Below are positions 1 through 64,000 of a DNA stretch of 64,000 bases, piece after piece. Every line of letters begins with the position of its first letter. Position 1 is the stretch's first letter. Made by a program: the position numbers and the translations under genes. The stretch spans positions 158,695 through 222,694 of the forward strand of contig JBFXHX010000001.1 in the NCBI GenBank assembly GCA_050176585.1. The letters run 5' to 3'. The notes under the pieces were generated by a model that worked only from the letters and a program-made list of their open reading frames with translations, had not been told where the DNA came from and made no database searches. The stretch comes from Candidatus Binatia bacterium (GTDB taxonomy: Bacteria > Desulfobacterota > Binatia > HRBIN30 > CADEER01).

Positions 1-461
1 TCCACAACGCGGGATCCGGGTCGTTCACCGCGTTCCTGGATACCAATCCGGAGGAGCTCGAGCGCGCGTGGCGGGTGAATGCGCTCGGCCTGTTCCTATG
101 CGGGCAAGAAGCGGTGCGCGACATGCTGCCGCGGGGCCGCGGGACGATAATCGCGATCGGCGCCACGGCCTCGCTGCGCGGCGGCGCGAACGCGGCGGCG
201 TTCGCCGCGGGGAAAGCGGCGCAGCGCTCGCTCGCCCAATCGATGGCGCGCGGTCTGGGCCCGCGGGGCGTCCATGTGGCACTGGTGATCATCGACGGCG
301 TGATCGATACGCCGCGAACGCGCGCGGCCTTCGCTGAACGGCCGCCCGACTTCTTCCTGAAGCCGGAGGCGATAGCCGAGACCGTTTACCACGTCGCGCA
401 TCAAGACCGGTCGGCGTGGACGTTCGAGCTCGACGTGCGGCCGTTCGCGGAAAAGTGGTGA
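1..461 (+). CDS. Short-chain dehydrogenase/reductase, C-terminal part (5' end lies outside the window)
   Basis: Frame-3 ORF translates to a typical SDR C-terminal region (IIAIGATASLRGGANAAAFAAGKAAQRSLAQSMA...VHVALVIIDGVIDTP). There is no start codon inside the window. Confidence 0.6.
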   Translation, partial: HNAGSGSFTAFLDTNPEELERAWRVNALGLFLCGQEAVRDMLPRGRGTIIAIGATASLRGGANAAAFAAGKAAQRSLAQSMARGLGPRGVHVALVIIDGVIDTPRTRAAFAERPPDFFLKPEAIAETVYHVAHQDRSAWTFELDVRPFAEKW

Positions 462-519
462 ACGCACCGGTATTTCTTCAGTTGCCATAAGGCTGCGCGG
501 TCGATATCTCTCGCCAGAC

Positions 520-1659
520 ATGGAGCGGGGGCGCGCGGCATGCGCGAGCTGGCTGCTGGCGATGGTCGGGGGGCTGGCGCTGCTGGCAGGCGGGTGCGGT
601 CCAAGCGGCGGGTCAGGCGGCGGCGGGGACGACGACGATGGCGGCGGTGTCGATGCCAATTCGGTCGTGTGGCCGGAGCGCGGCGGTGGCACGACCACCA
701 ACCTGCCCGCGGTGGTGATGACTGGCCGCGTGGTGTTCCGCTCGGAGAGCGGCGAGACTTGTTGTGTCGCAGTCGATCCGGAGCTGTTCACCGGTGCGCA
801 TCAACTCGTGCTCGATGATCTGCCGCAGGGGCCGGCGACCGTGACGCTGGCGGCGTTTTCGACTGACTTTGCCCCGGCCGTACCGGACGTGATCGCCACC
901 TGCCGTACCGTACAGCAGCAAGGCGTCCGCCCGTGCGATCCGCTGCGCAGCGCGGTGCCGGTGTACGAGAGCGCGCCGCTGCCGGTGAACATCATCCCGG
1001 GAGCGCAGGTGAACCTCGGCGACGTCGACGTCGACGCGCTGCCGTTCGTCTATAGCTTCGCGCCAGCGGAGGACGAAGCCGTCGCGCCGCCCATCCAATT
1101 TTTGTTCACCATCGTGGACGCGGTGACGAACATCCTCGCCGAGTCCGTGGCACTCGAAGTCACCTTCAACATCGAGGACGGAAATCCGCCGGTGTTCCGG
1201 CCGATGACCAAGCGCGTGCCCGTAGCCCTCGCCCCCTGCACGGACGTCGGCAGTATGCCCTGCAGCCCGGGCGGCGAGTCGGACCTCGCCGGCTTCAAGG
1301 CGACCGGTGTGATGGAGTTCCTCCCGCCGGGGCCGGTGGAAGCCCGCATCACCGCACAGAACCTGGGCGACCCGCCGCGCGGTGTCGACTTCCGCTACCT
1401 CTTCTCGGTTCTTCCGGAGCCCACCGCGACGGCAACCACGACGCCGCGTTCTGTCATCGGCTCGAGCACAAATGGCGAGGCCGCTCGCTCCTCCGCAGAC
1501 CCGGTGGGCGAGACCAGCGCCGAGGCCGGCACTTCGATCCGCGCTGGCACCCCCGGGTCGAGCGGTCCCTCCGCGAGATCCGCCGGCGCGCCGCGCCGTG
1601 ACGGGACACCACCGCCGACGCCAACTCCGGTGCCGCACGGACGGGCGGCAACCGAATGA
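520..1659 (+). CDS. Predicted lipoprotein of unknown function
   Basis: ATG at 520 with N-terminal signal peptide and lipobox (LLAGGC). A Gly/Asp-rich linker follows, and the C-terminus is Pro/Thr/Ser-rich. The stop overlaps the next gene's ATG (ATGA). Confidence 0.5.
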   Translation: MERGRAACASWLLAMVGGLALLAGGCGPSGGSGGGGDDDDGGGVDANSVVWPERGGGTTTNLPAVVMTGRVVFRSESGETCCVAVDPELFTGAHQLVLDDLPQGPATVTLAAFSTDFAPAVPDVIATCRTVQQQGVRPCDPLRSAVPVYESAPLPVNIIPGAQVNLGDVDVDALPFVYSFAPAEDEAVAPPIQFLFTIVDAVTNILAESVALEVTFNIEDGNPPVFRPMTKRVPVALAPCTDVGSMPCSPGGESDLAGFKATGVMEFLPPGPVEARITAQNLGDPPRGVDFRYLFSVLPEPTATATTTPRSVIGSSTNGEAARSSADPVGETSAEAGTSIRAGTPGSSGPSARSAGAPRRDGTPPPTPTPVPHGRAATE

Positions 1660-3221
1660 GGCGCGCGGCGGCGCTCGCGCTCCTATTCGCCTGTGCGTTT
1701 GCGACGGCCGCGCGGGCTTCGGAACAGTCGGAAGCGCTTGCCGCACGCGGGCTCATCGCGCTCGACGCGGGCGATACGCAGGGAGCGCTGTCCTATTTCG
1801 ACCGCGCGGTTGCCGCCGATCCGAACGATGCCACAGCCCGCTATCAACGCGGCGTCGCGCGCGGCCGGCTCGGCGACAGCGCGGGCGCGATCGCGGACTT
1901 CGAAGCCGCGCTGGCGCTCAGACCCGACTTTCCGAACGCGGCGCTCGAGCTCGGCATCGCACTGGTCGACGCGGGCCGGTTCGCGGACGCGGATCCCTGG
2001 CTCGTGCGGGCGCGGGTCGACCCGGCGCTAGATGCGCAGGCGTCGTTTTTCCTCGGCATCGCGCAGTTGCGGCTGGAACGCTACGAGGATGCCAAGCGGA
2101 GCTTCGCCCGCGCCCGCACGCGCGATCCCTCGCTGGCATTGGCGACGCAGTACTATGAGGGAGTGATCGCCTACCGCGAGCGCGATTTCGACGGGGCGCG
2201 CGATGCCTTCGAGGCGGTCGCGAGCGCCAGCCCGACCTCGGCGATGGGCCGAGAAGCCACCGAGTATTTAGCGCTGATCCGCGGCGCCCGTCGCGCCAGC
2301 TACTCGGCGTTCGGCAGCGTCGCGCTTGAATACGACAGCAACGTCGTCTTGAACCCCGACGGCACCAGCGTCCCCGGCGCCGTAACGAACGCAAGCGACG
2401 GGCGGTTCGTGATCACCTTGGGCGGGCGCTACGTGCCATTGCGACGCGGGCGTTTGAGTCTCGCGATGAGCTATGACTTCTTTCAAACGCTGCAGTTTCA
2501 GCTCGATGACTTCAACTTACAGGACCACCGCCCGGGCTTGCACCTGCAGTACGACGCCGACCGCGTGTCCCTCGGGCTCTCGAGTCACTACGACTACTAT
2601 CTGCTCGGCGGGGCGAGCTATCTGCAACAGGCGTCGGGATTCCCGTGGGTGTCGGTGCGCGAGCCGGGCTTCGGTCGCACCGATCTGTTCTACCGAATGC
2701 AGTGGCGCGGCTATTACGGTGATTTCGATCCGCTGAACGGTTGTTATCACACGTTCGGCGTGCGCCAGTTCGTCGATGTGGGCTCTGCCGAGCAGCAAGT
2801 ATGGTTCGGTTACCAGTTCGAAGACACGGATATTACCGGCACCAAGAATTTCGGAACGGCTGCGCAGCCGATCCGGTTGAACGCGTTCGAGTACCGAGCA
2901 CACGTCGGCGAGGTCGGCTTGCGCTGGCCGCTTGTCTTCGGCTTCACCGGACAAGCCGGGTGCCGCATCGAGTACCAGGACTACGATTCCGACAGCCGGG
3001 TGTACGCCGCTCAGGGGGTCGAGTACGTGCTGCCGCTACAGGGCGAGCGGCGCAAGGATTACGATTACCGCGGCATCGTATCCGTCGAGCGCCCGTTGCC
3101 GGAACTGTACGAAGACCTGATTTTTGTGGCGTCATGGTTCGGCACCTGGAACAATTCGAACAAGGCTGTCTTTGAATACGAGCGGCAGATCGCCTCGATC
3201 GGCCTGCAGGTGAGGTTCTAG
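1656..3221 (+). CDS. TPR-repeat protein with a C-terminal outer-membrane beta-barrel-like domain
   Basis: Signal peptide (ALALLFACAFATAARA), then several TPR-like repeats (DTQGALSYFDRAVAADPND, YQRGVARGRLGDSAGAIADFEAAL...). The C-terminal half is rich in alternating aromatic/hydrophobic residues and ends ...IASIGLQVRF, a terminal Phe as in OMP beta-signals. Confidence 0.55.
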   Translation: MRRAAALALLFACAFATAARASEQSEALAARGLIALDAGDTQGALSYFDRAVAADPNDATARYQRGVARGRLGDSAGAIADFEAALALRPDFPNAALELGIALVDAGRFADADPWLVRARVDPALDAQASFFLGIAQLRLERYEDAKRSFARARTRDPSLALATQYYEGVIAYRERDFDGARDAFEAVASASPTSAMGREATEYLALIRGARRASYSAFGSVALEYDSNVVLNPDGTSVPGAVTNASDGRFVITLGGRYVPLRRGRLSLAMSYDFFQTLQFQLDDFNLQDHRPGLHLQYDADRVSLGLSSHYDYYLLGGASYLQQASGFPWVSVREPGFGRTDLFYRMQWRGYYGDFDPLNGCYHTFGVRQFVDVGSAEQQVWFGYQFEDTDITGTKNFGTAAQPIRLNAFEYRAHVGEVGLRWPLVFGFTGQAGCRIEYQDYDSDSRVYAAQGVEYVLPLQGERRKDYDYRGIVSVERPLPELYEDLIFVASWFGTWNNSNKAVFEYERQIASIGLQVRF

Positions 3222-3223
3222 CG

Positions 3224-4057
3224 ATGACGCGAGCCGGACTCGGGACATTCGTGGCGGCGCTGTTGCTCGCCACGGGCGTGAACGCTCAGGACGCGGTCGG
3301 CACCGTCGCTGCCGTAAACGGCACGGCAGAGATCGTGCACGGCGGCGCGGCTGCCGCTGCGGCGGTGGGCGCGCCGGTGCAGCTCGGCGACGAGCTGCGC
3401 ACCGGGGCCGGCAAGATGAAGGTCGTATTTCGCGACGACAGCGTGGTCGATCTCAACGAGCAGACGTCGCTGGTCGTGGACCAGCAGGTATTCGATCCGG
3501 GCACCAGCCGATTCCAGTCGTTGATGAAGTTGCTGAGCGGGAAGGCGCGCGCGCTGGTGAGCGACCATTACGGGACGCCCGGCTCGTCATACGAGGTCGA
3601 GACGCCGACGGCCGTCGCCGGCGTGCGCGGCACGACCTTCCTCATCAGCTACGACCCGGACACCGATGCGACGCAGGTGATCGGCATCGATGGGCGGATC
3701 GAGGTACGCAGCCTCGCGGCACGCCTCGGCGACACGGTCTATGTCGGCGCCCGCGAGGGCACGACGGTGCTGCGCGGCCAGCCGCCGACGCCGCCGCAGC
3801 CGGTCGCGGAAGACATCTTCCGATTTGAAACCGACGCGATCCAGACGCTGGGTGCGGGCGGGGCGGCGGGCGCCGGCGGCATTGCGGGCTCTGGCGTGCA
3901 GTCGGGTAGCAGCGTGCCGGCGCCGGAGAAAGCCCCGCCGTCTTCCGGCGGCGCCACGGGGCAGGTCGGCACCGGAGAGAATCGCAACGCGGGCGACGTC
4001 GCGGGCCAGCCGCTCGAGGTCATCAACTCGGGGCGGGGTCGTCTCGGCGTGCCGTGA
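3224..4057 (+). CDS. FecR-domain periplasmic protein
   Basis: Signal peptide, then FecR-like signature (GDELRTGAGKMKVVFRDDSVVDLNEQTSLVV...VETPTAVAGVRGTTFLISYD...IEVRS). C-terminal Gly/Ala/Pro-rich tail. ATG lies 3 nt after the previous stop. Confidence 0.65.
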   Translation: MTRAGLGTFVAALLLATGVNAQDAVGTVAAVNGTAEIVHGGAAAAAAVGAPVQLGDELRTGAGKMKVVFRDDSVVDLNEQTSLVVDQQVFDPGTSRFQSLMKLLSGKARALVSDHYGTPGSSYEVETPTAVAGVRGTTFLISYDPDTDATQVIGIDGRIEVRSLAARLGDTVYVGAREGTTVLRGQPPTPPQPVAEDIFRFETDAIQTLGAGGAAGAGGIAGSGVQSGSSVPAPEKAPPSSGGATGQVGTGENRNAGDVAGQPLEVINSGRGRLGVP

Positions 4058-4119
4058 GGAGCTGATCGACGCCGGTACCGGCGCGCCGGCCGACGTCGAT
4101 ACGCGCCAGGACCGGCGAC

Positions 4120-6309
4120 GTGTCTCTGCGAGGACTCACCCCGCTCGGGATCGCGCTGGCCGTCGGGCTCGCCTTGTCCATGCTGCGGGTAGGCGGATGT
4201 CGTCCGCTCGACGTCCTCGACCTCCGCGCGCTCGATCAGCGCATACAGCAGCGCGGCCGCGGCGTCGCCGCACCGGAGGTGGTGATCGTGGCCGTAGACG
4301 ACGCGAGCCTCGGCGAAATCGGGCGTTGGCCGTGGTCGCGCGCGCGGATCGCCGACCTCATCGAGCGCGTCGACGCGGGCGATCCGGCCGTGATCGGCAT
4401 CGATCTCGTCCAGGCCGAGCCCACCGCGGCCTGCGACGTCGGCGCCATCGCGGCCGCGGTCGACCCCAGTTGCCAAGCCGCGCTCACGCGCGCGCTCGGC
4501 GGCGTGCAGGGCGAGGATGCGCGGCTGGTCGAAGCGGTGCGCGCGTCCGGTCGCACCGTGCTCGGCTACTTCTTCGATTTCAGCCCCGGCGGTGACGACA
4601 GCCCGTCCAATGGCGAGAGCGCGTACGCCACCGTGCAGCGCGCGCCGGGGGCCGATAGCGCGCCGATCCAGCGCGCGCGCCGCGTCACGCAAAACCTGCC
4701 GCCATTGGCGGCGGCCGCGGCGGGCCTCGGCTACTTCAACTTCTTTCCCGACCGCGACGGGCTGTTCCGCCGTGTGCCGATGGCGATTGCATTCGGCGAC
4801 CGCGTGACCATGCCGCTGTCGCTGGCCGTCCTGCGCCACGCCTGGCCGCAACGACCCGCGGCGATTCGCCTCGGGCCGTACGGGGTCGAGTCGCTGCGGC
4901 TCGGCGCGGAGCTCTTGCCGGTCGATCGCTGGGGGCAACTGCTGATCAATTACCGCGGACCGCGCCGCACGTTCCGCCATGTCTCTGCCGCCGACGTGCT
5001 CGCCGGACGCGTGTCACCGGACGTGTTCCGCAACGCGCTCGTGCTGCTCGGCGTCACTGCCGTCGGCGTAGGCGACGTGCGCAACACTCCGTTCGATCCC
5101 GTGTATCCGGGCGTCGAGATCCACGCGACCGTGCTCGATAACATCCTGCGCCGCGATTTCCTTTACCGGCCCGCGATCGCCGGCAGCATCGCACTGTACG
5201 ATGTCGCCGTGATCCTCCTGGTCGCCGTCCTGGTCGGCGCGGCGCTGCACCGCACCCGTGGCATGGCCGGGGCGCTGGTCGCCGCGGGCCTGCTGGCGGC
5301 CTATGTGGTCGGTAGCCAGCTGGTGTTCGCCGGGCACGGTGCGGTGCTGAGCTTTGCCTATCCGGCGCTCTGCATCGCGCTCAGCTACGTCGGCGTCGGC
5401 GTGCATCAGTACGCGGTGACGGAGCGCGAGAAGCGGCAGACGCGCCGCATGCTCGATCTCTATTTGAGCCCGGAGCTGTCGCGGTATCTCAGCGAACGGC
5501 CCGAGACGCTGCAGCTGGGCGGCGAGAAGAGTGAGCGCACGGTGCTTTTCTCGGACGTGAAGGGCTTCACCGGCATCTCCGAGCGGCTTTCGGCGGAAGA
5601 TCTGGTGGAGGTGCTGAACCTCTACCTCGGCGAGATGACCGAGGCAGTGTTCGCGCACGGGGGCATGCTGGACAAGTATATCGGCGACGGCCTGATGGCG
5701 GTATGGGGCGCGCCTGTGGCACAGCCCGACCACGCGGCGCGCGCCTGCCGAGCCGCGCTCGAGATGCTCGAACGGTTGCAGGCGCTGAACATGAAGATCG
5801 CCGCGCGCGGGTGGCCCACCCTCGGGATCCGGATTGGCATCAATAGCGGGCCGATGGTGTTCGGCAACATGGGATCGCCCGGCCACCTGAGCCTCACGGT
5901 GATGGGAGACAACGTCAATTTGGCCGCCCGGCTGGAGGGTATCAACAAGCTCTACGGCAGCGCGATCATCGCGAGCGACCGCACCGTGCAGCTCGCGGGC
6001 GACAGCGTGGTCGCGCGCGAGCTCGACCTGGTGCGCGTGCGCGGCCGCGACATGGCAGTGCACATTTACGAGATCCTCGGATCAGCAGCGGCCGGCGACG
6101 GCTGGCGCGAGCTCAACGCCCACTTTGCTGCCGGCCTGGCCGCGTACCGCGCCCGCGACTGGACAACGGCGCTCGCGGCGTTCGAAGCGGCGGCGCGGGC
6201 CCGCCACGGTGACGGGCCGACCGAGCTCTACCTGTGGCGGTGCCGCGATTACCTGCGCGATCCTCCGCCGCCTGACTGGGAAGCGGTGACCAAATTCTCC
6301 GACGCGTGA
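4120..6309 (+). CDS. CHASE2 sensor-domain class III adenylate/guanylate cyclase
   Basis: GTG start. N-terminal TM, then CHASE2-like region (VVIVAVDDASLGEIGRWPWSRARIADLIERV...VIGIDLVQAEP), several TM helices, and a C-terminal CYCc domain (VLFSDVKGFTGISERL...YIGDGLMAVWGAP...VMGDNVNLAARLEG). Confidence 0.8.
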   Translation: MSLRGLTPLGIALAVGLALSMLRVGGCRPLDVLDLRALDQRIQQRGRGVAAPEVVIVAVDDASLGEIGRWPWSRARIADLIERVDAGDPAVIGIDLVQAEPTAACDVGAIAAAVDPSCQAALTRALGGVQGEDARLVEAVRASGRTVLGYFFDFSPGGDDSPSNGESAYATVQRAPGADSAPIQRARRVTQNLPPLAAAAAGLGYFNFFPDRDGLFRRVPMAIAFGDRVTMPLSLAVLRHAWPQRPAAIRLGPYGVESLRLGAELLPVDRWGQLLINYRGPRRTFRHVSAADVLAGRVSPDVFRNALVLLGVTAVGVGDVRNTPFDPVYPGVEIHATVLDNILRRDFLYRPAIAGSIALYDVAVILLVAVLVGAALHRTRGMAGALVAAGLLAAYVVGSQLVFAGHGAVLSFAYPALCIALSYVGVGVHQYAVTEREKRQTRRMLDLYLSPELSRYLSERPETLQLGGEKSERTVLFSDVKGFTGISERLSAEDLVEVLNLYLGEMTEAVFAHGGMLDKYIGDGLMAVWGAPVAQPDHAARACRAALEMLERLQALNMKIAARGWPTLGIRIGINSGPMVFGNMGSPGHLSLTVMGDNVNLAARLEGINKLYGSAIIASDRTVQLAGDSVVARELDLVRVRGRDMAVHIYEILGSAAAGDGWRELNAHFAAGLAAYRARDWTTALAAFEAAARARHGDGPTELYLWRCRDYLRDPPPPDWEAVTKFSDA

Positions 6310-6551
6310 CGCGCCGGGCGCGCGGAGCGCTGGTCTGTCGCCCACGGCTTGCGCGGGCGAGCGCGCCGCGCTCACGCGTTCAGCTCATCGGCGCGCGCCG
6401 CAACCCGGATGGCCGCACCCGCAGCCGCCGGACTCGGTTACGCCGGGCTCCGCCTGCCGCCGGGCGCAGTGATCACTGCAGAATTTCTGGTCGGCATCGA
6501 TGCGGCAAGAACACCCTACGTGCGAGCATCGATTCGACGTCATTGAGCCTC

Positions 6552-6977
6552 CTAGTGCCGAGCGGGCTGCGAAACGCCCGCCAGCACGCGTCCTGAGAGT
6601 TGATCATCCCCGGTTCTCACCGCGAGATCTGCGAGCGCCACGATGCCGGTCAAGCGCTTATTGCGATTGAGAATCGGCAAGCGTCGAATCTGCGCATCGT
6701 GCATCAAGCGGGCGGCCTCCTCCACGTCCTGATCCTCGAAACAGTACACGACGTCGGCCGTCATGATGTCGACCACAGCGGTCTCGCGCGGAGCGCGTCC
6801 GGCGGAAACCGCGCGCACGGTGATGTCGCGGTCGGTGAGCATGCCCAGCAGGCGATCGCCGTCGCACACCGGCATGAGCCCCACGTCGAGCGCCTTCATT
6901 CTCCGCGCCGCTTCGTCCAAGCGATCATCCGGCGACAGGACTTCGACGTCACGAGTCATGATATCGCTCAGCTTCAT
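6552..6977 (-). CDS. CBS-pair domain protein
   Basis: Start placed at MKLSDIMTRDV with SD GGGAGGGACAGGG immediately upstream. Tandem CBS motifs (LDVGLMPVCDGDRLLGMLTDRDI... IRRLPILNRNKRLTGIVALADL). The longer ORF-track version is an unsupported N-terminal extension. Confidence 0.7.
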   Translation of the reverse strand: MKLSDIMTRDVEVLSPDDRLDEAARRMKALDVGLMPVCDGDRLLGMLTDRDITVRAVSAGRAPRETAVVDIMTADVVYCFEDQDVEEAARLMHDAQIRRLPILNRNKRLTGIVALADLAVRTGDDQLSGRVLAGVSQPARH

Positions 6978-7266
6978 CCCTGTCCCTCCCAACGGGCGCC
7001 GCGTCGGTGACTCACGTCCTGAGCACGGCGGCGCGGCGCGATGTGGTTGCGAGGCTCGAATCAGCAAACGATGCGCCAGTACGCGTGCCGATATCCGCGT
7101 GCGCCGGGTCACCGGCCCCAATCGCGACGGGCGACGCGGACCGCGGCTCGCGTGAAGGATTTGCAAGCGTGTGCAAGTCCTACGCTCGCGTGCGCGCCTG
7201 CGGACGGCGGCCACCTCCCCGCTGCAGTTCAACGCGGAGGCGCTGCGGGGGGAAAGTCAATCGCCG

Positions 7267-8298
7267 CTACTTCCGCCCGGAGCGGCGCTTCTCTTCCGGC
7301 TCGGCGTCGACATCCAATACTTCGGCCGCGCGATCCAGTGAGCCCTCCAGGGGATCGTGCTCCACAGGGGAGTGGGCTTCGACGACCTCTGGAAAGAGCA
7401 GAGAGCCGCCGATCGAGAGCGCCAGCACGCCGGCGATCACACCGAGCGAGATGCCGATCGGCATGTGATACCAGTCCGCGATGAGCATTTTCACGCCGAC
7501 GAAGATGAGCACTACCGACAGCCCGAGCTGCAAGAAGCGGAACTGGGTGACGATGCCGGCGAGCAGGAAATAGAGCGACCGAAGGCCGAGGATGGCGCAG
7601 ACGTTCGAGGTGTAGACCAGGAATGGATCGGTCGTCACGGAAAAGATGGCCGGAATGGAATCGACCGCGAACACGAGATCGGTGGTCTCCACCATGATCA
7701 GCACGACGAGCAGCGGTGTGGCCATCCAGCGCCGCCGGCCTTTGACCCGCGCCTGCACGATGAACCGCTGGCCGTGATAGCGCTTGGTGACCGGCATGAC
7801 GCGCCGCAGCAGCCGGATGAGCGGGTTGGCCTCGACCTTGATTTCGGATTCGCCAGCGAAGGCCATGCGCAGCCCGGTGAAGACGAGGAACCCGCCGAAC
7901 ACGTACAGAATCCACTCGAAGCGCTGGATGAGCAGCGTGCCGAGCGCGATCATCGTGCCGCGCAGGATCAGCGCGCCCAGAATGCCCCAGAAGAGCACCC
8001 GATGCTGGTAGCGTTTGGGCACGGAGAAATACGAAAAGATCAGTACGAAGACGAAGATGTTGTCGACCGAGAGCGCCTGTTCGATCAGATACCCGGTCAA
8101 GAATTCGAGCCCGGCCTGACCACCCATGTACTGGGCGATGCCGATATTGAAGAGCAGCGCCATCGTCACCCAGGTGACGGTCCAGCCCGCGGCTTCGCGC
8201 ACCGACACCTCGTGCGCATGGCGATGGAAGATGCCGAGGTCGATGGCCAGAATCGTAAAGACGACGACGTGGAACGCGACCCAAACCCATACAGGCAT
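7267..8298 (-). CDS. terC: TerC-family integral membrane protein
   Basis: ATG at 8298. Multi-TM protein with TerC family hallmarks (LEFLTGYLIEQALSVDNIFVFVLIF..., TDLVFAVDSIPAIFSVTTDPFLVYTSN). Confidence 0.75.
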   Translation of the reverse strand: MPVWVWVAFHVVVFTILAIDLGIFHRHAHEVSVREAAGWTVTWVTMALLFNIGIAQYMGGQAGLEFLTGYLIEQALSVDNIFVFVLIFSYFSVPKRYQHRVLFWGILGALILRGTMIALGTLLIQRFEWILYVFGGFLVFTGLRMAFAGESEIKVEANPLIRLLRRVMPVTKRYHGQRFIVQARVKGRRRWMATPLLVVLIMVETTDLVFAVDSIPAIFSVTTDPFLVYTSNVCAILGLRSLYFLLAGIVTQFRFLQLGLSVVLIFVGVKMLIADWYHMPIGISLGVIAGVLALSIGGSLLFPEVVEAHSPVEHDPLEGSLDRAAEVLDVDAEPEEKRRSGRK

Positions 8299-8360
8299 GG
8301 GTCATGTGCGTATCAGATGGACGCGGGACCCGAAATGCGGGGCGGGCAGCCTCGACCCCG

Positions 8361-9911
8361 TCAAAGCTTCAGGAAGATCTCGCGCGTCGCATCGTCGGTC
8401 AGCTGCCGGACCGAGGTGATGTGATCGCTGAACTCCCGGACCGCGCCGACCGAGCTCGCCCCGACGTCGATCAGCACCGCGAACACGGTGAAGCCGAGCG
8501 CGGCCTTCTCCCGCTGGAACGCCTGCAGCCAATCCCGTTCGACCCGGCACTCGCCGTCTGTGATGAGCACGATGTCGCCGCGCCGCTTCCGCGCGCCGCG
8601 CAGACAATCGAGCGCGGCATCCAGCGGCTTCTGGAAATCCGTGCCGCCGCCGGGAAAGTACTCGGCGAGCGCGAAGACCTGGTGCATGTCGGGCGCGTAG
8701 CGCTGGCGGGTATTCAGATCGAGCACCTGCAGCGGGGTTTCGCTCGCGGCAAAACAGATCGAGCGAAAGCGCCGGCGTTGTCGCGCGGCGATGTCGAGCA
8801 GTGTCAGCGCGACGGCCTTGGACCAGATTTCCTTGTCGCCCGCCATCGACGAGCTGCCGTCCAGGCAGACGATCATCGGCCCGCGCCCCTGCCGCTCGGG
8901 AGCGCGCAGCGCGTACACGAACAGCTCGCCTTCGACCAACCGGCGCTGGAAGTCGCGCCGCAAGGCGGGCTGGCGCAGGCTGAGCAACTCCGGCGGCAGC
9001 AGGCGCTGGAGCTCCGCGCCCAGGCCGACCGCGAACACCTCCGCATTGGCGCGTTCGTATAGCGAGCGGCGCAACGCGCGCGCGCTCTGGCGCATGCGGC
9101 CGACCAGCTGGGCCATGCGCTTCAGCTTCGGATTGCGGGCGAGTTGATGGCCGAGCTCGATCTGCGCCACGGGCGACGATCGCTGGGCACCGCCGCCGAG
9201 CTGCAGGCTCCACCGGTCCGCTGCATCGCGCGCGCCTTCGATATCGGCGGCAGTCGCTTCGAGCGCTGCGGCGATGCGCGCGGGGCGCTGCGCTCGACCC
9301 TCCGCAACCCTCTCACTCAGGCGCTGCCCCTGTTGGGCGAGGCGCGCGCCGGCGGCTTTGTTCTCGCGCTCATAGCGCTGCCGCAGCGCGTCCAGCTGCT
9401 TCTCGGCGGGCTGGCCCGCACGCGCGGCGGCCAGCTCGGCCGCGGTGTCTGCGTGCGCCTCACGGCTAGCGATCTCCTCGCCCTGTTGCGCGATGCTCCA
9501 GGCGTCGAGCATCTCGCCGCGGGTCAGCACGCGTTCGCTCTTCAGCAGCTCGAGCAGCGCCTCGCCGAGCAGGAGCGCGCCGAGCCCCGCCGCGGCTTCA
9601 TCGAGCACCGTCTGCTCGCGCAGAGCGGCCAGGGCCGGCGCTTCGCGCAGCTCGTCGACGAGGGAGCGAAACCAGATCGCGGCGGGCGCGACGGCCTCCG
9701 GCGGATACGAGATCAAGTTGAGCTTATAGCAGAGCGCGTACAGATCGAGCTCAAAGCCCTCGAAGTGCGGCAGCAGCCGGCTGCCGCTGGCGAGCAGTTT
9801 GCGGAGGCCGGACGACTCGGCGACCAGCCGGGCGAACGCGGCACGGTCGTACGCGTCCACCTCCACCCAGTGGTGATGAGGCGGCGACGGTGTTCCGGTA
9901 GGCTGGCTCAC
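8361..9911 (-). CDS. VWA-domain protein, ViaA-like partner of the MoxR ATPase
   Basis: C-terminal von Willebrand A domain with MIDAS-like motif (MIVCLDGSSSM...TDG). A GTG start overlaps the upstream ATPase's TGA (GTGA), so the 8361..10217 track ORF is trimmed to 9911. Confidence 0.65.
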   Translation of the reverse strand: MSQPTGTPSPPHHHWVEVDAYDRAAFARLVAESSGLRKLLASGSRLLPHFEGFELDLYALCYKLNLISYPPEAVAPAAIWFRSLVDELREAPALAALREQTVLDEAAAGLGALLLGEALLELLKSERVLTRGEMLDAWSIAQQGEEIASREAHADTAAELAAARAGQPAEKQLDALRQRYERENKAAGARLAQQGQRLSERVAEGRAQRPARIAAALEATAADIEGARDAADRWSLQLGGGAQRSSPVAQIELGHQLARNPKLKRMAQLVGRMRQSARALRRSLYERANAEVFAVGLGAELQRLLPPELLSLRQPALRRDFQRRLVEGELFVYALRAPERQGRGPMIVCLDGSSSMAGDKEIWSKAVALTLLDIAARQRRRFRSICFAASETPLQVLDLNTRQRYAPDMHQVFALAEYFPGGGTDFQKPLDAALDCLRGARKRRGDIVLITDGECRVERDWLQAFQREKAALGFTVFAVLIDVGASSVGAVREFSDHITSVRQLTDDATREIFLKL

Positions 9912-11026
9912 AACGCTTCGAGCATCTCGTGCTGGATCGACTCGATCTCGGCGCGGACGGCGGCCACGGCATCGGTCGGGCGCCCGGCGCCGCGCGCGCC
10001 GGCCAGGATGTCGTCGACCTGTGCCAAGATCTGGCGGATCTTTGTATGCGCCTCCACCACGGCGCGGCCGCGGAGATCGTTGTTCTCCCACTGCCGGTGC
10101 GCATAGTCGCGCAGCTCGCGGCTCTGATAGAGCAGCGCTCGAGCCTCGTCCACGTAGCCGCGCAGCAACCGGTGCAGCGCGTTGCGCACCTCCGCCTGTT
10201 CGTTCGGCTCGCGCCATAGAAGATGCTCGAGGAAGAACAGATCGTCGTCGTTCACCGCGTCGCGGTCGTCGAGGTACGCATGCGCGCGCAGCACGTCGAG
10301 CGCCTGCCGATAGCGGCGGTCGGACGCGACGATCTGGGTCCGGGACAGCTCGCGGCGCAGGTCCGCGAGGGCGCGGTAGACCGCGTCGGGGATCGCCACC
10401 GCCGCCGCTTCGGCTTGCGCCGCGGCGAGGTCGGCCAACGTCAGCGTCGTGCGCCCGACGGGTGGGCGGCCGTGCAGCATCTTGAGGAAACGGAAGTCCT
10501 CGGCGATGTAGCCGACCGCGAAACGCAGCAGGAAGCGGTCGTACAGCGCCTGTAGCTCGTCATCCTCGGGCAGCTCGTTGCTCGCTCCGAAGAGCGCGAT
10601 GAGCGGCACCGCCTCGACCTCGCGCCCGTTGTGGAAACGGCGCTCGTTCATCAGCGTCAGGATCGCGTTCAGGATGGAGGAGCTCGCTTTGAACACTTCG
10701 TCGAGGAAGGCGATGTGCGCCTCGGGCAGCTTGCACGCGGTCACGCGGCGATACTCATCGCGCTCGAGCGCCGCCAGGCTGACCGCGCCGAACAGCTCCT
10801 CGGGGGTGGTGAACTTCGTGAGCAGCCATTGAAAGTATGTGCCGCCGAGCAGGCGCCGGCAGAGCTCGTCGGCCAGCATGGACTTGGCGGTGCCGGGCGG
10901 GCCGATGATGAGCACGTGATGGCCGCTCAGGAGTGCCACGAGCGCGCCGTCGATGACGTCGCCGCGCTCGAGGAAGAGCTGGTTCAGCTCTTCGCGCATG
11001 GCGCGCATTCGCTCCTGCACGGTCAT
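9908..11026 (-). CDS. MoxR/RavA-like AAA+ ATPase
   Basis: Walker A (LIIGPPGTAKS), Walker B (IAFLDEVFKA) and the sensor region are typical of the MoxR family. Start placed at the ATG of MTVQERMRAM; the upstream 141 codons of the track ORF are low-complexity and read as a false extension. Confidence 0.75.
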   Translation of the reverse strand: MTVQERMRAMREELNQLFLERGDVIDGALVALLSGHHVLIIGPPGTAKSMLADELCRRLLGGTYFQWLLTKFTTPEELFGAVSLAALERDEYRRVTACKLPEAHIAFLDEVFKASSSILNAILTLMNERRFHNGREVEAVPLIALFGASNELPEDDELQALYDRFLLRFAVGYIAEDFRFLKMLHGRPPVGRTTLTLADLAAAQAEAAAVAIPDAVYRALADLRRELSRTQIVASDRRYRQALDVLRAHAYLDDRDAVNDDDLFFLEHLLWREPNEQAEVRNALHRLLRGYVDEARALLYQSRELRDYAHRQWENNDLRGRAVVEAHTKIRQILAQVDDILAGARGAGRPTDAVAAVRAEIESIQHEMLEAL

Positions 11027-11144
11027 GCACGGGGATGGTAGCCCGGATGGTATGTCGATGCCATGTCGGCCGCCGGCGCGCGCGGCGGTGCGCGGCTGCG
11101 CGTGGTCTTGACATGGCGAATCATGCGTCTGTAAGGAGCCACCG

Positions 11145-11570
11145 GTGACGAAGTCGTCGAAGAGCCGCAGGAAAGAGAGTGAAGCGGTCACCATCTTGCG
11201 CTTCACCGGGGAGCATCTGTGGGTTCGCGCCGAGGCGGGCCGGGCGCAGATCGGCATCTCCGATCTCGGGCAGAACTCGATCGGCGAGGTCATCGCGGTC
11301 GAGCTGCCCGACGTCGGTGATATCATCGAGCGCGGCGAACCCTTCGGAGAGCTCGAATCAGTGCGGACCGTGCACGAGCTGGTGGCTCCGGTGACCGGCA
11401 GAGTCCGCGCGGTGAACGGCGACCTCGAAGACCACGCGTCGCTGGCCAACGAAGATCCGTATCACGAAGGGTGGCTGATCGAGGTCGAGCTCGAGGACGA
11501 GAGCGAGCTCGAGGCTCTCATGGCGACAGAAGATTACGAGGAATACGTCGCCGGCGCCGACGAGGAGTAG
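11145..11570 (+). CDS. Glycine-cleavage H-protein family protein lacking the lipoyl-lysine
   Basis: Clear GcvH fold signature (GISDLGQNSIGEVIAVELPDVG...GELESVRTVHELVAPVTGRV...EDPYHEGWLIEV), but the conserved ESVK lysine reads ESVR (codon cgg). Confidence 0.75.
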   Translation: MTKSSKSRRKESEAVTILRFTGEHLWVRAEAGRAQIGISDLGQNSIGEVIAVELPDVGDIIERGEPFGELESVRTVHELVAPVTGRVRAVNGDLEDHASLANEDPYHEGWLIEVELEDESELEALMATEDYEEYVAGADEE

Positions 11571-11578
11571 ACGCCGCG

Positions 11579-12352
11579 GTGGCTGCGCGGTGGCGCGCCA
11601 CAGCCCTCCTGTTGGCGGGATGCATGGTGGCAGGGTCCGACGCCGACCAGACCGCAACCGGGGCACCACTGGACACGCCGGCACAAGCAGCTGCGCGCCG
11701 CACCATGGTGAACGAACAGCTGCGCGCGCGTGACATCACCGATCCACGCCTGCTGGCGGCAATGGGCAGCGTGTTGCGCCACGCCTTCGTCCCCCCCGAT
11801 CAGGTAGACGAAGCGTACGGCGATCACGCGCTGCCGATCGGGCGCGGGCAGACGATCTCGCAGCCATACGTCGTCGCGCTGATGACCCAGCTCCTGGCGC
11901 TGCGGGGCGGCGAGCGCGTCCTCGAAGTCGGCACCGGCTCCGGCTATCAAGCCGCGGTGCTCGCCCAGCTGGCGCGCGAGGTGTACTCGATCGAGATCGA
12001 TCCCGAGCTGGCCGAAACGGCGCGCAAAGCGCTGCGCCGCGCGGGCGCCGCGAACGTGCACGTGCGCGCCGGCGACGGCTTTTACGGGTGGCCGGAGGCG
12101 GCACCGTTCGACGCCATCGTGATCACCGCGGCCACCCCGCGCGTGCCGGATGGGTTGCGCGATCAGCTCCGCGAGGGCGGTCGCATCGTCGTTCCACTGG
12201 AGCGCCCTGGGGGCGAGGAGCTGGCCGTCGGGGTGCGCCATGGCGACGACATCAAGTGGACCTGGCACGGCGGGGTGCGCTTCGTGCCCATGACTGGCGA
12301 GGTGCGAAAGACGCCGGGCGAGCAGGACAACGGCACGCCGCGCGGCCACTGA
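11579..12352 (+). CDS. pcm: Protein-L-isoaspartate O-methyltransferase with lipoprotein signal peptide
   Basis: GTG 8 nt after gcvH-like stop, with GAGGAG SD. Signal peptide plus lipobox (LLLAGC). PCMT motifs (ISQPYVVALM, VLEVGTGSGYQAAVLAQLA, DAIVITAA). Confidence 0.7.
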   Translation: MAARWRATALLLAGCMVAGSDADQTATGAPLDTPAQAAARRTMVNEQLRARDITDPRLLAAMGSVLRHAFVPPDQVDEAYGDHALPIGRGQTISQPYVVALMTQLLALRGGERVLEVGTGSGYQAAVLAQLAREVYSIEIDPELAETARKALRRAGAANVHVRAGDGFYGWPEAAPFDAIVITAATPRVPDGLRDQLREGGRIVVPLERPGGEELAVGVRHGDDIKWTWHGGVRFVPMTGEVRKTPGEQDNGTPRGH

Positions 12353-12406
12353 GCGAGCCGCTCGCGGTGACGCGCTAACCGCGAGATCGACTCGCGCGAC
12401 CGCGCG

Positions 12407-14157
<1,751 letters not shown>

Positions 14158-14279
14158 CCATCGCCACTCCCCGTGCTGCAGACCCGCGGATCGGCGGCGG
14201 GCGCGCCGCGCCCGCGTCCTTTGCCGTTTGCGCAAATCGCGATGGAAGGGGCCCGCCCCCTCGGCTATACAGCGCCGCC

Positions 14280-14840
14280 ATGTTCGCGACCCTCGCCGTC
14301 GCCGTGGCGCTGATCGCCTGGGCGATCTGGACATACAATAGGCTGATCGGCCTCAAGAACCAGGTCGACAACGGCTGGCGGCAAATCGACGTGCAACTGA
14401 AGCGCCGGCGCGACCTGATCCCCAACCTGGTCGCCGCGGTACGCGGGTACTTCCAGTACGAAGGCGACGCGCTCGAGCGCGTGATCGCCGCGCGCGCTCG
14501 CGCCGCCGCAGCGCCGTCCGTGCACGACAGCTCGGCCGCGGAAGCCGACCTGAGCCGCGCACTCCGCCAGCTTCTCATGGTGGTCGAGAACTACCCTCAG
14601 CTGCGCGCCAACGAGAACGTTCTCCAGCTCCAGGAGGAGCTCACGACCACCGAGAACCAGCTCGGCTTCGCCCGCCAGTACTACAACGATGTCGTCACGC
14701 GCTTTAATACGCAGCGCGAGGTCTTCCCGGCCAGCTTGATCGCCAGTGCCTCGGGCTTCAACCGCGCCGAGCTGTTCGCGGCCGATGACGAGGACCGCGC
14801 CGCACCGTCGGTCGACCTCTCCCTGCGCCCGAACCGGTGA
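14280..14840 (+). CDS. lemA: LemA-family protein
   Basis: ATG at 14280. N-terminal TM followed by the LemA signature (YNRLIGLKNQVDNGWRQIDVQLKRRRDLIPNLV...ENYPQLRANE). The upstream portion of the 13953 track ORF is spurious. Confidence 0.8.
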   Translation: MFATLAVAVALIAWAIWTYNRLIGLKNQVDNGWRQIDVQLKRRRDLIPNLVAAVRGYFQYEGDALERVIAARARAAAAPSVHDSSAAEADLSRALRQLLMVVENYPQLRANENVLQLQEELTTTENQLGFARQYYNDVVTRFNTQREVFPASLIASASGFNRAELFAADDEDRAAPSVDLSLRPNR

Positions 14841-15748
14841 ACTTCGTCGAGCAACAGCGCCGTAACCGCCGCCGCACGCTTTTGCTGATCGCGGTGTTCG
14901 TCGCGCTGCTCGCCGGCAGTGGCGTCGCGCTCGACGTTGCATTGATCGGTGCGCCCATACCGATTGCGACCATCACCTCTGTGGTAATCGCGGGTGCCGT
15001 CGCATTGCTGGGCTGGCGGGGTGGCGCGGACTGGGTGATGTCCCGCCTCCTGGCCGAGCCGCTGCGGCCGCGCGAACCCGAGCACCGCCAGCTCGAGCAC
15101 ATCGCCCGCGAGCTCGCCATAGCGGCCGGCGTCCCGCGCCCGCGGCTGTTCGTGATCCCGGATCCGTCGCCGAACGCGCTCGCAGCCGGTGTCCAGCGCG
15201 ACCGCTGTGCGATCGCAGTGACCACCGGGGCGCTCGCGTTGCTCGACCGCGAGGAGACCCAAGGCGTAGTGGCGCACGAGCTCGCGCACATCTGCAATCG
15301 CGATACGGCGGTGATGACGCTGGTGTCGATCTTGTTCGGCGGTCTCCTGATGCTCGCCGACTGGGCGAGCCGGAGCCTGGCGTTCGCCCGTCCCGCCGGG
15401 CGTGCCGCCAGCCCGCTCGCGCTGCTCTGCGTTCCGCTGCTGATCCTGATCGCACCGCTGCTCTCCCGCGGGCTCGCGGCGGCCGTTTCGAGGCAACGCG
15501 AGTATCTGGCGGACGCCAGGGCGGTAGAGCTCACCCGTAATCCGGAGGGGCTTGCGCGTGCGCTGGAAAAAATCGCCGGCAGCGAGTTCCCCTTGCGCGC
15601 GGCCACCCGCAGCACCGCGCACCTGTTCATCGCCAGCCCGCTGCGCCCGCGCGCAACTGCCGAGCCGTCCGCCTGGGCCGCGCTGTTCGCGACTCACCCG
15701 CCCTTGGCCGAGCGGATCGCCCTCCTGCGCGGTGGGCACACGGCCTGA
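14837..15748 (+). CDS. M48-family zinc metallopeptidase, HtpX-like
   Basis: GTG overlaps the lemA stop (GTGA). TM helices and HEXXH (VVAHELAHICNRD). LemA plus M48 peptidase is a common gene pair. Confidence 0.7.
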   Translation: MNFVEQQRRNRRRTLLLIAVFVALLAGSGVALDVALIGAPIPIATITSVVIAGAVALLGWRGGADWVMSRLLAEPLRPREPEHRQLEHIARELAIAAGVPRPRLFVIPDPSPNALAAGVQRDRCAIAVTTGALALLDREETQGVVAHELAHICNRDTAVMTLVSILFGGLLMLADWASRSLAFARPAGRAASPLALLCVPLLILIAPLLSRGLAAAVSRQREYLADARAVELTRNPEGLARALEKIAGSEFPLRAATRSTAHLFIASPLRPRATAEPSAWAALFATHPPLAERIALLRGGHTA

Positions 15749-15750
15749 TC

Positions 15751-16320
15751 ATGCCGACGAAGCCGGCGGCGTGCCCACACTGTGGTGTCGCCATGCGCCA
15801 GGTGAGCGCCTGGGCGCGCAGCGGCTATTTCCTCGTGCTCGATCAGTGCCCGCAGTGCGGCGGCATCTGGTGCGATCGCTGGGAGCTCTACTCGCTCGAT
15901 GCGGAGCAAGCGCGGCAAATCGACGCGGTCGATACCGCCAGGCTGCACGATCAGTGGCACGCCCCGGCGGGCGCTGGCCAGTGCCCGCGCTGCACGTCGG
16001 AACTGACGCCGTTCAGCGACCCCGCCGTACCGCCCGACGCGCGCATCGAGCGATGCCCCGTCTGCGACGGCATGTGGATGAATCGCGGTGAGCTGGCGCG
16101 CTTGAAGTCGCGGCCCGGTACGCCGCGCGCGCGGGCCGTGACCGCGCTGACCGGGCGCTTGGGCGCAGCCGCGGGATGGTCACAGGTCACCAACCTGGAC
16201 GCCGCTACCTATGCCCACGACGACCCGCCGGCCGCGGCCGGCGATTGGCGGGACTGGTTACGACAAGCCGGGCCGTGGCTGGCACTCGCGGTGTTGCTGC
16301 GCCTGTTTTTGGCTCGTTGA
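15751..16320 (+). CDS. Tandem zf-TFIIB-like zinc-ribbon domain protein
   Basis: Two CPxCG...(CPQCGGIWCDRWEL / CPVCDGMWMNRGEL) zinc-ribbon units, then a C-terminal hydrophobic segment. Confidence 0.55.
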   Translation: MPTKPAACPHCGVAMRQVSAWARSGYFLVLDQCPQCGGIWCDRWELYSLDAEQARQIDAVDTARLHDQWHAPAGAGQCPRCTSELTPFSDPAVPPDARIERCPVCDGMWMNRGELARLKSRPGTPRARAVTALTGRLGAAAGWSQVTNLDAATYAHDDPPAAAGDWRDWLRQAGPWLALAVLLRLFLAR

Positions 16321-16501
16321 GTGTGTCGCGCCGGGTCGAGTGCGCCGCGCGACCTGATGGGCTCTACACCTTGTCCGACAAGGGTTTTTGCTACACGCAG
16401 CCGGTCATCTCTAAAACGCTCTGCTATGGACGGCGCCCGGGCGCCTCCCAACATCATTCTACTTTGGCGATTTGCTCGTCCCAACGGTCCGAATCCGGTT
16501 T

Positions 16502-16562
16502 AAAAAAAAATTTCCAAAATGCTATTCGCCTGTTGACCACGCCTTTGCAGTTTTCCTATAAG
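16502..16562 (+). promoter_or_regulatory. Sigma70-type promoter with A-tract UP element for the micro-ORF
   Basis: A9 tract at 16502-16510, TTGACC at 16533-16538, 17-18 nt spacer, CTATAAG at 16556-16562. A local AT-rich island in a 70% GC background. Confidence 0.5.
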
Positions 16563-16654
16563 TTTTCCCGTATGGGTGGTGGGTGGCTGTTGAGGACAGT
16601 GCCTGTGATGAGAGGGGCCAAGAACGCTTAACCGAACTCTGCGAGGAGGAACAC

Positions 16655-16741
16655 ATGCCAGCAGCGAAGAAGAAGGCAGTGTCGAAAGCGAAGAAGAAGG
16701 CTCCGGCAAAGAAGAAGGCAACTGCGAAGAAGAAGAAGTAA
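16655..16741 (+). CDS. 28-aa lysine-rich micro-protein (MPAAKKKAVSKAKKKAPAKKKATAKKKK)
   Basis: ATG preceded by GCGAGGAGGAACAC (strong SD), TAA stop, and an intrinsic terminator downstream. Not present in the ORF track because it is under 60 aa. Confidence 0.5.
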   Translation: MPAAKKKAVSKAKKKAPAKKKATAKKKK

Positions 16742-16834
16742 CTCGAGCAACTCGAAGCACCACCTGAGCGAGGCCATTCACTAGGCCCGAGTTTTTCCCT
16801 CTCGCACAGACACGAGCCTACGGGCTCACGAGAA

Positions 16835-16862
16835 GGCCTTCCGGACATCCGGAGGGCCTTTT
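16835..16862 (+). terminator. Rho-independent terminator
   Basis: GGCCTTCCGG-ACAT-CCGGAGGGCC forms a 10-bp stem and is followed by TTTT. Confidence 0.55.
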
Positions 16863-16926
16863 CACTTGTCCGGCCAGTCGGGCGCCGCGGGTTGCGGCAG
16901 GACTGGCGAACCCGCCTGACCGGCGT

Positions 16927-18276
16927 TCATGCCACGCGCAGGCGCCGTTTGGGGGAGTCGCTCGTCAAGGCGGTCTTGGCCGCGGCCGCGCGGTCCTCGC
17001 GCATGCGCCCGATGTTCTCGCGCACTGCGCGGCGGCTGAGGGTCAAGCCGTATCGCTGCAGCACCGCCTTCACTTCATCGTACTGCCGCTCGATCGATTC
17101 GGTGACAGACACATAGCCCATCTCGGCGGCGCGCAGCCGCTCCCAGTACGAGAGCGCGTTTAGCTGGAAGAAGTGGACGTCCGACTCGCTCGGCTCGATG
17201 AGCACGATGTCGCCGCGGAAGCTCGGGTCATCGCGGTACTCGCGCAAGGCATGCTGCAGGCGGGAGTGCAGCAAAGTGCGGAACACCTGGTTCAGGACCG
17301 TGAGTATGCCGGCGTCGGCCAGCAGTGGAGCATCGGCGGTGTAGCGGCCGGTGGCGCGATCGAGCCGGCGAGGGACGCGGTTCGAGAACGGGCGGAACGG
17401 GTTGTAACAGATGATCAGGTCGGCTCCATGCTCGATAGCGACGTCGAGATTGGCCGTGCGGCGCACGCCGCCGTCGACGTAGTCGACGGCTCCGATGCGG
17501 GCGGGCTTGTAAAAACCCGGGAGCGCCGTGGACGCCTGAACGGCCTCGGAGATCGCCAGCGAGGTATCCTCGTCGTGCCCGAACACGACGCGCTCGGCCG
17601 TGTCGAGATTCATGGCGCTGATGTACAGCTCGCGCCCCGTGCGGCGATGCAGGGTACGGAAATCGTTCGACAGGCCGGCGCGGCGGAGGTTCCGGCGGAT
17701 GTAGCGTTCGATCGGCGCGTTGTCGAAAAGCCCGCTCGGCAGGTGATCGACGATGGAGGGAAAGTCGCGATGCGACCAGATCGCCTCGGCGATCGGCGTG
17801 AGCAGCCGCGGCAGGGCGCCCGGGGTGGGATGGCGCGCAATGTCCTTCAGGGCGCGCCGTAGCTCGCGCCCTAACGCCGGCGTGTTGGAGAGCACGTCGG
17901 TCAGGGAACCGGGGACGAAGGCGAGGACCGCGAGCAGGTACTCCAGCGGCCGTTTCATCAACAGCGATGGGTCGAACCCATAGAAATCGCGCGCGCGAAA
18001 GCGGTCTATCGCTGCAGATCGCCCGTCCAGGCTCTTGATCATCTCCGCCGGGCTGATGGCGGCGGACAGCGGGGCCGCGAGGACGGCGCCGACGGACAGG
18101 CCGACATAGGTGTCGAACTCGGTGGTCTTGCGGGTGACCAGGAAATCGTCGAGCGCCTTCAAACCGCCGAGCTTGAACGCCCCGCCGGTGATCGCGCCGC
18201 CGGCGAGCACGAGGGCGATCTTCGGGTTGCGCTTGCGCGCCGCCCGCTGGCTCTTTTGGACGATGGTGATGCCCAC
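16927..18276 (-). CDS. Patatin-like phospholipase
   Basis: GTG start. GGxxG oxyanion motif (LVLAGGAITGGAF), GxSxG nucleophile (GLSVGA) and DGG (VDGGVR). About 150-aa C-terminal extension. Confidence 0.8.
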   Translation of the reverse strand: MGITIVQKSQRAARKRNPKIALVLAGGAITGGAFKLGGLKALDDFLVTRKTTEFDTYVGLSVGAVLAAPLSAAISPAEMIKSLDGRSAAIDRFRARDFYGFDPSLLMKRPLEYLLAVLAFVPGSLTDVLSNTPALGRELRRALKDIARHPTPGALPRLLTPIAEAIWSHRDFPSIVDHLPSGLFDNAPIERYIRRNLRRAGLSNDFRTLHRRTGRELYISAMNLDTAERVVFGHDEDTSLAISEAVQASTALPGFYKPARIGAVDYVDGGVRRTANLDVAIEHGADLIICYNPFRPFSNRVPRRLDRATGRYTADAPLLADAGILTVLNQVFRTLLHSRLQHALREYRDDPSFRGDIVLIEPSESDVHFFQLNALSYWERLRAAEMGYVSVTESIERQYDEVKAVLQRYGLTLSRRAVRENIGRMREDRAAAAKTALTSDSPKRRLRVA

Positions 18277-18323
18277 GCCGCCTCGTCAAGCCGTGGGACG
18301 ATAATGACCCATGACGCAAGTGG

Positions 18324-19058
18324 TCAAGGACGGCGCGCGGCGGCCAACGGCGTACCGGTCTCGAGCTCGTAGCGGCCTTCGGCCAGACCGGCGTGGGTGT
18401 CCAACACGCGCCAATATCCGTCGAATACGTAGCCGAACAGCGGGCAACCGGCAGCCAACATCGCGGGATACGTTTGTCGCGTGATGCTGAACCGGCCCGT
18501 GCCGAGGTACTGGAACACCTCGGGCTCGAATACGTGGACCCCGGTGAACATCAAGCTCGTGAGCGGCTCGGGGACGCTGGCCGGAATGCCCAGAAAGCGC
18601 CGGATGCGCTGCTGCGCATCGATCTCGATCAGGCCGTAACGCGCCGCGTCGCGGTCGGCGCGGAGGACCATGGTGGCCAGCGCGCCGCGGGCGATGTGCG
18701 CTTCGATGAGCGGCCGCAGGTCGAGATCCATGACCATGTCGGAGTTGAGCACCACGAAGCGGTCGCCCGCGAGCAGGGCTTCGGCGTGGCGGATGGCGCC
18801 GCCGGTATCGAGAATGGGGTCCTCTTCCGAATAGGTGATCGACACGCCGTAGGCGGTGCCGTCGCCGAGCGCGGCGCGAATCTGCTCGCCGCGGTGGTGG
18901 AGATTGATCACGACCTCGCCGATACCGGCGGCGCGGAGGAGCGCCAGCGGATACGCGATCAACGGCTGGCCGCCGACCCGCACCAGCGGTTTGGGGATGC
19001 GGTCCGTCAGCGGGCGGAGCCGGCTGCCGAAACCGGCGGCGAGGATCATCGCCTTCAC
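18324..19058 (-). CDS. murU: Sugar-1-phosphate nucleotidyltransferase, MurU-like
   Basis: N-terminal MKAMILAAGFGSRLRPLT nucleotidyltransferase signature. GTG overlaps the upstream kinase's TGA (GTGA). Confidence 0.6.
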   Translation of the reverse strand: MKAMILAAGFGSRLRPLTDRIPKPLVRVGGQPLIAYPLALLRAAGIGEVVINLHHRGEQIRAALGDGTAYGVSITYSEEDPILDTGGAIRHAEALLAGDRFVVLNSDMVMDLDLRPLIEAHIARGALATMVLRADRDAARYGLIEIDAQQRIRRFLGIPASVPEPLTSLMFTGVHVFEPEVFQYLGTGRFSITRQTYPAMLAAGCPLFGYVFDGYWRVLDTHAGLAEGRYELETGTPLAAARRP

Positions 19059-20140
19059 GGCCGCAGCTCGGGTGCGTACGGGGCGAGAATGCGGCGTACC
19101 GGCTCCAGATCGGGCCGCGCCGCCAAGAGCCGGGCGATCTGGCGCCAGGTGTTGGGCAGATAGCGCAGGTATCCCGGCTTGCCCTTCACCCGGTCGAGGT
19201 AGTGGAACCGGCCGACGACCTTGAACGCCTTCTGTAGCGCGCAGGTCGCGTATACCTCACAGAGGTCCTCTGGTGCCCACGCCGGACCGCCGCCGGCCGT
19301 CCAGGCGCGGGCGTAATGGTCGAGCAGCCGGCGCTCCAACCCCTCGCCCACCACCTCGCGCGTGTCGCGGTCGCCGAGCAGCGTGGCGAGGTCGTAGGGG
19401 GCGGCCGCGAGCAGGGCGTCCTGAAAGTCGATGACCCGGATCCGTCCCGCGCACACGTAGAGATTCCAGGCGTGGAAGTCCCGGTGGTTGAGCACGCGCG
19501 GTTGCGCATCGAGAAAGGCGGCGAGGCGGCCGAAGTGCTGGCGCAACTCGTCCAGCTCCCGTTCCGGCACGGCGCGCCCGGCGTTTTCCACCAGCGCGTG
19601 CTCGATGAAGTGCTCGAACTCCCATTCGTACAGACGGCGATCGAAAGCCTGCTGAAAGGCGATGCAGGAAGGGTCGGCAGCGGCCGTGCCCCGTAGCTGG
19701 AGCAGCAGCAGCTGATCGATCGCACGTTCGAACAGCGCCTGCTGTTCGGCTCCACTCCGGCCCTGCAGGGCATCCCAGAGCGGGGTGTCGCCGACGTCCT
19801 CGAGCAACAGCAAGCCGGCGTCGGAGGCATCGGCGTAGAGCTCGGGCACGGCGACGCCGAGCCGGTCGAGAAAGCGGTGGACGTTCACGTATGGGAGCTC
19901 GCGCGGCGGCTGGTCGAACACGGCCAGCTCGTCCGAGGACAGCGCAACGCCGCGATCGGCCAGGATCATGACCACCGCGGTGGGCGGCGCGGCGCCGCCC
20001 GTGAGCCACGCGCGGGCGTAACGGCGGGTCGAGGCATCGCCGGCCAGCGGCGCTAGCCGTTCGACCGCGGTCGCGGTGCCGAAATGCCGGCGGACGAGGT
20101 CCTCCACCACCGCGGGAAGTGCGGGGGGCAGCTCGCTCAC
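19055..20140 (-). CDS. amgK: Aminoglycoside-phosphotransferase-fold sugar kinase, AmgK-like
   Basis: APH/ChoK-fold motifs (LAGDASTRRYAR, HRDFHAWNL, RVIDFQDA). Start set at GTG 20140, because the 20251 track start would sit on the divergent nuo promoter. The start is uncertain. Confidence 0.6.
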   Translation of the reverse strand: MSELPPALPAVVEDLVRRHFGTATAVERLAPLAGDASTRRYARAWLTGGAAPPTAVVMILADRGVALSSDELAVFDQPPRELPYVNVHRFLDRLGVAVPELYADASDAGLLLLEDVGDTPLWDALQGRSGAEQQALFERAIDQLLLLQLRGTAAADPSCIAFQQAFDRRLYEWEFEHFIEHALVENAGRAVPERELDELRQHFGRLAAFLDAQPRVLNHRDFHAWNLYVCAGRIRVIDFQDALLAAAPYDLATLLGDRDTREVVGEGLERRLLDHYARAWTAGGGPAWAPEDLCEVYATCALQKAFKVVGRFHYLDRVKGKPGYLRYLPNTWRQIARLLAARPDLEPVRRILAPYAPELRP

Positions 20141-20244
20141 CGCCGACCCCCCCGGCGCGGCGGGGCGAAGAGACTCGGCGCCCGCCTGCTCATCGCCGTG
20201 CGCGTGTAGCAAGCGCGCGGCCGTGCGGTCAAAAGAAGCCCGGG

Positions 20245-20273
20245 TTGACACTCCATACGCCTTTTCATAATCC
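20245..20273 (+). promoter_or_regulatory. Candidate sigma70 promoter of the nuo cluster
   Basis: TTGACA at 20245-20250 and CATAATCC at 20266-20273, with a 15-17 nt spacer, about 65 nt upstream of nuoA. Confidence 0.35.
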
Positions 20274-20335
20274 GTCTCGCTGAATCTCTCTCCCGAACAG
20301 ACGCCGCCAGTCGGCCATCCCGAGGACGCCGCGCG

Positions 20336-20692
20336 ATGCTCGTTGAATATATTCCCGTGCTCATCACGTTTGCGCTCGCGCTCGTCATCGTGACGGTGAT
20401 GGTGAATATCAACCGCCTGCTCGGGCCGCGGAACCCCACCCCGACCAAGCTGATCCCGTTCGAATGCGGCAACGAGCCGAGCGGGCCCGCGTGGGGGCGG
20501 TTTTCGGTAAAGTTCTATCTCACCGCCATCTTATTCATCATCTTCGACGTCGAAGTGGTTTTCATGTACCCCTGGGCCATGGTGTTCCGCGAGCTGGGAT
20601 GGTCCGGTTTCGGCGCCATGGCGGTGTTCCTGTTCGTCGCCATCCTCGGGCTCTTCTATGAGTGGCGTAAGGGCGCGCTGCAGTGGGAATGA
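20336..20692 (+). CDS. nuoA: NADH-quinone oxidoreductase subunit A
   Basis: 118 aa, three TM helices, and the conserved NuoA motif (GPRNPTPTKLIPFECG). Confidence 0.9.
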   Translation: MLVEYIPVLITFALALVIVTVMVNINRLLGPRNPTPTKLIPFECGNEPSGPAWGRFSVKFYLTAILFIIFDVEVVFMYPWAMVFRELGWSGFGAMAVFLFVAILGLFYEWRKGALQWE

Positions 20693-21195
20693 CGCCCGAG
20701 GAGCTCACCGACAAGTTGCGCGGCGCGTTCGGCGAGCGCGTGGTCGACGCTTCGGTCGCGTTGGGCGAAGTGAGCGCGGTGATCCGCCGCGAAGACGCGC
20801 TGGAAACTTTCGCGGCGCTGCGCGACGACCCGGCGTTCGCGTTCAACTTCCTGATGGACGTGACCGCGGTTGACTACCTGGGTACGTCACCGCGCTTCGC
20901 CGTCGTCTATCACCTGTATTCCCTCGCGCAGGGACACCGCCTGCGGGTGAAGATCCGCGTACTCGAAGAGGACGCCTGGGTTCACTCGCTCTCGACGATC
21001 TGGAAGGCGGCGAACTGGCTCGAGCGCGAGTGCTGGGACATGTTCGGTATCCGCTTCGTCGGACATCCCGATCCGCGGCGGATTCTGCTCTACGAGGAAT
21101 TCGTCGGCCATCCGCTGCGCAAGGATTACCCCGTGGACAAGCGCCAGCCGCTGACGCCGGAGCGCGACCCGATCGCGGTCCGGTGGAGAGCGTGA
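20683..21195 (+). CDS. nuoC: NADH-quinone oxidoreductase subunit C
   Basis: 30-kDa subunit signature (ANWLERECWDMFGIRFVGHPD...LLYEEF). Overlaps the nuoA 3' end. No nuoB lies between A and C. Confidence 0.9.
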   Translation: MGMTPEELTDKLRGAFGERVVDASVALGEVSAVIRREDALETFAALRDDPAFAFNFLMDVTAVDYLGTSPRFAVVYHLYSLAQGHRLRVKIRVLEEDAWVHSLSTIWKAANWLERECWDMFGIRFVGHPDPRRILLYEEFVGHPLRKDYPVDKRQPLTPERDPIAVRWRA

Positions 21196-22403
21196 TGGAA
21201 CAGCCCGGGTACCGCGCCTCGCTCGAGGTCGACCCCACCGACGAGATCATGGAGATCCAGATGGGCCCGGCCCATCCGGCGACCCATGGGACGATCAAGT
21301 TCAACTTGAAGCTCGACGGCGAGGTCGTGCTCGAGTGCGACACCGAGGTCGGCTACCTCCACCGCGGCTTCGAGAAGATGATCGAGCAGGGGACCTGGAC
21401 CCAGGCCATCCCCTACACCGACCGGCTGAACTACGTCTCGCCGATCATCAACAACGTCGGGTTCATCCTCGGTGTCGAGCGCCTGTGCGGCATCCAGGTG
21501 CCGCCCCGGTGCGAGGTGATCCGCGTGATCATGAGCGAGATCTCGCGCATCTGTGATCACCTCACCTGCCTCGGCATGGCAGCCGCCGAAGCCGGCGCAC
21601 AGACGGTCGGCTTTCTCACCAACGAGTCGCGTGAGTTCCTGTGGGACATCGTTGAGGCGGTGACCGGAGCGCGGCTGACGATCAGCTACACGCGGATCGG
21701 CGGCGTCACCAACGACCTGCCGCGCGACATCGACGAGCGCGTCGCGCAGGCATTCCGGAACTTGCGCGGCGTGCTGAGCGACTGCGACGCGCTGCTCACC
21801 CGTAACCGCATCTTCTACGACCGCATGAACGGCATCGGCATCCTCTCGCAAGCCGATGCCATCAGCTACGGGCTGACCGGGCCGCTCCTGCGCGCCACCG
21901 GCGTCGCCTACGACGTCCGCAAAGCGCAGCCGTACTCGGGCTACGAGCGGTTCGACTTCGAAGTGCCGGTCGGCGCGACGGGCGACAACTACGACCGCTT
22001 CCTCCTGCGCTTCAACGAGATCGAGCAGAGCATGCGGATCGTCGAGCAGGGCCTGAAAGAGATCCCGGAGGGCCCGATCTCGGTCGATGATCCCCGCTAC
22101 GTGCTGCCGCACAAACACGACGTCTACAATTCCATCGAGGGCTTGATGCACCACTTCAAGCTGATCATGGAGGGCGCCAAGGTGCCGGCCGGCGAAGTGT
22201 ACCAGGCGGTCGAGGGCGGCAACGGCGAGGTCGGCTTCTACATCATCAGCGACGGCAGCGGGCGCCCGTATCGCTGCCGCGTGCGGCCGCCATGCTTTCT
22301 CGGCATGGCCGCGCTCGGCGACATGCTGAAGGGGCACATGATAGCCGACATCGTCACCACCTTCGGCATGATCAACATGATCGGCGGCGAATGCGACCGC
22401 TGA
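21195..22403 (+). CDS. nuoD: NADH-quinone oxidoreductase subunit D
   Basis: ATG overlaps the nuoC TGA (TGATG). 49-kDa subunit signature (MGPAHPATHGT...LHRGFEKM...). Confidence 0.9.
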   Translation: MEQPGYRASLEVDPTDEIMEIQMGPAHPATHGTIKFNLKLDGEVVLECDTEVGYLHRGFEKMIEQGTWTQAIPYTDRLNYVSPIINNVGFILGVERLCGIQVPPRCEVIRVIMSEISRICDHLTCLGMAAAEAGAQTVGFLTNESREFLWDIVEAVTGARLTISYTRIGGVTNDLPRDIDERVAQAFRNLRGVLSDCDALLTRNRIFYDRMNGIGILSQADAISYGLTGPLLRATGVAYDVRKAQPYSGYERFDFEVPVGATGDNYDRFLLRFNEIEQSMRIVEQGLKEIPEGPISVDDPRYVLPHKHDVYNSIEGLMHHFKLIMEGAKVPAGEVYQAVEGGNGEVGFYIISDGSGRPYRCRVRPPCFLGMAALGDMLKGHMIADIVTTFGMINMIGGECDR

Positions 22404-22497
22404 CCCGCACTCCCCGTTCCGCCGGCGCCGGCCGGATCGCCACACCGGGCAGGGGGCGCCGGGCCGCGCGCCGCCGCCACTCGTAGAGCGAGCAAAC

Positions 22498-22977
22498 ATG
22501 GCCGTCCAGTTTTCTCCCGCCGCGCAGGCGAAGTTCGAGCAGTATCTCAGCCGATACCCAATCAAGCGAGCGGCGATCATGCCGACCCTCTGGCTCGCGC
22601 AGGAGGAGTTCGGGTGGCTGAGCGACGAGGTGATCGAGTACGTCGCCGACCTGCTCGAGCTCACCCCGGCATTCGTCGCCTCCGTCGCCTCTTTTTACAC
22701 GATGTATTACCGGCGCCCGGTGGGAAAACACCACGTGCAGGTGTGCACGAACCTCTCGTGCGTGTTGCGCGGCGCCGATGACATCGTGGACTGTTTGCGC
22801 ACCCATCTGCGGATCGGCCTCGGACACACCACCGAGGATGGGCTCTTCACGCTGAGCGAGGTGGAGTGCCTGGGCTCGTGCGGCACCGCGCCGATGATGC
22901 AGATCAACGACGATTACTGGGAGAACCTGAGCCCCGAGCGCACGCTCGAGATCGTCGATCGGTTGGCGCGCGAGTAG
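22498..22977 (+). CDS. nuoE: NADH-quinone oxidoreductase subunit E
   Basis: 24-kDa subunit with the 2Fe-2S Cys pattern (CTNLSC...CLGSCGTAP). Confidence 0.9.
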   Translation: MAVQFSPAAQAKFEQYLSRYPIKRAAIMPTLWLAQEEFGWLSDEVIEYVADLLELTPAFVASVASFYTMYYRRPVGKHHVQVCTNLSCVLRGADDIVDCLRTHLRIGLGHTTEDGLFTLSEVECLGSCGTAPMMQINDDYWENLSPERTLEIVDRLARE

Positions 22978-23014
22978 GCCGCGCGGTTCGAATAATCGCG
23001 AGCACGAGTGCGCT

Positions 23015-24115
23015 ATGCCAGCCTTGTTCATCGATCTCGGCATCTCCACCATCCTGGCGGCGATCGTCACGCTCAACGCGCTCCAGCTCGCCGGCTTGCT
23101 CGGCTGGATCGAGCGCAAGGGCAGCGCCCTGATTCAGGACCGCATTGGCGCCAACCGCGCCGCCATCTTCGGGTTCGCGGGGGCCGGTCTGGTCAACACC
23201 CTGATGGCCGACCCCCTCAAGTTCCTCACCAAGGAGGACGTGATCCCGCGCGGGGCGGATCGGCTGCTGCACACGCTGGCGCCCTGCCTCGCCGTGTTTC
23301 CGGCGGTGGTGGCGTTTGCGGTCATCCCGTTCGGCGATGTGCTGGTGGTCGGCGGCCGCGAGATCAACCTGCAGGTCGCGCCGCTCGACATCGGCATTCT
23401 CTACGTGCTCGCGATGGTGTCGCTCGGCGTGTACGGCGTCGTGTTGGGCGGGTGGGCGTCGAACAACCGGTGGTCGCTCCTCGGCGGCATCCGCGGTTCG
23501 GCGCAGATGATCTCGTACGAGCTGACGATGGGCCTGGCGCTCGTCGCCATGATCATGACCTATGGAACCCTCGACCTGCAGGCGATGTGCCGGGCGCAGG
23601 GCGGAACATTCCTTGGCGTGCTGCCGAATTGGGGGATCTTCTATCAGCCGCTCGCGTTTCTCCTGTTCTTCAGCGCCGGCGTGGCGGAGAGCAAGCGCGT
23701 GCCCTTCGACCTGCCGGAGAGCGAATCCGAGCTGATCAGCGGCTACTTCACCGAGTACTCGGGCATGAAGCACCTGATGTTCTTCATGACCGACTTCGTG
23801 GAGGTGGTGATCGTCGCCTCGCTCGCGACCGTGTTGTTCTTCGGCGGGTGGCAGGTGCCATTCCTGGAGCGCGACGGCTTTCACTTCGGCGAGACGATCA
23901 TCGGCCTGCCGCAGTGGATCGTGGCCGTGCTGGGGATCGCGTCGTATACGGTCAAGGTGCTGGTGCTGTGCTGGCTACAGATCATGGTGCGTTGGACGCT
24001 GCCGCGCTTTCGCTACGACCAGCTCATGCGCCTCGGCTGGATTGGCTTGATGCCGCTCGGCTTCCTGAACGCCATCGCCACTGCGGTGGTCATCCTCGCT
24101 CTCGGCGGTCACTGA
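23015..24115 (+). CDS. nuoH: NADH-quinone oxidoreductase subunit H
   Basis: NuoH/ND1 signature, 8 TM helices (GWIERKGSALIQDRIGANRA...GWASNNRWSLLGGIR). Confidence 0.9.
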   Translation: MPALFIDLGISTILAAIVTLNALQLAGLLGWIERKGSALIQDRIGANRAAIFGFAGAGLVNTLMADPLKFLTKEDVIPRGADRLLHTLAPCLAVFPAVVAFAVIPFGDVLVVGGREINLQVAPLDIGILYVLAMVSLGVYGVVLGGWASNNRWSLLGGIRGSAQMISYELTMGLALVAMIMTYGTLDLQAMCRAQGGTFLGVLPNWGIFYQPLAFLLFFSAGVAESKRVPFDLPESESELISGYFTEYSGMKHLMFFMTDFVEVVIVASLATVLFFGGWQVPFLERDGFHFGETIIGLPQWIVAVLGIASYTVKVLVLCWLQIMVRWTLPRFRYDQLMRLGWIGLMPLGFLNAIATAVVILALGGH

Positions 24116-24116
24116 G

Positions 24117-24626
24117 ATGCCGCTCTGGCTGTTCTTCCCATTGGCTACCGTCCTGCTGGTCGCCGGCCTGGGGGTGGTGCTGAGCCGGCATCCCGTCCGC
24201 AGCGCGATGAGCCTTGTCGCGACGTTGTTCCTGCTGGCCGTCTTCTTCGTCTTTCTCGACGCGGATTTCGTCGCCGCCCTGCAGGTCATCGTGTACGCCG
24301 GCGCAATCATGGTCGTGTTCTTGTTCGTGATCATGCTGCTCAACCTGCCTGAGGATGAGCCGCGCCGGCAGCGCTTCGCCTGGCAATTCGCAGCCGTGGC
24401 CGCGGGCTCGCTGTTCGCGCTCGGCTTGCTGTACTTCCTCAAGCAAGGCGGCGCGCTGGTGTCGGGCCCCGGCATGCTGGCCGCCGTGCCCACTGAATAT
24501 GGTTCGATTCGGTCCGTCGCGCTCAGCCTGTTCACGACGTATCTCCTGCCGTTCGAGATCACCGGACTGCTGATGCTGGCCTCGGTGGTCGGGGCCGTCG
24601 TGATCGCGAAGAAGAAGCTCACATGA
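24117..24626 (+). CDS. nuoJ: NADH-quinone oxidoreductase subunit J
   Basis: NuoJ/ND6-like, 169 aa, 5 TM helices, starting 1 nt after nuoH. No nuoI lies between. Confidence 0.85.
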
Positions 24627-24934
24627 CCGCTGTGATCCCGATCAGCTACTACGTCGCGCTCAGTGCGATCCTCTTCACGGTCGGCGCGCTCGGCGTGCTC
24701 GTCCGCCGCAATGCGATCGTCATCTTCATGTGCATCGAGCTGATGCTGAATGCGGCCAACCTCGCGTTCGTCGCCTTCGCGCGGCAGTTCCAGGCGGTGG
24801 ATGGCCAGGTGATCGTCTTCTTCGTGATGACCGTCGCGGCGGCCGAGGCCGCTGTCGGCTTGGCGATCATCATCGCCGTGTTCCGCCACCGGCAGACCGT
24901 CTATGCGGACGATCTGCGGCTGTTGCGGTGGTGA
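24623..24934 (+). CDS. nuoK: NADH-quinone oxidoreductase subunit K
   Basis: NuoK/ND4L, 103 aa, ATGA overlap with nuoJ. Confidence 0.9.
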
Positions 24935-24945
24935 GCCCGCCCGCC

Positions 24946-26406
24946 ATGGCGCCGACCGACATCTCCTGGCTCGCGATCCTGCCCGGCCTCATCGTCACCG
25001 GCACGGCCGCGCTCGTGCTCATCGCCGATCTGTTCGTCCAGGGACCGGATCGGGAGGGGCTCGGCTGGATCGGTATCGTTGGCTTGGGCGCCGCAGCGAT
25101 CGCCGCGGCGCTCTTGTGGTCCGCGGACGCTGCCGGTTTCGGCGGCGCGTTCGTGCTCGACCGCTTCGCGGTGTTCTTCAACGTGCTGCTCTGTCTGAGC
25201 GGCATCCTGACGCTGCTGATATCGATGGACTACCTGTCCTCGATCAACATCGAGGGCGGGGAATACTACGTCCAGGTGCTCCTGGCCGTGCTCGGGATGA
25301 TGATCATGGCCCAGGCCAACGATCTCATCGTCCTCTTTCTCGGTCTTGAGCTGATGTCGATCTCGGTGTACGTGCTGGCCGGCATCTGGCGGCCGGAGCT
25401 GCGCTCGTCGGAAGGCGCGCTGAAGTACTTCCTGCTCGGCGCGTACGCGTCCGGGTTCCTGCTCTTCGGCATCGCCATGGCCTACGGCGCTTTCGGCACC
25501 ACGCTACTCGACCCGATCGCGACCAAGCTCGCCCAGCTGCCGGCCGACCAGCGCCCGCTGGCGCTGGCGGCGATGGGCCTCCTCCTCGTGGGGTTCGCGT
25601 TCAAGGTCGCCGCAGTGCCGTTCCATTCATGGGCGCCCGACGTGTACGAGGGCGCGCCGACCTCGGTGACGGCGCTGATGGCCGTCGGCGTGAAAGCTGC
25701 CGCCTTTGCCGCGTTCGCGCGCGTGTTCATCCAGGCGCTCTTGCCGCTCGCCGTGGATTGGACCGGGCTGTTGTGGGCTTTGGCCGTCCTCAGCATGACG
25801 GTGGGCAACGCCGCGGCCCTGGTGCAGCGCAACATCAAGCGCATGCTCGCCTACTCGAGCATCGCGCACGCCGGTTACCTGCTGGTGGGTCTGGTCGCCG
25901 CGGATCTGACTGGCGGCGCCGCGGTGCTGTACGGGGTCGTCGTGTACGCGCTGATGACGCTCGGCGCGTTCGCGGTCGTGATCGCGGTCGGCCGCCGCAG
26001 CGAGGCAAACGAGGACATAAGCGACTACGCCGGCCTGGGCTTTCGCTACCCGTTCCTCGGCTTCTGCATGACGGTGTTCATGCTGTCGCTGGCCGGGATC
26101 CCGCTGTTCGCCGGGTTCACCGGGAAGTTCTTTCTGTTCAGCGCCGCCATCGAGCGCGGGTACGTGTGGCTCGTCGTGATCGCGGCCCTGAACAGCGTGT
26201 TGTCGCTCTACTACTACAGCGCCGTGCTCGTGCAGATGTACATGGGCGAGGGCGGGCGCGAGGTCCAGGGCACCGCCGGGCGGCCGTACCTGGTGGCGAC
26301 GCTGCTGTTCACCAGCGCGCTCACCATCGTGCTCGGAATCTTCCCGCAGTGGGCGCTGTATCTCGCGATCCAGGCGATCCGGTCGCTCGAACGCGCCGCG
26401 GCTTGA
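24946..26406 (+). CDS. nuoN: NADH-quinone oxidoreductase subunit N (antiporter-like)
   Basis: About 486 aa, 14 TM helices, AYSSIAHAGYLLVGL motif. N-terminus resembles NuoN more than NuoM or NuoL. Alternative GTG starts exist at 24928 and 24931. Confidence 0.75.
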   Translation: MAPTDISWLAILPGLIVTGTAALVLIADLFVQGPDREGLGWIGIVGLGAAAIAAALLWSADAAGFGGAFVLDRFAVFFNVLLCLSGILTLLISMDYLSSINIEGGEYYVQVLLAVLGMMIMAQANDLIVLFLGLELMSISVYVLAGIWRPELRSSEGALKYFLLGAYASGFLLFGIAMAYGAFGTTLLDPIATKLAQLPADQRPLALAAMGLLLVGFAFKVAAVPFHSWAPDVYEGAPTSVTALMAVGVKAAAFAAFARVFIQALLPLAVDWTGLLWALAVLSMTVGNAAALVQRNIKRMLAYSSIAHAGYLLVGLVAADLTGGAAVLYGVVVYALMTLGAFAVVIAVGRRSEANEDISDYAGLGFRYPFLGFCMTVFMLSLAGIPLFAGFTGKFFLFSAAIERGYVWLVVIAALNSVLSLYYYSAVLVQMYMGEGGREVQGTAGRPYLVATLLFTSALTIVLGIFPQWALYLAIQAIRSLERAAA

Positions 26407-26422
26407 GCCATTCAAGCGGTGG

Positions 26423-27160
26423 TCAGCCGCTCAGCCCGGCCATGATGCTGGCGCCGTGCTCCATTGCGGCGACGATGGAACGGGCTGCGGCCACGGGGTC
26501 GGGCGCGTCGCGGATCGGGCTGCCGACGACCAAATAGTTCGCGCCGGCGCGGACGGCTGCCTCGGGCGTCATCACGCGCTTCTGGTCGTCCATGGTGCCC
26601 TTCGGCGGGCGAATGCCCGGCGTGATGATGAGGAAGCGCCTGCCGCATTCGCGGCGGATGCGCGCGACCTCGTGCGGCGAGGCGACCACACCGTCCATGC
26701 CGGCTTCGCGCGCCAGCTTAGCCAGACGCACCACCTGACTCTCGATGCCGCTGCGCACGCCGAGGCGCTTCAAATCGTCCTGGTTGAGGCTGGTCAACAC
26801 GGTGACGGCGAGCAACTTCGGGCGGACCGTGTGCTCGGTGCGCGAGACCTTGTTCACCTCGGCGATGGTGTGCCGCATCATCGCCACGCTGCCCGACGCG
26901 TGCACATCGAACATGCGGACACCGAGCCGGGTCGCCTCCGCGCCCGCTTTGGCCACCGTGCGCGGGATGTCGTGGAATTTGAGATCGAGAAAGACCTCGC
27001 CCCCGCGCTCCTTGATCTGCCGAATGATGTCCGGGCCGGCGTGGAGAAACAGCTGTTTGCCGACTTTGAACAGGCCCACCTCGTCGCGCAGCAGGTCCAC
27101 CAGGCGCAACGCCTCGCGGACCGAAGCGACGTCGAGCGCGAAGATCAGCCGCGACTGCAT
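26423..27160 (-). CDS. pyrF: Orotidine-5'-phosphate decarboxylase
   Basis: ALDV...DLKFHDIP...ITPGIRP motifs. Start chosen at MQSRLIFALDV. Confidence 0.85.
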   Translation of the reverse strand: MQSRLIFALDVASVREALRLVDLLRDEVGLFKVGKQLFLHAGPDIIRQIKERGGEVFLDLKFHDIPRTVAKAGAEATRLGVRMFDVHASGSVAMMRHTIAEVNKVSRTEHTVRPKLLAVTVLTSLNQDDLKRLGVRSGIESQVVRLAKLAREAGMDGVVASPHEVARIRRECGRRFLIITPGIRPPKGTMDDQKRVMTPEAAVRAGANYLVVGSPIRDAPDPVAAARSIVAAMEHGASIMAGLSG

Positions 27161-27201
27161 CTGTCCCGGCGGAATGCCGAGCAGCGAAAAGACGCCCACG
27201 A

Positions 27202-28914
27202 CTAGCCCTCGTGTACCAGTGCCGTTACGCGCGCCACGACCGCCCCGAGCGGCAGCTCTTCGGTGTCGCCACCGCGGCGCAGCTTCAGCTCGACCGCTCC
27301 CCGCGCCAGGGCCTTGGGCCCGAGGGTGAGCCGTATCGGGAGGCCGATCAGATCGGCGTCCTTGAACTTCACGCCCGGGCGCTCTTCGCGGTCGTCGTAC
27401 AGCACCTCGACTCCGGCCGCCTGGAGATCGCGGTAGAGCTGCTCGGCGGTCTCGTGCTGTGCCGTGTCTTTCGGGTTCACCGCTACCAGGTACACATGCG
27501 CCGGGGCGAGCGCCATGGGCCAGATGATGCCCTGCTCGTCGTGATGCTGCTCGATGGCCGCAGCCACGGTGCGAGTGATGCCGATTCCGTAGCAGCCCAT
27601 CTCAATGAGCTGCTCCCGCCCGTTCGCGTCCAGGTAGGTGGCGCCCATGGCCTTGCTGTATTTGGTGCCGAGATAGAATACCTGACCCACTTCGATGCCG
27701 CGGTGTCCCTCGTACACGCCGTCGGGGCAGCGCGCGCAGGCGTCGCCGGGCATGGCGGCGCGCAGATCCGCGAACGCGACATCGGGCAGGTCCCGCGCCT
27801 GGGCGACGTTCACCAGGTGATAATCGGTCTCGTTCGCACCGACGACCGCGCCGGTCATACCGCGCACCGCATGGTCCGCGATGATCCGAGCGCGGAGCCC
27901 GATCGGTCCGGCGAAGCCGACTGCGGCACCGGTGGTGTTCTCGACCGTGGCGGCATCGGCCATCGCCACCCACTGCGCGCCGAGAGCTTGCGCCAGCTTG
28001 GCTTCACTGAGCGTGTGATCCCCGCGCACGAGTGCCGCGACCGGCTCGCCCGAATCCGCGACGAACAGTAAAGTCTTGATGAAGCGCTCGGGCGGCACGC
28101 CGAGGAACTCGCTTACCTGTTCGACGCTGCGGCCGCCCGGGGTCGCCACCTTGCAGAGGTCGGCTGGCCGCCCGCCGTGCACGGGTGGCGGGACGACGGC
28201 GATACCGGCCTTCTCGATGTTCGCGGCATAGCCGCAGCGCCCGCAGCTCACCAGCGCATCCTCGCCCGACTCCGCGAGCACGTGGAACTCGTGTGACATG
28301 CTGCCGCCGATCGTTCCCGTCGCCGCCTCCACGGGGCGGAAAGTGAGCCCGCAGCGGGTGAAGATGCGCGCGTACGCGGCCGACATCGCGTGGTACTCGC
28401 GCTCGCAGTCCGCGTAATCGGTGTGAAAGGAATACGCGTCCTTCATGAGAAATTCGCGCCCGCGCATCAACCCGAAACGCGGCCGAATCTCGTCGCGGAA
28501 TTTGCTCTGGATCTGATAGAGCGTGATCGGCAAATCGCGATACGAGCGCACCTCGCGCCGCACCAAGTCGGTCACCACCTCTTCGTGCGTGGGCCCGAAG
28601 CAGAAGTCCCGTTCGTTGCGGTCCTGAAAGCGGAGCAGCTCCTTGCCGTAATGCTCCCACCGGCCGGTCTCTTGCCAGAGCTCGGCGGGGCAGACGATGG
28701 GCATCAGGATCTCCTGCGCCCCGGTGCGGTCCATCTCCTCGCGCACGATGCGCTCGACCTTGCGCACGGCGCGCAGGCCGAGCGGCAGGAGGTTGTAGAT
28801 GCCGCGCGCCAGCTGCCGCAGCATACCGGCGCGCACCATCAGCTTGTGGCTGACGACCTCGGCATCTGCGGGATCCTCCTTGAGGGTCGGGATCAGCGAA
28901 CGGCTGTATCGCAT
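27202..28914 (-). CDS. proS: Proline--tRNA ligase
   Basis: Class II aaRS ProRS signature (MRYSRSLIPTLKEDPADAEVVSHKLMVRAGM...FRDE.RPRFGLMRGREFLMKDAYSFH). Confidence 0.9.
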   Translation of the reverse strand: MRYSRSLIPTLKEDPADAEVVSHKLMVRAGMLRQLARGIYNLLPLGLRAVRKVERIVREEMDRTGAQEILMPIVCPAELWQETGRWEHYGKELLRFQDRNERDFCFGPTHEEVVTDLVRREVRSYRDLPITLYQIQSKFRDEIRPRFGLMRGREFLMKDAYSFHTDYADCEREYHAMSAAYARIFTRCGLTFRPVEAATGTIGGSMSHEFHVLAESGEDALVSCGRCGYAANIEKAGIAVVPPPVHGGRPADLCKVATPGGRSVEQVSEFLGVPPERFIKTLLFVADSGEPVAALVRGDHTLSEAKLAQALGAQWVAMADAATVENTTGAAVGFAGPIGLRARIIADHAVRGMTGAVVGANETDYHLVNVAQARDLPDVAFADLRAAMPGDACARCPDGVYEGHRGIEVGQVFYLGTKYSKAMGATYLDANGREQLIEMGCYGIGITRTVAAAIEQHHDEQGIIWPMALAPAHVYLVAVNPKDTAQHETAEQLYRDLQAAGVEVLYDDREERPGVKFKDADLIGLPIRLTLGPKALARGAVELKLRRGGDTEELPLGAVVARVTALVHEG

Positions 28915-29184
28915 GATCAGCGGATCATTAGCAGGCCCGTTTCGGCGATGATAGCGAGTTTCGGGCGTCCGACCCGCCGCGCGGCAGCGGCGCTGATGCC
29001 GCCCGCCGGTGCGACCGCCGCGAGCGGGGATCCGTTACGCAATAGTTCCGCTCTGAGACGGGCGGCGCGCGCCATGCGGCCGCCGGCGGCGGCGCCGTGG
29101 ACGGCGCATGTCCAGCGCTTTGGCCACGCTCCGGTGCGGCATCGGCATGTTTCGCCCCTGTGGTTCCGATGATATCGAAGCTCC

Positions 29185-30174
29185 ATGCAGATGCGACAGC
29201 TCGGTAGAAGTGGTCTTCAGGTTTCGGCGCTTGGGCTCGGCTGCATGGGCATGTCCGAGTTCTACGGCCCCACCGATGAAATGGAGTCGATTGCCACTAT
29301 CCACCGCGCGCTCGACCTCGGCTGCACCTTCCTCGACACCGCCGATATGTACGGCATGCATACCAACGAGGAGTTGGTCGGCCGGGCGATCAAGGACCGG
29401 CGGCAGGAGGTCGTGCTGGCGACCAAGTTCGGTATCCTCCGCGATCCCGAGAACCCGCATCTCCGCGGCGTCAGCGGGCGTCCGGAGTACGTGCGCCAGT
29501 CGTGTGAAGGCAGCCTTAAGCGGTTGGGTGTCGACGTGATCGATCTCTATTACCAGCACCGCATCGATCCGGAGACGCCGATCGAAGACACGGTGGGCGC
29601 AATGGCCCAGCTGGTGAAAGAGGGCAAGGTCCGCTACCTGGGACTCTCCGAGGCCGCCGCCCAGACGGTTCGCCGCGCCTGCGCGGTGCACCCCATTTCG
29701 GCGCTGCAGACCGAGTACTCGCTCTGGAGCCGCGATCCAGAAGATGGATTGCTCGCCACCTGCCGGGAGCTCGGCGTTGGCTTCGTCGCCTACAGCCCGC
29801 TCGGCCGCGGCTGGCTCGGCGGGAAGATCGCGCATCTCGATGATCTCGATGTGGGGGACACCCGGCGGCACAATCCGCGGTTCCAGAGCGGAAACTTCGA
29901 AAAGAACGTCGCCTTGCTCGGGCGGGTCCGCGAGCTGGCCGTCGCGAAGGGATGCTCGATGGCGCAGCTCGCCATCGCGTGGGTGCTGGCGCAGGGTGAC
30001 GACATCGTCCCCATCCCGGGCACCAAGCGACGGCGCTACCTGGACGAAAACCTCGCCGCCTTGCGCATCAGGTTCACCCGCGAGGAGCTGACCGCGCTCG
30101 ATGAGGCCGCGCCGCCGGGGGCTGCGGCGGGCGAGCGCTTCATGCCGGCGATGAAGGAGTACATCAATCGCTGA
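29185..30174 (+). CDS. Aldo/keto reductase, Tas/YghZ-like
   Basis: AKR signature (LGLGCMGMS...LDTADMYG...[10 protein letters not shown]). Confidence 0.8.
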
Positions 30175-31435
30175 TCGCGACCGCGTCGGGCAGCGGTTGG
30201 TTCGCGGTCTCCGGCAGCCGCCAGGCGACCGCCAGGGTGATGAGCATCATCCCGATCAGATAGAGCGCGGGCGCGTATTCGTTCCCGGTGCGCTCGACCA
30301 GGTAGGTGGCGATGATCGGCGTCGTTCCGCCGATCAGGCCGACCGACACGTTATACGCGACCGAGACCGCGCTGCACCGGACGCGGCGCGGGAACAGCTC
30401 GACCATGGCGGCGGGCAGCGCGCCGACGAAGGCGCCGACGAGCACGGCGAAGCACAATTGCGCAAGCAGAATGAGCCGCGGCTCGCCGCTGTGCAGCAGC
30501 GAGAAGAGCGGCCAGCCCAGCACGACGAGGCCGAGCGCTCCGCCCACCAGTAGCGGGCGGCGGCCCACCCGATCGGACAGCACTCCGGCGCTCACCAGCA
30601 CGGCGAGCAGCACCACCATGTTGAAGGTGTTGATCTCCAGCGCGAGCGGCGCGTTCACGTGCACGATCTGGGTGAGGTACGTGACGAGATAGACAAACAA
30701 CAGGTAGAACGCCACGGCTGGGCCGGCGTTGAGGCCGATCACGCGCAACATGCCGCTGAGCTGCGTGCGGAAGGCGTCGACGATCGGCGGTCGGCTAGCG
30801 GCGTGCGCTTGCCCCGTTTGCTCCGGCACGCGGCCGCGGACGTACAGCCCCGCGAGGCCGACGGCGAGGCCGATCAGAAACGGGAGGCGCCAGCCCCACG
30901 CGTGGAGCTCCGCGGCGGGCATCAGCGCGGTGAAGAACGCGGCGACAGCGGACCCGCAGAGAATACCCGCCACGGCCCCGAACGCGCTCCAGCTGCCGAG
31001 AAATCCGCGCCGCTCCGGCGGAGCGCTCTCGACCAGGAAGATGATCGAAGTGGTGTACTCGCCGCCGACCGAGAGGCCCTGCACGAGCCGCAGCGCCACC
31101 AGTGCTGCCGAAGCGGCGACGCCGATGCGCTCGTAATCCGGCAAGAGGCCGATCAGAAACGTCGGCACCGCCATTGCGAGCACGGACATCAACAACGCGG
31201 CGCGCCGGCCCATGCGGTCGCCGATATGCCCGAAAACGAGCGCACCGAGCGGCCGCATCAGGAAACCGGCGGCGAACACGCCGAAGGCGGCGAGCAGCGA
31301 GGCGGTGGCGTCGTGGGACGGGAAGAACTGCGCGCCGATGATCGACGCGAAGTACCCGTAGACCGCGAAGTCGTACCACTCCATCACATTGCCGGCGACG
31401 CCGGCGAGGATGACGCGGCGCTGTTGCGGAGACAC
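30164..31435 (-). CDS. MFS transporter, metabolite:H+ symporter (ProP-like)
   Basis: 12 TM helices and the MFS motif ([10 protein letters not shown]). N-terminal EWYDF...YGYF is typical of the MHS subfamily. Confidence 0.75.
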
Positions 31436-31553
31436 GGCGGACCCGGTCAGCGCGGAAGCTGGCGTGCGTGCGCGCGCAGCGGGGCGCTGCGCAATCGGTT
31501 GCGGCTGTCATCGGCGCGCCCGGCGCGCCGCCCGAAGCACACGGCCCTGGCGA

Positions 31554-31811
31554 TCACTGCGCCGGCGGTTTCGATCCCGCCGCGCCCTGTTCCGCGGCTT
31601 GCTTGGCGCGCTGACACGGACAGCCGCCGGCCTTCTCGGCAGCGGGCATCTTCTGCTCCTGACAGGTGCCGCAGCAGGCGCCGTCCTTGGCATGTGCACA
31701 CGGCGCGGCCGGTGCGCCGTTTTGCGGACCAGGCGCCTCGGCGGCGAACGCCGATGGTGTAGCCAGGAGCAGCGCGGCGGCGACGATAAGGGCGCAGACA
31801 CGAAGCGACAT
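31554..31811 (-). CDS. Small secreted cysteine-rich protein (85 aa precursor)
   Basis: ATG with GAGGAGGATTG SD. Signal peptide (ALIVAAALLLATPSAFA). Mature part carries CAHAKDGACCGTC...GGCPC, seven Cys in about 60 aa. The longer 31554..31901 track ORF is an extension. Confidence 0.5.
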   Translation of the reverse strand: MSLRVCALIVAAALLLATPSAFAAEAPGPQNGAPAAPCAHAKDGACCGTCQEQKMPAAEKAGGCPCQRAKQAAEQGAAGSKPPAQ

Positions 31812-31887
31812 CAATCCTCCTCGGGCTCGGGAGTAGTAAACGGTCGGAAGCCGCCGAGCAAATGCGCGCTGCGATGCACGTGCTCGC

Positions 31888-32514
31888 CTACTCGGCAGCA
31901 TCGAGCATCGTTCGTTTGCGCAGCACGACGCCGTCGCGATCGAAAGCCGCCAGCGCCCGCTGCACGATGGGCCCGATACCGAATGCGAAGACGACGGTGC
32001 CCAGGCCGACGGTTCCGCCGAGCAACCAGCCGATTGCGAGCACGGTCACTTCCATGGTCGTGCGCACCAGGGCGATGGACCAGCCGAAGCGGTGGTGAAG
32101 CGCGGTCATCAAGCCATCGCGCGGCCCCGCGCCGAGATCGGCCGAGAGGTAGATGCCGGAGGCGATGCCGATCAGGACGACGCCGCCGAGCATCAGCGCG
32201 ATTCGCCCGCCGACGCTCCCCGGCGCGGGCACCACGCGCAACGCGACGTTGGTCATGGTGCCGACCAGCGCCATGTTGAGCACCGTGCCGATACCCGGCC
32301 GCTGTCCCAGGGGCCACCACAGGGCGAGCACTGGGATGCCGACCAAGATGCTGACGGTGCCGAGCTCCAGCCCGCTCTGGCGGCTGATGCCCTGGTGGAA
32401 GGCCTCCCACGGTCCCAGGCCGAGCTCCGATTGCGCCATGAAGGCAATGCCCACGCCGAAGATGGACAACCCGGCGATCAGTCCGGGCAAGCGGCGGGCG
32501 GGTGAACGACGCAT
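31888..32514 (-). CDS. YczE/YitT-like polytopic membrane protein
   Basis: Start chosen at MRRSPARRLPGLIAGL, but it is uncertain. 5-6 TM helices. Resembles the YczE family only by composition and motif memory. Confidence 0.4.
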   Translation of the reverse strand: MRRSPARRLPGLIAGLSIFGVGIAFMAQSELGLGPWEAFHQGISRQSGLELGTVSILVGIPVLALWWPLGQRPGIGTVLNMALVGTMTNVALRVVPAPGSVGGRIALMLGGVVLIGIASGIYLSADLGAGPRDGLMTALHHRFGWSIALVRTTMEVTVLAIGWLLGGTVGLGTVVFAFGIGPIVQRALAAFDRDGVVLRKRTMLDAAE

Positions 32515-32601
32515 GCTCGTTGCGCTGCCAGACTGCGCGGGGCGGAGCAACCCAAGCGCTCCGCCATCTGCCGCCGCTGTCACCCGCGTAGTGCGGCAGG
32601 G

Positions 32602-33357
32602 TCAGCCACCCGAGTGCGGCGTCGATGGGGCTGCATGCGGCGGGGCGTTCTCCATCGCGAGCGTGCGCAGGTCGTTCACCACCAGCTCGGGGCTGATCAT
32701 GCCGGTGCTATAGATGTTGCGCACGCGGTTTTGCTCATCCAGGAGGAACACCTTCAGCACGTGCCGGAACAGCCCCGTCCACTCGCCGTCCTCGTAGTAG
32801 AGTTTCGCCACCGGCTGCCCGAAATCCTTGAGCACGGGCTGCAGTGTCGCCTCGTCTCGGGCGGTGAGGAAGGCCCAATCGGTCTTGGGCGCGTACAGCC
32901 GGCGCACGGTGCGCATGCGCTCGGGCGTGTCGCGCTCGGGGTCGAAGCTGATCGTGAGCAACCGCACGCGCCGCGCGAGCGCGGGGTCCTCCGCCAAGCG
33001 GCGATCGACGCGCTGCAGGATGGCCTCCGCGAGCGGGCAGCCGGCCGCTTCTCCGCACGCTGTGTAGACGAATGCGACCACGGCGAGGCGGTCCTGCTTC
33101 AGAGCGGTGAGCGCCACGGCGCCGCCGTTGCTATCTACCAATCGATGATCGGTGACGCGGTCGATCACCGGCAACGTGTAGCTGCCGGGCGCGGGCGCCT
33201 CGAACTCGACCGCGAACGGCGCCGCCGTGTAGGTGTATGCCGCGTCAGCTGGATCGATGTGCGGTTTTGGAGTCGCCCCGTACTCCGCGGCGCGACTCGC
33301 CGGCGCCGTGCCGAGCGCCGCCGCGGAGAGCAACAGCGCGCGGAACGCTTGTCTCAT
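32602..33357 (-). CDS. SCO1/SenC-family thioredoxin-fold copper chaperone
   Basis: Signal peptide. SCO motifs (AVVAFVYTACGEAAGCP, LLTISFDPERDTPERM, His in FRHVLKVFLLD). The Cys pair is CxxxxxCP rather than the canonical CxxxCP. Confidence 0.7.
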   Translation of the reverse strand: MRQAFRALLLSAAALGTAPASRAAEYGATPKPHIDPADAAYTYTAAPFAVEFEAPAPGSYTLPVIDRVTDHRLVDSNGGAVALTALKQDRLAVVAFVYTACGEAAGCPLAEAILQRVDRRLAEDPALARRVRLLTISFDPERDTPERMRTVRRLYAPKTDWAFLTARDEATLQPVLKDFGQPVAKLYYEDGEWTGLFRHVLKVFLLDEQNRVRNIYSTGMISPELVVNDLRTLAMENAPPHAAPSTPHSGG

Positions 33358-34676
33358 CGGGCCTGCGCGACGCGTTCAGGTCTGCGCCCCTGCGAATAGA
33401 TCTGGTTTTTGTAGAACTGATCCTGCCCGAAATGCATGTGGTGCGGCCGCCCGAGGCCCTCCTTCAGGAAGTCGACGGTGAAGGTGGGGGTGAGGCGCTT
33501 GCCGTCCCACCGGTACGCCTTCAAGAACTGCTGGTCGTCCTGGCCGGTCTTGTCCCAGTTCGCGAGCAGGGAGGACGTGAAGTACACGCGCTCACCGTCC
33601 CAGGTCTGGGAAACCATGTTCAGCTGCGACCCGATGGGTTGCTCGTGCACGAGCTTGGGTTGGCGCGGGTTGGAGACATCGTAGACCCGACTGGTGCCGT
33701 CCATGAACGTGCTGACGAACAGGAAGCGGTCGTCGGCCGAGAGGCTGATGTCGACCGGAAGCGGGATCTTCTTGGGGTCGCCGATGTCGGCCACCGGCAT
33801 CGCCTTGAAGGCGCCGTCGGGCTGCTGCTCGATCAGCCAGATCTTCGAGGTGAGGGCCGTGGTGGTGAACGCGTAATTGTGGCGCGGCTGCAAGGCCCAG
33901 CGGATCTCGAGCGGAGCGCCGGGGACCTCCAGTACCTGGATGGGTTTGCGGGCGTGGGCATCCCACACCACCACGGTATTGCCGAACTGCTTCATGGCTT
34001 CTGGGTCTGCGATGACCTTGCCGAGCTGGTTCATGTAGTTCTTGTGGCCGGTGAACGACGAGGTGAGCATGCGATTGAGCCGCGGCTGGATCCGCACGTC
34101 GTAGCCGTACACGGCCTGCTCGGGCATCCAGAGCGTCTGCACGAACTGACCGTCGTTGTTGTATTCCACCATGCCGGTCTTGCCGCCGCCGTCGGTGGCG
34201 TTCGACAAGCCGGTGATCAGCATGCGGCCGGGTAGCGCGAAGAAGGTGTGCGGGCCGACCACGCCGCCGCTGTCCTTCACGAAGGTGTCGATCTTCTTCA
34301 CCAGCTTCGGATGCGCGGGGTCGGAGGCAATGTCGAAGACGAAGATCGCGCTGTCGTCGATTCCGCCGGCCCAGAAATACCGCCGGTCGTCGGTGAAGCC
34401 CCCGTGATGGGCTTCGTGGCGGCCACCGACCGAGGTCGACGATACGACTTTGCCGTAGTTCGGCTTGGCCGGGTTAGCGCCGATGGTGACCAACTTGTCG
34501 GAGCCGTCGCCGACGCCTTCCACGCCGACCGTCCAGACGTAGACGTAGTCCTCCTGGCCGGTGACCTTCGGCATGTATGCGGACATGCAGGTCTCGTCGG
34601 CGCGTGCGGCCGTAGCCGTGAAGAGCGTTGCGGTGAGCAGCAGAGCGCGGACATGCGAGCGATTGATTCGAGCCAT
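33354..34676 (-). CDS. Selenium-binding-protein (SBP56)/methanethiol-oxidase-like protein, secreted
   Basis: About 440 aa after a signal peptide (MARINRSHVRALLLTATLFTATAARA). SBP56-like length and motifs (HHGGF, HTFFALPGRMLITGL, several His/Cys clusters). ATGA overlap with the SCO1 gene. Coordinates are good to about 1 nt, because I could not reconcile the printed sequence with the ORF track here. Confidence 0.6.
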   Translation of the reverse strand: MARINRSHVRALLLTATLFTATAARADETCMSAYMPKVTGQEDYVYVWTVGVEGVGDGSDKLVTIGANPAKPNYGKVVSSTSVGGRHEAHHGGFTDDRRYFWAGGIDDSAIFVFDIASDPAHPKLVKKIDTFVKDSGGVVGPHTFFALPGRMLITGLSNATDGGGKTGMVEYNNDGQFVQTLWMPEQAVYGYDVRIQPRLNRMLTSSFTGHKNYMNQLGKVIADPEAMKQFGNTVVVWDAHARKPIQVLEVPGAPLEIRWALQPRHNYAFTTTALTSKIWLIEQQPDGAFKAMPVADIGDPKKIPLPVDISLSADDRFLFVSTFMDGTSRVYDVSNPRQPKLVHEQPIGSQLNMVSQTWDGERVYFTSSLLANWDKTGQDDQQFLKAYRWDGKRLTPTFTVDFLKEGLGRPHHMHFGQDQFYKNQIYSQGRRPERVAQAR

Positions 34677-34875
34677 CGCCGTCTCCTCGTATTCACGTTC
34701 CGTGGTTGGTTTCTGGTCTCGGAGCACGAAGCGGTTGCCGCGGTCAAGGCGCGCGACGCGCTCCGACATCGGCGGCGCGGATGCGGCGCGTGTGTCACTC
34801 CGCGCCGCACCAAATTGACTTGCCGTCGTGCGCTGCTATAGACCCACCGTGGTTCAAACGGAACCACCGATACGC

Positions 34876-35622
34876 ATGGGCTCACGCGTCGCCGTCATCA
34901 TTCCCGCACGCTACGAGTCCACCCGTCTCCCTGGAAAGCCTCTCGCGGATCTGCATGGCCGACCGATGATTCAGCGCGTCTACGAGCGCGCCGCGCAGGC
35001 GCGCGGCATCGATCGCGTGATCGTCGCCACCGACGACGAGCGCATCCGGGCCGCCGTCGCCGCGTTCGGCGGCGAAGCCGTGATCACCCGGTCGGATCAC
35101 CGCTCGGGCACCGACCGCGTCGCCGAGGTGGCTGCGGACCTCGATGCCGACGTGATCGTCAACGTCCAGGGCGACCTGCCGCTGCTCGATCCCGCGCTGG
35201 TGGCGTCCGTAATCGCGCCGATGCTGGCGGATCCCGGGGTGCCGATAGCGACCATCAAGACCGCCTTGCGGAGCCGCGCCGAGCGCGACGATCCGAACGT
35301 GGTGAAGGTGGTCACGGACCGCGACGATTACGCGCTGTACTTCTCCCGCAGCCCGCTGCCACACCATCGCGACGGCGCCCCGCTGCACGGCTTCGGCGAC
35401 AAGCACATCGGCCTCTACGCGTACCGGCGCGAGTTTCTGCTGGCGTTCGCGCAGCTCGCCCCGACGCCGCTGGAGCGCGCCGAGCAGCTCGAGCAGTTGC
35501 GCGCCCTGGAATGGGGGTTCCGCATCAAGGTGTCATCGGTGGACACGGCTTCGATCGAGGTCGACACGCCGCGCGACCTCGAACGCGCACGCGCCGAACT
35601 GGCGTTGGCGGCGGAACGGTGA
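34876..35622 (+). CDS. kdsB: 3-deoxy-manno-octulosonate cytidylyltransferase
   Basis: VIIPARYESTRLPGKPLADLHGRPMIQRV is a KdsB hallmark. ATG at 34876. Confidence 0.85.
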   Translation: MGSRVAVIIPARYESTRLPGKPLADLHGRPMIQRVYERAAQARGIDRVIVATDDERIRAAVAAFGGEAVITRSDHRSGTDRVAEVAADLDADVIVNVQGDLPLLDPALVASVIAPMLADPGVPIATIKTALRSRAERDDPNVVKVVTDRDDYALYFSRSPLPHHRDGAPLHGFGDKHIGLYAYRREFLLAFAQLAPTPLERAEQLEQLRALEWGFRIKVSSVDTASIEVDTPRDLERARAELALAAER

Positions 35623-37287
<1,665 letters not shown>

Positions 37288-37380
37288 GCGGTGCGCCGCC
37301 AACCCTCCGGCCGCGCAGCGGTGTGCGCGGTCGGCGTGCAGCGGTGTTCATCCGCACGCATCTGTGGTTTGGTTGCGCCG

Positions 37381-38199
37381 ATGCGCCGCGAGGTGAGGAT
37401 TGGCTCGGTGCTCGTCGGCGGCGATCAGCCGCTGGCGTTCATCGGGGGCACCTGCGTGATCGAGAGCCGCGACAGCGCGCTGCGCCATGCGGCCCGCATT
37501 CAGGCCATTACGGCGCGGCTCGGGATGCCGTTCATCTACAAGTCCTCCTTCGACAAGGCGAACCGCACGTCACTCAGCTCGCCGCGTGGGCCCGGCCTCG
37601 CCGCGGGCTTGAAGATCCTGGCCGAGGTGAAACGAGAGGTCGGCGTGCCGGTGGTCACCGATGTGCACGAGGCCAGTCAGGCGGCGGCGGTCGCGGAGGT
37701 GGCGGACTTGCTGCAGACCCCGGCCTTTCTTTGCCGGCAGACGGATTTCCTCCTGGCGGTCGCGCGGGCGGGCAAACCGGTCAACATCAAGAAAGGGCAG
37801 TTCCTCGCGCCCTGGGATGTCGGGCCGCTGCTGGAGAAGGTGGCGTCGACTGGCAACCGGGATCTGCTCATCACGGAGCGCGGCGCGTCTTTCGGCTACA
37901 ACAATCTGGTCGCCGACATGCGCAGCCTCGCCGTCATGAGTACGTTCGGCTACCCGCTCGTGTACGACGCCGGCCACAGCGTGCAACTGCCCGGCGGGCA
38001 GGGCGCCGCGTCCGGCGGCCAACGCGAGTTCATCCGGCCGTTGGCGCGCGGCGCGGTGGCCGTCGGCGTCGACGCGGTGTTCCTCGAGACCCACGAAGAT
38101 CCCGACCGCGCGCTGAGCGACGGGCCCAACTCCTACCCGCTAGCGGCCCTGCCGGAGCTGCTCGAGGAACTCGTGCGGATCGATGCCGCTGCCGCGTAA
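37381..38199 (+). CDS. kdsA: 3-deoxy-8-phosphooctulonate synthase
   Basis: [10 protein letters not shown]...[14 protein letters not shown]...KKGQF signature. Start placed at the ATG of MRREVRIG. Confidence 0.85.
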
Positions 38200-39199
38200 A
38201 GCGAATCGCGCGCCGCGCGCCCGCCGGCCCGCGGACAGCGAGGCGCTGAAGCGGGCGCGCCGGGTGCTCGCGATCGAGATCGCCGCGCTCGAAGTGGTGC
38301 GCGAGCGGCTCGACGAGCGGCTGGACCGCGCGGTAGCGCTGCTCGCCGGCTGCCGCGGCAAGGTCGTCGTCACCGGTATCGGCAAATCGGGCCTGATCTG
38401 CCGAAAGATCGCCGCGACGCTCGCCAGCACCGGGACGCCCGCGGCCTTCCTGCACGCCGGCGAGGCCGTGCACGGCGACTTCGGCGTCGTCGGCAAGGAC
38501 GACGTCGTGCTGGCGATCTCGTACAGCGGTGAAGTGGACGAAGTGGTGCGGCTGATCCCGCTGTTCAAACGGCACGATCTGCCCCTGATCGCGATTACCG
38601 GCGCGGTGAACTCCTCGCTCGCGCGCGCGGCCGACGTGATCCTGGATGCCAGCGTGCCCGAAGAGGCCTGCCCGTTGGGCCTCGCACCGACGGCCAGCAC
38701 GACGGCGGCGCTGGCGCTCGGGGATGCGTTGGCGGTCGCGTTGCTCGAGCGGAATGGATTCACGGAAACCGATTTCGGCGCGCTGCATCCCGCCGGCAGC
38801 CTCGGCCGCCGGCTGCTCAAGGTCAGTGACCTGATGCACAGCGGGGAAGCCGTTCCGCTGGTGCAGGCCGATGCCGCCCTGGCGGATACCGTGGCGGAGA
38901 TCTCGCGGAAGCGGCTCGGCGTGGCGGGGGTGATCGATGCGCAGGGCGATCTGATCGGCGTGATCACGGATGGCGACTTGCGCCGGGGCTTGAGCCGCGC
39001 CACCGATATCCAGCGCCTCCGGGCGGCGGAGTTGATGACCTCCGACCCGAAAGTCATTCCGGGCGATGCGCTCGCCGCGCGCGCGCTGGCGGAGATGGAG
39101 CGGCACAGCATCACCTCGTTGTTCGTGCTGGCCGAGGAGTCGCGGCATCCGCGGGGCATCATCCACTTGCACGACATTCTGAAAGCGGGCGTAACGTAG
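38183..39199 (+). CDS. kdsD: Arabinose-5-phosphate isomerase (SIS plus tandem CBS)
   Basis: SIS domain ([27 protein letters not shown]) plus a C-terminal CBS pair. Overlaps the kdsA 3' end by 17 nt. Confidence 0.85.
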
Positions 39200-39315
39200 G
39201 CGTGCCCTCAGACACCGACCGAAGCTCGCGCGGCGCGGAGTTCATCGACGCCGCGGCGCCGGCTGCAGCTCCCGCGAACCGCTCCGCCCCAACCGCCGCG
39301 CGATTCCAGCCGCGC

Positions 39316-40281
39316 ATGACGTTGCGGCGCAAGCTCCGCCGGAAGGTGCGCCGTTTCCTCCGCAGGCGCAAGGACGCGTTGGTCTACTATCTGGCTCGCG
39401 TGGCCGTCTGGGTGCCGCGCCAAATGGAGCTGGACACGGCGCTCCGCATGGCCGATCGGGTCGGCGACGTCGCCTACATCGCGCTGCGCGGAACGCGGCG
39501 GTTAGCGCTCGAGCATCTCGACATCGCGTTCGGCGACCAGAAGCCGCGCGACGAGAAACTGCGCATCGTGCGCGGCTGCATGCGCAACATCGCACGCTGT
39601 GTGGTGGAGGACGCCAAGATCGCCGAAATCCGCGCGCGATTCGCGGATTATGCCGAGGTGCAGGGATGGGAGAACTGGGAGGCGATCAAAGAGGCGACTG
39701 GAACGGGGGCGATCGTCGTCACCGGGCATATCGGGAATTGGGAGCTGTTGGCAGCGTACTTCGCCGGGCGCGGAGTGCCGATCGGCGCCATCGCGCGGCG
39801 CCTGAACGATCCCCGCTTGAATCAACTGCTGGTGGATTTTCGCCGCGCCAACGGCGTGCAGCCGATCCTGCGCGAAAGCCCCAATGCGAGCCGCGAAATG
39901 CTCAGCATCCTGCGCCAGAGCGGGTTGCTCGCCATGCTGATCGATCAGGATCTGAAGACCCCGTCGATCTCCGTCCCGTTCTTCGGCCGTAGCGCCCGCA
40001 CCCCGTTGGCAGCCGCCGCGCTCGCCGTGCGGAAGGAGATTCCGGTGATCCCCGCGTTCGCCCAGCGCCGGCCCGGCGGGGGCCATCGCTTCATCATCAT
40101 GCCGGCGCTGTACCCACCGGCCGGGGCCGATCGCGCTACCGCGGTCGTGGCGCTGACGGTGCGGATCAATGAGCTGTTCGAAGCGCACATTCGCGCCAAC
40201 CCGACGGAGTGGGTGTGGTGGCATCGGCGCTGGCGGCGCCCACCGGTCCCCAACCTTGATCTCGACGCGGCGATTGGCTAA
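39316..40281 (+). CDS. Lipid A late acyltransferase family protein (LpxL/HtrB-like), copy 1
   Basis: HX4E acyltransferase motif (TGHIGNWELL) and a Lip_A_acyltrans-like C-terminus (WVWWHRRW). Start uncertain: the ORF could begin at 39202 with a low-complexity leader. Confidence 0.65.
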   Translation: MTLRRKLRRKVRRFLRRRKDALVYYLARVAVWVPRQMELDTALRMADRVGDVAYIALRGTRRLALEHLDIAFGDQKPRDEKLRIVRGCMRNIARCVVEDAKIAEIRARFADYAEVQGWENWEAIKEATGTGAIVVTGHIGNWELLAAYFAGRGVPIGAIARRLNDPRLNQLLVDFRRANGVQPILRESPNASREMLSILRQSGLLAMLIDQDLKTPSISVPFFGRSARTPLAAAALAVRKEIPVIPAFAQRRPGGGHRFIIMPALYPPAGADRATAVVALTVRINELFEAHIRANPTEWVWWHRRWRRPPVPNLDLDAAIG

Positions 40282-40317
40282 CCGGGTTCTGTTCCGAGTT
40301 GCTGAGGAACGCCGCAC

Positions 40318-40872
40318 ATGCCCGCACCAGATCCGCGTATGATCGAACTGCTCAGCTACTACCGCGAGGCGGAGCTGCACGGCGCTTCGCTGCTGTTGCG
40401 GTTGGTCAAGCTGATCGACGACCCCGAGGCGCAGATCAAGCTCGCGCTGCACATCCACGAGGAGACGCGGCACGCGTGGCTGTGGACCAAGCGCATCCAC
40501 GACCTCGGCGGCGCGCCGGTACAGGTCACCGACGGATACCAGACCCGCATCGGCTTGCGGACCGTTCCGAGATCGCTCATCGAGCTGCTCGCCCTGACGC
40601 TGGTCGTAGAGGAGCGCTCGTTCACCCGCTACAAGGAACACGCGGGGCGCCCGGACGTCGACGAAGCGACGCTCGCCATCCTCAAGGACGTGTCGTCCGA
40701 TGAAAAATGGCATATGTCCTGGATTCGGCAGAAGCTGTTTGCACTGGCTCGGGCTGAAGGCGACGAGTCGAAAGCCCAGGCCGCGATCGACAAGTACGCG
40801 CGCATCGACCGCGAGGTATACGGCGAGCTGAAGGCGAAGGAAGTGGCGGCGTTCGGCGATGCCGTTGCCTGA
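40318..40872 (+). CDS. Ferritin-like diiron-carboxylate domain protein
   Basis: GAGGAA SD. Two ExxH motifs (HEETRH, DEKWHM) and an additional EE pair, giving a four-helix ferritin-like pattern. No TM segment. Confidence 0.5.
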   Translation: MPAPDPRMIELLSYYREAELHGASLLLRLVKLIDDPEAQIKLALHIHEETRHAWLWTKRIHDLGGAPVQVTDGYQTRIGLRTVPRSLIELLALTLVVEERSFTRYKEHAGRPDVDEATLAILKDVSSDEKWHMSWIRQKLFALARAEGDESKAQAAIDKYARIDREVYGELKAKEVAAFGDAVA

Positions 40873-40892
40873 CCGCGCCCACCGCTAGCCAC

Positions 40893-41912
40893 GTGGACGT
40901 CGCCGCGGACTCCGCCCCCCGGCGTGACGGCGATCGCGGTCCGGAGGCCGAAGGAAAGCCCACCGCCACCGACTGGCTCGAGTACGCGGTGCTGCGCACC
41001 GCGGTCGGGTTCTTCGGTTTGTTGCCGCGCGGCTGCGCGCTCCGCGCAGGCGCCTTCCTCGGTGAGCTGTTCTACGTTTTGCACCGGCGCGGCCGCGCGA
41101 TCGGCCTGCGCAACCTGGCGATTGCCTTTCCCAACCGCGGCCCGGCAGAGCATCGCGCGATTCTGCGCGCTTCGGCGCGGAACCTCGGCCGCCTCGGCGC
41201 GGAGATTTGCCACCTACCCGCGCTGACACCGGAGACCGTGCGCCGATTCGTGGCGCCCGCCGATTCGGCCGCGTGGCATGCCGCGCTCGATAGAGCCGCG
41301 CGAACTGGCGGCGTCATCCTGACCGCCCACCTCGGCAACTGGGAGCTGCTCGCCTACGTACACGGACTCCTCGGTTATCCCATCACACTGGTCCACCGCC
41401 CTATGCGCAATGCGCTGGTCGATGCCTACATCACGCAGATGCGCGCAGCGGCGGGGACGGTGTCGTTGTCGAAGAAAAACGCCGCCAAGGCGGCGTTGTA
41501 CGCCTTGCGCAGACGGCAGCTACTGGCAATTCCAGCGGACCAGAACCAGACGCGCCGTTACGGCGTGTTCGTCGATTTCTTCGGCCTGCCCGCGTGTACG
41601 ACCGCGGGCCCGTCGCGCATGGCCATGCTGAGCGGAACCCCCCTGCTACCGGTGTTCCTCGTGCGGGACGGCGAGAGCGATCAGCACCGGATACTCGTGC
41701 TGCCGGATATCGAGCTCGTGCATACCGGCGACCGCGAAGCCGACGTGCTCACGAACACGCAGCGCTGCACGGCGGTGATCGAGGACATGCTGCGCCGCTA
41801 CCCGGAGCAGTGGATCTGGTTCCACAAACGCTGGAACACGCGTCCACGCGGCGAGCCGCGCGTGTATCCGGTGAGAAGGTCCAACGCGAAGTCGCCAGGC
41901 ATTCTACCTTAG
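40893..41912 (+). CDS. Lipid A late acyltransferase family protein (LpxL/HtrB-like), copy 2
   Basis: GTG start. HX4E motif (TAHLGNWELL) and the same C-terminal signature (QWIWFHKRW). Confidence 0.65.
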   Translation: MDVAADSAPRRDGDRGPEAEGKPTATDWLEYAVLRTAVGFFGLLPRGCALRAGAFLGELFYVLHRRGRAIGLRNLAIAFPNRGPAEHRAILRASARNLGRLGAEICHLPALTPETVRRFVAPADSAAWHAALDRAARTGGVILTAHLGNWELLAYVHGLLGYPITLVHRPMRNALVDAYITQMRAAAGTVSLSKKNAAKAALYALRRRQLLAIPADQNQTRRYGVFVDFFGLPACTTAGPSRMAMLSGTPLLPVFLVRDGESDQHRILVLPDIELVHTGDREADVLTNTQRCTAVIEDMLRRYPEQWIWFHKRWNTRPRGEPRVYPVRRSNAKSPGILP

Positions 41913-41967
41913 CGTCTTCGCGCCTTCGCGTTTGACGCAGCGAGGGCGCAGCGCCGCGGCGTGCCCG

Positions 41968-43179
41968 TTACGCGGCGGCAGCGCACTCGTTCAGCGACTG
42001 CTCTATCGCCGACAGCGCTCGCTCGCTATCGCGATCGCTGATGATCAGCGGCGGCGCGAGGCGCACGACCGTGTCGCGGTGGAGTGTCCAGCCGAGAATG
42101 AGCCCGTGCGCCAGCGCAGCGCGGCAGAAGCGCTCGGTGTAGTCGGGCGCGGCGAACTCCAGCCCGATGAGCAGCCCGCGCCCGCGCACCTCGCGCAGCG
42201 CTGGCCCAACCGAGCGCGCCAGCCGCGCTTGCCACGCTTGGCCGAGGCGCGCGGCCCGCGCCGGAAGGTCCGCGCAAACCGCGAACTCGAGCGCCGCCAG
42301 TCCGGCGCTGCAGGAGAGCGGATGGCCCCCGAACGTGGTGACGTGTGCCAGGGCGGGGTCATGGGAGAGTGAGGACATCAGCTCTGGGCGTCCCACGAAC
42401 GCGCCGAGCGGCAGACCTCCCCCCAGCGCCTTGGCCAGCAGCAAGAGATCCGGCGCCACACCCCAGTGCTGGCACGCGAACCACGTGCCGGTGCGGCCGA
42501 GCCCAGTCATCACCTCATCGAGCACGAGCAGCGCGCCGACCGCGTCGCAGCGCTCGCGGAGCGCGGGGAGGAATCGGGGGCGCGGCACCCGCACTCCGCC
42601 CTCGGCTTGGATCGGTTCGACCACGACCGCCGCCGTGCGCTCGTCGATGCGCGCGAGCGACTCCACATCGTCGAACGGCAGGAACTCGACGTCCGCCAGT
42701 AGTGGCTCGAAGGGAGAGCGGTAGGTCGGGTTGTCGCACAGCGACAGCGATCCGGTCGTGTCCCCATGATAGCCGCCCCGGAACGCGAACATGCGCCGGC
42801 GCCCCGTCACCTTGCGCGCCAGCTTGATCGCGCCTTCGACCGCTTCGGTGCCGCTGTTGGTGAAGTACGCGACGGAGCAGTCGCCGGGCGCGAGCTCCGC
42901 GAGGCGCCGCGCCAGCGCTACCTGTGGCTGGAGCACCGCCTCGCCGTATACCATCACGTGTAGATAGCGCTCGGCCTGGGCCTGTAGCGCCGCGACGACT
43001 TCGGGATTGCAATGGCCGACCCCGGCGACGCCCATGCCAGAGAGTAGGTCGAGGTACTCGCGGCCCTCGACGTCCCAAATCGAAGCGCCTTCGGCGCGCG
43101 CGACGACTATGCCGAGGGGCGCCGGCGACGTTTGGCAGACGTAGCGCACGAAGTCGCGCCGCAACTCCTCAGGGTGCAT
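41968..43179 (-). CDS. Class III (omega-type) PLP-dependent aminotransferase
   Basis: Start at the ATG of MHPEELRRDF. Class III AT signatures (FTNSGTEAVEGAIKLARK, LVLDEVMTGLGRTG, and the PLP lysine in LLLAKALGGG). The 555 nt upstream in the track ORF overlap luxC and are not part of this gene. Confidence 0.8.
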   Translation of the reverse strand: MHPEELRRDFVRYVCQTSPAPLGIVVARAEGASIWDVEGREYLDLLSGMGVAGVGHCNPEVVAALQAQAERYLHVMVYGEAVLQPQVALARRLAELAPGDCSVAYFTNSGTEAVEGAIKLARKVTGRRRMFAFRGGYHGDTTGSLSLCDNPTYRSPFEPLLADVEFLPFDDVESLARIDERTAAVVVEPIQAEGGVRVPRPRFLPALRERCDAVGALLVLDEVMTGLGRTGTWFACQHWGVAPDLLLLAKALGGGLPLGAFVGRPELMSSLSHDPALAHVTTFGGHPLSCSAGLAALEFAVCADLPARAARLGQAWQARLARSVGPALREVRGRGLLIGLEFAAPDYTERFCRAALAHGLILGWTLHRDTVVRLAPPLIISDRDSERALSAIEQSLNECAAAA

Positions 43180-44578
43180 CGGGCTCCTCGATCCATGCGC
43201 CGACTCGCGGTCGGCCGCCGGGCCGCCAGTCGAGCGGCGGTCGTTGCATCTCGCCGAGTCCCGCCACGCGGTGCACGCCCCAGGCGGAGAGCTGTTCTGC
43301 GCACCGCGGCCAACGCTCGGGAGGCGCGGCGAGGCCTGCGGCTTCGAGCCATGGCCGGATCGGGCCGAGCAAGGCGGCGAGATCCGTCCAGTGTTGGAGC
43401 GGGGCAACGCTGAGCGTGCGGCCGAGCGGCGACGGCCGCAGCGCGGGCTCCGCGGTGACGCGCACCGTGCCGGCGGCTTCGTCCGGTAGCGCGAACAGGT
43501 GCGAGGGTTCGCCAGCGAACGCCGCCCACTCCGCCTCGTCACGGAATCTCCGGATCGCCAAGCGATCGCCCAATGCGAGGCGCCCAGGTGGGAGCTCGCG
43601 CGCCTGGGTCGCGAGTGCGCGGAAGACGCGCGCGCCGAAATCCATCGCGAGCTCGAAATCCCCTTCGACGAGGCAGAGCTGCGGCGAGAGACAGCCGCGC
43701 TGATCCCACACCGCGGTATCCAGCGCCAACCCACTCGCGGCGTGGTCTGCCGCGCTGAGATCGGCGGCGACGTCGCGGGTGATGACGGCGAAGCTCAGCC
43801 GGTCGCCGTAGCCGATCAGCCGGCCGCGAGCGCGCCGCGACAGGTCCGCGATGGCCTCGTCGCCGCCGGACGCGACCACCAGGTCGACTGAGGAGAGGAC
43901 GACGTCCTCGCACGCGCGATCGCCGCCCGGCCAGTAACAGGCGGCGATGCACCGCCCGAGATGTTCATCCCGCTCCGCGATGCTCTCGGCAAACAACAGC
44001 GGAAAGAGGCGATCGCCCGCCGCGGCTTTCAGCAACGGCGCGGAGCCGATCGCGAGCGAGAGCGCGGCTGGAATGGCGGCCTGGGCGGGCAGGTTGCCGG
44101 GCAGCACGTGCAGGATGATATCGGGCCCGCCGCACGTGCCGACCTCGGCCTCGAGTAGATGGCTGAGCGCCGGCGCCCGCAGCGGCGCGAGCATCGTCGG
44201 CAACGCATGGCGGATCATCTCCGGCGAGAATCCGGTGGCGGCGGGCAGCGCAGCGAGGGCGCGCGCGAACCACGCGGAGTCGGGGCGCAGCCATGCGTCG
44301 ATCACCATCTCGATCGCGCCGAGCACGGCCTTCCGCGGCCGTGAGCGGAAAGCGCGCGTGGATCGGAGCTGCTCGATGATGCGCGCGAGCTCCGCGGGGG
44401 TCGTCGCCGAGCTTTCCGTCATCGCGGTGCTTTCGAACGACGACGGCGCGGCTGCGCCGCCCGCTGTGCTCGCTGGGGGGTCCAGCTCGTCCGCTGAAGC
44501 CGGCGATGCGGGCACGACCGGTGCGGGACCGGTGCCGCGCATCACGCGGCGCCCCACTCCGCGGTTGCGAGCGAGCAC
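43169..44578 (-). CDS. LuxC-family acyl-CoA (acyl-protein) reductase
   Basis: About 470 aa. Resembles the LuxC fatty-acyl reductase family in length and Cys-containing core, by family recall. Its 3' end overlaps the aminotransferase start by 11 nt. Confidence 0.55.
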   Translation of the reverse strand: MLARNRGVGRRVMRGTGPAPVVPASPASADELDPPASTAGGAAAPSSFESTAMTESSATTPAELARIIEQLRSTRAFRSRPRKAVLGAIEMVIDAWLRPDSAWFARALAALPAATGFSPEMIRHALPTMLAPLRAPALSHLLEAEVGTCGGPDIILHVLPGNLPAQAAIPAALSLAIGSAPLLKAAAGDRLFPLLFAESIAERDEHLGRCIAACYWPGGDRACEDVVLSSVDLVVASGGDEAIADLSRRARGRLIGYGDRLSFAVITRDVAADLSAADHAASGLALDTAVWDQRGCLSPQLCLVEGDFELAMDFGARVFRALATQARELPPGRLALGDRLAIRRFRDEAEWAAFAGEPSHLFALPDEAAGTVRVTAEPALRPSPLGRTLSVAPLQHWTDLAALLGPIRPWLEAAGLAAPPERWPRCAEQLSAWGVHRVAGLGEMQRPPLDWRPGGRPRVGAWIEEPDAP

Positions 44579-45690
44579 CCCCGCTCCTCGGCTTGCGGGG
44601 CGCGGCCGAGCAACTGGAAACCGTCGCCGGCGGCGACTGCCAGATCCTCCGACAGCACGGCCATGGCGCTGCTCGCGTTCGCAAGATCGAAGTGGCAGAG
44701 CAGGCCCGGCGTGTCGGGCGCGGCGGCGGCGAGTGTCTCGGGGTCGAGCACCACCGGCCGTACCCAGTGGGGGGCCAGCTTACGGCGCGGCGCGTGACGG
44801 CCGCGCACGCGATCCGCGATGACGCTGTCGTAGTACTGGCTCGACAGCTCGGCCATGCCGTACTCGTTGACGCAGAAGTAGCCCGGGACGGCGAACGCCG
44901 CCCACACCGCGTGCAGCAAACCGGCGCGCGAGAGCGGCCGCGGCGCTCCCTTGTCACCGCCGGTGTCCATCACGCGGCTGCCGTGCGGCAGTCGGAACGC
45001 CAGGCGGCGCTCGCGGAGCGTATCGATGGCGCGGATCAGCGCGCCCGTGGTGGTCAGCAGCGCCAATGGCGCGCCATCGCTCTGGCTCGCATGTAACGCG
45101 TCGAGCAGGCGCTCCAAGTCGAGGCCGCCGGCACCGGCGGCATACGCACTACCCTCGGCGCCGAAGCTCTCCATTGCCCACTCGATCATCTGCGACAGCG
45201 AAGAGTGCGGTTGTTCTTCGGCCGGGGGGATCAGCGATACGAGTCGCATGCGGGCCTGGTCCGGAAAGACGAAACGGCGCAGCCCAGCCACCGCCGAGCG
45301 CTGGTAAAGGCGCAGATCGGCGACCTGGTGGCACGAGCGCACCTCGGGGCCGGCGGTCGTGCCACTGGACAGAAAGGTCCGCACCGCTAGCCCACAGCAG
45401 AGGGCGGTGTGCTTGAAAGCGATGATCGGCACGGCGGGGATCGCGCGCCAATCGCGCACGGTCTCCGGCGTGCGCTCGCGCTGCGCGCAGTAGCGCCGGT
45501 AGGCTTCGTTGTGCTCGAACTGGTGGACAAAAATGGCTAAGGCGAGGTCCTCGAATCGATCCGCCGCGGCGTCGTCGATGTAGGCCAGCACGCGCTCGTA
45601 CAACGGCAGCACGGCGGCAAGGTAGCATGGGTCCAAAGTCCGGCAAACGCGGTCGAATGGCTTGACACGCTCCGCACGGGGCGCCAGCAT
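44542..45690 (-). CDS. LuxE-family acyl-protein synthetase
   Basis: About 380 aa. Recalls the LuxE acyl-protein synthetase family (N-terminal FxxHQxxxNxxYRxY-like FVHQFEHNEAYRRYC). Its 3' end overlaps the luxC-like start by 37 nt. The start codon is uncertain. Confidence 0.55.
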   Translation of the reverse strand: MLAPRAERVKPFDRVCRTLDPCYLAAVLPLYERVLAYIDDAAADRFEDLALAIFVHQFEHNEAYRRYCAQRERTPETVRDWRAIPAVPIIAFKHTALCCGLAVRTFLSSGTTAGPEVRSCHQVADLRLYQRSAVAGLRRFVFPDQARMRLVSLIPPAEEQPHSSLSQMIEWAMESFGAEGSAYAAGAGGLDLERLLDALHASQSDGAPLALLTTTGALIRAIDTLRERRLAFRLPHGSRVMDTGGDKGAPRPLSRAGLLHAVWAAFAVPGYFCVNEYGMAELSSQYYDSVIADRVRGRHAPRRKLAPHWVRPVVLDPETLAAAAPDTPGLLCHFDLANASSAMAVLSEDLAVAAGDGFQLLGRAPQAEERGCSLATAEWGAA

Positions 45691-45717
45691 TTAGCACAAC
45701 TCTGCATCACAAGCGGC

Positions 45718-46800
45718 ATGGAACGATCGAGTATCTTAGTCATCGCCGTCGTTGTCGCCGCGCTCGCTTTGTTTGGACTCCGGTTCCTGGGCGGTGGCGC
45801 TGACGACACAACCCTGATTGCCAGCCGTCCCGGTGTAGACGGGGTCGATGCCTCGGGCGCGACGACGCGGGACGGCGAAGCGCAGACGCGGTCGGGCGAC
45901 CAGCGGCGCAGCCGGCTGGGTGCCGTGCCGGGCAGCCGGCGCGACGGGCAGACGGTTGGATCCGATCGATTCACCGGCTCGGGGCGTACCGGGACGGGCT
46001 CTGGCGCATCGGCGTATTCGAGCGGACGCTCGGTTGGGAGTGCGCTCGGCTCCTCGGGCAGCAGCGCGCGCAACGCGGCGGGCGGCGGCAGCGCGGGGAT
46101 CGCCGCAGATGCGTCCGGCGGTCGGCTCGGGCCGCGCGCACAGCGGAAGGACAACCTGGTGGATTCGCTGAGCGAGATGCCGCAGACGCACAGCGACCTC
46201 GAAAAGCCGCCGGTGCCGGACGACGGCGACGAAATCGCCCTCAAGGTGGATAAGCCCGAAGACATCACCGAGCAACAAGGCCAGGATCAGGACGTCCACA
46301 ATCCGGATGACGGCACCGAAGGCATCAAGATCACCGATCGCGGCCGCATCGAGTTCCCGAACGCTGGCAACGCCAACGGCGATGCCGGCACGATCTCGTT
46401 CCGCATCAAGCCGGAATGGGCGGGTGCGGATCACACGGACAATGCGCTGGTGCAGATCCGCAACGAAAACGAATGGAACAACCGGCTCGAGCTGGTGAAG
46501 AACGGAGAGTTCCTCCGCTTCATCATCACCGACGACACCGGCAAGGAAGCCGACATTAGCACGCGCATCACCAACTGGCAGAACCTCGAAGAGCACGACG
46601 TCACGGCCACATGGGGCGACGGCCGGACGACGCTGTATATTGATGGGCAAGTGGTCGGACAGAACGAATATTCCGGCAACCTCCGCTTCGCGGAGGGGAC
46701 GCCGATGTTCCTCGGCGCGGACTGGCGCGGCAGCGCATACGCGGGTGCCAACGCCACGCTGAACGGGTTCACGCTCAGCACTACGCCGAGCCATCCCTGA
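45718..46800 (+). CDS. Membrane-anchored or secreted protein with a C-terminal LamG/concanavalin-A-like domain
   Basis: N-terminal TM or signal anchor (ILVIAVVVAALALFGL). About 130 aa of Gly/Ser/Arg/Thr-rich low-complexity linker. C-terminal jelly-roll-like domain (ISFRIKPEW...LYIDGQVVG...FLGADWRGS). Confidence 0.6.
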   Translation: MERSSILVIAVVVAALALFGLRFLGGGADDTTLIASRPGVDGVDASGATTRDGEAQTRSGDQRRSRLGAVPGSRRDGQTVGSDRFTGSGRTGTGSGASAYSSGRSVGSALGSSGSSARNAAGGGSAGIAADASGGRLGPRAQRKDNLVDSLSEMPQTHSDLEKPPVPDDGDEIALKVDKPEDITEQQGQDQDVHNPDDGTEGIKITDRGRIEFPNAGNANGDAGTISFRIKPEWAGADHTDNALVQIRNENEWNNRLELVKNGEFLRFIITDDTGKEADISTRITNWQNLEEHDVTATWGDGRTTLYIDGQVVGQNEYSGNLRFAEGTPMFLGADWRGSAYAGANATLNGFTLSTTPSHP

Positions 46801-47120
46801 ACCGATCAAGGCGAAGGCGCGGAGACGCGAAGCTCTGAGAAGCCTTCGCGTCTGCTATGGGGCAGGAGGGCGCGCCGCGACGGATGGGTTACGGCTCCGG
46901 AGGCTTAAGCGGCGCGGGTGGGGCCATTCCTGCCCTCCGTCGGACTCGGTCTGGCTACGTTATGATACGTGCGCGCAGGTGCAGCGAGGTGCGACCAGGG
47001 CTCCACTGCCGAACTTGCACCGTCGCCAACGCCAGTGCATTGGCCGACAAGACGCGGCACGCAACGGCGGGGGCGTGGGAGTCGCACCCCCACGCGGCCG
47101 CCGAGCGCAGCGCGGGCGCG

Positions 47121-47414
47121 CTACGTGGCCAGAGCTCGGGGAGACGCGCCGAGCGCCATGGCCCCGGCTCGGTACAGCTGTTCGGCCAACCGGCGCGCCA
47201 CCGCGATCACCGCCCGCTTGCGCCCCAGGCGTGGCGCTAAGCGGGTGGAGGTGGCGGTGAGCCGCGGACCTTTGCCGGTGCGCACGGCCACCGGTCGACC
47301 CCTTCTGTTGTCCGCCTCAGAGGAGCCTCCCTTCTGGCTGCACTCGCGTGCCCTGATGTGCAGAAGGGTAGGGGCCGTCGTCATTCTGCAAGCGCGCCAG
47401 CACCGACGGCGCAC
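47121..47414 (-). pseudogene. Possible degraded IS110-family transposase C-terminal fragment
   Basis: Minus-strand frame gives GRKRAVIAVARRLAEQLYRAGAM, which resembles the conserved IS110-family C-terminal motif G(K/R)xKKVAxVAxARKLL. No intact ORF and no inverted repeats are visible. Confidence 0.25.
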
Positions 47415-47455
47415 ACGGTAACTTCGCGCTGAAAGCAGCGAGACTGACGACAGCG

Positions 47456-47494
47456 AAAAAAAAGGGCCCGCAGCGAAACGGCTGCGGGCCCTTT
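47456..47494 (-). terminator. Bidirectional rho-independent terminator downstream of groEL
   Basis: A8 - GGGCCCGCAGC - GAAACG - GCTGCGGGCCC - TTT. An 11-bp perfect stem flanked by an A-run and a T-run, 25 nt past the groEL stop. Confidence 0.8.
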
Positions 47495-47519
47495 GCGTTC
47501 ACTACCCGAGCTGGGCGCT

Positions 47520-49193
<1,674 letters not shown>

Positions 49194-49487
49194 CTACTTC
49201 GCATCCAGAACGCCGAGGATGTCTTCCTCGCGCATGATGAGGAAATCCTCACCTTCCAGCTTCACCTCGGTTCCCGAATACTTGCCGAACAGGATGCGGT
49301 CGCCGGCCTTCACATCGAGCGGCGTGACCTTCCCGTCCTCGTTCACTTTCCCCTTCCCGACCGCGACGACTTTGCCCTCTTGAGGCTTTTCCTTCGCCGT
49401 GTCCGGAATGATGATCCCGCCCTTGGTCCTCTCCTCTTCCTGGACGCGCTGGACGATGACGCGATCCTGCAGTGGGCGAATTTTCAT
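49194..49487 (-). CDS. groS: Co-chaperonin GroES
   Basis: [15 protein letters not shown]...[22 protein letters not shown] with AGGAGAGAAGGG SD. The longer track ORF is an N-terminal extension. Confidence 0.95.
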
Positions 49488-49613
49488 TACCCTTCTCTCC
49501 TTTCCCTTCCGCGCTTCACATGTGTCGGTCGGCGGCGGCTCGCAACGCGGCGCCACGGCTTGATTGGCCGCGGCACACGTAGACATGGAACCGGCTGTGT
49601 CAAGCCGGCCGTT

Positions 49614-49898
49614 TCAAGATTTCTTTCTATTCTGCTTGCGGTGCTCTTCGTCCATGTAACGCTGATAGAGGATGTCCCACTCGCGACTGCCGGGCGGAAC
49701 TTTGCGCGACAGCGACGCGATCTTGCGCCGTACAATTTGATCGAGCTCGGTCTCGCGTTCGCGCTGGCCCTCTAGTGCGCGCTTGATCTCCTGCAGCGCG
49801 AGCCGTTCGTTGTTGACCGTCACCACGTCCGCGCCGCGCAGTGTAGCGAGGATGTGATGCGCCAGGTACGAGAGGCGCGCCTCGGAGAAGCGGATCAT
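49614..49898 (-). CDS. DUF507-family protein (paralog 2)
   Basis: 94 aa. [21 protein letters not shown]-terminus matches the remembered DUF507 pattern. Overlaps the upstream paralog by 4 nt. Confidence 0.5.
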   Translation of the reverse strand: MIRFSEARLSYLAHHILATLRGADVVTVNNERLALQEIKRALEGQRERETELDQIVRRKIASLSRKVPPGSREWDILYQRYMDEEHRKQNRKKS

Positions 49899-50170
49899 AA
49901 GATAAAACCACGTTCCCTGGCCAGGCGAGCCTTGATGCCCTCGGAGAGCTTGCGCTGATCCATTCCGAGCGCTTGGCGACCCAATTTGATCGCCATCCGC
50001 TCCGCTTCTTCCTCCAGCGCTTGCTCAGCGCGCAAGTTGTCCAGCAACAACCGGCTGACCTGCGCCACGACATCTCTCTCGGAAACGTTCGCAGTGACGA
50101 AGCCGGGCCCGACGATGGCGCGAACCACCTGCTCGGCGAGCCTGTTTATGGCCGCGTCGGGGATGTGCAT
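49895..50170 (-). CDS. DUF507-family protein (paralog 1)
   Basis: 91 aa from the ATG of [20 protein letters not shown], same pattern as the downstream paralog. The 245-aa track ORF is an unsupported extension. Confidence 0.5.
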
Positions 50171-50335
50171 CTTGCGAACATAACGAGCCGGCACCTCATC
50201 GGCAAACGGTCTCGTCCGGGTCGCAGCGCCCGCCGTCCTGGCGGCCGGGCGGCGCGACGTGCCAATGTCGCGCGCGTGTCGACCCCTGCTGCAGCGACGA
50301 ACGGCTTCGGCATCCTTTCGCAGCCAGAGTACTTT

Positions 50336-51748
50336 GTGTGGGTGTTTGCGATCGCCGGTCTCGCGGTTGGTCTCTTCGTTGGCTGGTTGATCGCCCGGGC
50401 CCGCGCCGCCCGGCCGCTCGCCGAATCGGCCGCGCACGTCGCCGACCTCGAAGCACGCTTGGCTGAGCGGTCGGAGCGGTTCGCACAGGTCGCGGACGAG
50501 CTCTCCACCTCGCGCCGCCTGGCCGACTCGCTCCAGGACGAGCTCGCGCAGCACCGCGAGGCCGCCGCGCGGTTGAGCGCGCAGGCCGAGGCGGAGCGGG
50601 CAGCAGCGGTCGAGAAGCTCGCGCTCCTGCAAGCCGGCGAACGGCAGCTGCGCGAGGCCTTCGAGGCGCTCTCGGCCGAAGCGCTACGGCGGAACAGCCA
50701 ATCGTTCGTGGACCTGGCCAAGGCGGCACTCGGCGAGTTCCAGCGCGGAGCGAGCAGCGATCTGGACACGCGGCAGAGGGCGATCGCCGATCTGGTCCAC
50801 CCGATTCGCGACGCGCTCGCGCAAGTGGGCGCCAAGCTCGACGACGTCGAGAAGCAGCGCATCGGCCAATACGCGACACTCGGGGAGCAGGTCCGAGCAC
50901 TGGCCCAGACGCAGCTGCAACTGCAGGCGGAGACCGGTAACCTCGTGAAAGCGCTGCGAGCGCCAGCGGTGCGGGGGCGCTGGGGAGAGATCCAACTGCG
51001 CCGCGTGGTCGAGATGGCCGGCATGCTGGCGTACTGCGATTTCGACGAGCAACGCGTCGCCACGACCGACGACGGGAAGTTTCGGCCCGACGTCGTCGTG
51101 CGACTGCCCGGGGCGAAGCAAGTCGTCATCGATGCGAAGGCGCCGCTCACCGCATATCTGGAAGCCGTAGAGGCCGGCACCGACGGTGAGCGCGAACGGT
51201 TCTTGCGCGACCACTCGCGCCAAGTGCGCGATCACATCGCCAAGCTGAGCCAACGCTCGTACTGGGCGCAGTTCCCGGCTACGCCGGAATTCGTCGTCAT
51301 GTTTCTACCCGGGGAGACATTCTTCAGCGCCGCGCTCCAGTTCGACGCGGGTTTGATCGAGTACGGCGTCGAGCAGAAGGTGATTCCGGCCAGCCCGACG
51401 ACGTTGATCGCGCTCTTGCGCGCCGTGGCGTACGGTTGGCGGCAGGAGCAACTCGCCGAAAACGCGCAGCGCATCAGCGCGTTGGGCCGGCAACTGTACG
51501 AGCGCGTGGGCACCCTCGCCGAACACTTCGAAGCCGTGCGGAAGGGGCTCGACGGCGCCGTGCACGCTTACAATCGCGCCGCGGGCTCGCTCGAAACCCG
51601 CCTGCTGGTCTCCGCGCGTCGCTTCAAGGACCTCGGCGCCGGAGGCGAGGAGGACGTCCGGCCGCTGGAGATGATCGATCGCGCGCCCCGTCAGCTACAG
51701 CTTGGCGGCGTGGCGCAGGACGACGGCGGCGAGGCCGAGCCAGAGTAG
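50336..51748 (+). CDS. rmuC: DNA recombination protein RmuC
   Basis: N-terminal TM, long coiled-coil, and the conserved C-terminal RmuC nuclease-like core ([46 protein letters not shown]). The start is a GTG at 50336 or 50342; the 49973 track ORF runs antisense through the DUF507 genes. Confidence 0.8.
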
Positions 51749-51890
51749 CTCGACGGGCGCGCGGCGCCACGGCGTCCGCCGCGGCCGTTCAGCCAGCTGT
51801 CGCTAACGTCACAGAGAACGCGTCTGGGCGGCGACTGGTCGTGAACCCCGTACGGCCCAGCGCTATGATCGGAGTATTCTACAGGCTCGC

Positions 51891-54206
51891 ATGCGCGCGT
51901 TCATTCTCACGCCGACCTACCGCATTCGCGACGGCATTCCCGAGGTGCACCTGTACGGCGTGCTCGAGAACGGCGAGCCCTGCCTGATCGTCGATGATCG
52001 CGCTCGGCCGTACTTCTTCATCCGCGCCGCCGATCGGGCGCGCGCGGTCGAAGCCCTCCCGGGGCTGCAAGTCGCCCACAGCGAGCTGAGCACCTTCACG
52101 GGTGAACCGGTGCTCCGCGTCACCGCCGTGCGGCCGGGCGACGTGCCGCCGGCGCGCGCGCGCCTGGAGGCTGCGGGCGTGCAGTGCTTCGAAGCGGACG
52201 TGCGTTTTCCATATCGGTACCTAATCGACTGCGGGATCCGCGGCGCGGTGCAGCTGCACGAGCCCGGGGTGCCGCACGAGCGCGTGGGCCGGATCTTCCG
52301 CAATCCCGAGCTCACCCCGTGTCATTGGGTGCCGAAGCTGCGGGTCCTGTCGATCGATATCGAGACCGATCCCCGCGCCGAGCAGGTGCTCTCGATCGCG
52401 CTGCATACGGACCAGCTCAGCCGCGTCCTGTTGGTACAGACACAGGTGTATCCACATGCGGAGACCGTGCGCTCCGAGCGGGAGCTCATCCGCCGCTTCC
52501 TCGCGTATGTCGAAGAGCTCGACCCCGACGTCATCACGGGCTGGAACGTCGCGGACTTCGACCTCGCCGTGCTGAGTCGCCGCGCGCGGCACTACGGCAT
52601 TCCGTTCGCGATCGGCCGAACCGACGACGAGCTCGAGCTGCGCCGCGAGATTTCCTACACGCGCGAGTCGCGTGCGATCACGTTCGGCCGCGTCGTGCTC
52701 GACGGCCTCTCGCTGCTGCGCGGCGCGTTCATCCGGTTGCAGGACTACAAGCTGGAAACCGCTGCCCAGGCCCTGCTCGGCCGCGGCAAGCTGATCACCG
52801 GTGATCGGCGCGCCGAAGCGATTTGGAAGGCGTACCGCGAGGACACGGCGCATTTCATCGCCTACAACCTCGAAGACGCGAAGCTGGTGAGCGAGATCGT
52901 CGAGCGACTCGGGCTCATCGATCTGGCCGTGGAGCGCAGCCTGCTGACCGGCATGCCCTTGGACCGCGTGAGCGCGGCGATTGCGTCGGTAGACTCGCTC
53001 TACCTCAGCGAGCTCCGTCCCCGCGGCCGGGTCGCGCCGTGCGTCGGCGCCGAGCCGACCGACGCCGACCTGACCGGCGGCTACGTGATGGACTCCGTGC
53101 CGGGTTTGTACCGCAACGTACTCGTCTTCGACTTCAAGAGCCTCTATCCGAGCATCATCCGCACCTTCAATTTGGACCCGCTCTCGCTAGTGCCCGAGAA
53201 CGCCGGCGATGTCGGGGATGCGGGCGCGCTCACGGCGCCGAACGGCGCCCGCTTTCGCCGCGAAGGGGGCATCCTGCCCGCGCTCGTCGAGCGGCTGGGC
53301 GCGGAGCGCGAACAGGCGAAAAGCGCCGGGCAGTACGTGAAGGCGAATGCCGTCAAAATCCTGATGAACTCGCTCTACGGCGTGATGGGAGCGGGCGCGT
53401 CGCGACTCTTCTCCCCGTCGGTATCCAATGCGATCACGCACTTCGGCCAGCTCCTCATGCGCAGCGCCGCCGCTTTCGCGACCGCCGAGGGCTGCCGCGT
53501 CATCTATGGCGATACGGACTCGTTGTTCGTCGACAGCGGAGAGCTCGACCCCGCGGCTGCCGCGCAGCGGGGTGAAACGTTACGCGCCGCCGTCGGCGCG
53601 GCCGTCGCGCGCATGGTGCGCGAGCAGTTCGGCTGCGAGAGCCACCTCGATCTGGAGTTCGAGAAGGTCTATGTGCGCTTCTTCCTGCCGGAGGTGCGCA
53701 GCGGCAAGACCGGGAGCAAAAAGCGCTATGCCGGGCTGCTTCGCGACGGGACTGGCGGCGAGCGCATCGAGTTCGTCGGACTCGAATCGGTGCGCCGCGA
53801 TTGGAGCGAGGTGAGCAAGCGCTTCCAGCGCGGTCTGCTCGAGCGCGTGTTCCACGACGAGCGGGTCGATGAATACGTGCGGGAGTTCGTCGCCGACCTC
53901 CGCGCGGGGCGCCACGACGACGCGCTCGTCTACCGCAAGGCGGTGCGGAAGGAGCTGCATGCGTACACCAAGACGACCCCGCCGCACGTGCGCGCCGCCC
54001 GCCAGCTCGGAGAACAGGCTGGGCGCATCATCGCGTACACGATGACCCGCAACGGGCCCGAACCGGCCGGCGAAGAAACCGCGCCGCCCGATTACGCCCA
54101 TTACATCGAGCACCAACTGAAACCGGTGGCGGACGCGATCCTGCGCTTCCTTCGCACCGACTTCGACACGCTCACCGGCGCTCAACGGCAGCTGGCCTTG
54201 TTTTGA
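51891..54206 (+). CDS. polB: Family B DNA polymerase (Pol II type)
   Basis: 771 aa. Exo I (LSIDIETD), Exo II-like, and polymerase motifs A (DFKSLYPSII), B (KILMNSLYG) and C (YGDTDS). Confidence 0.9.
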   Translation: MRAFILTPTYRIRDGIPEVHLYGVLENGEPCLIVDDRARPYFFIRAADRARAVEALPGLQVAHSELSTFTGEPVLRVTAVRPGDVPPARARLEAAGVQCFEADVRFPYRYLIDCGIRGAVQLHEPGVPHERVGRIFRNPELTPCHWVPKLRVLSIDIETDPRAEQVLSIALHTDQLSRVLLVQTQVYPHAETVRSERELIRRFLAYVEELDPDVITGWNVADFDLAVLSRRARHYGIPFAIGRTDDELELRREISYTRESRAITFGRVVLDGLSLLRGAFIRLQDYKLETAAQALLGRGKLITGDRRAEAIWKAYREDTAHFIAYNLEDAKLVSEIVERLGLIDLAVERSLLTGMPLDRVSAAIASVDSLYLSELRPRGRVAPCVGAEPTDADLTGGYVMDSVPGLYRNVLVFDFKSLYPSIIRTFNLDPLSLVPENAGDVGDAGALTAPNGARFRREGGILPALVERLGAEREQAKSAGQYVKANAVKILMNSLYGVMGAGASRLFSPSVSNAITHFGQLLMRSAAAFATAEGCRVIYGDTDSLFVDSGELDPAAAAQRGETLRAAVGAAVARMVREQFGCESHLDLEFEKVYVRFFLPEVRSGKTGSKKRYAGLLRDGTGGERIEFVGLESVRRDWSEVSKRFQRGLLERVFHDERVDEYVREFVADLRAGRHDDALVYRKAVRKELHAYTKTTPPHVRAARQLGEQAGRIIAYTMTRNGPEPAGEETAPPDYAHYIEHQLKPVADAILRFLRTDFDTLTGAQRQLALF

Positions 54207-54244
54207 CGTTCTATCCCTCGCGTGCGCGCGCTACTCTATTGCGC

Positions 54245-54712
54245 ATGGCGCGCTGGCGCTTGGCATTGATCGCATTCGCGGCACTCGCCGCCGCGTGTGA
54301 CCGCCGCGAGCCGCGGCCGCGCTTCCTGCTATCCAGCCCAAGCGGCGCGCCCGGTGTAGCGAAAGTGCCTGCCGACCAGGCGCTCGCCCCGGACCAGAAC
54401 ATCCGGGCGCATGAGGTTGCCCGCGGCGCGCACAGCAGCGTATCCGTCGTGCAGGTGCGCGATCGCGAGCAGCCGCACGTGCATACGCGGTACGACCTCA
54501 CCGTCGTGGTCGCAGAAGGCCACGGGACGTTATGGCTGCAGGGGCGCCCGCAGAAGATGCGCCCCGGCGACGCGGTCTTCATCCCGAAGGGCACGCCGCA
54601 CTACTTCGTCAACGAGGGGAACACACCGGCGGTGGCGATGATCGTCTTCGCTCCGCCGTTCGACGGACCGGACCCGGGGCCAGTCGAGACTCCGCGAGCC
54701 GCGCCGCCATAG
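54245..54712 (+). CDS. Cupin-domain lipoprotein
   Basis: Signal peptide with lipobox (LAAAC). Cupin motifs (HVHTRYDLTVVVAEGHG...PGDAVFIPKGTPHYFVN). Confidence 0.6.
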   Translation: MARWRLALIAFAALAAACDRREPRPRFLLSSPSGAPGVAKVPADQALAPDQNIRAHEVARGAHSSVSVVQVRDREQPHVHTRYDLTVVVAEGHGTLWLQGRPQKMRPGDAVFIPKGTPHYFVNEGNTPAVAMIVFAPPFDGPDPGPVETPRAAPP

Positions 54713-54787
54713 GCGAACCGCGCACTTCGTGCGGCGCTTACGCAGGGCATGACAGCGCTGTGCCATGTGCTAGACGTCGCTGCAGTC

Positions 54788-55444
54788 ATGGCCATCAACA
54801 TCACGCGCGTGTACACGCGTACGGGTGATCGCGGGACCACCGCGCTCGTAGGCGGTGAACGGGTCGCGAAAGACTCCCGCCGGGTGGAGTGCTACGGCGC
54901 GATCGACGAGCTCAACGCGGTTCTCGGGCTGGTGCGGAGCGTGAACGCCACCGCGGCGCCGGGCGCCGCGCGCGCCCGCTTGGACGAGATCCTGAAACGG
55001 CTGCAGAACGAGCTGTTCGATCTCGGCAGCGAGCTGGCGACGCCGCCCCAGGCCGAATACGAGGCCATGTTCAAAGTCGGCACGGAGGACGTGCGGGCGC
55101 TCGAAGCGTTGATGGACGATTGCCAGCAGGATCTCGAGCCGCTCCAATCTTTCGTTCTTCCCGGCGGTGGCCTGGTCAGTGCGTTCCTCCACCAGGCGCG
55201 CACGGTGTGCCGGCGCGCCGAGCGGGAGATCATCCGGCTCAGCCGGGAGGAGACCATCGGCGACCAGATCATCCCGTATATCAATCGCCTGAGCGATCTG
55301 CTGTTCGTGCTGTCGCGTTGGATCGCGAAGCAGAGCGGCGAAGGCGAATATCTGTGGGAAAGGGGATTGCGGAATCGAGCGAGGCCCGCGGCGGCCCGTC
55401 GGCGGGCGCGCGGGAACGAGGCGAAGACCCGGGGCGACCGCTGA
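54788..55444 (+). CDS. PduO-type ATP:cob(I)alamin adenosyltransferase
   Basis: IYTRTGDRGTT N-terminus and the core of the family (ECYGAIDELNA...LPGG). Arg-rich C-terminal tail. Confidence 0.8.
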   Translation: MAINITRVYTRTGDRGTTALVGGERVAKDSRRVECYGAIDELNAVLGLVRSVNATAAPGAARARLDEILKRLQNELFDLGSELATPPQAEYEAMFKVGTEDVRALEALMDDCQQDLEPLQSFVLPGGGLVSAFLHQARTVCRRAEREIIRLSREETIGDQIIPYINRLSDLLFVLSRWIAKQSGEGEYLWERGLRNRARPAAARRRARGNEAKTRGDR

Positions 55445-55482
55445 GCGCGGGTCCCGAGCGCTGCGAAGAAGGAGTCGACGCC

Positions 55483-56160
55483 GTGAGCTTGTATCTGAAG
55501 CAGCTGTTGATCGGGCCCATGCAGAATTTCGTCTATTTGATCGGCGACAGCGCGACGCGCCGAGCGGTTGCGGTCGATCCGGCGTGGGACATCGATGTGA
55601 TCCGCAACACGTTGGCGGCCGATGACATGACGCTGGAGGGCGCGCTCATCACGCACTTCCACCCCGACCACCTCGGCGGCGATTTGATGGGATATCACAT
55701 CGCCGGTGTGAGCGAGCTCCTCGCGCGCGGCGAGAAGATCAAAGTGTACGTCCACAAGAACGAGGCCGACTATGTGCCGCGCGTGAGCGGGTTGTCGAAA
55801 TCCGACCTGTCGCTCTGTGAGAGCGGCGATGAGCTCGTCTTGGGCGAGCAGCGCATCCGCTTCCTGCATACGCCCGGGCACACTCCGGGCTCGCAGTGTT
55901 TTCTGGTCGGCCAGAGCCTCGTCTCCGGGGATACGCTGTTCATTGGCAGCTGCGGCCGCGTCGACCTGCCCGGCAGTGACCCGACGCAAATGTACGACAG
56001 CTTGACCAACAAGCTGCGCGCGCTGCCCGACGATACGGTGCTCTATCCCGGTCACGATTACGCCGACCGCCCGAGCTCCACGATCGGCGAGGAAAAACGG
56101 CACAATCTCTGCCTGCGCGCCAGCCGGCTCGAAGACTTCCTCGGCATGATGGGCTACTGA
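55483..56160 (+). CDS. MBL-fold metallo-hydrolase (glyoxalase II / persulfide-dioxygenase-like)
   Basis: GTG with GAAGGAG SD. HxHxDH (THFHPDHLGG) and downstream His/Asp ligands (TPGHTPGS, GHDY). Confidence 0.75.
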   Translation: MSLYLKQLLIGPMQNFVYLIGDSATRRAVAVDPAWDIDVIRNTLAADDMTLEGALITHFHPDHLGGDLMGYHIAGVSELLARGEKIKVYVHKNEADYVPRVSGLSKSDLSLCESGDELVLGEQRIRFLHTPGHTPGSQCFLVGQSLVSGDTLFIGSCGRVDLPGSDPTQMYDSLTNKLRALPDDTVLYPGHDYADRPSSTIGEEKRHNLCLRASRLEDFLGMMGY

Positions 56161-56277
56161 CGCGGCGCGGCATGTGCGGCGGAGGTGGGCACCGGCGCCG
56201 GTCGGATCCGTGCTACCCGTCCTGTGGCCGCGGTTTCTTAATGCGCCAGCGCTTCGCCTGCAGGTGAGCGCCCTATC

Positions 56278-56640
56278 ATGCCGCTGCTCTTCGCCTACGG
56301 GACGCTCATCGATCCGGTGCAGCGTGCAGCGGTGTTGCAGGGCGCGCCCTCACATGTGCTCGGCACCGGCACCGTGTGCGGCGCATTGTACGACCTTGGC
56401 GCGTACCCCGCTCTGGTCGAAGGCGGCGCAAGCGGTCGGGTACCCGGTGTGCTGATCGAGTTGCCGGATGCGAGCGCGCTCGCACGACTCGACGAGTACG
56501 AAGGCGTCGCCGAGAACCTCTACCGGCGAAGTCGGGCGCCGGTCCGTCTCGAAGATGGCCATCAGATGGAGGCGTGGGTGTATTGGTATTGCGGCTCGGT
56601 GGAGGGATTGCAGCGCATCGACGTGTGGCGCCCGGCGTGA
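56278..56640 (+). CDS. Gamma-glutamylcyclotransferase-like (AIG2/GGCT fold) protein
   Basis: LLFAYGTL...YDLGAYPAL...RLDEYEG...Y.R signature of the AIG2-like family. Confidence 0.75.
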   Translation: MPLLFAYGTLIDPVQRAAVLQGAPSHVLGTGTVCGALYDLGAYPALVEGGASGRVPGVLIELPDASALARLDEYEGVAENLYRRSRAPVRLEDGHQMEAWVYWYCGSVEGLQRIDVWRPA

Positions 56641-56743
56641 GGCCTCCGTGTAGCCGCGGCGATACACGCGCGCCGCGATGCGCGTAGGGTCGCCATATCC
56701 CGTCGAGCCACTGGCGTCTCCGCCCGATGAGTCGTGTCCCTAT

Positions 56744-58159
56744 CTATTGCGACTTGCCCGCTGTGCTCCCGAGCTGCTCCGCGAGCACCGCTCCGATGCG
56801 TTGGGCGTCGTCCTCGCGATAGACGAACAGCCCGTGACCGTTGAAACCGCTCATCGAGTGCATGAGGCTGGTCCCGCACTGTTCGCCGAAGAACCAGCAG
56901 GCGTAGTCGGGAGAAAAGGCCTCGTGGCCGCCGGTGTTGTGGCCGATCTCGTGCGCCACCAGCGACTGTTGGTGGAAGGCGGTGCCGCGAAAGCGGGGAC
57001 TGGGGACGATCTGCGAGACGGCATGGTGGCAGAGGAAGGAGATGCCTGAGTCGAAGCAGTACGGGCCGTAGTAGTTGAGACCACCCACTCCCGCGGCCAG
57101 GCCCGCGCCGGGCAGCAGATCGCGGCCGGAGAGGAAGTGGACGGCGCTCGACTCACCGGCGGTATGCGGCGGGCCGCAGCAGGGCGGCGAGGACTGATGG
57201 CTCATCGATATCGATTGCTCGAGCAGCTGTTGCCGTTGCGAGGAGTCGGGCCCGCCCGCCGTCCATACCTCGAGCCGGTCGATGCGCACGCGCGCTTGGA
57301 AGATGCCGAAGCCGCCGTCGAAGTCGTTGTCGCACCGGGCCCACGCATTGTTGGCGTTGGCCTCTGGCTCGACGCAGTTGTAGAGCCAGTCAACAGCGTT
57401 CAGCAGCGTTTCCTGCTTGAGCCAGAACGGCATCACCGAGTCCAGCGGATAGGCGCGAAAGAGCGCCGCATCGCCGTCGGCGACGATGGAAAGGACGAGT
57501 GGGGAGGGCGGCGGCGCGGGCCCGGGCGTCGGCCCCATACCCGGGTCGTCGTTCACGAACACGTCGCTGCCGAGTGCGTCGCGGGCGTTGTAGACGACGT
57601 GATCGTACCTTCTGAGCAGGCGGCGCCGCGTGTCCGGCTCGACGTCGCGCAGCCGAAGCTGCGGCTCTAGCGGCTCGATGAATGACCAACCTTCGGGAGC
57701 CACCAGCATGCTGCCCTCGATGGCGGAGTCGGTCACCGTGAAGACCGCGACACCTCCCCCGCGGGCGATGCCCTGATAGGTCGAAGGAGGCGGCAACGGC
57801 ACAGTCGAGCCGCTTCCCGCCTCTGCGTCCTTGAGGACGAACTCGGTCAGCTCCGGAGCGCGCAGATTGCGTAAGGTCAGCTCCAGCTCGCGCTCGGCGA
57901 GCCCACCGCCTTGCCGCGCGGCCGGCAGCCGGATCCGCTGCCCGGCCCGCACCGCGGCTGCCAGTGCCGGCGTGTCCAGGCGGACCGCGGTGAACGTGCC
58001 GAAGTCGTTTAGCGCCTCCTTGAGAATGCGCTCGTCGTTATCGCTCGGGTCTTCGCCATTGCCACAAGCGAGCGGCGACGAGCCGAGCGCACACCCGAGG
58101 ACGAGGACCAGCCCCTTTTTGAAGAACGTTCCAACTCTTGATCGTTCATTCCGCAGCAT
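56744..58159 (-). CDS. Zinc metalloprotease lipoprotein (metzincin-like)
   Basis: Signal peptide and lipobox (LVLGCALG). Extended zinc-binding motif VAHEIGHNTGGHE. Cys-rich C-terminal region. Confidence 0.6.
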   Translation of the reverse strand: MLRNERSRVGTFFKKGLVLVLGCALGSSPLACGNGEDPSDNDERILKEALNDFGTFTAVRLDTPALAAAVRAGQRIRLPAARQGGGLAERELELTLRNLRAPELTEFVLKDAEAGSGSTVPLPPPSTYQGIARGGGVAVFTVTDSAIEGSMLVAPEGWSFIEPLEPQLRLRDVEPDTRRRLLRRYDHVVYNARDALGSDVFVNDDPGMGPTPGPAPPPSPLVLSIVADGDAALFRAYPLDSVMPFWLKQETLLNAVDWLYNCVEPEANANNAWARCDNDFDGGFGIFQARVRIDRLEVWTAGGPDSSQRQQLLEQSISMSHQSSPPCCGPPHTAGESSAVHFLSGRDLLPGAGLAAGVGGLNYYGPYCFDSGISFLCHHAVSQIVPSPRFRGTAFHQQSLVAHEIGHNTGGHEAFSPDYACWFFGEQCGTSLMHSMSGFNGHGLFVYREDDAQRIGAVLAEQLGSTAGKSQ

Positions 58160-58372
58160 CGCCGAACCTCCCCGGCCCAGAGCGCAAAAGGGCCGCGGGA
58201 ACGCAAACGCTGCGGCGAGACTCAGCAGGCGATGCGGTGACGGGTGCTATCGTAACGGCAGTGCGCGTCTGATTGTCGCGCCCGCCGCGGAGATCACTGC
58301 GCGACGCCATGCGGCCAGAGGTGCCGCGGCTACATCGGGAGGGACGTCCGTCTGCGACGAGCGCTATGCCGA

Positions 58373-59476
58373 TCACAACAGCGCGAGCTGATCTCCCGCG
58401 CGAGGCGGGCGGCGAAACGCATCAGCGGAGAGCGGTGGCAGCGGTTGGTCGAGGCCGCGCCGCCGCGCCGCGAGCGCGAACAGATCGCGAATCTGCGCGG
58501 CGTACTGTCCGCACCCGCGCATGCGGCGGCCGAACCGCGTATCGTTCAAGTTCCCGGCGCGGCATTCGCGAATGCGGCCGAGAATGCGGATGGCCCGGTC
58601 CGGGTAGTGGCGCTCGATCCAATCGCGGAACAGTTGGTCGAGAGGGGAAGCGAGGCGCAGGAGTGTCCACGCGGCGCTGCGCGCTCCCGCTTCGGCGGCG
58701 CGTTGCAGGATGGCGGGAATCTCGTGATCGTTGAGGCCTGGGATCACTGGCGCGGTCATCACCGCGACGGAAATGCCGGCGGCGGCAAGGGTGGAGATCG
58801 CCTGCAGGCGGCGCTCCGGCGTGGCTGCGCGAGGCTCCATGCGGCGGGCGAGCTCGTTGTCGAGCGTCGTGACGCTCACGTATACCCGCGCCGCTCCAAA
58901 TCGAGCGAGCTCGCCCAGCAGATCCACATCGCGCGTCACCAGCGCGGACTTGGTCACGATGCTGACCGGATTGCGGAACTCTGCGAACACCTCCAAGCAG
59001 GCACGCGTCAGCCCGAGCCGACGCTCCACCGGCTGGTAGCAGTCGGTGTTGCCCGAAAGCGCGACCGTCTGCGGCGTCCAGCGCGGGGAGGCGAAGGTCT
59101 CGCGGAGCAGCGCCGCGACATCCATCTTGACCAGCAGCTTGCGTTCGAAGTCGAGCCCGGCGCTGAAGCCGAGGTATTCATGCGAGGGCCGCGCGTAGCA
59201 GTAGATGCAGCCGTGCTCACAGCCGCGATACGGGTTCAGGCTGAAGCGAAACGCCAGATCGGGGCTGTCGTTCTCGGCGAGCGCGCTCTTGCTCGCGTCG
59301 CGATACAGCTCGGTGGGCGTGCGGGGCGCGCCCCCTTCGAGCTCTGCTCCGCTCTCCTGGTCCGCTTCATCGCACTCGATGTGGAGCGGTTCGTAGCGGT
59401 TCGGCGGGTTCAGCCGGGTGCCGCGGCCCTCCAGCGGTGGCTTGGACATGGCAACTTTCGCCTTCTGTTCTCTCAT
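58373..59476 (-). CDS. Radical SAM protein, PA0069/SplB-like (DNA repair photolyase-like)
   Basis: CxxxCxxC cluster (CEHGCIYC), N-terminal GRGxxxNPxNR motif, elongated TIM-barrel-like core. The start is at M34 or M43 (59449). Confidence 0.7.
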   Translation of the reverse strand: MREQKAKVAMSKPPLEGRGTRLNPPNRYEPLHIECDEADQESGAELEGGAPRTPTELYRDASKSALAENDSPDLAFRFSLNPYRGCEHGCIYCYARPSHEYLGFSAGLDFERKLLVKMDVAALLRETFASPRWTPQTVALSGNTDCYQPVERRLGLTRACLEVFAEFRNPVSIVTKSALVTRDVDLLGELARFGAARVYVSVTTLDNELARRMEPRAATPERRLQAISTLAAAGISVAVMTAPVIPGLNDHEIPAILQRAAEAGARSAAWTLLRLASPLDQLFRDWIERHYPDRAIRILGRIRECRAGNLNDTRFGRRMRGCGQYAAQIRDLFALAARRRGLDQPLPPLSADAFRRPPRAGDQLALL

Positions 59477-59711
59477 GCTTTCGGCGTTTGGGCAAGTGGT
59501 CCGACCCGGTTCGATGAGCGCGTAAACGGCCATACAGGAGCCGAGCCCGCGCCGGCGCCGCGGATTCGGTGGCACACCGAGTCGTCCGTCCCGGTGTATT
59601 CCAACGCAGGGTGGGGTGAGCGCGGGGTATTAGACGGACGAACACGCGGATTGCACACGGCGCTGCAGGGTCGCGTGCCGCGCGGGCCCAGTTCTCTGTC
59701 CGGGGCCGGAC

Positions 59712-60272
59712 TTATGTCGCCGGTCTATGCCAGGACGCGGCGAGTCGCACGCGCTGCGTGAGCAGGAACCAGAGCAGGAACGGCAGTGCTGCATAGCCGA
59801 CCAGCCCGTAGAACGCATAGAAGATGTCGATCACGCGGTTGATGCGCCGCATCCACAGCTGCCCGAGCCGCGCCTGCGGCATGCCGGTCATATACGGTCC
59901 GAGGACCGCCAGCCCGACGTGGAAGACGAACAGGACGGCGAGGCCAATCGCCGCGGCGCGCAAGCGGCGCCGGGCCGGCAGACCCGAAGTCGCGCCGAGC
60001 AATGCGCAAAACGGTATGACGCCCGAGAACAGCTCGCGGGGCTGGAAGGGCATCATGACTTCGGTCTGGTCGCGTCGCATCACGACATCCAACCCGCGGG
60101 GCGTCGGCTGCGTACGCACGACGTGAAATCCGCTGGTCACCCGCATCAAGGGGTTGGCGACCGCCACCACCGCGCGCCCGTAGGCATCGCCCAGGCCGGC
60201 AAACGACCACAGCGCGAAGAAGAGCGCCGCCAGTGCGAAGAATCTAAGCAGAAACCCGGTTGACGGCCGCAC
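59712..60272 (-). CDS. Polytopic membrane protein of unknown function
   Basis: 186 aa, 4-5 predicted TM helices. Overlaps the upstream membrane-protein gene by 29 nt. Confidence 0.4.
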   Translation of the reverse strand: MRPSTGFLLRFFALAALFFALWSFAGLGDAYGRAVVAVANPLMRVTSGFHVVRTQPTPRGLDVVMRRDQTEVMMPFQPRELFSGVIPFCALLGATSGLPARRRLRAAAIGLAVLFVFHVGLAVLGPYMTGMPQARLGQLWMRRINRVIDIFYAFYGLVGYAALPFLLWFLLTQRVRLAASWHRPAT

Positions 60273-60783
60273 GGCGTACCTGTTCCGTCCACAGAGAGGC
60301 GAGAAACGCCAACAGCGCGATGAATAGCCCTTGGAAGAAGTACTCGTGGAAGTAGTCGAACCACTCGGGGTACTGGCTGGCGACCAGCGTAAGCACGACC
60401 AGCCGCGCGAGGTTGATGGCCATCAGCACGGTCGCCCCCACGGCAATGCCGGCGGTGCGCTGTGCGGCGGGCGCCGGGTAAGCCAGGACGAACACGGCGT
60501 AGACGAGCAGCACGAAAACACCCGTGCACTCGTGATTGATGTCGAGCGCGGCGTACTGCGTCTTGATGATCGTGCCCTCCACCACCGCGTCGGCCGAGAA
60601 CCAATTGGCCGCTGCGGCGACGGCGCTCGCCATCCCGACCTGCAGGGGGCGCATGTGCAAATGCAGGCCGCCCACGGAGAAAGCGAGGCTGGCGATGAAC
60701 AGGTAGAGCGCCAGCCGGATGACGAAGCCGGAAAAGGTCGGCGCCGCGCTGTGCGGCTGAGCGGAGCGGGCGCGGCGCGCCAT
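60244..60783 (-). CDS. Polytopic membrane protein with an ECTG motif (possibly exosortase-like)
   Basis: Start at the ATG of MARRARSAQ. About 4 TM helices. The INHECTGVFVLL motif is reminiscent of the exosortase/archaeosortase catalytic Cys region, a weak resemblance only. Confidence 0.35.
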   Translation of the reverse strand: MARRARSAQPHSAAPTFSGFVIRLALYLFIASLAFSVGGLHLHMRPLQVGMASAVAAAANWFSADAVVEGTIIKTQYAALDINHECTGVFVLLVYAVFVLAYPAPAAQRTAGIAVGATVLMAINLARLVVLTLVASQYPEWFDYFHEYFFQGLFIALLAFLASLWTEQVRRAAVNRVSA

Positions 60784-60888
60784 GATCCGCCCCACCTTAT
60801 CCGTTATGCATTGCGAGTTCCACGTCGCAAACGCGCGGCGCGCACCGTCTGGTTGCAATGGGCACGGGCCATTCCTATCGTCTGCGCC

Positions 60889-61086
60889 GTGGCTACGTCC
60901 GCGCGCAGCGCCAACTGCTGTCCCATCTGTCGGGCGCCGATCGCGGGGCAGGACAATCCGCACCGGCCGTTCTGTTCGGAGCGCTGCCGGATGGTCGATC
61001 TCGGCAACTGGGCGGCGGAGCGCTACCGGGTGCCCGAGCGAGCGCCCGAGGACGACGAGCCCGACGGCGGCGGCTCGGCGCACTGA
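60889..61086 (+). CDS. yacG: YacG-like zinc-ribbon protein (DNA gyrase inhibitor family)
   Basis: CPICRAPIAGQDNPHRPFCSERCRMVDLGNWAAE closely follows the YacG consensus (CPxCxK...PFCSxRCxxIDLGxWAxE). GTG start. Stop overlaps the lpxA ATG (TGATG). Confidence 0.6.
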   Translation: MATSARSANCCPICRAPIAGQDNPHRPFCSERCRMVDLGNWAAERYRVPERAPEDDEPDGGGSAH

Positions 61087-61898
61087 TGCCGATCCACTCG
61101 ACCGCCCTGGTCGACCGGCGCGCCGAGATCGATCCCGCCGCGGACATCGGCGCTTTTGTCGTGATCGACGGGCCCGTCGTTGTGGGCGCGGGCACGCGCG
61201 TGTTGCCGTATGCCCACCTCAGCGGCCGGACCGAGATCGGTCGCGACAACGTAATCCACATGGGCGCCGTCATTGGTCACGCCCCACAGGACCTCGGATA
61301 TCGCGAAGCGCCGACGGCGCTGCGGATCGGCGCCCGCAACATCATCCGCGAGCACGCGGAGGTCCACCGCGCCACGAAGCTCGAGCACCCGACCACCGTC
61401 GGGGACGACAATTTTCTTTTTGCCCGTTCGCACATCGCCCACGATTGCCGGCTCGGCAACCGCATCATCGTGGCCAGCGGGGCGCTACTGGCCGGCCACG
61501 TCCAGGTCGGCGATGGCGCGAACGTCTCCGGCAACTGCGTGGTGCACCAGTTCGTTCGCATCGGGCGTTTCGCGCTGTTGCGCGGGGGATCCCGCACCAG
61601 CCGCGATGTCCCGCCGTTCGCGCTGATGGACGGCACGCACACGGTCCGCGGCATCAACCGGGTGGGTTTGCGCCGGGCCGGGTTCGTCGCCGAGCGCATC
61701 CGCGCCATCGAACGGGCGTATGTCGCGCTCTTCCGCACCCGCCGTAACCTGGGTGCGGCTCTGGCCGAGCTCGAGGCGGGTCCGTTGACTGACGACCTCG
61801 CCGAGCTCGTGGCGTTCATCCGCGCGTCCCGCCGTGGAGTGTGCTTCGGGCCCGCGGCACGTCACGCCGAATTCCCCGATCCGGCCGAGGACACCTAG
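61086..61898 (+). CDS. lpxA: Acyl-ACP--UDP-N-acetylglucosamine O-acyltransferase
   Basis: Hexapeptide-repeat left-handed beta-helix with the LpxA N-terminus (IHSTALVDRRAEIDPAADIGAFVVI) and a C-terminal helical domain. The longer track ORF upstream is antisense junk. Confidence 0.8.
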   Translation: MPIHSTALVDRRAEIDPAADIGAFVVIDGPVVVGAGTRVLPYAHLSGRTEIGRDNVIHMGAVIGHAPQDLGYREAPTALRIGARNIIREHAEVHRATKLEHPTTVGDDNFLFARSHIAHDCRLGNRIIVASGALLAGHVQVGDGANVSGNCVVHQFVRIGRFALLRGGSRTSRDVPPFALMDGTHTVRGINRVGLRRAGFVAERIRAIERAYVALFRTRRNLGAALAELEAGPLTDDLAELVAFIRASRRGVCFGPAARHAEFPDPAEDT

Positions 61899-61970
61899 CC
61901 AGGGCAGCGCATCCGGCCCCGCCGCGCTGCCTTGCCGCTCCGGAGCGATTCGTTTAGCGTGGCGCAGTTA

Positions 61971-62426
61971 ATGAAGCGCTCTGCGAAGTTCGGCATCGGC
62001 GCATGTCTGCTGGTGGCGGCTATCGGCTATCTCATGGTGGCCGGGCTGCAGACCTCCTCGAGCTACTATTTCACCATCGGCGAGTTTCTGCCCCAGCGCG
62101 ATCGTTTCGCTGGCCAAGGGGTGCGCATCGCCGGGCGCGTCAATGAGGGCTCGCTGCGCAAACACACCTCCGTCCAGGGCACGAGCCTGGAGTTCGCCAT
62201 CGGCGACTTCGCCGGACCCGACCGCCAGCCGCTCGCGGGCACGCTTCCAGTGACCTACGTCGGAGTGGTGCCGGACATGTTCGCCGAGGGCCGTGACGTG
62301 ATCATCGAGGGCCGATATGTGGACGGCGTCCTGCGGGCCCAGACGATCATGACCAGCTGCCCGTCCAAGTACGAGCCCGATGTCGGCGAGGAGGCCGGCG
62401 CGCCGCAGCAAGCGGCGCAGCGCTGA
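61971..62426 (+). CDS. ccmE: Cytochrome c-type biogenesis protein CcmE, Cys (CxxxY) variant
   Basis: N-terminal TM anchor and OB-fold CcmE core (YYFTIGEF...VRIAGRV..GS...F.I.D....L.V.Y.GVVPDMF.EG...I.EG). The heme-binding site reads CPSKY where canonical CcmE has a His. Confidence 0.75.
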   Translation: MKRSAKFGIGACLLVAAIGYLMVAGLQTSSSYYFTIGEFLPQRDRFAGQGVRIAGRVNEGSLRKHTSVQGTSLEFAIGDFAGPDRQPLAGTLPVTYVGVVPDMFAEGRDVIIEGRYVDGVLRAQTIMTSCPSKYEPDVGEEAGAPQQAAQR

Positions 62427-62433
62427 CCGGCAT

Positions 62434-64000
62434 ATGGTCGATATCGGTCCGCTCGCGCTCAATCTCGGGCTGGTCCTCGCCCTCTACGCGGTGGTGATGT
62501 CGCTGGCGGGGGTGTGGACGCGTCGGCGCGATCTGATTGGCAGCGCCGAGCACGCGGCGCTCGCAGTGTGGGGCTGCACGCTCGTCGCCACCCTGGCCCT
62601 GCTGCACGCGCTGGTGGTACACGATTTTCGCGTCGAATACGTCGCCGCATACAGCAGCAGCACGCTGCCGCTGTATTACACGGTAGCGGCGCTCTGGGGC
62701 GGCCAAAAGGGTTCGCTCCTCTTCTGGCTGCTCATCCTCACGTCCATGGCGGCGGTGGTGGAGCTGCAGAACCGCGCCAAGCATCGCGAGCTGATGCCGT
62801 ACGTGACCGCGACGTTGATGACCATCGCGGCTTTCTTTCTCCTCCTGCTGGTCTTCATCACGCCTCCCTTCGAGCTGCTCGCCGTACCGGCGCGCGAAGG
62901 GCGCGATCTGAACCCGCTGCTGCAGAACTATTGGATGACCATCCATCCGCCGTCGCTGTATCTCGGCTTCGTCGGCATGTCGGTCCCGTTCGCGTTCGCC
63001 ATCGCCGCGCTCGCGTCCGGTCGCCTCGGCGACACCTGGATACGCACCACGCGCCGCTGGACCCTGTTCGCCTGGTTCTTCCTCAGCCTCGGCAACCTGT
63101 TCGGCGCCTTGTGGGCGTACGAGGTGCTCGGGTGGGGCGGGTACTGGGCATGGGATCCAGTGGAGAACGCAGCCTTCATGCCGTGGCTGACGGGTACCGC
63201 GTTTCTGCACTCGGTGATGATCCAGGAAAAAAAGGACATGCTGAAGGTGTGGAACATGGTCCTCGTGATCCTCACCTTCTCGCTGACCATTTTCGGCACG
63301 TTCCTGACTCGCAGCGGCGTGATCTCCTCGGTCCATTCGTTCACCCAATCCGGCCTCGGACCGTTCTTCCTGATCTTCCTGGCGCTGGTGATTACCGTTG
63401 CGCTCGGCCTGCTGCTCTGGCGCCTGCCGTTGTTGCGCAGCAGCAACGAGCTCGATTCGCTCCTGTCGCGCGAGTCGGCGTTTCTGTTCAACAACCTCAT
63501 CCTGGTTGGTATCGCCTTCGCGGTGTTCTGGGGCACGATGTTTCCGCTCATCTCCGAGTGGGTGCGCGGCGTGAAGATCACGGTCGGTCCGCCGTTCTTC
63601 AACAAAGTGAACGCGCCGCTCGGCCTCGCGCTGCTGTTCCTGATGGGCGTCGGGCCGATCATCGCCTGGCGGCGCGCGACCTGGACCCACCTGAAGCGCA
63701 GCTTCGCCTGGCCCGCTGTAACCGGCGTGGTGGGTGGCGCGCTCTGCTTCGTGCTCGGCGGCCGCAGCTACTGGGCGGTGCTCGCGTTCTCGTTGATCGC
63801 CTTCGTCGTCGGCACCATCGCCACCGAGTTCATCCGCGGCACGCGCGCTCGCCAGGCGATGCTCGGCGAGCCCATGCTCGTCGCCTTCGCGCGGCTGACC
63901 GGAAAGAACCGACGCCGCTACGGCGGCTACATCATCCATCTGGGGGTGGTGATGGTGTTCGTCGCGATCGCCGGCACGGCGCTGTTCCGGCAGGAGCGGC
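62434..64000 (+). CDS. ccmF: Cytochrome c-type biogenesis protein CcmF (3' end outside the window)
   Basis: ATG at 62434, 8 nt after ccmE. Polytopic, with the WWD domain (WGGYWAWDPVENAAFMPW) and conserved His. Not in the ORF track because it runs off the window. Confidence 0.9.
   Translation, partial: MVDIGPLALNLGLVLALYAVVMSLAGVWTRRRDLIGSAEHAALAVWGCTLVATLALLHALVVHDFRVEYVAAYSSSTLPLYYTVAALWGGQKGSLLFWLLILTSMAAVVELQNRAKHRELMPYVTATLMTIAAFFLLLLVFITPPFELLAVPAREGRDLNPLLQNYWMTIHPPSLYLGFVGMSVPFAFAIAALASGRLGDTWIRTTRRWTLFAWFFLSLGNLFGALWAYEVLGWGGYWAWDPVENAAFMPWLTGTAFLHSVMIQEKKDMLKVWNMVLVILTFSLTIFGTFLTRSGVISSVHSFTQSGLGPFFLIFLALVITVALGLLLWRLPLLRSSNELDSLLSRESAFLFNNLILVGIAFAVFWGTMFPLISEWVRGVKITVGPPFFNKVNAPLGLALLFLMGVGPIIAWRRATWTHLKRSFAWPAVTGVVGGALCFVLGGRSYWAVLAFSLIAFVVGTIATEFIRGTRARQAMLGEPMLVAFARLTGKNRRRYGGYIIHLGVVMVFVAIAGTALFRQER

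Follow-up and report, generated by a model that had tools for sequence, protein, structure and literature searches.

Three adjacent minus-strand genes in the window, a 64,000-nucleotide stretch of contig JBFXHX010000001.1 from a Candidatus Binatia bacterium, probably form a module that, judging from the sequences of their products, converts a carboxylic acid to an aldehyde, and this in turn to a primary amine (Table 1). Overall, we tentatively favor the explanation that this module is self-contained and acts on a small amino-N-heteroaromatic acid derived from a cofactor. The family assignments of the preliminary description were borne out by Pfam searches, which placed the first two genes in the LuxE (62 bits, cutoff 24.9) and LuxC (156 bits, cutoff 21) families rather than in unrelated ones and the third, encoding the aminotransferase (AT), in Aminotran_3 (351 bits). 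Catalytic motifs were intact in all three proteins. The arrangement does not reflect a chance pattern of open reading frames, as these genes are found together again in dozens of independent genomes; the evidence also supports a functional link among the three.

Table 1. Coordinates of the trio and of its LuxC/AT junction, counted from the first nucleotide of the window.
Feature	Position	Strand	Basis
LuxE-like acyl-protein synthetase, 382 aa	44542..45690	-	PF04443 LuxE
LuxC-like acyl-thioester reductase, longest ORF 469 aa	43169..44578	-	PF05893 LuxC
Class III (omega-type) PLP aminotransferase (AT), 403 aa, ArgD/LysJ/PatA-like	41968..43179	-	PF00202 Aminotran_3
LuxC/AT translational-coupling junction: RBS GAGGAG, ATG, overlapping TGA	43169..43189	-	sequence reading

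Two gene overlaps had been described previously, and one of them stands. Direct reading of the sequence places GAGGAG at 43189-43184, the AT start codon ATG at 43179 and the LuxC stop codon TGA at 43171-43169, an overlap of 11 nt. The 37-nt overlap between LuxE and LuxC is doubtful, as it requires the longest LuxC ORF, starting with GTG at 44578. The first ~52 residues of this ORF are unconserved in alignments of homologues, and codon-position GC bias is absent across 44423-44539 in its 5' part. With both features considered, ATG 44422 appears at least as likely to be the true LuxC start, predicting a protein of 417 aa and a 119-nt spacer to LuxE. Another alternative start, ATG 44542, would leave a 1-nt overlap with LuxE.

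The two acyl-processing proteins resemble the Photobacterium phosphoreum LuxC-LuxE complex (PDB 7XC6; PMC9157457) in both folds, in the adenylation Lys/Arg pair and in the LuxC cysteine within DQxxC. Window LuxE matched chain 7xc6_E, with its C-terminal RGCSL aligned to the acyl-Cys motif KGCSLS; the motif reads TRxxKGCxLS in the Photobacterium protein and ...ERGCSLA in window LuxE. SSGTT, GG-K (K247) and GR...RGCS motifs were kept across 60 LuxE homologues, suggesting that LuxE adenylates a carboxylate and then self-thioesterifies on C-terminal Cys372. The LuxC profile (A1) matched 7xc6_A (E 3e-23), and the catalytic cysteine, located within WDQ(R/Q)GCLSP, was present in 73/73 sequences obtained, a set partly selected by this very motif. 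Unlike in the bioluminescence system, however, no luxA, luxB, luxD or luxG was seen to accompany the window genes, and distal hydrophobic-cleft positions are unconserved. Consistent with the earlier remark that luxAB is missing, no luciferase or LuxD family was found by the Pfam search among the window's larger ORFs, a set that left out several small ORFs and 55.4-56.7 kb.

From these conserved motifs, LuxE would use ATP to adenylate a free carboxylic acid and park the acyl group on its C-terminal cysteine, from which it would pass to the catalytic cysteine of LuxC to be reduced with NAD(P)H and released as a free aldehyde, to which the class III AT would transfer an amino group. Glutamate is the likely amino donor, since the AT sequence contains a putative pair of residues that we take to be the Glu/Arg dual-recognition pair of the family. 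The chemical logic proposed in the preliminary description, carboxylate to aldehyde to primary amine, holds. It could in principle run in the catabolic direction, with the AT deaminating an amine, LuxC oxidizing the aldehyde to a thioester and LuxE releasing the acid, possibly saving energy as ATP. LuxC is an ALDH-superfamily enzyme, and amine catabolism is typically organized around an aminotransferase paired with an aldehyde dehydrogenase (PatA/PatD, GabT/GabD). We nevertheless give this direction very little credence: characterized LuxE/LuxC enzymes run only reductively, consuming ATP, no catabolic regulator or transporter was found at the trio, and in relatives a TPP riboswitch controls LuxE/LuxC along with an SDR and importers, an arrangement in keeping with salvage or biosynthesis.

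From comparative genomics, the trio appears to be a housekeeping-like, chromosomally encoded feature of Binatia as a class that is also present in Nitrospirota, Eisenbacteria, Myxococcota and Spirochaetota. Adjacency of AT and LuxC, which we checked across genomes, was kept in 26 of 28 Binatia-type loci (locus L006 being an overlap false negative of the scripted count) and in all five Nitrospirota/Eisenbacteria loci. In the Myxococcota group (Myxococcota/Spirochaetota) the AT was adjacent in 10 of 11 loci in the permuted order AT-LuxE-LuxC, with the AT upstream. This AT belongs to a different subfamily, ~40% identical to the Binatia type and more PatA/GabT-like, which suggests that an AT was recruited independently in this group. 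Together with the intact motifs and the LuxC/AT overlap, this linkage gives good support to an acid-to-aldehyde-to-amine module. In lineages other than the close relatives of the window, trios lie beside Dtd/SpoU, GroEL, pheA/tyrA, gpsA, suf genes or an rRNA operon.

These patterns bear on whether the AT is a housekeeping ArgD, or an unrelated transaminase, lying beside LuxE and LuxC by chance while the aldehyde goes elsewhere. Its best NCBIfam match is indeed acetylornithine transaminase, JGI annotates its orthologues as acetylornithine/succinyldiaminopimelate aminotransferase, and in the Verrucomicrobiota clade no AT stood beside LuxE-LuxC in any of 27 loci, neither an AT nor an SDR being next to LuxC. 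We consider a chance neighbor very unlikely for several reasons. First, the AT scored 365 bits, under the ArgD cutoff of 457. Second, the substrate-carboxylate-binding Arg of ArgD, LysJ, OAT and GabT is absent; an Asp, invariant in all group-A orthologues, takes its place. Third, the 11-nt junction with LuxC carries a strong RBS. Lastly, adjacency to LuxC persists across phyla, and the linkage is repeated by a second AT subfamily whose gene order differs.

The preliminary description had proposed that LuxE and LuxC turn a fatty acid into a fatty aldehyde, that the AT could convert this to a primary fatty amine, and that the product is used in an envelope lipid. In a fuller form of this model, the acid would be long-chain and the neighboring LpxL-type acyltransferases would incorporate the amine into lipid A or a different envelope lipid. 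The positional observations behind this proposal were accurate. The AT stop codon lies 55 nt from that of the second LpxL-like gene (40893-41912, plus strand), and kdsB, pyrG, kdsA, kdsD, LpxL, a 184-aa gene and the second LpxL lie upstream in the window on the plus strand. Their association with the trio is narrow, however. The LpxL-184aa-LpxL-KdsD-KdsA adjacency was kept in L001, L005, L008, L009 and L029, that is, in 5 of 23 Binatia-type loci with enough flank and in none from other phyla, and was limited to relatives whose LuxC is at least 50% identical to that of the window. These genes are moreover convergent to the trio and not co-transcribed with it. As an accessory to lipid A synthesis the trio was accordingly rejected, its neighbors being convergent, confined to close relatives and replaced elsewhere by unrelated housekeeping genes.

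The fatty substrate fared no better. In its favor are membership in the Pfam LuxE and LuxC families, whose characterized members use a C14 acid, the missing carboxylate-binding Arg of the AT (Leu/Val at this position in group-B ATs) and the formation of dodecylamine by a LuxC-like reductase and a class III transaminase elsewhere. Yet identity to the Photobacterium proteins is 20-24%, and scores fall far under the NCBIfam equivalog cutoffs (34 vs 550 bits for LuxE, 39 vs 750 for LuxC). The LuxC cleft positions L107, W111 and M114 are replaced by H, T and E/A in the window's family, the conserved partners of the trio do not include an ACP, a thioesterase (LuxD) or an acyltransferase, and the nearest cultured relatives are thiamine-regulated operons with pyrimidine/nucleobase-type importers. 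As these closest studied relatives are thiamine-switched and have no tie to membrane lipids, we regard the fatty-amine/lipid A reading as unlikely. The nearest precedents for an envelope role are the LuxE/LuxC-domain protein RfbN/WbeN of V. cholerae O1 (3-deoxy-L-glycero-tetronate synthesis) and the luxE/luxC of Aeromonas flagellin-glycosylation islands, for which acyl processing for cell-surface glycans has been proposed in non-luminous bacteria. They share the LuxE/LuxC families with the trio but lie within O-antigen or glycosylation islands, whose ACP, ligase, glycosyltransferases and acyltransferase are not conserved with it.

Comparative genomics instead suggests that the LuxE and LuxC of the trio and the bioluminescence fatty-acid reductase fall into different subfamilies. 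Unbootstrapped neighbor-joining trees and an identity table resolved five roughly equidistant clades, with between-clade identities of 34-40% for LuxE and 26-35% for LuxC. The members of one of these clades are from cultured bacteria of the genera Azospirillum, Pantoea, Priestia, Niallia and Lactiplantibacillus. In a plasmid database, 27 records held relatives of window LuxE at 33-41% full-length identity, and all 27 also carried an adjacent LuxC relative. These riboswitch-type proteins keep 42-46 of 51 family-invariant LuxE residues, compared to 24 for lux LuxE. All six records that we opened contained a LuxE-LuxC-SDR operon, and a TPP riboswitch scored over the Rfam gathering threshold upstream of five of the six operons tested. 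Transporters in these operons were NMT1/THI5-like (ThiY family, 160 bits) or Xan_ur_permease. Such OarX-like operons are the only members of the trio's LuxE/LuxC subfamily with regulatory evidence.

In both settings LuxE is followed by LuxC and then by one aldehyde-consuming enzyme. That enzyme is an SDR, which would yield an alcohol, in the OarX-like operons, which add ThiY-like ABC or NCS2 importers and the riboswitch, whereas the window trio has an aminotransferase and neither importer nor riboswitch. Transfer of a free aldehyde from LuxC to the next enzyme would be expected to allow such an alternation, with an AT in the clades of the trio and an SDR in their cultured relatives. OarX has a documented association with thiamine, is a candidate for thiamin salvage, and has been proposed to reduce the carboxyl group of PCA, MTA or thiamin acetic acid (Oliveira-Filho, Rodionov & Hanson 2024, PMC11223231). 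One result counts against PCA: it failed to rescue a C. glutamicum strain that requires HMP and for which only an oarX-fmnO operon was reported (PMC11223231). The SDRs studied here are candidate orthologues of C. glutamicum OarX.

Our best guess, a speculative one, is that the trio reduces and aminates a small cofactor-derived heteroaromatic acid. Such an acid might yield a 5-formyl pyrimidine and then 4-amino-5-aminomethyl-2-methylpyrimidine, with the AT taking the place of the alcohol-making SDR of the riboswitch-controlled relatives. This aminopyrimidine is the substrate that TenA turns into HMP. Several observations count against a thiamine-type substrate. Neither the window nor 31 other trio and Verrucomicrobiota loci yielded a TPP riboswitch or one of any other class, and no thiamine gene, transporter or tenA was seen among the annotated conserved neighbor-gene clusters and other annotated trio neighbors. 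The Verrucomicrobiota clade pairs LuxE-LuxC with QueD rather than with thiamine genes. A constitutive, transporter-less and near-universal module is also easier to reconcile with de novo biosynthesis than with salvage. Substrates may differ among the five clades, as the riboswitch type is one of the five and only ~26-40% identical to the others.

The link to QueD raises a second heteroaromatic possibility, de novo synthesis of the queuosine precursor preQ1, in which 7-carboxy-7-deazaguanine (CDG) would be activated, reduced to 7-formyl-7-deazaguanine and transaminated to 7-aminomethyl-7-deazaguanine, bypassing QueC and QueF. The net conversion of heteroaryl-COOH to heteroaryl-CH2NH2 is exactly chemistry of the trio type and matches the inferred family preference for amino-N-heterocyclic acids. 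In 23 Verrucomicrobiota loci, LuxE-(MFS)-LuxC is followed by QueD, usually within ~60 nt, and this QueD is bona fide (TIGR03367, 105 bits, cutoff 89; CxxxHGH motif). Constitutive housekeeping contexts also include tRNA-related genes for Dtd, a SpoU methylase and a PolyA_pol/HD nucleotidyltransferase, possibly the CCA-adding enzyme. However, the QueD-linked clade is the very one lacking the AT, its QueD adjacency may be lineage synteny, as with LpxL, and no queE, tgt or preQ1 riboswitch was found near the trio, which leaves preQ1 synthesis distinctly improbable.

The substrate could alternatively be a small aliphatic or amino-acid-derived acid: an omega-amino acid yielding a diamine (GABA to putrescine), or glutamate yielding glutamate semialdehyde and then ornithine or 5-aminolevulinate, with LuxE/LuxC standing in for a kinase/reductase pair (ProB/ProA, ArgB/ArgC, Ask/Asd) or HemA. 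Like ArgB-ArgC-ArgD and LysZ-LysY-LysJ, the trio would combine carboxylate activation, reduction to an aldehyde and class III transamination, and in the PDB the AT is best matched by LysJ of T. thermophilus (1vef, 312 bits) and the putrescine aminotransferase of E. coli (277 bits), the AT motif GGYHGDT aligning with FSGRT of LysJ and FHGKS of PatA. BioA likewise has an Asp at its substrate site, and this residue suits an adjacent amino group. The housekeeping context, with neither transporter nor riboswitch, also fits, as do a Zn-ADH (polyol/threonine-dehydrogenase type) directly after the AT in seven deep Binatia loci and nearby in two more, and the C4 hydroxy-acid that LuxE-domain proteins are proposed to process in V. 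cholerae tetronate synthesis. In contrast to those pathways, the trio would activate its substrate by adenylation and thioester formation, not phosphorylation, and its AT, which reaches neither the ArgD nor the LysJ cutoff, is missing the Arg with which ArgD, OAT and LysJ hold the alpha-carboxylate. Diamine routes using ATP and NADPH would be costlier than decarboxylation, and the LuxE signature residues are common to the thiamine-regulated clade. On balance, such a substrate is rather unlikely.

The preliminary description knew of no pathway with this gene combination. The exact trio is indeed undescribed in searchable papers, but its logic has precedents in TabE/TabA, TamH, PigE and MxcL. 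TamH, PigE, MxcL and CpkG belong to natural-product pathways in which an ALDH/LuxC-like or thioester-reductase enzyme and a class III transaminase carry out reductive amination, and the window AT is clearly homologous to the transaminase domain of PigE (300 bits in NCBIfam; PDB 4ppm, 222 bits). TabE, a LuxC-like acyl-ACP reductase, and TabA, a class III transaminase, likewise lead from thioester to aldehyde to primary amine, yielding dodecylamine for tambjamine BE-18591 (bioRxiv 10.1101/2025.08.11.669332). Such pairs act on ACP- or PKS-bound chains within secondary-metabolite clusters, whereas the window trio has no ACP, PKS/NRPS or tailoring gene, lies in core-genome contexts and would activate its acid with a LuxE-type self-acylating synthetase. 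In line with a functional link between LuxE and LuxC, ORF L077 (796 aa) resembled a fusion of the two, as did ORF P0380 (871 aa) with its putative LuxE part.

The window is core chromosome with a GC content of ~68%; its AT is identical in sequence to an NCBI protein of a Binatia MAG, and the best genome-collection matches were Binatia MAGs. Pfam profiles matched all three proteins of the window's minus-strand trio as LuxE-like, LuxC-like and class III aminotransferase (AT), the first two above their cutoffs (see table), as the preliminary description had read them. The 11-nt overlap of LuxC and AT that it reported is seen in the sequence, together with a ribosome-binding site, GAGGAG, 4 nt ahead of the AT start codon. 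Its 37-nt overlap of LuxE and LuxC stands with the longest-ORF start of LuxC, GTG 44578, but disappears with ATG 44422, which is at least as likely since the first ~52 residues of the longest ORF are unconserved among homologues and show no codon-position GC bias. The surroundings also agreed, with kdsB, kdsA and kdsD alongside and 55 nt between the end of the second LpxL-like gene and the AT stop. Among the larger window ORFs submitted to Pfam, no luciferase, as already remarked, and no LuxD family was found. Promoter and terminator scans, and the fold of the 55-nt convergent spacer, gave nothing beyond background.

Coordinates of the trio, its neighbours and comparison features (L handles denote fetched comparison loci)
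Feature	Sequence	Position	Strand	Remarks
LuxE-like gene	window	44542-45690	-	PF04443, 62.4 bits vs cutoff 24.9; residues 34-376 = profile positions 26-386/391
LuxC-like gene	window	43169-44578	-	PF05893, 155.7 bits vs cutoff 21
AT gene	window	41968-43179	-	PF00202 (Aminotran_3), 351 bits
kdsB, pyrG, kdsA, kdsD, LpxL-like gene, 184-aa gene, second LpxL-like gene	window	upstream of trio	+	
184-aa gene	window	40318-40872	+	between both LpxL-like late acyltransferase genes
LamG-domain gene, GroEL, RmuC, family-B DNA polymerase	window	beyond LuxE		LamG-domain gene divergent
LamG-domain gene	window	45718-46800	+	
Radical-SAM gene	window	58373-59575	-	
Exosortase-like gene	window	60244-61083	-	
LpxA-like gene	window	60858-61898	+	
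~148-aa gene	L015	7560-8165	-	deep-branching Binatia
~148-aa gene	L017	6605-7072	-	deep-branching Binatia
~148-aa gene	L020	8996-9433	-	deep-branching Binatia
~148-aa gene	L022	540-983	-	deep-branching Binatia
~148-aa gene	L030	7173-7613	-	deep-branching Binatia
~148-aa gene	L031	9409-9852	-	deep-branching Binatia
Zn-ADH region	L031	12500-14131		co-directional, after AT
LuxE-(MFS)-LuxC-QueD	L037	3196-7196		Verrucomicrobiota
LuxE-LuxC-AT	L080	1-5285 (region)		Eisenbacteria MAG
LuxE-LuxC-SDR	L082	6466-12592		cultured bacterium
LuxE-LuxC-SDR	L083	6415-9960		cultured bacterium
LuxE-LuxC-SDR	L084	1390-6321		cultured bacterium
LuxE-LuxC-SDR	L085	2513-8105		cultured bacterium
LuxE-LuxC-SDR	L086	4808-10644		cultured bacterium
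LuxE-LuxC-SDR	L087	4598-10638		cultured bacterium

All three proteins carry the motifs expected of working enzymes. The LuxE-like protein (382 aa, compared with 373 aa in LuxE, a length that fits the lack of an ANL C-terminal subdomain) aligns to Photobacterium LuxE (PDB 7xc6_E), its C-terminal ERGCSLA falling on the acyl-accepting motif TRxxKGCxLS, with RGCSLA on KGCSLS; SSGTT, GGxK (K247), GR (R363) and RGCS (C372), which include the equivalents of the adenylation residues Lys238/Arg355, are each at least 95% conserved among 60 homologues. The match of the LuxC-like protein to 7xc6_A (profile E 3e-23) places the Cys of WDQRGCLSPQ on the catalytic Cys, a residue present in 73/73 sequences obtained, though the motif WDQ(R/Q)GCLSP itself helped to pick the loci. 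In the AT, the segment LAKALGGG is identical in the aligned LysJ and PatA and is presumably the site of the PLP-binding Lys, and EPIQAEGG and VRLAPPL are what we take to be the Glu-Arg dual-recognition pair that marks glutamate-using omega-transaminases. Because the catalytic motifs are intact throughout, we consider it a sound inference from sequence that the trio would take an acid through acyl-AMP, acyl-S-LuxE and acyl-S-LuxC to an aldehyde and then an amine.

The trio is also retained across genomes. We gathered 78 genome loci with a LuxC relative, together with three contigs, and placed the window proteins on these 81 loci by tblastn, from which the LuxE, LuxC and AT positions were taken because a crude gene caller made errors at some high-GC loci. 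Of the 28 Binatia-type loci that could be assessed, 26 have the AT directly after LuxC, at LuxC identities down to 38%, as do 5/5 loci of the Nitrospirota/Eisenbacteria type; the order AT-LuxE-LuxC was found in 10 of 11 loci from Myxococcota, Spirochaetota and TMED88. The AT of this last group is only ~40% identical to the Binatia type, and among solved structures it is best matched by putrescine and GABA aminotransferases, not by LysJ. Two distinct class III transaminases thus accompany the same enzyme pair in two gene orders, which argues strongly for functional coupling of LuxE, LuxC and AT rather than a chance ArgD neighbour. The linkage first noticed in the window extends over Binatia, Nitrospirota/Eisenbacteria and Myxococcota/Spirochaetota, and the acid-aldehyde-amine logic is well supported. 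In ~27 Verrucomicrobiota loci the LuxE-LuxC pair lacks an AT and in some of them is separated by an MFS gene; two ORFs resemble LuxE-LuxC fusions. An exhaustive profile search of the family (4236 representatives) returned one outstanding long protein, of 871 aa and probably a LuxE-LuxC fusion, and no informative extra (Rosetta-stone) domain.

When ~1080 neighbour ORFs were clustered, all that emerged were housekeeping genes particular to a lineage (Dtd, SpoU, GroEL, the suf operon, folK, cysH, pheA/tyrA, gpsA, Der, PolyA_pol/HD nucleotidyltransferase and TetR); polyamine and lipid genes, like those for thiamine and queuosine, were absent from these clusters. Deeper Binatia have the order Dtd-DUF-SpoU-LuxE-(small opposite-strand gene)-LuxC-AT-Zn-ADH-DUF4079, or pheA/hisC-like/tyrA or gpsA adjoining LuxC-AT, and the Myxococcota group is flanked by folK or cysH upstream and Rrf2-sufBCDS downstream. 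In an Eisenbacteria MAG (L080), LuxE-LuxC-AT starts ~600 nt downstream of the 23S-5S rRNA genes, a further sign of a core-genome and probably well-expressed location.

The preliminary description had suggested that the product, a candidate fatty amine made from a fatty acid, is used in an envelope lipid, given the neighbouring lipid A genes. Among Binatia-type loci with enough flank, scored for the LpxL-184aa-LpxL-KdsD-KdsA arrangement, LpxL lay within the flank in 5 of 23, always convergent, and in 0/31 loci of the other groups. Over the 81 loci, this synteny is confined to close relatives of the window (L001, L005, L008, L009 and L029), and the trio has no conserved partner of the ACP, thioesterase, acyltransferase or lipid transporter kind. 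The adjacency is lineage-local synteny, nothing more, and a single genome's adjacency to lipid A genes is weak evidence of an envelope role. We regard a fatty amine for lipid A as very improbable. The long hydrophobic L-shaped cleft that accommodates a C14 chain could be compared with the LuxC-like protein over part of its residues: those at the entry site have non-polar equivalents (S166 to G/Q, T169 to A, Y291 to W, F297 to L), H, T and E/A stand at the distal positions L107, W111 and M114, and the C-terminal cleft segment is unalignable.

Other identities were rejected as well. The AT scores 365 bits as ArgD (cutoff 457), with the substrate Arg missing, and 334 bits as LysJ (cutoff 700). 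The bioluminescence equivalogs NF052244/NF052251 were missed by a wide margin (LuxE 34.3 vs 550 bits, LuxC 39.3 vs 750 bits), and the P. phosphoreum lux proteins are 20-24% identical to the window LuxE and LuxC. A natural-product reductive-amination cassette of the TabE/TabA, TamH or PigE type would act on a carrier-bound substrate within a gene cluster; the window and the conserved neighbours annotated yielded no ACP, PKS/NRPS or tailoring genes. The chemical logic does have precedents there, since TabE (LuxC-like) and TabA (a class III transaminase) make dodecylamine for tambjamine BE-18591 (bioRxiv 10.1101/2025.08.11.669332). For the gene combination itself, for which the preliminary description knew of no described pathway, no paper was found in the literature searched. 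LuxE-domain proteins have also been implicated in V. cholerae tetronate synthesis and Aeromonas flagellin glycosylation.

A different context emerged from cultured bacteria. In a tblastn search of a plasmid collection, 27 records matched the window LuxE (33-41% identity), and 27/27 also matched LuxC (25-35%). These relatives, which we call the riboswitch type, scored 187-229 bits for LuxE and 105-134 bits for LuxC in the plasmid library, and 209-250 and 147-167 bits, respectively, in fetched loci. Unbootstrapped neighbour-joining trees and an identity table showed five roughly equidistant clades, namely Binatia, Nitrospirota/Eisenbacteria, Myxococcota/Spirochaetota, Verrucomicrobiota and the riboswitch type; in the trees, the riboswitch-type proteins nest among the trio clades and the lux proteins lie far outside all five. 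Trio and Verrucomicrobiota sequences have 51 LuxE residues in common at a conservation of 95% or more; the riboswitch type keeps 42-46 of them and lux LuxE 24.

In the six records opened, the riboswitch-type operons, whose genes PGAP names fatty-acid CoA ligase and bioluminescence acyl-CoA reductase, read LuxE-LuxC-SDR in Pantoea and LuxE-LuxC-ABC transporter-SDR or permease-LuxE-LuxC-SDR in Azospirillum, Priestia, Niallia and Lactiplantibacillus. The Azospirillum ABC substrate-binding protein is NMT1/THI5-like, of the ThiY family (160 bits), the ABC operon of Priestia is laid out in the same way, and the Firmicute permease is a Xan_ur_permease (NCS2 importer). A TPP riboswitch lies just upstream in five of six tested loci (59.6-85 bits against an Rfam gathering score of 54.3), as a tandem pair in Niallia. 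The SDR is a candidate counterpart of OarX. OarX has been flagged as a thiamine-associated gene of unsolved function since 2002; tests in C. glutamicum gave no OarX phenotype, and the operon there is described as oarX-fmnO only, with no activating enzymes (PMC11223231). In cultured bacteria, the subfamily to which the window's enzyme pair belongs is linked to thiamine metabolism. The trio and the OarX-type operons share this LuxE/LuxC subfamily, but the latter have an SDR after LuxC and a thiamine-precursor-type importer, whereas trio loci have an AT and no transporter. The window is an AT-coupled variant conserved over several uncultured phyla.

Clues to the substrate came from the AT, whose closest solved relatives are LysJ/ArgD and putrescine aminotransferase. 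At the substrate-Arg position, LysJ has Arg (FSGRT) and PatA Lys (FHGKS). Two AT sets differ here: every group-A AT, including that of the window (YHGDT), has Asp ((Y/F)HGDT), and group-B ATs have Leu or Val. We take this Arg to be R180 of human OAT and R141 of E. coli GabT, presumably binding the substrate carboxylate. With the carboxylate-binding Arg replaced, the aldehyde produced by LuxC probably carries no carboxylate at this site. In BioA, Asp is typical at that position and faces an amino group. Taken with the importers for pyrimidines or nucleobases in the sister clade, this likeness suggests that the substrate is an amino-substituted N-heteroaromatic acid.

With the AT as last step, the only fitting metabolites known to us are 4-amino-5-aminomethyl-2-methylpyrimidine, the TenA substrate, and preQ1. 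The thiamine-pyrimidine route heads our ranking, since some members of the family have regulatory evidence in its favour; the thiamine pyrimidine acid would be converted to 4-amino-5-aminomethyl-2-methylpyrimidine, a new TenA-feeding route to HMP. The preQ1 route, in which 7-carboxy-7-deazaguanine would become preQ1 in a bypass of QueC/QueF, was ranked second, on the grounds that QueD is linked to the enzyme pair in Verrucomicrobiota and that the gene context is one of constitutive housekeeping. In Verrucomicrobiota (L036-L074), LuxE-(MFS)-LuxC is followed by QueD, usually within ~60 nt; QueD (CxxxHGH motif, TIGR03367 above cutoff) comes after LuxC in 23 loci, none with an adjacent AT, a possible link of the reductase family to 6-carboxypterin or 7-deazaguanine chemistry.

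Several observations weigh against both routes. First, Rfam detected no riboswitch at gathering score in the window or 31 other loci, and nothing relevant around the trio at E<=1; the same tool detected its positive controls, the LuxE-LuxC-SDR loci L082-L085 and L087. A hand-written TPP regular expression was too strict (1/3 known sites) and was abandoned, and three sequences meant for a custom covariance model gave a poor alignment, which was left unused. Second, the trio has no transporter. Third, no thiamine or queuosine gene stands in the conserved neighbour clusters or among the other annotated neighbours. Lastly, the five clades are deeply divergent. We tentatively suggest that the trio could be an undescribed core pathway from a heteroaryl carboxylic acid to an aminomethyl heterocycle (the pyrimidine for TenA, or preQ1).

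If the module acts as its motifs imply, it would be a compact, ACP-independent conversion of a free carboxylic acid to a primary amine and a core trait over the largely uncultured Binatia, Nitrospirota, Eisenbacteria, Myxococcota and Spirochaetota, and biocatalysis would gain new two-component carboxylic-acid reductases along with transaminases to pair with them. The trio's kinship with TPP-riboswitch LuxE-LuxC-SDR operons also bears on a vitamin B1 question more than 20 years old, the role of OarX. What OarX does in thiamin salvage may be explained by the SDR being paired with a LuxE/LuxC carboxylate reductase. If the trio does make an aminomethyl heterocycle, the sister operons would reveal the substrate class of OarX, an activated heteroaryl carboxylate reduced to an alcohol. 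For tests of OarX, Azospirillum, Pantoea or Priestia, with their complete operon, may be more informative than C. glutamicum.

Deep-branching Binatia show further variation. Between LuxE and LuxC they carry a conserved gene of ~148 aa in opposite orientation, which divides the trio into two transcription units; its product (core FCAYHLGI...YRFQNIHQVAKRFG...IKQLL) has no match in Pfam or NCBIfam and may be a regulator. Seven loci (L011, L018, L024, L030-L033) carry a co-directional Zn-ADH of the polyol/threonine-dehydrogenase type (411 aa) after the AT, followed in most by a DUF4079 membrane protein; it is possibly an alternative aldehyde-reducing branch. In one Binatia subclade (L014, L021, L026 and L027), LuxC has no LuxE within 10 kb and the AT is mostly present (absent in L026), beside pheA, a class I/II aminotransferase and tyrA, or gpsA; the LuxE of this subclade must be elsewhere or replaced.

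Other genes of the window also drew attention. The LamG-domain gene, paired with the trio in ~14 Binatia loci, encodes a membrane-anchored protein with a long disordered Gly/Ser/Arg-rich linker and a C-terminal LamG (Laminin_G_3) domain. Its start is 27 nt from the divergent LuxE start, which leaves hardly any room for two promoters; one or both annotated starts may be wrong. The 184-aa gene, also found in L001, L005, L008 and L009, is kept in every related LpxL-pair locus where it is callable. Its product has only a weak ferritin-like Pfam match, and its two ExxH motifs (EETRH, DEKWH) and upstream Glu residues predict a di-iron oxygenase of the four-helix-bundle type, which could hydroxylate or desaturate lipid A acyl chains independently of LpxO. 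Farther along is a radical-SAM gene with exosortase-like and LpxA-like genes close by. The longest ORFs of the latter two overlap by ~225 nt, which makes it probable that one of the starts, if not both, is set wrongly. With the LpxA-like gene, a further lipid A gene stands apart from the LpxL pair, at a distance of ~15 kb.
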